Source of the DNA: Azolla caroliniana
Taxonomy: Eukaryota; Plantae; Polypodiophyta
DNA length: 35,280 nt
Direction of reading: 5' to 3'
Assembly (NCBI GenBank): GCA_043228905.1
Contig: JBHGNT010000318.1
Location: 1 to 35,280, forward strand
Shown: piece after piece, positions 1 to 35,280 of the stretch
Layout: every line of letters begins with the position of its first letter
Position numbering within the stretch: the stretch's first letter is position 1
Notes under the pieces: model-generated
What the model was told of the DNA's origin: nothing
The model's database searches: none
The model's input: only the letters and a program-made list of their open reading frames with translations
Translations under genes and position numbers: made by a program

Positions 1-91
1 TGTATGTATATATGTATATATGTGAGTGATTGGCAAGTGGGTCATTGTGTGTGTGGTGTGGTTTTTGTCCGGTCGCGTGTGAGTGTCCATA

Positions 92-320
92 TTGAGTTGA
101 GTTGAGTTGAGTTGAGTTGGGTTGATTTGCATTGTTTTCTTTGGTTTTTTGGGCTTCCAAAAGAGAAAGAAAGGCCAGAGACAGAGAAACAGAGACAGCG
201 AGTAAGTAATGAATGACGTGATCACGCTTCTTCCCCCTTCCCCTTCTCCTTCTCCTTCCCAGCCGCGTGTTCCAGCCATCATCTGTGTCTGTGTCTGTGT
301 CTGTGTCTGTGTGTCTGTGT
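92..320. repeat. Microsatellites upstream of the ERF gene: (TTGAG)5 at 92-116 and (TCTGTG)n at about 282-320
   Basis: Directly visible simple repeats. Confidence 0.9.
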
Positions 321-627
321 CCAGCTGGACACGGCGGGGCGCTTCTCTGATCTGATCCCGTAATCCCTAATAGAATCCATCGCCGCGTCGTCCAGCCATC
401 ATCTTCTTCGGATTTCCACCGCCTCTGCCCTAAATCTTCATCTTCATCATCAAATCTGTCTCATTTTACATCCACCGTCTTCGCCTTCAGCTCCCTCGTT
501 TGATTCAGCCCATCTCCTTCGGATTTCCACCGCCTCTGCCCTAAAATCTTCGTCTTCGTCTTCGTCTTCATCTTCATCATCAATCAAATCTGCCTCATTT
601 TCGTCTTCAGTCCCCTCATTTGATTCA
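261..627 (+). repeat. Imperfect tandem duplication (period about 110-120 bp) in the ERF 5' region
   Basis: cttcggatttccaccgcctctgccctaaa...catcaaatctg.ctcatttt...cttcag.tccctc.tttgattca occurs at 406-507 and 517-627. gccgcgt..tccagccatcatct occurs at about 263-283 and 382-404. Confidence 0.85.
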
Positions 628-2047
628 TAGTCGTCTTCTTCAGAACGCTAGTTCTTTGCATTATGAGATTCTTCTTTTATATCCTCCACTTTCTGGGTTT
701 CATCAAGTCTGATTCTTCTTCTCGTCTCTCTTACTCGTATGCTTCGTTTGCAAAAGCAAACGCGTCTTTGCAGTAGACCTCTTCTTTTACAGAACTAATC
801 CCTCATCCTCTTCCACAGGTAGGGTTAATTCTTTCTGATCCGAAGACCTAGGGTTTTGTTCAAGTCTGTTTCGTTATCCAATTTCGATCATCAATTTGTC
901 CCACAGGATTTTGTACTCATATCAACAGATTGTTCCATTCTCTGATCCAAATCCGAGGTTTTGTTATCCACCAGGTTAGTACTTCTCTTTCTTTCCCGTG
1001 TCTAATTTGTTTTTATTATCATAGCAAAAGAAGCGCTTTTCATTCTCATTGCAAAACTGTTGTAATAAAGAAAATCAGTTTTAGCATTATTTCTGCAACA
1101 GCACAGGGGTAAACTTATATTTGGGTTTTTCTGTGCTAGTCCGTCTTTGTTTCTGATGGCGAAAGTTTTCTACATCGAATATTGAAATAGTTTAAACGCA
1201 AAATGCTTTTGAAATTCCTCCTGGTTGCTATTTCAGGGCAAGATTTCTAGTATAGTAATAGCGGTTCGAGTCTTACTTGTGCTCAAATGATCATCTGCCC
1301 ATGTTATGTTTTTTAAGTGTTAAGAGGGCCAGTTTTGTGATGTGAAGAGAATACCATTCCAAGGGATCTCCTCTCTGTTTGTATTTGCATGAAAGTTAAG
1401 GTATTCCTAGTCAGAGCAGTGATGCACCCAACCTTGAAGCTCAGGTTACCCCCTAGCATTAAGCAAACACTGGTTCTGACCCAGGACTTGTTCGTGCGAG
1501 TTCCAACCTTAGGAAGCAACAAACATTCTGCTTGAAAAGATCAGTATGAGTGTATTTGGTATGGTGCCGTCAAGCCCCTTTTGATGATAGTCTGTGTGAC
1601 ACCTTGCAAATGACTATCACTGGCTTGTTTCTTACACTTAACAGATTTCTATCAACATTTCCATGGAAGCTATACCTGAACTTTTCCTTGAAAATCATTT
1701 TTATTTGTCATAGCAAAGTTTCATGGCATAGCAATAACTCATAATCCACAAGAATATTTTTTACAGCATTTTCATTGAAAGGTCTAGATTTCTAGCAATA
1801 GAAAAAATAATGTAAGAGTGCCTGTAAGTTGTAAATTTCTATGGAATCTCACTTCGTAGTTTATATCTGAAAGCTGAAGCAGAGTCCTATTTTGTAGTCT
1901 GAATTCTTTCTTTATCTAAGAGAAGAATTTTTTAACGTAGAATAATAACACAATCAGATGTTTATTTCCATTTTCATTGATTCATCTTTTCTGAGCCGTT
2001 TTCTCTGGAATTGTTTTTCTTAATTCTCAGGGCAAAAAGGATAAATA

Positions 2048-2773
2048 ATGCAAAAAGACAATCCAATATTTATCCCTAGAGAATCTACTATTGTAATGCC
2101 CGATGCACCAACGATCTTACCGGTCGAACAACAAAAGTTTCGAGGAGTTAGAAGAAGACCATGGGGTCGATTTGCTGCTGAAATAAGGGATCCTGTGAAA
2201 AAAACAAGGGTCTGGCTTGGAACTTTCGATACTGCAGAAGATGCAGCTTTTGCTTATGATGCAGCAGCTCGTACCTTCAGAGGTAACAAAGCCAAAACCA
2301 ATTTTCCTTTCCCTTCTGGTGAGCAACAAAGCACCACTAGTCATAGTAGCACTGTTGAGTCTTCGAGTACACGAACTCCTAAGAGTTTGTCTCGTCGAAG
2401 TGGTGTTGTGACTTCAGCTCGAAGGAATGATAATGATGATGATAATGATGTTGGGTTAATGTCGATGTCAATGCATAAGAGAGTGCAAAAGGTGGCTGTG
2501 GTTGGGATCGACTCTCAGAGAAAGAGGCAAAGGTTGACAAATCCTATGACTCCCTTGTCTCTTTCTATGCATCGCTTTCCCCGAAATGTATATAATCATA
2601 CAGCTATTGACCCTTACCAAAGTGATTGTGACTCTTCCTCATCTGTTATTTTAGACACTGATGAGGCTTATTTACCTCAAGATCAGCCCAATACAACTTA
2701 TCCAAGACCATATTTGGACCTCAATTTTCCACCACCAGAGGAAGATGATTGCAGGTTGGATCTCTTTTTGTGA
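2048..2773 (+). CDS. AP2/ERF transcription factor, group VIIIa / class II repressor (ERF3/ERF7-like)
   Basis: 241-aa ORF with AP2 domain [55 protein letters not shown]. Also SSTVESSS and SDCDSSSSV motifs, EAR motif LDLNFPPP and terminal LDLFL (LxLxL). A polypyrimidine/cag acceptor ends at 2030, just before the ATG, implying a 5'UTR intron. Confidence 0.95.
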
Positions 2774-3228
2774 ATCATCCATATTGGTCCAAGTACAGCT
2801 TGTGCTTAGATCGTAATCGAAAATTGGCTTTACGATAGATGAGTCTTGTTTCCATTTTATTCTCTTTTTGTATATCATTCAAATTCACATGAATCTCCTC
2901 GCTGATAATCTCATCAGTTAAACCCAATGTGTTATTGGGAAATTTTAATGGAATTTCCAAATGCTAAATTTGTATCTATAGCATGGGTGCAAGCCTGTAC
3001 AGAAGCATGTCTTTTATGAAGAAAATTTATTATACATGTGATTGAGCTAAATAGAATCTGATATTTGAGCTGAGCTGTTGTTTTGTGGCATTACATATAT
3101 ATTGTTCATGACAGAAGGAATTTATAACTTAAAATTTGATCATTACATCCCATAGTATTTACATTGTTCTGCTTGACAATGCAAGAGACAAAAAGCACCT
3201 TTTTGTACCACTTTCTACTAGTGTCGCA

Positions 3229-3355
3229 CACTATAGATGATGTTATATGCTGCTTCATGCATTAAAAGACAGTAATATGGACCAAGTTTCCACTATAGAT
3301 GATGACGTTATACATTGCTTCATGCATTGAAAGACATTAATATGAACCAAGTTTG
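3229..3355 (+). repeat. Imperfect tandem duplication of about 62 bp
   Basis: cactatagatgatg..ttata...tgcttcatgcatt.aaagaca.taatatg.accaagttt appears twice (about 3229-3290 and 3291-3355). Confidence 0.85.
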
Positions 3356-3533
3356 CTCTACTATAATGTGACAAAAAAATATACTTCATATGGTTAGAGA
3401 GATGCACCTATTTTCAAACAAGCTCCAAAAGCAAACAGAAAGCAAACTTTTCAAATTCTTAGACTTGGCTTTGGTAGATCCTTTGTAGTTACAGCCTGCA
3501 CAATTGACCCAATTAAACAAATGAAGCACAAGG

Positions 3534-3575
3534 TCTTGGGGACATGCTAAAAGTGGCAGAGGATCTTGCATATGA
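3534..3575 (+). pseudogene. rps19: Plastid rps19 C-terminal fragment (start of NUPT)
   Basis: Translates [13 protein letters not shown], comparable to the plastid S19 tail FRGHAKSD..SRR*. It lies immediately upstream of rpl22, as in the plastid operon. Confidence 0.6.
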
Positions 3576-3592
3576 TTAGGAAATCACTTTCT

Positions 3593-3966
3593 ATGGAGAA
3601 TGAAAGAAGATCAAATGTAGGAGCGCAAGCTTCAGCAAAGAATATTCATATGTCAGCTACTAAGGTGCGGCATGTCGCCAAGCAAATCCAAGGTTGTTCA
3701 TATGAAGAAGCACTTGTATCACTTGAATTTATGCCTTACAAAGCATTTATATGATATCACAATTGGTTCTTTCTGCAGCGGAAAATGCTGCTAATAATCT
3801 AGGATTCAAGAAAACCAACTTGTTCATTAGTGAAAGCCAAGTAGATAATTCCACTTACCTCAAGAGGTTTCAACCCCAGGCGCAAGGTCGTGGTTATCCT
3901 ATAAGGAAACCCACGTGTCGAATAACTATCAAGTCAAATTTTAGGTCACTTAAAGAGGGGACTTAA
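3593..3966 (+). pseudogene. rpl22: Plastid 50S ribosomal protein L22 pseudogene (NUPT), 1-bp frameshift near 3746
   Basis: [51 protein letters not shown], frameshift, then [62 protein letters not shown]. This is the L22 signature split across ORFs 3566-3754 and 3751-3966. No transit peptide and no introns. Confidence 0.92.
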
Positions 3967-4080
3967 ATTTTAAATGTAGACAAAGTAATCAATTTTGGAG
4001 ATGTGTCAGCAAAATTGAAAGAGATAATTTTTTAAGAAAGAAACTTATATAATATTAAATCAGGGATTAAGTATAAATGT

Positions 4081-4218
4081 ACGGGATGAAAAATTCATCC
4101 TCTCAGTTTTCAACTCGGTGTAAACCAAAAGTATTTTTCTTATTTGTTTGCACAAATGGAATATTATCCTAAATTCATTTGAGGAAGATAGAAGGATACG
4201 CAACTTAATTGAAAACTA
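4081..4218 (+). pseudogene. rps3: Plastid 30S ribosomal protein S3 N-terminal fragment (end of NUPT)
   Basis: ACG GGA TGA AAA ATT CAT CCT... reads (M)G*KIHPLSFQLGVNQKYFSYLFAQMEYYPKFI, then a frameshift at about 4180, then EEDRRIRNLIEN. This matches the S3 start MG.KIHPLGFRLG. Similarity ends at about 4218. Confidence 0.88.
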
Positions 4219-6165
4219 GTTAGGACATTGCGCAAAAGCAGAATCCATTTGTGTGTCATAGTAGATCGGGCGACTATGTTTCCATTATTTTCCCTAGGAT
4301 CCCACCCAACTCTTCATGGCATTGCTTTACATGAGGGATTATACAATAATCGCTCATCCTACACATGTACGAGGAGCTTAAGATTGGTGCATAACCTTAT
4401 TTGTGAGCACTGCATATAGAGCTAGGCATTACGAGCGTTATTAAATTGGATAGTTTGGAGGAGAATTAGTGACATGTAATAGGATTGTGGCTTTTATATA
4501 GTAGGATAATGATATATTATACATGTGCATTACGAGACGTTGGACTCAACACATAGCCGTTATAATAAATTTAATGAACTCCCACATGTGTTTGAAAGAC
4601 TCCTCAAACTATGGCGGAATCGGACATATAGAGCCATCAAAAGTTGTGTATGGTCAATCACAAAGCTTTTGATCATTGAAGTAAATATTATGTATCTACC
4701 CTATATATAACCCATGGGCCATTGAAACAAGATTAACAACCTCATAAGTCTTGTTCATCAAAGTTATACAAAACATGAGACTATTGAGCAACAATGAACT
4801 ATCGTGAAGCACATGATGATCATTGATGAAGTGGTGGAGATGAACTACATTAATAGTGATATTATGGGATGCTAATAAATGTGGCGAAGATGAGTGATTA
4901 GTACAAACACCATACATAATGCTATGTTGACAAGACAACCTCATCCCTACATAATTGCGTCAAAGTAAAACTCTTTATTGAATGCTCTAATTAATTTACT
5001 TCAAGATCAAATCACTTTAAAACAAGTTTATTGCAACAATCCACGACCGATACTCTTGCAAACCATCTTATAGCTTTGCCATATTTTTTTCTTTATCGAT
5101 ATAAAAATCAATTCCATTACAGCATCCATGCCATTGTTACAAGTTTTTGTCCTTGTAATCTCTTCAAACAATCTATATATAGTCAATGCCCAACATGAAT
5201 CATCCTACAAACAACATACTCATGTAATTCTTCTGAATATCATCATATTACATCCCTTATTTCCAATGGGGATGCTAATATCATAGACCATTGCTTGTGT
5301 TTAAACTGAAATGCTCTAAAACTTGCACAGGTCATTACAAGGGTTAAATAATGTACAGAAACTTAAGGTGTGGATGCATTTAGGAAATGCAGGACGTATT
5401 AACACAAGAAAGGTTAAATGGAAGTTTCTCCTTTCAATATGCAATGTTGAATGAAACTACACTCCATGTACTACCACCATTTATGTCACAAACAGCTATT
5501 ACATGTATAAAACAATGGGAAAATATGGAAATACCCATAAGTTTTTGTTTATTTCCCCAAATGCTCTTGTTATTCACTGACAGCAATTATATGTGCTATT
5601 TAAGCAATTCCATGATTACTCCAACAGTTGACCGAAGGCATTTCAGGGAAAAGGAAACTCATGTGCATTTAGGGAATTAAAGAGAAACACAATTGTTTTA
5701 GAGTTTTCCTTTAACATGATAAGTAGGCATATGAAAACACTAGTACCTTAGGTTTCTTAAGGAAAAGATGGTGACAAGAAAGAGGTAAACTAAGCATGGC
5801 AAGTATCTTAACATTCATGCTTTTGACTGTGGGGTTGATGTGCCATAAGGAAACTTTTTTGTGGAAACAGAATAAACTTCACGTCCAAGTATATGTGAGT
5901 GATGAGCGAAGGATGATTGATGTCAATGAGAAAAAGAAAAGCACATTACAAATTATAAACAGAATGCAGAGAGGGTAGGCGATTAATGTCCGGTTAAATA
6001 TACAAACTCTGTACATGTGACACATTCATATTTCTTCCTCGTAACATTCAAGGCACTTTGCATAGTATGTTTTACCTCACGGCAGATGGCATATATAATC
6101 ACATGTCACATATACATATTTATACTGAAAGAGTAACCCCACCAAGGATTGTAACAGTAAATAAT

Positions 6166-8494
6166 TTATTGTTTCCACCTCGGATGGGTGACAAACTGTG
6201 ACTGACGTTGTTTCCTTAGGGTTGCAAACCTTGAGTCCAAAGTTTGTAGCTTCTTAAAAGCTCCAATAACCTGGTAATAGTAATCATATAATCAAGAAAA
6301 GTGCAATTCAGATATGTAAGAAATCATTGCTGATATACTAACTTACCTTGTTTGAACCCTCAGTTGTTTGAGTAAGTGTTTTCCGTAATGGTGGAGATCT
6401 CCACATTGTTGAATGCCTTCTATCTACCCTCATACTGTAGAAAAGTTAAAAAACCTTTAATCTTCAAAACTCTGCACAATGAAGTTATACTTTTATTGCT
6501 TTCAAAATGGATACCAACAATCCTAGAGGAAAATGGAGATTTAGTTCATCCCGACAATAAAGATTGATCACCATGAGGTCCTCTAAAACAATGTCATCCA
6601 TCCAATAAAGGTAATGTGTTCTTTACACAGACGAACATTCAAATGATTGGGTTCAACATCAAATCACACATTAAATCCTGAATATTGATGCGCTACCTCT
6701 CAACCGATTCAGACTTTGAGATGCAATATCTAGCTTCCTATTCACAGCAATATCTAACATTTGAAAATGTTGCATATTCATCGCAAGCACAATGTTATCC
6801 AGTATAACTATCCACACATAGAAGTCATTCGATAATATGTTGCCATACCCCTGTCAAACCTAGAGAAGAGAAAAAAAATGTGTTGCATTTTCTGATGTAG
6901 TCAGTAGCAATGCCTACTGAATGAATAAGTCCTGGATCCCTGAAGAGGCCTACCACGGTGACAGATACTCAGGTATTTCTCCACTATTCAGAACTCAACT
7001 AACAAGTAAACGTCATTATCTGGATGTGGAGTCTTTACATTGTATATGAAGCCATTGCATCGTGCTGAATAATTGATTCTGTGTAATAACTCACTTAGTT
7101 AACTGAGAGACATGTGATATCTTCGAATTCTGTCCCGGAGTGTCACTTGGATGCGTAGTTCCTTTCAGAGTCTTCCTGGAAACAAATTCAATGATATTTC
7201 TAAGATATGAACCTTGTCGATATATATGTAACTCCTTGTTGATGGATCTTCTTGGGATACAAGTACCTTAACCATCTATTTGATAAAGTGTTAATATTGT
7301 TGGATAAAGCTTGCTGAGCAGCCACTTTGGTTTCTATGAAATTAAAACTTCCATTGCGAGATCTTGACTCAGAGAATTTTCCCTGCTCATTTGTAATGAT
7401 CAAATTTTAAGTTATAAATTCCTTCTGTCATGAATCACAATCAAACAAGCTAGTAACCGTGTTTTGCACCAGTTCATATTATAAAGAAAGGTACAAAGCT
7501 CCATAAATTCCTTTAAACACCTGACGAATTGCAGAGGACCACGCTGATATAATTCCTTGTACAAAATCTTTCCTTGGTTTTACATTTCTCCTCTGATTCT
7601 CTTCTCTAATCAGTTGTCGTTTTCTCTGGTAAAGGCTCTGGGGGTGATCTTGTGGTTCTTGACTTTGCCCATTAAAGGATTTCTTATTTGTGTCTTTTAT
7701 CTGACCATATAGTGGAAATTCTATGATCAGGCTCCAATAAAATTGCTCTTTCCTTCAAAAATATCACGTCAAAGACATGGAATATAGATATTAATTACCT
7801 TAGACTGATTGTGCCGAATGACCTTCCCTTTGGATTGCCTGATGATATCATCTGCAATACAAAAGCCAAAATTGCAACAAGAAATATTTTTTACAATAGA
7901 GTATTAAGTTTGTTGATTCAAGTTTATGAAATGTTAAGATCAATAATTTGTGTGAATAGATTCTTTATGTAAAGTATACAAATTCAGAAAGAACAAACTG
8001 GATTGCAATCAATGCAACAAAAATAACATCAAAGGAAGTTTTCTGATTTTCGTAAGATTTTGAAGGATGATATTCCCTTTTTTAAGAGGATTGTGATGAA
8101 AACTAGTAACTTATTTCGATGGTCAATCTAGAAATTTAAATCAATGGGAAGGATTGATTTGATACTAAAGGTGTTATGCATTTTTTGTTTCGTAAGATTG
8201 ATGAAAGATGCTTTATATTCTCTGAATAGGCGCAATGCAAATCCATAAGGGTAGAAAGAGTCGAAAGAAGAGATTTTTTGAGAAGCGTTTTGATGAGATC
8301 CATAAAAAAAGGATCAGCAAGGCAGCATATAACAAGAATAGATTTCTTGAGAAGTGCAGATAACTTTGACAGTTATATATCAACAAGGCAGCATATTTTG
8401 GTTATAAGGACATACGTAGGAATTACTTACCAAGCGACATATCGACCTTGCGCTCAATGCTATCCATGTTGAACTTCAGAGCTGAGGAAGACAT
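6166..8494 (-). CDS. UAP56-interacting export factor (UIEF1/2-like) mRNA export adaptor, spliced
   Basis: GT-AG exons 8494-8431, 7851-7799, 7700-7521, 7382-7267, 7175-7095, 6434-6347 and 6270-6166 splice in frame; extra small exons between 7094 and 6435 are possible. Product: MSSSALKFNMDSIERKVDMSL|DDIIRQSK (ALY/UIF-type UAP56-binding motif) ... AWSSAIRQ|GKFSESRSRN ... QTLDSRFATLRKQR...WKQ*. These are the three blocks I recall from plant UIEF proteins. Confidence 0.8.
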
Positions 8495-9847
8495 AGCCAA
8501 AGCGATGGCGAAGCGAAGAAGAAGAAGAAAGAAAGAACGAAATAAAGAAGGATTGACCACCACATTCGTTGATGCTGCTGCCTGCACATTTGGTTTCACA
8601 CTTGTCCGGACAAAACGCGACAGCCAGTCCTTTCACACCCACCAGTTCGGACACCCTCAAGATTGAACGGCCTAGCTGGGACAACATTACAATAAAAGAA
8701 AGTATCGTTTATGTCTCTCTATTGGACGACACCAATGAGACCAAACATGTGCATGCACACACGCATGGGCTTTATGGCCTCCTCGATAAACGAAACAGAA
8801 AGCACCAGCATAAACCCTTGCCTGACCAACCAAAACCTTTGAAAATGTTTGTTTAGGCATGTCTTTCACTTAAAACAACCGTGAATGGATTCACCGTTGG
8901 CCTCTTTGGCACGTCGAACTTGCATGGGTTCACCGGTGTTAGAACACAGTCCACAAAAAACAGCATAGGTTAGATGTCATCGAGGGAACATGGTAAGCCC
9001 ATATTCATTTGTGCATCCGTAAGGGCTAGGCATGTAACGAGGTATGGGTGGAGAAAGACCTGAAAAGCAAGGGTTGAGCCTGTTTAGATAAGAGTATGTG
9101 ACTTGACTTTTTGAATCAAATTGAATTGAAAGGTGGTAAATTGGCACAAATCGATTTATTGAAGGAAGCATAAAGGCTTTAAGTAGCAACACGAGGCGCA
9201 AAATAGCGTTCTAAGAAAGATGAACAACCTGCCGCCTTTTTTTCATAACATTGCAATGGTACAAAAGTGTGGAGATTTGGAAATAAATTGGCTCTGCAAA
9301 CTAGTAGTCACAAGATTGGCTACAAACATTGACAATGATTGGGCTTCTTTCCATACCAAGTTGATGATAAACTATAACATTACATAATAATGATACCTCA
9401 AAAGGCCATGTGAAAGTGACACTTGCGGTTGGAGGTTCGAGGGCTCTTAGACCTCAGAACCTTGACAAGGGTTTGGGATGCTTCCCAGATTGACTTGATG
9501 AGAAAACTATCTTTAAAATGTTGCCCATTCACACAACCATCAAAGAGTGGACGATGTTGCCAATAAATGCTTGACATTCGATTGAGACCTTCATGCGTTG
9601 GTAAAAAAGATGAGGAACCATGTGACCGAGCATGAAAAACCATACGGCTCTCTCCCCCTTTAACACACATGTCACCTAGAGACGTGTATGCCTATACATA
9701 TATGTACATATACGTACGGGTGTCCATATACCTATGTATCCGGACGCGAACGAGAACCCTCGACAACTAAACTAGAGGCCGACCCTAAACTTGGAGGCAC
9801 CACCCAGCAGGCACCAAGGGCATGTTAAAGAAGTTACAGTAAATGAC

Positions 9848-10087
9848 ATACATACATATATCATATATGTATGTATGTATGTATGTATACGAGTTGTTTG
9901 TTATACATATATCACGCTGGCTTCGTTGGTGTCATTCCTTTCTCTTCAGATATGGCCCCTGCCACGACCTTCTCCCCTCCTGAGACCCTCCATTTCAACG
10001 TCGGCTCCACTGAATCTACAGCAGCAGCAGGTTTTCGTCTTCCTCTTTCCTTTTTTGTATACAAACATTCTTATGTATGTATGTATG

Positions 10088-10121
<34 letters not shown>

Positions 10122-10170
10122 TGTATGTATGCATGTATGTATGTTTGTATGTATGTGTATATGTATGTAA
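9848..10170. repeat. (TATG/CATA)n microsatellites
   Basis: Runs at about 9848-9890 and 10073-10170, flanking the first coding exon of the plus-strand gene. Confidence 0.95.
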
Positions 10171-12037
10171 TATATCTGAGAGAACATGGTTAATATATAT
10201 GTTAGAATGGGTTATTTCAATAGTTTTGCAAAAGGTTTCATTTTTCCACATCCACATACACGCATACATACATACATGTCACAGAACATGGTTTGGGCAT
10301 TCCGTGAAACGAATCATTTCAAATTCTGCATAGGATGTGATGTTTTTCAAAGGGTTCGATAAATTTTTCCCATAATTCTAATGATTTTTTTTAGATGAAC
10401 CGGTTTCCTCCTGAAGTTGATCAGGAGTAGTTGTTTCTCTGATGATTTGGTTAACATGATGGTTTTCTTCTTGTGTTTTTCTTACGGAAATCCTCGAACT
10501 AGGGTTTTCTTCTCTTATCTATTTCTATGATGATTTCAAAAGATAAGTTACAACTAGGTTTTTTTCTGAACATTAAACTCGAATTGCAGTGGCAGCCAAA
10601 CTTGCCAAGAAAGTGAAGAAGCAACGTCTTCCTGTAAGTTAAAAAACATGTTATTCTTTGCTTTCATTTTCACTCTCAATTAATATTTTCTTTTGTTTTC
10701 CTTTATATCCCAATAAATATGTTTTTCTTTTCTATCTTTTTTTGCGTGCAATGCAATTTTGCAGATAAAGAGATCATTTTGGAAGTCAATCAGAGGTCAG
10801 GCAGCAAAAGCTGCCACTCGTAAATCGATGCTTAATCGATCATCTTTGCTCCGCCAGGTAGAAAGTCCTTTTCACTATTTTTATCATCTAATGTTGTGTG
10901 GATGTAGTGGGAATTAACCTACATTTTTACACCCTAATGTGGTATGAAGGTGGTGAATAATTAACCTATCTCTTTACTTTCTACTAATGTGGCAAGGAAA
11001 TGATGGGATAACCTTCCTCTTTCTCACCTGATGTGGTATGGAAATGCTGGGAGTTAACCTTCTTTAATAACTAATGTTGTACAGAAGTTGTGTAATTACC
11101 TTTTTTTTTACTACCTGATGTTTAATGGAAATGCTGGTAGTTAACCTTTCTTCGAGTTTAATTAAGATTATACTGGAAGTGTGCATCTTCAACAGGGGCA
11201 CATTTCATCTGTTTTTGAGTCGAAGAAACATTATTATATGGGTTTGATGGCTAAATGCTTCACATAATATACGTTCTTACAAGCTTCTTTTAAGGTTATA
11301 TTTTAGGTTTGCATCAACAAGTGATAAAAGAGTTAGCTAGCCCAATGAGGTTGGAGACATGAAGGAAAACTTGAAGCTTTGTTTTTTCTGATTGGAGATT
11401 TCATCTCTTGTTTGCAGGGTAAATTTGCTGAAGCTAGGTCACGTAATACTGATGGAGAGCTGTCTAATGAAACCAGGTAAAGCTTATTCAAGCACCTTGC
11501 TCAAATGTGAACTACAGACTTTCTATGTCTTGGTTTCCCAAAATTGTAAGAAGTTAATCTTTCATTTTGCCCCAGGGATTAAAGAAACTATTAAATCTTT
11601 CCTACTTGGATAGAAAGAATTTCAAGTGGGAAAAGCTAAAAGACATTTCTATCAAGATATATGAAATACAGTGTACATTTTTATCTAACTAATAGCTAAT
11701 CTCTTGCTAGGCATATGGGGATTATCCCCTTCGTAGCATCCTTGTACTTATTTATCTAACAAATAGATAATGTTCAATTGCCATATGGGGATTAGCCCGT
11801 TTTCGTAGTTTGTTACATGATTTTTAGGAATGTCTGTTTGACGATCAACAATACAATGAAGGAATACTAACATGGATTTCATGCAATAAGTTAATTTTAA
11901 CATAGCTTGTGAATGTGTATTGTGATCTGCATTCATGTCTCTGCAGGTTATTTTGTAGAAGTACATTCCACTTATTTCCTCTGCATAGGACTGATGTGAA
12001 ACTTAGTGCACTTGGCGTTGCTTTTTCTGAATGTTAA
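9952..12037 (+). CDS. Divergent UIEF-like paralog lacking the canonical UAP56-binding motif (about 107-121 aa; 3' end uncertain)
   Basis: GT-AG exons 9952-10030, 10590-10633, 10765-10857 and 11418-11476, then 11989 (or 11947)-12037. Product: MAPATTFSPPETLHFNVGSTESTAAA|VAAKLAKKVKKQRLP|IKRSFWKSIRGQAAKAATRKSMLNRSSLLRQ|GKFAEARSRNTDGELSNET|R... Intron phases 1,0,0,2 and the SS..RQ|GKF.E.RSRN junction are shared with the minus-strand gene. Confidence 0.7.
10888..11150 (+). repeat. Degenerate intronic minisatellite, about 6 copies of about 45 bp
   Basis: Recurring unit ct(a/g)atgt(g/t)gtatggaaatgctgggaattaacct followed by a pyrimidine tract. Confidence 0.8.
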
Positions 12038-14686
12038 ATGTATGAATCTTCATTTATTCTATGCCATCAATGAATTGAATTAGGATGCCATAGCTGAAGC
12101 CAATGATATGCAAGGTATGATGTGGACCTATTATATCGATTCAGAGGCTGATTTTTAGTTATATTTTCCTGTTTAAAAAAGGTAGGAGTGTGCAATTGGT
12201 AGAGAAGCCAATGGGACAAGACCCAGTTTAATATTTATATGGTTATTTCATTAACAATTCACAAGCCTGCCAGATAAATCAATCACATTGATTAATCTGC
12301 AATGGTATTAATCATGCTAATGCAAACACATTAAACCAAAGTGTTAAAATTATTGGCTGTTGCGTATTTGTTTGAACAAGGTTGTAGTTTCATATTTTGG
12401 CACTTCGAAGGGTTTTTTCACATATCCCACATAGACTCTCAATTTGTAGCCGTTGCCCATTTTGATACTACAGAAACACATATGTTCTTAATTGTCTCAG
12501 ACATGGTGTGGTCACATGTACTTATGATTGTGATGTAAACATTGACTTTATGCTTATGTTTTGTATTCTCAATAATAGCGAGATCATTATTGAGGAAATT
12601 TGTAACTTATTGATAATCAATTATGTATCATATCAATTTGTTTATGGAAATAGCTCATTTTTATGGTGTGCACTCGTCACCTGTTTCAGCTCTATAACTG
12701 ATAAGTCACTAGTCAAATTCATATTGAAGAAAGAACAATTGTGTGGACACATCCATTTGTGATCAACCATCTTAAATTTAGTTTGGTGAGAAATTGAAAC
12801 GCAACAAGTGACTCCAGCAGTCCAATTCCTCTATTTTAAGGATCAAGAGATTATTTATTGCATTGGACCAGCACATCTTGAGCATCCTTATAAGACATAT
12901 GCTTATGTATAGAGATGTATTTACTTATATTTTTTTATGGAGGCTCAGTATTATGTGATTAGAGATTGGGGAGATTTTCTTTTCCTTGTTCCTGTTATTG
13001 TTCTTCTTCAGCTTAGGGTTTTTGGTTGAAGGATTTAGCTTGTAACGGAAATTGGTTTTTGGAGCTCATTGTCCAGTGAAATGATTTCATGGGCATACAT
13101 GCCCATCACAATATGATCCCACTGAAATTCATTTTTTCGACTGACCAACCCTATCCCTAACTCCCTTGTAATTGGGGGTATAACCACATACTCCTTGCTT
13201 CTTTTGTTTTTAACTTTTCCTGTTTTCCAATTTTATCTCAATCTATAATATCGTTCAGATCTTGAAAGGTTCTAGCTAATTCTGTATTGAGTATGAGGAA
13301 ACATCTTCAATGCATCCTTAAGAGATTTATATCAGTGAGAAACATTATAAACACATTACAGCTTTTTGACTTTCAGTCTATACACATTGATACAATAGTG
13401 TTTAGCTATGAATGAATATATTGTAAGGGGGGCAATAAAGGTGTTACGAGTTGTACGCAATTAAGACTTATTGCTACGATAATTATGGATTTATGTTTTT
13501 GTGCTTTTAGAATCTAGTTTATAATATTAGCAATGCAATATTTTTTTTAACTCATTTTTGTGTGGGTCATATGGAGAAAACAACCTACGAAAATATGATA
13601 AAACGATATGTTTTCAAGGCATCACTAAAGCACCTAAAACAATTAACCATTCAGGGTGTAGAAGAACATGGAAACGCTCAAAATAGGCTAATGAAATCTA
13701 GCACATGGAGCAAATATCCATTTTATTTTCTTCATTGTAAGCCTCTCCATTTTATTTTCTCATAGGTTTCTAGGTTAATGTGAAGACATCGGCAGTTTCA
13801 AAAGCATGAAATTATGCACTATTTTGAAATTTTACATTTAGATAACATCATACTCTGTACCTTTACAAAGGTAAAGCTTTCAAGCTTACTCCCAAATGCA
13901 ACAGTTGAAGTCTTTAAATTTGCCCTCGTAAGTTGTCTGTTTATTTTCCCTCCATACCATACAAAAATATCATATTGTGCACAGAAATCATTATTCAAGC
14001 ATACAAAACTCTAGTTTTGTGCACTTTTAGTCATTATTTCAATATTTGTGAAATCCTCACCTTTCAAATTTCTACCATTTAACTCCTGTTTTCCAACCGA
14101 TCTTCTTTTCTTCTGCCATTCTTTCGTACATGCATTAAAGAAAATATGTCATTAAACATAAGCTTTGAATTATTTGCCTCTATTTTGAAGTGTTCTCTCC
14201 GTAGCTCGACGTGGATTTTCTTATGAAGGATCCTAAAAGAGTCCAAAAAACTCTCCTAAAGAGCGAAGCGGGAAAAGAGTCTAGTTGAAGAAATGATATG
14301 AGAGGGAGAGAAAGAGAATAAATAAATAATTTTCAAGATTTCGAATAAGTAATGGAAGACATTTTGAAAGTCATGTCAAAACATTTGACACTAGGGGATG
14401 AATTGTACAATTTTGGATCTTGGTATAAAACAAAAGTTTTAAATTAATTACAAATTGTCTGCCAGTCAAAACTATAAGGAGTAGACACAAATTCACAATC
14501 ACTCTAGCTTGTGAACCTTGTAGAGTAACTTTATAAGTGGGCTTTTTACCCTAAGATTGATGATAAAGAGTGAGACTACATTTAGCTCATAAAGACATCT
14601 ATGGCCCCAAAAATGTATTTGGTGCATTCGCCTTAATAATGTTTACAACCTGCCGAGCTTTGATAGAAGTCAAATAGACTATATTG

Positions 14687-17600
14687 TCAAAACCTAATAA
14701 GGTCAGAAACAAGTTCATTGAAGAGGATGCGGAGTAGTGTCCGCTCAAGTGTGAACACAATGTGGTCGATTTCCGGTTGGAGTTCATTCCAACGAGATAA
14801 GTTGGTTGCAACAAGCCAATCAATGTCATCGACATGGGGCCGTAGTTGTGTACCACGAGATGAATTGTCATGAAGGTTGTGGGGGTGGCGACTCCACCTT
14901 AGGATCCGATCATGGAGTCGACAAGCCAAAGTGCTACAAGGGCCCCGAAACCGACACACGCCAGTGCCGCAATGCCACCATCGGCTTGGTCCTTCTTCCT
15001 CTTCATGCATCGCGTCTCTCACACAATCGAACACCAACCTACGATAGTCCCGAGTGGGGGGCCCACCGGGCCCCGTCCACATGGCAGGTCCAGGTGGGCC
15101 CACTCTAGCTTCTTCTTCTAGTTTCTCGAACAAGACCGAATTGCTTCCGTTGCCCATGCCGCTCTCCTGCCACATGGCGCCCAGCACGGCGGCCACGTAA
15201 TCGCGCTCGCTGCAAATGCGCCACGTGGCATGCGAGTCTGGGGACACGTCATCTCCGAAGGGCGGGCCCAGGACGGAGACCGGGCTGTGTAGTTGGAGGC
15301 CCAGGGAATCGGACGTCCCATCGCTTTCGTGGTCCTAAAAGAGATTTAATTTCGTAAATCAGTTCAAGAAAGAGCACCCCAAAAAATGCAAAATAAAAAA
15401 CAATAAAAGAGATTTAATTCCGTAAATCTGGAAAAAGAAAACGATTTATTTTCCCGGTTTTTCTCACCAATCTGGTTATGACATCGAAATAAATAAAAAC
15501 AAATGAATGGGATAGAAATTGCTTTAGTGCGTGCGGGTGACACATGAGAGTGTGTTCGGTTCTTCCCACGTGCGAGCACAAAAAACACAGATTCTATTCG
15601 GCATTAAAAAAAACCAAGGTCGTGGTTAGTGTGTAACTTTACCCCTGGGGCGGATTCGGATGTTTTGTGATCGTTAATTTTACATGCTTGGTTAGGATCA
15701 TTAGATTGATCCGCTTTCCTCTCGTTCCATAGTTTTAAGTCTAGGGAGGGTCGTCTAGACTCTAGACTTTAAAGTAAGGGGACATTCTAACCGAATATGC
15801 GTATGCACCACCACCAAATCTAACTTTTGTTTTCTTTCCTTCCTTTTTTTTTTTAAACCGACAAAAGAGCACCAAGATCCTCGCTGACAGCAACAGTGTA
15901 GTATGTGTACGGTATGATTATGAGAGGGGGGGGGGCGAGGGTATTACGGTAATTTTTGGAAAGCTGTGGGGGGGGGGGGGGGGGGCACTCTCGTGAGAAA
16001 AAAAACAAAGGTTCTATTTGGTTTTTCTTTTTCTTTTTTTTTATTTGTACTAACCTTGGTGGTGGTGGTGGAACCGGCTGCTGGTCGCTGGCCTCCGGCA
16101 TAGCTCTTCCCGGCCATTGGGGAGGACACTGCGGAGACAATGTCCCGCAATATGGCCGCCGCAGTGGTCTTCTTCACACGCCCCCCACCCGCCTTATGCC
16201 CGCACACCTTCTCCCTTCCCATCATTATTATTCCACGATTACCACCATCTTCAGATCCCCATCCTTCTTCTGCATTCACACCTATTTTCTTCCTTTTTAC
16301 AGTCCCACCGGATGATGCCGCCCCAGCCCATACTGGAGAATTCGTCACTACCATTGGCCGTGCTAACCCGCCTGAGGTGCAGGGAACCACAGCAGCTGAC
16401 ATAATAGCGGTAGAGCTGGAGGAAGAATACAGCCCAGAATGACTGTAATTGTTATGTTGCTGCTGCCACCGACAATTACTGCTACTGCTAGTACTACTGA
16501 CGGATGAAGAGGAGCTCGATCGAACATTGCAGCTTACTCCGGTTGAATTGGAGTAAGAGATCTTTGATGAGGCCTCGGGGTAGCTACTGGTTGAGCTAGA
16601 TGAGTACTCGCAGTGCTTATATCGATCATAATCATCATCATCTCCATCATTATCGTATGATACCTGAGGCTGATCCCCTCCATGCGTATATGGGAAGAAC
16701 TGATTAACGATCGGCGGTGGTACATATCCATAATCAGTGATTGATTTGCAGGACAGATTCGAGCCATATATGGACGACGAAGACGAGAAATTATTGTTAT
16801 AGCGATCATTATAAGGCTCATCATAACATCGCTTCCCTTTGATCACATTATAATTGACATCTGAATATTTCGCATCCACTTTCATCCTCCGCTGTTGCTT
16901 CTGCTTCTTCTTTTTCTTCTTTTTCTTCTTCTTCTTATTGGTATTGTAATAACTTCTGTTATAATAATCCCCAATTTCATCGTCTGATGAATCAGACTCT
17001 AGTAATCCAATATTGTTTATTATAATTATATTCCTCTGCAATTCCATTTTTACTTTATCCTTACCATTATAATATGTTGGTTGAGTTTCCACGCTCTTCT
17101 TCTTGGTCTTTTTGATATTCTTATAATTATGTGATCTCATCGAACCAGTGGCAGCCCTGAACATGCTTAGCTTTGCATCCAATTTTATCCTTCTTCTCTC
17201 TTTAATCATTGATGGCCATCCATTATCACTGTAATCACGATGCTTCTGATTATACTTATATTGCCCATCCATCATGATATCATTCTGAGGAGAATCATCT
17301 TCATCCTCCTCCTCCGCCTGATCGTTATAATCTTCATCATTACTCCTTAAATCGATGTTATTATTAACGCAAGCCACATGGTGCATGTGTTGATCGTTAA
17401 TTGTAACATCTCTGCAGGTCCTCCTATGGAGGAATGCTTCGGTAGTTTCAGTCAAGTCGTGGCACGCAACACTTTGCTCGAGCTTATTATTATAATAATT
17501 AGGGTTTATAGCAGATCTTGAGATCATATGATTAAAAGTATACTTCCGTGGCCGAGAGCTAGAATCTTCTTCCTTACCATTACGATAATTGAATGGCCGG

Positions 17601-18951
17601 ACATTAATTATATGATCCCTTGCCGATTGTTTATCATCACCAAAATTCGTTGAATGATTACAAGCTCCCTGCATAGTTGATCTCTTCTTATGAACACGCT
17701 TAAATATCTTCAAATCCGCTGTTTCTTCTACTTCTTCTCTTATGGGATTATAACTTGATCTGGATGTGATGTAGCCATGGCCAAGATTATTGCACTGATT
17801 ATTATGATGACGATGATGAAAAGCTCTCGCATGAATGGGAGGAATGTATTTCTTGTCATTTGATTTTTTATTGGGCAGAGAATGCAAACCCATTAATCTG
17901 CCCACTAATCCTGGTTCATTAATACAGCTACCATTTGATGAGTCGATCATATTCTTTATATCCTCACGATCTACTGGATCGCTACTAAATTCGAAGTTTC
18001 CTTCTTCTTGATTATTATGCTGTTTACAGTTGAGCACCTTGCTTTCATTTTCCGTTGTAGTCTGCAACGAAAAGTTACAATAAATCATGGTAAGTAACAG
18101 AACATCGATAGATCATTAAGCGTGGGGGTCACTGTTAAGTATGCGATTACAGTGTAATGCAATTTTTGTAATTAGACGAATAAATGCAGCGGCTGAGGTT
18201 TACAACAAGATGTACTAAAATAAGTCCTGAGTATATTACAAGATTCAGACTTGTTGGCGCCATTTCTGCTTCTTCTGCTGCTCCAATCATTTCAATATCC
18301 TTTTGCTGGTCAGCATCATTTCTCTGAGCTGTGATAGAAAACAATTAAAACACATAAGAACTACAAAAAACGCGGGCCGAATGAATGCATAAGAGTGCAT
18401 CTTTACATGATCTGACTTGTTCTGAATAGAGTAATTTAACCATTTGTAAATAAATGTATACCTGAATGAGGAGAAGGAGGGGGTGGAGGAGGAGGAGGAG
18501 GAAGATTAATGGGGCAATGGCTGTTAGATCTAGGGCTAGCGTTAGGGCTAGAGTTAGGGCTTGGGTTAGGGCTAGGATGAGGATTAAGATGAAGATGAGG
18601 AGCAGGAGTAGGATTAGGATTAGGATTAGGATTAGGATAAGGATTTGGGTTAGGGTTTGCGTTAGAGTTAACATCAGAGCTAGGGTTGCTGAGGTTGGAG
18701 TTAGGATTACAGCTGGGATTAGCGGTAGGCCTATAATTATGATGATGGTGGTGCTTGTGGGAGGAAGTAAAGAAACGTTTGGAGTGAGAGAGCTTCCTGT
18801 TGAAGTGAAAGAGTTGGAAGAAGACATGGCCAACAGAACCACCGATTCTGGAAGCTGCTGGAATGATGGTATAGCTCAATTGCTTGTGATCATCATCATG
18901 GTGACCACCACCATTCAGATGATGACTATTATTACAGAGCATTTTGTTCAT
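14687..18951 (-). CDS. TON1-recruiting-motif (TRM)/LONGIFOLIA-like protein (VARLMGL motif plus DUF4378), about 1077 aa
   Basis: Exons 18951-18462, 18328-18240 (donor less certain), 18061-16055 and 15334-14687 splice in frame. Motifs in TRM order: GSVGHVFFQLFHFNRKL..KRFF, PGLVGRLMGLHSLP, HSPVSVLG, DYVAAVL, RRLVFDCVRDAM, and terminal EIDHIVFTLERTLLRILFNELVSDL. Confidence 0.88.
18480..18720 (-). repeat. Coding hexamer/trimer repeat: (AATCCT/AACCCT)n encoding Asn-Pro repeats, plus (CCT)n poly-Pro
   Basis: ggattaggattaggattagg... on the + strand. It translates as NANPNPNPYPNPNPNPNP...PPPPPPPP in TRM exon 1. Confidence 0.9.
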
Positions 18952-19308
18952 AGCAGAAGAAGAAAGTAGTAATATTATTGAATCAGTACATACTGAAAGA
19001 ATTCAATTCTCTAATTATATTCATTCTGGTGAGAGAATGAGTGAGAGTGAGAGTGAGAGTTTCAAAGAAACCAATAGAAAATCTCTTTTTAGAGTGTTGG
19101 AAATGTTTAATATGAAGAGGGGGGGGGGGGAGTGTTGATAAGGAATAAGTTGTGAAAATTAAGCCATTCCAATGGTTGGTTTCACACACGCAGCTACAAT
19201 GACTAAAGTCGAGGGAAATGTCCCGTAGCTCCATCACCTCTAAGCCTCGGATTGCCGAAGACCCCATTCACATGGACTTAAGTGGTAGACAAAACAATGT
19301 CTAAATGC

Positions 19309-19327
19309 CTTATATATATCCACGTGG
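19309..19327 (-). promoter_or_regulatory. Candidate TATA box with an abutting G-box (CCACGTGG) upstream of the TRM gene
   Basis: On the minus strand CCACGTGG is followed by ATATATATAAG, about 360 bp upstream of the ATG at 18951. A (CTCTCA)n pyrimidine tract lies in the putative 5'UTR at about 19038-19059. Confidence 0.45.
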
Positions 19328-20299
19328 CAATGTGTTCTTTTGCCGAAATTATGTTGATCGAGGAGCGGTCCTGAAGTGTAACATTGCATGAGACACATTC
19401 ATGTGAGGTGGCAAAAGAAGCTACTTCTATTCTATATCGAATCCGTAGATGCTTTCCTCGCGGTACGTTTTGTGAAGGCTGATAATTTATATGGTTTCTT
19501 GTGTCACAATGCTTGCATTGGCCGATTCACATGTCTTTTTTTATATGCAAAAGGAAGACACCACATTGTCGAAAAAGGCCAATTACATGCTTTAGAACAC
19601 CTTTGTAGGGTTGACATATGCAGACGAGAAGAAGATTTGTTTATACACATGTGGTAGGCATTACTTACATTGGAGATGTATGTTTTCATGTGTTTGGAAA
19701 ACCATACTACCTAACCATTAGAATAAACCTTATGCCAAAGGGATGCTACTTCTTGTTCCCATTGGTATTGATATAAAAATAGAAGAGTGTGCAGATGTAT
19801 AATCTCTCCTTGTTTATTGTATGAATCACAAAGACCGTGAGATATATGGGTACTATTGCAGGTGATTGTGAAACGAAGGTCTTGTACAACTTGAAAATAG
19901 CTTTGCAAGTGATTTGTGAATGTATGCGTTGGGGCAGTGTACAAGAAGCCTACCAATTAGATAATCATCGTGGTTTTAAAATATGGTGCCAATATAGGCA
20001 TGTCCAAGGTATTTGATGGATAATAATATTATTTGTCTCATAATACTCTTTCATTAAGGACGAACATAAGTGTATATGTGCTTATCAAGTGATTTCATAA
20101 CCTGTATGTTATGTCATCAATGGAGCAGGCGAGATGATACAAAATCAAAACATGGTTTTAACCACAATTACATACCATGCCAAATACTTTTGGTATTGGA
20201 GTTTAGTTGTAGGAATGATTTCATACAAATCTTGAAGAAAAACATGAGGTATGTGTGGACTTGATTTCATTCTCTAGTTTGTGACATCGTCTCACATGT

Positions 20300-20520
20300 A
20301 ACTATTCATCTCGCTCAATAGAGAGACACAATAAACCCTAAGGGCTCAATTGAGCTTTTCACAATGCTTCATTTGGAAAAGGTTGACTCCGACATCCATA
20401 TCTTAAGCTTCTTTAAGGTAGTTGAATTAGCTTACATGACAACTTTGAAATTTACAACATTTGCATATGTAGAAAGGCCCACAAAGTTGCTCAAATATTC
20501 TTGATAGGCTTTTAAGATAT
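20300..20520 (-). mobile_element. Possible decayed hAT transposase dimerisation-domain remnant
   Basis: Minus-strand translation ...WMSESTFSK*SIVKSS resembles the hAT (C)ER.FS..N.IK..R motif. Many stops; weak evidence. Confidence 0.3.
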
Positions 20521-23500
20521 GATGGCTAGATTGATCTAATATTCATGTAGCGCAAATATAAATTCAATAAAATATTTCTATTCTCTCTTTAATTTTGTGA
20601 AGATACAACATTCACACAATATTTTCAAGCATCCTATGATATCAAGATTTGATCTACATAAGAGATATTGAGGTTGGGACCTACCATAGAAACTACTTTT
20701 AAAACACCGATTATGTTTGAGGTAAAGTATGTTATTGGTGAAAACATTTGTCAAGGGTGGACATAGTGAATATTGTCAATATGGCAGATTTCTTTGCATA
20801 TTGTCCCCAATGGCCTACTTGTTCCTATAATCAACATCATACTACTTATTGTGAAAGAAGTTAATTTAATCAATGAACCTATTTAGAGCGATTGTACATA
20901 AACGAAAGTGTATTCTTCGACTAAATCTTGTGCTCCTCAATTGATTATCAATGCCGTTCTTTAAAACAATTATGAACCAAATGTTTTGCCCAATTCATTG
21001 TTCTGAGTTTTACTCCATGTAATGTGGGAATGTGATATATATCAATGTTGTAAAGCCATGTTCTAGTAAGGAAGTTCGCAATGATGTGACTTGAACTAGA
21101 ATCATCATGGCTTTCTTTACATCAAACATGTCATCACACAACAGTCACCAAAGAACCAAATATGCTATCTTACATTGCAAAAACACACAGGATTTACCAT
21201 TAGAATTGGGCAAAGTGGTTTGGTGCACAATTTTCTTTTGACATAAAATTTTTTCACTACCATTTAACCATGCTTCTATATTGGATTTTCAAGTTTATGT
21301 ACTTATACATCTCATGAAACTTAGCTAGAATGATGGGAATCTAAATTAAGATGGTCGACGGTCGTAGCCAAACAAAGATGTCTATTTCTTGTGCACTTTA
21401 TTTAACAAAAATGTTGTAATGTTTGAATGTGTACATGTGTAGTTATTCTACAATATGAATGGTTTATGCTTTTGAAGAAAATTTGTGTCCAACTTAAGTA
21501 GTTGGATCCATCGTATGAGTTAAACTCTAGTGTACATCATAAAGCAAGAATTCAACTTGTGGAAACTCTAGAGGCATTCGAAGACAACGATTTCATGTTC
21601 TAGATGGGAATATGTAGTCATGTCGGAACTCTTAATTTTCGTGTTTTTTTCATGTGCGAAAGGTGGTGGGTGAATGTGGGCTTTTAGAGAATGATGGTTG
21701 TGCGAGATTGAAGATGGGCAAGAGGCTAAATCAGAATTGAGTGGGAAATTTGTTTTGTTTTGAAATCATGCAAGCGCATGCGCAGACACAGTGAGTGGCC
21801 GTACAATCGAGTTGAGCTAGAGTGGAGGGTACACAAATTCATCATATACTGCAAATGATCTCAAGAGGCCATCAAGTGCGATGTGCGAGAGGTGTGGTTG
21901 TTGGGTGTGTTAGAAGGCGCTCCTTGTACCAAGGTAAGTTAAGTTGGTTCAATTGAAAGAAAAAGCAAACATAGGGACAAAGAGAGCGTCCCAAAAAGGG
22001 CTATAACTAAAGTTAAAAGTTAAAAGTTCAAAACTAACGAACAAAAAGAAAGAAGAAAATCAAAACAAAGAAAGCGCGGGACAATTTTGATGGAAGAAAT
22101 CAAATAAATCCTTCGTATAAATCTATATATATATATAATATTAATATATCATTTTTTTGCTTATTTATTGACTTTTATGATTTGTGGTTTAATATGTAGT
22201 GCGATTAGTTGTTTGTGTTGGTCGAAAATTCAAACAGCTAAAAAGAAGAAGAAGCAGAATGGACGCTAAATTAAAGTAAAAAACAAATTACAAAGTCTCT
22301 TTTACTTGAATTAGATTCTCCAAAAGCGAAAGAAACAAGAAATAATAAAATCGCATCTGAAATTAGAAAAATCGCTAATTATTATTATTTATTTGGGGGG
22401 GGGGGCGTTATGTGTGTGTTTTGTTGAATAAATACAAATCAATCAACTTAATTGAGAGATTATCTAAATCGATCCCTTTTTTTTTGTTTTATTTGATTCT
22501 TTTATTTATTTATTATTTTGGGACTTTGGTTTTTCTTCTTCTTCTTTTCTTATTCACGACAGTTATTCCATTTTGTATGATTGACTATATACACGTATGA
22601 TATGTGTATGATTGTGTTGTTCATTCTATTATTAGTAGCAAGCACCATCAATAAGAACAAGAATACTAATAATTTCCATTATAGAAACAATCAGCTTTAG
22701 AGTAGGCATTAAAAAGGGATAAGGGAAATTGCACACACATGTGTGTCCCCAAGATCAAGCTTTCTAACCCCATTCAATTTTCAATTGTACATTGATTGCC
22801 ATGCTAACATTTCTACTACTAGTATCATACAAAATGAGCCCCCAAAAGCCTAAAACATATTAGATAAAACAAAGGAAAGAGATTTTTTGGGTGGAGGGGG
22901 AGAATACAATGCAATATTATGTTTTATGAATGAACCCCCACCCAAACAAATTTAATTCATCTCCAGTTCTTTCACACTTTACATGGAATTTTGTGATCAA
23001 TACACCGACACAACATTTTCCTTCGTTAATAGCAACACGATACATTCTCTCCCTCTAATACATACATAGGACATTTCTACAATCTTCTCTTACTTATTTA
23101 TCTATCCACTACCTTATATTCACCAAGAAACAAATGGATGTCAAATAAAAAGATAAATAGAAGCCCATTCATTTGTTGTTTTTGAGCTTAACACTCCACA
23201 TCTCCTACATGTGGCAACGCTAATCATATTATATTCTTGCAAAACTTATATTACATGCATAAGCAATGTTAGCACGTGTTTCTTTCGGTACCTATTGGAG
23301 GTCGTGTTAGTTGAGACATCATGTAGTTGCTATGGTCTGAAATAAGGGGACGAAGTATCCGATTATTGGCTATTTAGAGGTGTTATTTGTGCCTTAGGAT
23401 ATTATCTTGAGAACATGTAGATGTATCATCTACCTACATGTGCCCATTTCAATGTAATGGCTTCACCTAATAAACCATAAAAGTTTTGTGGACTTCGACA

Positions 23501-24454
23501 TAAGTGAATGTATGAATTATCTACAAATATATGCTTCTACGGATCAAACCAAGTCAACATTATGCATGCCATTGGAAAAAACAGATGATACGCCTCACAC
23601 AACATACGCTCTTGCTTCCAAGCAAGTTTAAATATTAAATTAGTATATATATTCAATTTCTTTCATGCGAAACCTTGGCTACGAAAACAATCAAGAATAT
23701 CGGAAATTTTCCTTGTACATAAGCTTCTTGAATGTGACAAAGGTTCCTTCTACCAAGCAAAATGGCCAAATTCTTTTTCATGCACAAATTTCCTCTCGCA
23801 AACATCCATTACAACAATTGAAGATGTGTGGTCAACCAATATCACATGCTGAAAAATGAAGGGTGGATGTAAACAAGAAATGACTCATTCATACGTCTAG
23901 GAAGTGTATGTGTTACAAATTTCTGTTGAAATTTAGGTAAAGTATTAAAAACACTTGTCTTATACACTGAAAATTGAAAGCATCCATACAAGTTTCTAAA
24001 ATATCAATAGTATCTCGGGGTCAAGTTTTTAAGCCATGAAAATAACACCTATTAGAACATATAATATAGTAAAAGAAAGTAACAATGACAATGAAATAAA
24101 AGCGAAAGGATGATAATATTTAAGCTATGTTATGATCATATTTTTGTTAAGCCTTCCATGAACGACTTCTTACTCTTATCTTTTGCTATCTATCTTACAC
24201 ACATTCCTAAACATTGACCCTTGCACCATGCCACCAACACATGTATGCGGTTTATGAGGATCCCAAGTAGTGCACACATTCCCTTTTGAGATAGTGTAAT
24301 AAAACATATCTCAACCAATTATGTGGGGACAGATTCCCTAGATGTCTATGGATTATAGTTTATATGATTTGATTTGCACTTGGCCTGTTTAATGACCTTG
24401 ATAAAAGCAAATTGCAAACAATGGTGTGGTATTTGTCTTTTTTTCATCATTATC

Positions 24455-24565
24455 GTGTGATTGAATAACTTTGTAATATTTTTCTTGGCAACTTCTCATA
24501 TATGGTTTGGTTCTCACAAAGCTGTGTGATTGAATGACTTTGTAATATCTTGGCAACTTCTTGTA
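24455..24565 (+). repeat. Imperfect direct duplication (about 45 bp, period about 69 bp)
   Basis: gtgtgattgaat.actttgtaatat(ttt)tcttggcaacttct occurs twice (YYKVIQSH repeated in ORF 24389-24655). Confidence 0.85.
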
Positions 24566-26949
24566 TCTTGTTCGGTTCTCACTAAGGTGTTTCCAATTAA
24601 ACAATGTTACATTTATGTATGATCTTCTTCCATAGTATTCTTTTTGCTCATCCAATTAACTCATGTTTGATGTAATGGTCGTGAGTCTAATACTGAAATA
24701 ATATTGTTGACAGTTGTTTTCATTTAAGAAATGGATGGTAAATATTACCATAATAACCAATGCCTCCTATCTAAATAGTAAAAACATAACAATGAAGTAA
24801 CATAGAGATTTATTTAGTCATATATTGAAGTAAAGTACAATCCATGGGGGTTATTAATATATGCAAATGTTTTCTAAGTCAACAAACACGATACGACAAT
24901 ATAGTGGAGAAGTGTGAAAGTGGTACAAAATTAATAATTTAACCACTATCGAACGTTTATGCAAGTCCTTGAGATAGTGAAATTTTTCGAATGCATTCTT
25001 AATATGTTTGAAGATTCATTCATTATATCAAGAGAAACTATTGATGTTATAACATAAATTAATCTCACAAGCATTACAATTATGCAACAGAGAAGAGAAT
25101 GTAGGTGTGCCATGAAATTGTTGCTTATAGTTTCTAAGGGCACATCTTATGAAAATATATGGCATAATTTATTTTTTAAAGAAAAATGCACCTTAGTATA
25201 TTACTTCAAAATTGTACATAGAAAACAGAAGGAGACATTTCATCACACTTCTATTGTGATACAAAGGCTAGTATAAGCATGTGATCAAACAGAGGATGTC
25301 ATATATGAAACAAGTGGAGCAATAACTACGAGCAATACAACAGAAAGAGACGGTATGGTATAATTCCACCTCATACGAGAAGCTGTATCCGAAAATAAGT
25401 GAAGCCCTTGCCATTGTTTCTTAAAGGCCACTTGACATTGCCATAGAACATCAGTCGAACCCAGCGGATCATTATATTGGCCAAGTATTGTGTGGACAAA
25501 TAACATCCAGAATTCAATAAGCATGGCGTGGATATGTATGTGAGCATTGTAAAAAACAACATCACATCTCTATTATCCCCCTATTATCCAAAGATCCAAC
25601 GACGTAATAGTACGCCAAATAACCAGATTTTCAATTATGAACCATTGAATAGAAGATGGAAATATATGGTGCAATTGCAATAGTAAGGTTGAGTATAGAG
25701 TATGCTTTTCTCCATTGTGGTTGAAACTTATGCTCCCACTCACAAAGTATTCCATGGTTGCATTCGCTCCATCACATATGTAGAGGGAGTTGGCCATGTA
25801 GGAGGCATGTTCTTAGGGAGCTCTATATCTATATAGTGACTAAGAGGAGGAGAATGAGAACATGGTTCAAGATGAGATTAGGTTTAGGATTGATGTGGTA
25901 TGTTACCTTGAGGCCATCACATTATAGACATTGAACCATAACTACACTTAATTAATGATGTCTTGTTCTTACTAGTGCACTAGGGGAAGAGTTGTAACCA
26001 ACACCCATGAAAGAAAGCTAGTGAATGGGGTATTTTGGCAACCAACAATAATGTACCATGAATTAGGGGGGAAATGAGGGGGAAATGTGAAGCCTTGTAT
26101 AATGATTATACTATATATGTTGTACCAAAATACTGAAATATCATTTTCTTTTAGTGGGAAAACTCAAGTTAGCAATACATGGTAGATACTAGAACCCACC
26201 CTCGTGTTTGCTAACTACATTGCTTGGTATGAGTTATCTCATATTCTCTTTGGTGCAAGATGGGGTATTGGGGCCCTAGCCATGAAACTCAACAACTTTG
26301 CATGTTTTTGGTTAAAACAAATCCTTGAGTCTTGAGTATTACATTTTGTTGCAATGGTCCACCTCCATCCACAATCCAATCATATGTCTAAACATATTTT
26401 TATCATAGCGACATTACATACTCTCAATTCCAATGCTCTTTATCAAGAATCAATTACCAACTCCACGCACAACACATGACAAATGTTGAGTTGCAATTGG
26501 GTTTACCAACATTCTCTATCTAAATAATAGGTCTTTTAATGGTTTGAAGGCACTATTGCCCATCAAGTGGTATGTAACATGAAAGGCTATTATGTATAAA
26601 AGTGAAAATGACAATTTACTTTAAGAGTTTGCAAGACTGATTTAGGATGACAACAATTGTTCATCATGTGACCACCAATGAATCAATATTTAAGTTTGAC
26701 AATACAACTACCCATCATGTGACCTACATAAGTTGCCATATGGGCACACATTTGGGAAGAGAGAGAGAGAGTAGACGTAATCAAAGTATTTAGTTAACAC
26801 TATGCATGTATCTTTTGTAATATATCGTCTCCTTGTCTTGAATCACTATATATGAATGTTTTGGTTAAGTATTTATTTAACACTATTTAATTGATGGATT
26901 CGTCACATAAGGAGAATCAAGCCGATACAACTGTGGATGTCAAAATGAA

Positions 26950-27900
26950 ACGTTAGAAAATAATTTCCCTACTGTGATTTGTTGACGATTTAGTCTTTTG
27001 CATGGTGTAGAAAGCTTTAGGGGAAAGTTGAAATGTTGTAGAAAATTTTACAAGGTGGCATGGTGTCCAATTATTAACAAATTGTAAGGAAATTTGGAAT
27101 CTCATTTGTAGGGAACCTACCTACTTATAACATCCTTAGTTATATGCAGAAGAAACGATATATAAGGTAATTTCTTTTAAAATTGATATATCTGCAAAGT
27201 GGAAGAGATTTGAGCCATTTGCATTAACATTTCCTTCTTGCATATGAGTAGAACAAGAAGCACAAACCATGATTAGTGCAAGAGAATTTTTTCAATCAAG
27301 CATGATTTTTCCACCCATGCCAAAACTCATACTGTTAAAGTTAAAGTTAGTAATTTCTTGGTAGAGTGAGTAGGTGGTTCGTTGTGAGGTGTAGGGAATA
27401 GGGCCCCTAAATCAACTTACAATTAATCAAACCTTTAAAACATTTGGCCCCCTTAGGACATGCCCCACAATTGGAATATAAATTAAGTCAAACCCTTATA
27501 TAAAAGGGGAGATATAAAAAATATGAACAATTATCAAACAAACATGATTAGTCTCTTACGATAAAGTTATATGGAAGTGTAATGGAGTCAAACCTACGTT
27601 CATGGTTTGAAGCAAATGGAAAGAGAGCAACGCAAAGGAGGGTTTTAAATGCATCAAAACACCATTGATCATCTTATTATTGTTTGGGTCCTATTGGCGG
27701 AAGTTGTTTAAAAAGTAAAATATTATATTATTAATTTGTAGACTTCAAGAAATCTTTTCAATTGATTTCAAAACACAAAGGAAACTCAAAGTACCACGTG
27801 AATATATGCATCTATGAGAAGGTAATGTGCGATGTGCCTATGGGAGGTGGAATGTCATATATTTTTGCTAACACTATTGTGTTAAGCAACCCTCACTCTC
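26950..27900 (+). mobile_element. Decayed Mutator-like (MULE)/SWIM zinc-finger transposase remnant
   Basis: Frame-broken pieces NGV.TYVHGLKQ (cf. N..ESYH..LK) at about 27580, and KYHVNIC...CD/CLW....FC*H (SWIM CxC...CxH) at about 27790-27875. Confidence 0.4.
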
Positions 27901-28374
27901 ACCCACTCTTTGTGTTTATTGCATCGATAAATCAAAAGAAATGGTTGACAGTATTTAAAATAAGAAGGCACTGGAAAGGATGCCATTGGGAATGGACTTA
28001 TCATGCTTTTGTTATACGCGAATGATGTATCTTCAGAAACTTTTGTTTGTAGCACCAATAGCTTTGAGACACAATTATGGGTGAAGGTTCAAAATAAAGA
28101 TAAACCAAACATTGTGTACAATAATGAGCTCATTGAGGATGGCTCTCATACAAACATGCTACAACGAATAAATTTATCCACTATCCTAACCATTGTTTCC
28201 ACAAAACTTTGCTCAAATTCTCTTTTGTTGGAGATTAGGAGTTGAGCCCCATACAACTACTATATACTCATTGTTTTTTCCTCAAACAAAATTTTAGCTT
28301 AAGTATCATGCATCTATCTCCTACAGTGTGCCACATTCGTCTGCACTTAAAGATTGTTTTCCCGACATCAGCCC

Positions 28375-28462
28375 TCCAAATCATGACATATTAATTGTGA
28401 ACATCCTTAATTCACTTCCAAATCATGACATATTAATTGTGAACATCCTTAATTCACTTCCA
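28375..28462 (+). repeat. Perfect 42-bp tandem duplication
   Basis: tccaaatcatgacatattaattgtgaacatccttaattcact x2 (28375-28416 and 28417-28458), plus tcca. Confidence 0.95.
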
Positions 28463-28749
28463 CACATTGGATCATGTAGCAATATAGACCTATCCCAATA
28501 CACATTTGTCTCACTCACATTGTCACTTCTACATACAAGAATCACTTAACATTGAGAATTACTAATTAACTACATGTATATTATGTGGGCATGATTCACC
28601 TCAATTCCACCCTACAGATATTAATAAAACTTATCTATCAATGTATCTACTTGTACACAAGCACACACTTGAAAATATCTCCCTTAAATGGGATCCCTTC
28701 ATGAACATAACATGTCACACTCATTCATATAAGTCATGAGTTTTAGGCT

Positions 28750-29270
28750 ACCACCCTCCTAATTAATGTTGAGGTTTCCCCCCTTGAGTATTGCTTGTCC
28801 TTATGCCAACACGTTAACGCCCAACCTTGAGCAAGATTCTCTGAATGCGATGTTATTACTTTGTAACATGTGGTATGCTTTTGCACATATGAAATTGAAA
28901 GTCTCAAAAGATGGGTGGTCAATGTGGGGCTAGCATGGAGTAACCTTGGGCATCAACATGTGCTCAAGAAGATACACACTTCCAAATGCTTTGGTGTGTC
29001 AAACTCGGTTCTAATCTCTTTCACATCATAAATAGGTTTCAACTTTCAACTAACATTACTCTTCACAAACTCACATGATCCATGGTTTACACATTTCCTT
29101 GGATTCTAGAAGGATCACCGGACAGGGTTTGCAGTCCTTTCAAATGCATAGAAATAGTAGACTTGATAATGAGAAAATACAAGAAAGATTTGATATAGGC
29201 CCTATTTCCAAAATGACAAAGTTTACTAATATCTCCATGCACAAACTTCTAAAAACCATATGATGACCAC
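28750..29270 (-). mobile_element. Possible decayed CACTA (Tnp2/DUF4218-like) transposase remnant
   Basis: Minus-strand AFGSVYLLEHML...HI.HP..E...IC...YH...FRE...LG..V...QAILKG loosely follows the CACTA block LC.LE..FPP...HL..HL...GP...ER...LK..V.N.A.PEG. Heavily degraded. Confidence 0.3.
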
Positions 29271-29368
29271 GAAAACAAAACCATAGGTCACTTGGTCTTG
29301 GCCATTCTTAGTGTTTTATTAGAATTATGAACGTCTTTGAAGAACTTTGGCCAGTGGACACCATAACA

Positions 29369-29440
29369 ACACACACACACACACAATATATATATATACA
29401 TATATACATATATACATATATATCTATATCTATATCTATA
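29369..29440. repeat. Compound (AC)n/(TA)n/(CATATA)n/(TCTATA)n microsatellite
   Basis: Directly visible. Confidence 0.95.
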
Positions 29441-29476
29441 TTATATCACACATAATCTCCCATATAATTTTTAATA

Positions 29477-29642
29477 TCTACTTAATAAAAGAAATGATCA
29501 AGGACTACATTCTATATAGGAATAAGACATTTTTCATTAGCACGTTGGACTCCGTATTGGCAACACTCATTTTTTGCTATTGTAATTCAATATTATCTAG
29601 AAAAACATTATCGTAAGCGTATGCACAAACAAGGATGTCTAG
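29477..29642 (+). mobile_element. Candidate short non-autonomous Helitron (about 166 bp)
   Basis: Starts A|TCTACTTAATAAAA and ends CTAG|T (AT target, no TSD). A degenerate GC-containing subterminal segment cgtaagcgtatgcac lies about 12 nt before the CTAG. Confidence 0.4.
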
Positions 29643-32199
29643 TATAACATAGTTTAACTCATAATGCAAGGGAGGTGACATCTTTGACCAAATGTGTTTA
29701 TATCATACCACCTTAAGGGTAGCAAGGAGGTGCGAGAAAAATCAAATATTGTGTAAGATTTTTCTAGGATGTATGTCCCATGTCACATGTGAATGTTAAT
29801 ATTATCCATGATAGATGTTATTCTCTGTCACCAAATGGACTTTATGATAGCACATGTGGTTTGTATTTATATGTTTCTTGCTCTTAAATTGCGTCACCAT
29901 ACTTGGGCTAGTTTGGCCTTGGAATTGGTTTGCTCCAGCCTCCAACCCTTATTCATTTATCAAGGATTTATTTGATTATATTAGTGTTATAGATATAGTT
30001 TTCCTTGGCTTAGATTTATGGAATGCTTTTATTTGGGCCTAGATTGCACGTACCTCAAAGAACTCAATGTTTTGAATCTAGACTTATGATTTACGAAAGA
30101 GAGTTTGAATCACCTTATGACATGATGTGACTTGTCTCCTTTCTTATCCCAATACCATCATGATTACACCATGAGAATCAACAAAACATAAACACAAAAT
30201 GTCAACATTTAAAACGATCTTGTATAAAAATCTTTAATGCATGCTAATTGATATACTTAGTAGTATTTCTTAAAAGTGGTGATGACTACATGGATAAATA
30301 CATGTTGGATCTGGTATGCTATCCTCCTCTAATACTTATAGGTGTTTGGGGTCCCTTGCAATATGAGCTTGCATAGGGTAGAGTGCTCAAAAGGTAAACC
30401 CCACTATCTTCAACAGGCCTATATTAGCAATTTGGAAACGTCACTAATGAATTGTATAATGGGAAAGAGACATAAATTGGAGAGGATGGGCTCTTGTATA
30501 AGTAGCTCTAATTCTTGGCCCAAGTGAGATATTGTGTTTACAATAGTTCCCAATACCCACATACAATATGATCGAATGGACGGTTTAAAAACCATGAATT
30601 TGTGGGGGCATCTAGTAACTCGATCTTTATTTTGCTATATTTTCATCCATTATCTATATTGTCGTTCTTCAAATTTGTACTTGTGCTTTACTTGAAAATG
30701 TCCTCCAGTATCCATATTTTGTATAGGTTTTATCTTTTTAATGTAAGAGAGTAAAGAAAATCTGTAGAGACTCCTTATGTAGCAAATTTCAAAAGGGTTG
30801 ATGGATGCATGTGAAATTTATTCTCCAAAAGGAGAAACTCTCGGTGCCTACTAGTGATGATATTACTACTTATTTCTAGGCCGTCTAGTTTGAGAGAGAT
30901 TGTAATGCAACAAAGCAACTTGGACTTTTCCTCTAGGAAAACATCATTTTTTCAAATTTATGAGAAAGAAGAGACCTCTAACATTACTAGAATTATGGAC
31001 ATCCGAAGGGGGGAGGGGAGGCTTAAGGGCTCTCTTGTCTTCCCAACAATAGGGGATATCGTTTTTATGTTTTGTCGGCTCTCACTTTTCAAGTTTTACT
31101 CATCTTCACCTCCATCAAAATTAGACATTCTAATATCTTGGGAAGCCAAAGTTTGAAAAACTTAATAATAAAAACTATATTTCTCAATGAAAAGTAAGTA
31201 CATATATTTTACAAATGCAAGATAAGTACATTTTAACCTTTTAATAACTTCTACCCTACCGGTACCAAGAAAGTTCAAATGATTTATAAGGTAAACTCTG
31301 GCATGATAAGAGTTGACATGAATATGAGCTTTGTTGGACTAGTCCTAGTGTGAATGTTTAAGTTGTTGAAATGTGAAAATCCATGTGGAGGATAATTTAT
31401 TATCAATGAAATCTGCTAAACTTAAAACATTTTTCTCCCATCTATTTTTGAAAACCTCCCGTTCTAGTTTTAGTTCATCTCTTTGATATTTATAGAGGGA
31501 GTCTACAATTCATTTTTGATATTTATATGTTGCCAATATTGTAAACTCATAAACTCCAACTTTAAAAACTGTCACCGTGTTAGTCATCTAGACATAAAAG
31601 ATTATCATATCATGAACTGAGGCGCCTCACAAATGAATTCCAGGCATAGTTCACTAAAAACTGACAATATTTCTACCTTGGCATCTCAAGAATGACAATA
31701 AAACAACAGGATAGATAGCAAAAAAGTGACAAAGACTTATCAAGAAGATTTAAGGGAGACAAATTGTAATTAGAAAGCATAAGAAGCAATCCATCAGTCT
31801 TGAATCAACACATGCTGATGATATTCAGTGTGACAGACTCCCAACAACATGGTTACTCCAATTTTGACATCACCGCTTGGGAGTGATGAGAGTTGAATAT
31901 AAAGAGCTACCTAAATAAAAATCTAGTCTTCCTAAAACAAACCTAAATAAAAGATATTACCCTTCAAGAAAAGGATCTAAATAAACTCTAACTTCTTTAG
32001 TCAATCCTAAACCATGTTATTATATTATGATGTATTGAGTATATCAGTTTTGTTGTTCAATCTTCCATCATTCTTCTCCTGTTATAAATCACAACAGAGT
32101 ATTTACATGATGACCAGTTCCTAACAATCATAATTACAGAAAAAATTGACATCAGGTTTCCAGTGCTTTAGTAATGATATTTGCTTTCCAATTGTTCCT

Positions 32200-33850
32200 T
32201 TGCTGCTTTAAAAAAAATCTATTAGCCTGGGAAAAAGCATTTGACATTTTGGCCCCAAATTTCCACCACCAGTCCCTCATTAAGAGATGCCTGCACTGCA
32301 TTAATCATTTGTTTCATTGTTTCAGTAAGCATGCTCTACACTTACTTTAGCTTATTCAAAATTCCAGTACATTAAATCTTTTTAGGTGAACTTATATACG
32401 ATTCATGGCAATTTGGTATTCTCAAATATACAACCTCGTTTATATAAACATCTATCATCTAGGTTGCCCTCAATCCTAGAATCTCTTGACACCATTTATT
32501 GTGTATAAAGTAACTCATCCGCTATTTCAGATTTTAATACACTATGGAGCTGATGAGATGCATTACGAAGTACACCAAGATGGTAGAAGTCTCCATAAGT
32601 GAATTTGCTATTTGCTTAGTATCCAACTGCAAATGATGTATATGGATATGACTGTCCATAATGAATCCTTACAATATGTTATTTTTGCCCATAGGATCCA
32701 ATATGGGGCATAAGAAATCTCGTAGATGTGAACATATTGGAATAGACAAAAGAGACATGAGTGGATCATCGAGTGCGCTCATGAGCATAAGTGGTGTAAT
32801 CCGATCAAGGACTGCCCATATGCCATTCAATGATCCCACATTCAAGGATTCTAACATTAAAGCATAGTCTTATGTTACGAGAGACTGACCTGTTTGACGT
32901 CCATGAAAGACTGATTACAATTTATGGAACAAATCTGAACAAATAAATTGCAAATGTATATGCATCTTGTACTTCTAGTGTTCCACGCCTGTCAAAAAAT
33001 ATGCTGCTGGGGCACTAAATCAAAAACTTGATAGAAGTCTACAGAGCAATAACATGGTCCTTAACATTTCAAACCTGATAGGCCCACAAGTGGTCATATT
33101 ATTTATAACTTCGATGGGACAAGCTGGGTCTCAGCCTTCTGTTCTGTTGCTAGGGAACCACCTCCAGGAAGAGCCACTGTAAGGACTGATCAAGGATGAC
33201 CACTTAGGCAATTCTATCTGAGGTGTTGGCATCCAGGACGCTCCCATGACCTATGATGGCTGGTGGCAATGCATGGGCTAGATCCCCAACTGGACATGGT
33301 CACATGGCTGGAAGCTCCAGGATAAAGACGAGGAACTGGAAATGTGAGTGGAAGAGGAATGAGGAGAAATGTGAGTGGAAGAGGAATGAGGAGAAATGTA
33401 CGGGACCGATTTCATCAGCACCATGCATTGTGAACAGGAATGTCACGAGCCACACTTTCTGGAGAAGAAGAGACACATCACGGACTCTTCATTGGGGTGA
33501 TTATACAATTTGGGGGGCCCTGGTTGACTATCAAGCCCAATTCCACTCTTTCAGGTCATGAAATTGTCGATGGGGAGGACTGGCGATTTAGTGGGCCAGA
33601 CTATGTGATAGTCACCAAGAGAAGATCAGATACTTAGGAGCTACTATGGTTCCAATAACGGATTTCAACTGGTCTTTGGAAGGCCAAGGCAGTTGACCAT
33701 GGATAAGTGTTCCATAAGAAATCAAACACTTGAGAATAAGCATTCCTGGAACAGTTGGTAAGAGACCTCTGAATATATACCCAACACTCAAGCGGACAGC
33801 AAATAAAGAGATAACTATTGACCAAGGTCGCTAAATACACAGGAATTAAG
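32200..33850 (-). mobile_element. Possible decayed LINE-like remnants
   Basis: Stop-riddled minus-strand translations with Trp/Cys patterns resembling LINE ORF1 (PLLEP..LLSI.SSLG; Y.HPN...C....CG..H...C) and the ORF2 C-terminus (KWCQEILG...CIFEN...WWWKF). No RT motif seen. Confidence 0.3.
33339..33399 (+). repeat. Perfect 27-bp tandem duplication
   Basis: gaaatgtgagtggaagaggaatgagga x2, plus gaaatgt. Confidence 0.95.
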
Positions 33851-34282
33851 AGGTTAAATAATGATCTGACAATGCCAGCTTAGAGAGGCTTGATTATGCA
33901 CCGTCAAGAGATGATTACAACATAGTATTCAAAAGAAAGAAATCATTTTAATTTAGTGATCCTAATGAGCGATGGCTGCTTGTTTTATATCCTCCATACA
34001 CTTGGAGTCATAATAACTGAAGAGAATACCATAGGTGTTGAAACTTGCAATCAAATAAACATCAAGAGAAAACCAACAATGACATATAAGAACTGTGTTT
34101 TTGCAACACAAATTTTTCCAATAGGATTTGATGAAAACAGAATTAAAACTTCACCATTTTCAGAGAGCAAATTCAATTCAGTACATAGCTGAATTAATAG
34201 CTGAATTAAACATAACTAAGTGTTATCATTTTCTTTTTTCATACAAAAATGTCCTCACATAATTAGAGAATCCAGTAGTTCA

Positions 34283-34842
34283 TCAAACTACATGGGAGGG
34301 GGTAGATTCATTTCCAACAACATTGGATTTAACAAAACCAAGAGTTTTCAACTCTTGGAGAAGCTGCTTTTCTGCTTCTGCCTGGACAACACCCAAAGAA
34401 ATGCAATTTATATAGAGACGATTTTTCATAACTGCAAAAATGTAATCACTACTCCATTTTAAGTCATACCTCCAAGTTTGGAGAATTCTTTGGAAGGTTG
34501 CATGCTAATACAATGCTCCAGCCAGTTTTAAGAGCTGTTCAAAAGGATTAATGAGTTTCTTCTCTAGTAAAAAAATGTTTATTGTCTGGAGGAGGTCAAA
34601 TACTTAGTCTACGTGCAATGCTGGCTCCAACATTATCAGCACTCCCTCCAATTAAAGTAGCCAGACTTGGCGTTCTATCCTGTATAAACAATTGTAGGAC
34701 TAGATTGACCCACCTCATAACCATTGTAGGACTACATGTTCTCTCAGAAATTCGCATGAACTTGAGAACTTACAAACGGTGTTGGCATGCTCACATATAG
34801 ATGACCAAATTTTGCAGAATTGTATCCAATCCAGATGTAAAG
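34283..34842 (-). CDS. PAC4: Proteasome assembly chaperone 4 (PAC4/PSMG4), last four exons; first exon not found in the window
   Basis: GT-AG exons 34842-34774, 34679-34604, 34534-34470 and 34381-34283 splice in frame to LYIWIGYNSAKFGHLYVSMPTPF|DRTPSLATLIGGSADNVGASIARRL|TLKTGWSIVLACNLPKNSPNLE|AEAEKQLLQELKTLGFV...*, matching the plant PAC4 sequence as I recall it. Confidence 0.9.
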
Positions 34843-35280
34843 CTGAAAGTTCAAACTGAGGTTACAGATGAGATTGTATATGCACATATGAAACAAAATG
34901 GTAAAACAGCATGATATACCAGTTGAGAAACATATTCAAATAATAATAGCTTCGCAACTTGCTTTGGAAAGTGCACTTGAGAGATCTATGTATATGTATG
35001 TAGATACTATAACCTATACATAAAACACTACGAGAGAATGGACAAAGCAGCACGTCTTCAAGTTAGGGAATACTCATGAGAGCTCCTATTTGCCAACATA
35101 TTCGATTACCCCCATCCCATGTCTGCATTATACCTTCACAGGGCATAGTGAATGATGTCTGCAGTGAGTGCTCTATTGAAATCTCTACCTAGCATTGCTT
35201 TTCAGGAAAAGGAGAGAGACAACAAGAAAGATAAATAGTCTCTAGTCACGTGGTGGTCTGGGGTGCACCTAGAACTTTGT

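What the first reader, a model, noticed from the sequence alone, without database searches (positions are those of the whole stretch)
6166..12037. Head-to-head pair: intact UIEF mRNA-export adaptor and a paralog that lost the UAP56-binding motif (candidate decoy or microProtein)
Seen: two spliced genes, both missed by the ORF track, point away from each other with ATGs about 1.46 kb apart (8494 -, 9952 +). They share intron phases 1,0,0,2, an exon 3 beginning IK, and the junction SSAIRQ|GKFSESRSRN versus SSLLRQ|GKFAEARSRN. Their first exons align (LKFNMDSIE vs LHFNVGSTE) up to the motif, where RKVDMSL|DDIIRQSK becomes STAAA|VAAKLAKK. I could not find the TLDSRF C-terminal block in the plus copy. 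Its four clear exons have no stops or frameshifts despite strong divergence. Established: DMSLDDII is the UAP56-binding motif (UBM) of ALY/REF and UIF/UIEF adaptors in the TREX pathway. Inference: an old inverted duplication left a short basic protein that may keep RNA or partner binding but cannot engage UAP56. It could be a co-regulated competitor of mRNA export, or a neofunctionalised RNA-binding protein.
Basis: partly seen in the sequence, partly recalled or inferred. Interest (0 to 1): 0.8.

Follow-up and report, generated by a model that had tools for sequence, protein, structure and literature searches.

The report
Export-factor duplicate lacking its helicase hook
A land plant carries two back-to-back, spliced copies of a likely mRNA-export adaptor gene that have kept different parts of the ancestral protein: one keeps the hook for the export helicase UAP56, while a 93-residue copy lost that hook but kept a conserved central motif, so it likely does a UAP56-independent part of the adaptor's job.

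Summary
The head-to-head pair is real. RNA-like contigs join all six introns of the minus gene (228 aa) and introns 1-4 of the plus gene. The plus ORF ends at 11582 (93 aa), or 11480 if intron 4 is retained, not at 12037. Both genes are homologous to plant UIEF-like proteins and share three intron positions with an unnamed plant homolog. The plus copy lacks the UAP56-binding motif (UBM; 1 of 11 conserved residues) and everything past the start of exon 4. New point: it is the better-conserved copy in the four other blocks (25 of 36 residues, against 14 of 36 in the 'intact' minus copy), and the UBM was erased separately on two exons. That fits selective loss and a division of motifs better than decay. 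I favour partitioning: the plus protein likely carries UIEF's central motif to RNA or a non-UAP56 partner. A decoy role is possible but untested. A Diphasiastrum protein also lacks the UBM, but apparently through a shifted frame, so it may be independent or an annotation artefact. No genome was held, so other UIEF copies and dN/dS of the plus gene are unknown.

The parts
8431..8494 (-). Minus gene coding exon 1 (ATG at 8494; ends in the first half of the UBM, DMSL)
   Evidence: sequence; joint 7851/8431 in X1
7799..7851 (-). Minus gene exon 2 (second half of the UBM, DDII)
   Evidence: joints in X1 and X2
7521..7700 (-). Minus gene exon 3, 60 aa, twice the length in homologs; only its last residues are conserved
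7267..7382 (-). Minus gene exon 4 (GKF block plus the conserved tail that the plus gene lost)
7095..7175 (-). Minus gene exon 5
   Evidence: joints in X1 and X2
6347..6434 (-). Minus gene exon 6
   Evidence: joints in X1 and X2
6166..6270 (-). Minus gene exon 7, coding part (TLDSRF block begins at 6243; stop 6166-6168); protein 228 aa
   Evidence: same block in homolog L002
8963..9242 (.). Multicopy repeat between the two genes (approximate ends)
   Evidence: DNA-like run X3 depth 250 in bin 9008-9341 against 3-5 over the minus gene
9952..10030 (+). Plus gene coding exon 1: keeps FSPP and F.VGSTE; the first half of the UBM is replaced by STAAA; non-consensus donor GTTTTC
   Evidence: joint in X1 and X2; X2 contig starts at 9931; donor
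10590..10633 (+). Plus gene exon 2: the second half of the UBM is replaced in frame; lysine cluster (candidate nuclear localisation signal, inferred) and conserved KxRxP end
10765..10857 (+). Plus gene exon 3: conserved basic segment ending RSSxxRQ
   Evidence: 10 of 17 conserved residues kept
11418..11476 (+). Plus gene exon 4: GKFAEAR block (9 of 10 kept), then divergent; stop at 11478-11480 if intron 4 is retained (92 aa)
11576..11851 (+). Plus gene last exon: stop at 11580-11582 (93 aa), then 3' UTR covered by contigs to about 11850
   Evidence: joint 11476/11576 in X1, loose ends in X2

Best explanation
The two genes are spliced paralogs of a plant UIF/UIEF-like mRNA-export adaptor that kept complementary motifs after an old inverted duplication, and the 93-residue plus protein likely performs a UAP56-independent part of the ancestral job. 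Shown: the minus copy keeps the UBM, the exon-4 tail and the C-terminal TLDSRF block; the plus copy keeps the segment before the UBM, the exon-2 end and the exon 3/4 block, and has lost the rest. Inferred: the minus protein is the UAP56-binding adaptor. The plus protein is likely nuclear (basic lysine cluster), would not bind UAP56, and likely uses the conserved exon 3/4 basic motif to bind RNA or a second UIF partner. FACT/SSRP1 is the best-known candidate: it loads human UIF on mRNA partly without UAP56. The plus protein would thus supply, as a separate small protein, a contact that the minus copy is losing.
For: Of residues identical in two outside homologs (L001, L002), plus keeps 25 of 36 in the four non-UBM blocks and 1 of 11 in the UBM (Fisher p=0.001); minus keeps 14 of 36 and 8 of 11 (plus against minus p=0.017 and p=0.008); exon-4 tail: minus 10 of 22, plus 0 of 22. 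The UBM is split by intron 1 and both halves are gone by in-frame changes on separate exons, so no single deletion explains it. Synonymous sites between the copies are near saturation while the shared block is 12 of 16 identical. Plus is spliced at GT-AG sites in two studies, and both intron-4 isoforms stop within two codons of each other with no intron downstream. The exon-5 acceptor and stop show no listed difference in relative X3 (most of that contig's 22 differences are listed). Human UIF needs its UBM for UAP56 binding but also binds RNA, SSRP1 and NXF1 (PMC2828547).
Against: The minus copy still keeps the core of the shared block (7 of 10 at the start of exon 4), so the partition is one of degree. 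The blocks were chosen after viewing the alignment and rest on two close outside homologs. No genome is held: a third, fully conserved UIEF may exist and would change the reading. The function of the exon 3/4 motif is not described in any paper that I could read. Translation of the plus mRNA is not shown. Present-day selection on plus rests on one synonymous difference.
Confidence: 0.42

Rival explanations
1. Decoy or microProtein: the plus protein occupies the RNA or partner site used by full-length UIEF but brings no UAP56, and so dampens export of some mRNAs.
For: Size (10.2 kDa) and origin by duplication and domain loss match trans-microProteins (PMC9638782, Introduction). The loss is precise: UBM out, flanks kept. 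It sits next to its paralog. A second UBM-less, TLDSRF-less protein of similar layout is annotated in Diphasiastrum (P0005).
Against: The neighbour has lost much of what plus keeps, which weakens direct competition with it. No dimerisation domain is described for UIF in the papers read. Co-expression is not shown, and a repeat separates the genes. Overexpressed full-length UIF also blocks export (PMC2828547), so an overexpression phenotype alone would not prove a decoy.
Confidence: 0.2
2. Relic: plus was a normal UIEF for most of its history, which explains the conserved blocks, then lost its UBM and C-terminus and is now a transcribed gene in decay.
For: About 60% of the ancestral length is lost; intron 4 is partly retained; the intron 1 donor is non-consensus; no ortholog with the same replacement was found.
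Against: 10 of 11 UBM residues changed, over two exons, while 25 of 36 flanking residues stayed (p=0.001), which uniform decay does not predict. The ORF is open. The last-exon stop appears shared with relative X3.
Confidence: 0.2
3. New job: the plus protein left mRNA export altogether and works as a small basic nuclear or nucleolar RNA-binding protein.
For: Both export-linked end motifs are absent; 19 of 93 residues are K or R; the replaced segments are new sequence.
Against: What is conserved is precisely the ancestral UIEF sequence, which suggests an ancestral partner.
Confidence: 0.15

Closest known systems
Arabidopsis UIEF1/UIEF2 (Ehrnsberger et al. 2019; not held, seen only as cited in PMC8421220 passages)
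   Same: Duplicated plant UIF-like genes. The minus gene has the N-terminal UBM-type motif and the C-terminal TLDSRF block found in plant homolog L002.
   Different: Both Arabidopsis proteins are reported to bind UAP56 and RNA. Here one copy lacks the UBM and is 93 aa, and the pair is head-to-head. I did not compare directly with Arabidopsis sequences.
Human UIF/FYTTD1 (PMC2828547, section 4 and passages; Pfam PF07078)
   Same: One N-terminal UBM, basic, no RRM. Outside homologs reach FYTT weakly (Atlas 0.90; Pfam E=0.056).
   Different: The plus gene is a natural equivalent of the UBM-deleted construct, further truncated. No natural UBM-less paralog appears in the papers read.
Plant trans-microProteins such as LITTLE ZIPPER (PMC9638782, Introduction)
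   Same: Own gene, 5-20 kDa, arose by duplication and domain loss.
   Different: These keep a known dimerisation domain and mostly target transcription factors; no such domain is known here.
Diphasiastrum complanatum O6H91_14G062200 (KAJ7531870.1; P0005)
   Same: UIEF-like, 150 aa, no UBM, no TLDSRF, FSPP start, and the same 20-residue spacing across the lost UBM as the plus protein.
   Different: It keeps the exon-4 tail. Its UBM replacement matches a shifted-frame reading of the normal exon-2 codons (run of 5, reached by 28 of 2000 shuffles), unlike the in-frame change in plus. Orthology is unresolved.

Membership tests
UIF/UIEF export adaptors (minus gene) | N-terminal UBM of the ALY/REF type | tested here: met
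8 of 11 residues shared with outside homologs.
UIF/UIEF export adaptors (plus gene) | N-terminal UBM of the ALY/REF type | tested here: not met
   1 of 11; best ungapped match anywhere in the protein 3 of 12; motif scan blank
UIF/UIEF export adaptors (both genes) | Homology and shared intron positions with plant UIEF-like genes | tested here: met
   Local scores 114-150 against P0008 and P0005, none of 2000 shuffles above 66; L003 has introns at the same three places
UIF/UIEF export adaptors (both genes) | C-terminal TLDSRF block | tested here: inconclusive
Present in minus and L002, absent in plus.
UIF/UIEF export adaptors (both genes) | Match to Pfam FYTT (PF07078) | tested here: inconclusive
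   0 of 9 exon pieces and 0 of 4 homologs; L002 13.2 bits, under the cut-off of 21; Atlas lead 0.90 for P0008 with low recognition
UIF/UIEF export adaptors (both genes) | Binds UAP56 and RNA; needed for mRNA export | not testable with these tools
trans-microProtein (plus gene) | 5-20 kDa, own transcribed gene, duplication with domain loss | tested here: met
   10.2 kDa; spliced contigs; criteria from PMC9638782
trans-microProtein (plus gene) | Keeps a protein-interaction domain and binds or inactivates the related larger protein | not testable with these tools
   No such domain is annotated for UIEF; needs Y2H, pull-down and genetics
Pseudogene (plus gene) | Disabled ORF or uniform decay | tested here: not met
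   Open 92/93-codon frame, GT-AG introns, uneven conservation; dN/dS among orthologs could not be computed
Bidirectional-promoter gene pair | Close divergent starts with shared regulation | tested here: inconclusive
   ATGs 1457 nt apart; contigs cannot give start sites or levels; repeat in between

The most novel reading that the evidence does not exclude
Seed-free vascular plants have an old class of UBM-less mini-UIEF proteins (this gene and the Diphasiastrum protein) that hold the central UIEF motif on nascent mRNA or FACT while excluding UAP56: a natural, gene-encoded brake on TREX loading, and a microProtein-like regulator of mRNA export.
Probability: 0.12. Interest if true: 0.8.

Novelty: new variant of a known kind. 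Interest (0 to 1): 0.47.

Why it matters
For UIF only the UBM had been mapped, by homology (PMC6177440, passage). A natural 93-residue paralog that dropped the UBM but kept three other blocks isolates a second, UAP56-independent module in plant UIEF and hands over a ready reagent to find its partner. If it restrains export, it would be a regulatory layer on plant TREX that I did not find in the searches made. If it only shares the work, it is a clean case of a disordered adaptor dividing its short motifs between duplicates.

Tried and rejected
No whole genome is held, so gene copy number and synteny were not tested. Three word-index protein searches with single exons were blank, as were an Atlas search with exon 7, the PDB searches for this family and two exact look-ups of the ERF ORF; blanks from short queries are weak. 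Of 5 proteins from the profile search, P0003 and P0005 are homologs; P0002 and P0004 were read and dropped as unrelated repeats, and P0001 (3018 aa) was dropped unread. Of 5 loci, L005 is a bacterial chance match. The run search listed no holder on record as RNA; X1 and X2 are treated as RNA because their contigs skip GT-AG introns; X4 laid nothing. Contig depth was not used to rank expression. X2 shows two versions of the plus 3' region (identical and about 93%) but one contig over exons 1-4 with a single synonymous change; this could mean a conserved CDS or just assembly collapse, so it is not counted. X3 covers plus exons 2-3, but the exon differences were among the rows not shown (154 of 194). 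A tree with the UBM columns grouped plus with P0005 (86/86); without them 76/77, and the two alternatives were not rejected (p-AU 0.26 and 0.20). A two-copy complex prediction of P0008 residues 1-110 gave no verdict. Earlier-findings look-ups found nothing on this family. Literature: searches (UIEF; 2-3 papers each) showed no UBM-less UIF/UIEF paralog; the main UIEF paper is not held and it or its supplements may map other UIEF regions. No supplements were read.
Full report
Observation. The window holds two divergent spliced genes. Contigs of run X1 join all six introns of the minus gene (coding exons 8494-8431, 7851-7799, 7700-7521, 7382-7267, 7175-7095, 6434-6347, 6270-6166) and run X2 joins five of them; the product is 228 aa. 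For the plus gene, X1 and X2 both join exons 9952-10030, 10590-10633, 10765-10857 and 11418-11476. Intron 4 (11477-11575) is spliced in an X1 contig and in X2 loose ends, and retained in others. The two forms stop at 11582 (93 aa) and 11480 (92 aa). The runs are only guessed to be RNA; the skipped GT-AG introns are the evidence. All ten introns are GT-AG. Phases 1,0,0,2 are shared.

Homology. The two proteins share the exon 3/4 block (12 of 16 residues) and part of exon 1 (p=0.003); exons 2 and 3 alone are not significant between them (p=0.99 and 0.15). The duplication is old: 8 of the 12 identical residues use different codons and the gene regions do not align as DNA. A profile of the two exon-4 pieces found 5 proteins at E<=0.001, two of them true relatives: P0003, whose cluster holds the 241-aa P0008, and P0005, a Diphasiastrum complanatum protein. 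A metagenome scan added L001 (encodes P0008), L002 (70% identical, with both DMSLDDII and TLDSRF) and genomic L003, which has introns at the same three places as the window genes. The organisms of L001-L004 are not given. The family name rests on the motifs, on an Atlas lead (Streptophyta clusters 0.93-0.94, UAP56-interacting factor/FYTT cluster 0.90, recognition below the tool's mark) and a sub-threshold Pfam FYTT match for L002. Earlier AI notes call this genome a likely fern (unchecked); my own data say only land plant.

What each copy kept. Counting residues identical in L001 and L002, in exon-anchored blocks: before the UBM, plus 3 of 5 and minus 2 of 5; UBM, plus 1 of 11 and minus 8 of 11; exon-2 end, 3 of 4 and 0 of 4; exon-3 end, 10 of 17 and 5 of 17; exon-4 start, 9 of 10 and 7 of 10; exon-4 tail, 0 of 22 and 10 of 22; TLDSRF only in minus. 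Outside the UBM and tail, plus keeps 25 of 36 and minus 14 of 36 (p=0.017); within plus, UBM against the rest gives p=0.001. The blocks were defined after viewing the alignment, so the p values are descriptive. The UBM spans intron 1 and both halves are replaced in frame in plus; a new first exon could not restore it. Among the listed X2 differences (40 of 281 rows shown), 8 fall in the minus CDS, 6 of them changing a residue, about the neutral share of 0.73; 1 falls in the plus CDS and is synonymous. These counts are small and incomplete, but they do not show plus as the faster-changing copy.

How it most likely works. In human UIF, deleting the UBM prevents UAP56 binding, while the protein also binds RNA, NXF1 and SSRP1, and its loading on mRNA falls only 50-60% without UAP56/DDX39 (PMC2828547, section 4 and passages). 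The ALYREF N-UBM docks on its own site on the UAP56 RecA2 lobe (PMC12823420, passages). [quoted passage not shown] So plus very likely cannot engage UAP56 (inference from homology). What it kept is ancestral UIEF sequence, most of all the basic exon 3/4 segment, which implies an ancestral partner: RNA or a protein such as SSRP1 (a guess; no binding site is mapped, PMC6177440, passage). Because the neighbour has eroded these blocks while keeping the end motifs, I rank division of labour first (0.42), then decoy (0.2), relic (0.2) and unrelated new function (0.15). Against the first: minus still has the core of the shared block, and a third full-length UIEF elsewhere in the genome cannot be excluded.

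The Diphasiastrum protein. P0005 also lacks the UBM and TLDSRF, and matches plus best of all pairs involving a window gene (score 150), with the same spacing across the lost motif. But its replacement resembles the shifted frame of normal exon 2 in minus, L002 and L003 (run of 5 residues, 28 of 2000 shuffles), so it is either an independent loss by compensated frameshift or a gene-model error. A five-sequence tree without the UBM does not decide orthology. It is a lead, not proof of an old class.

Co-regulation. The ATGs are 1457 nt apart, with a multicopy repeat near 8963-9242 and TATG microsatellites in and beyond the gap. A shared promoter is neither shown nor excluded. Relative X3 holds pieces of both genes, but no listed contig bridges them.

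Novelty and verdict. Truncated paralogs and microProteins are known kinds (PMC9638782, Introduction). A natural UBM-less UIF/UIEF gene did not turn up in the literature searches, though the main UIEF paper was not available. The plus gene fails the defining UBM test for an export adaptor and cannot yet be filed as a microProtein. Verdict: a real, spliced, selectively pruned UIEF paralog; new variant of a known kind; interest 0.47.

Noticed in passing
window 3105-3147 and 7392-7434: A perfect 43-nt inverted repeat: a piece of intron 3 of the minus gene, just before its acceptor, is copied 4.2 kb away downstream of the ERF gene. Probably a recent small duplication.
   Followed up: no
window about 3590-3960 (+): Plastid-type ribosomal protein L22 sequence (Pfam PF00237, E=1.5e-15) split over two frames near 3740 with a stop in the first; likely a nuclear pseudogene copy.
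   Followed up: partly
window 2045-2773 (+): AP2/ERF gene (PF00847) with a C-terminal DLNF EAR-like motif (label recalled); probable 5' UTR introns upstream.
   Followed up: partly
window 15944-19002 (-): Large gene with a VARLMGL motif (PF14383), TRM/LONGIFOLIA-like by recall, with long N/D/K runs and an upstream frame rich in NP repeats.
   Followed up: no
window 9935-9949 (+): A pyrimidine tract plus CAG just before the plus ATG looks like a splice acceptor, so a 5' UTR intron is possible; the X2 contig runs unspliced across it from 9931.
   Followed up: partly
minus gene CDS, 6166-8494: 6 of the 8 listed X2 differences change a residue, near the neutral share; the UBM-bearing copy may be under relaxed constraint in its middle part.
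   Followed up: partly
run X2 over 6030-7124 and 11508-11763: Two sequence versions (identical and about 93-95%) are both present, as in a hybrid or allopolyploid.
   Followed up: no
P0005 (Diphasiastrum KAJ7531870.1): The annotated protein reads the start of exon 2 in what looks like a shifted frame; possible gene-model or assembly error, or a real compensated frameshift.
   Followed up: partly
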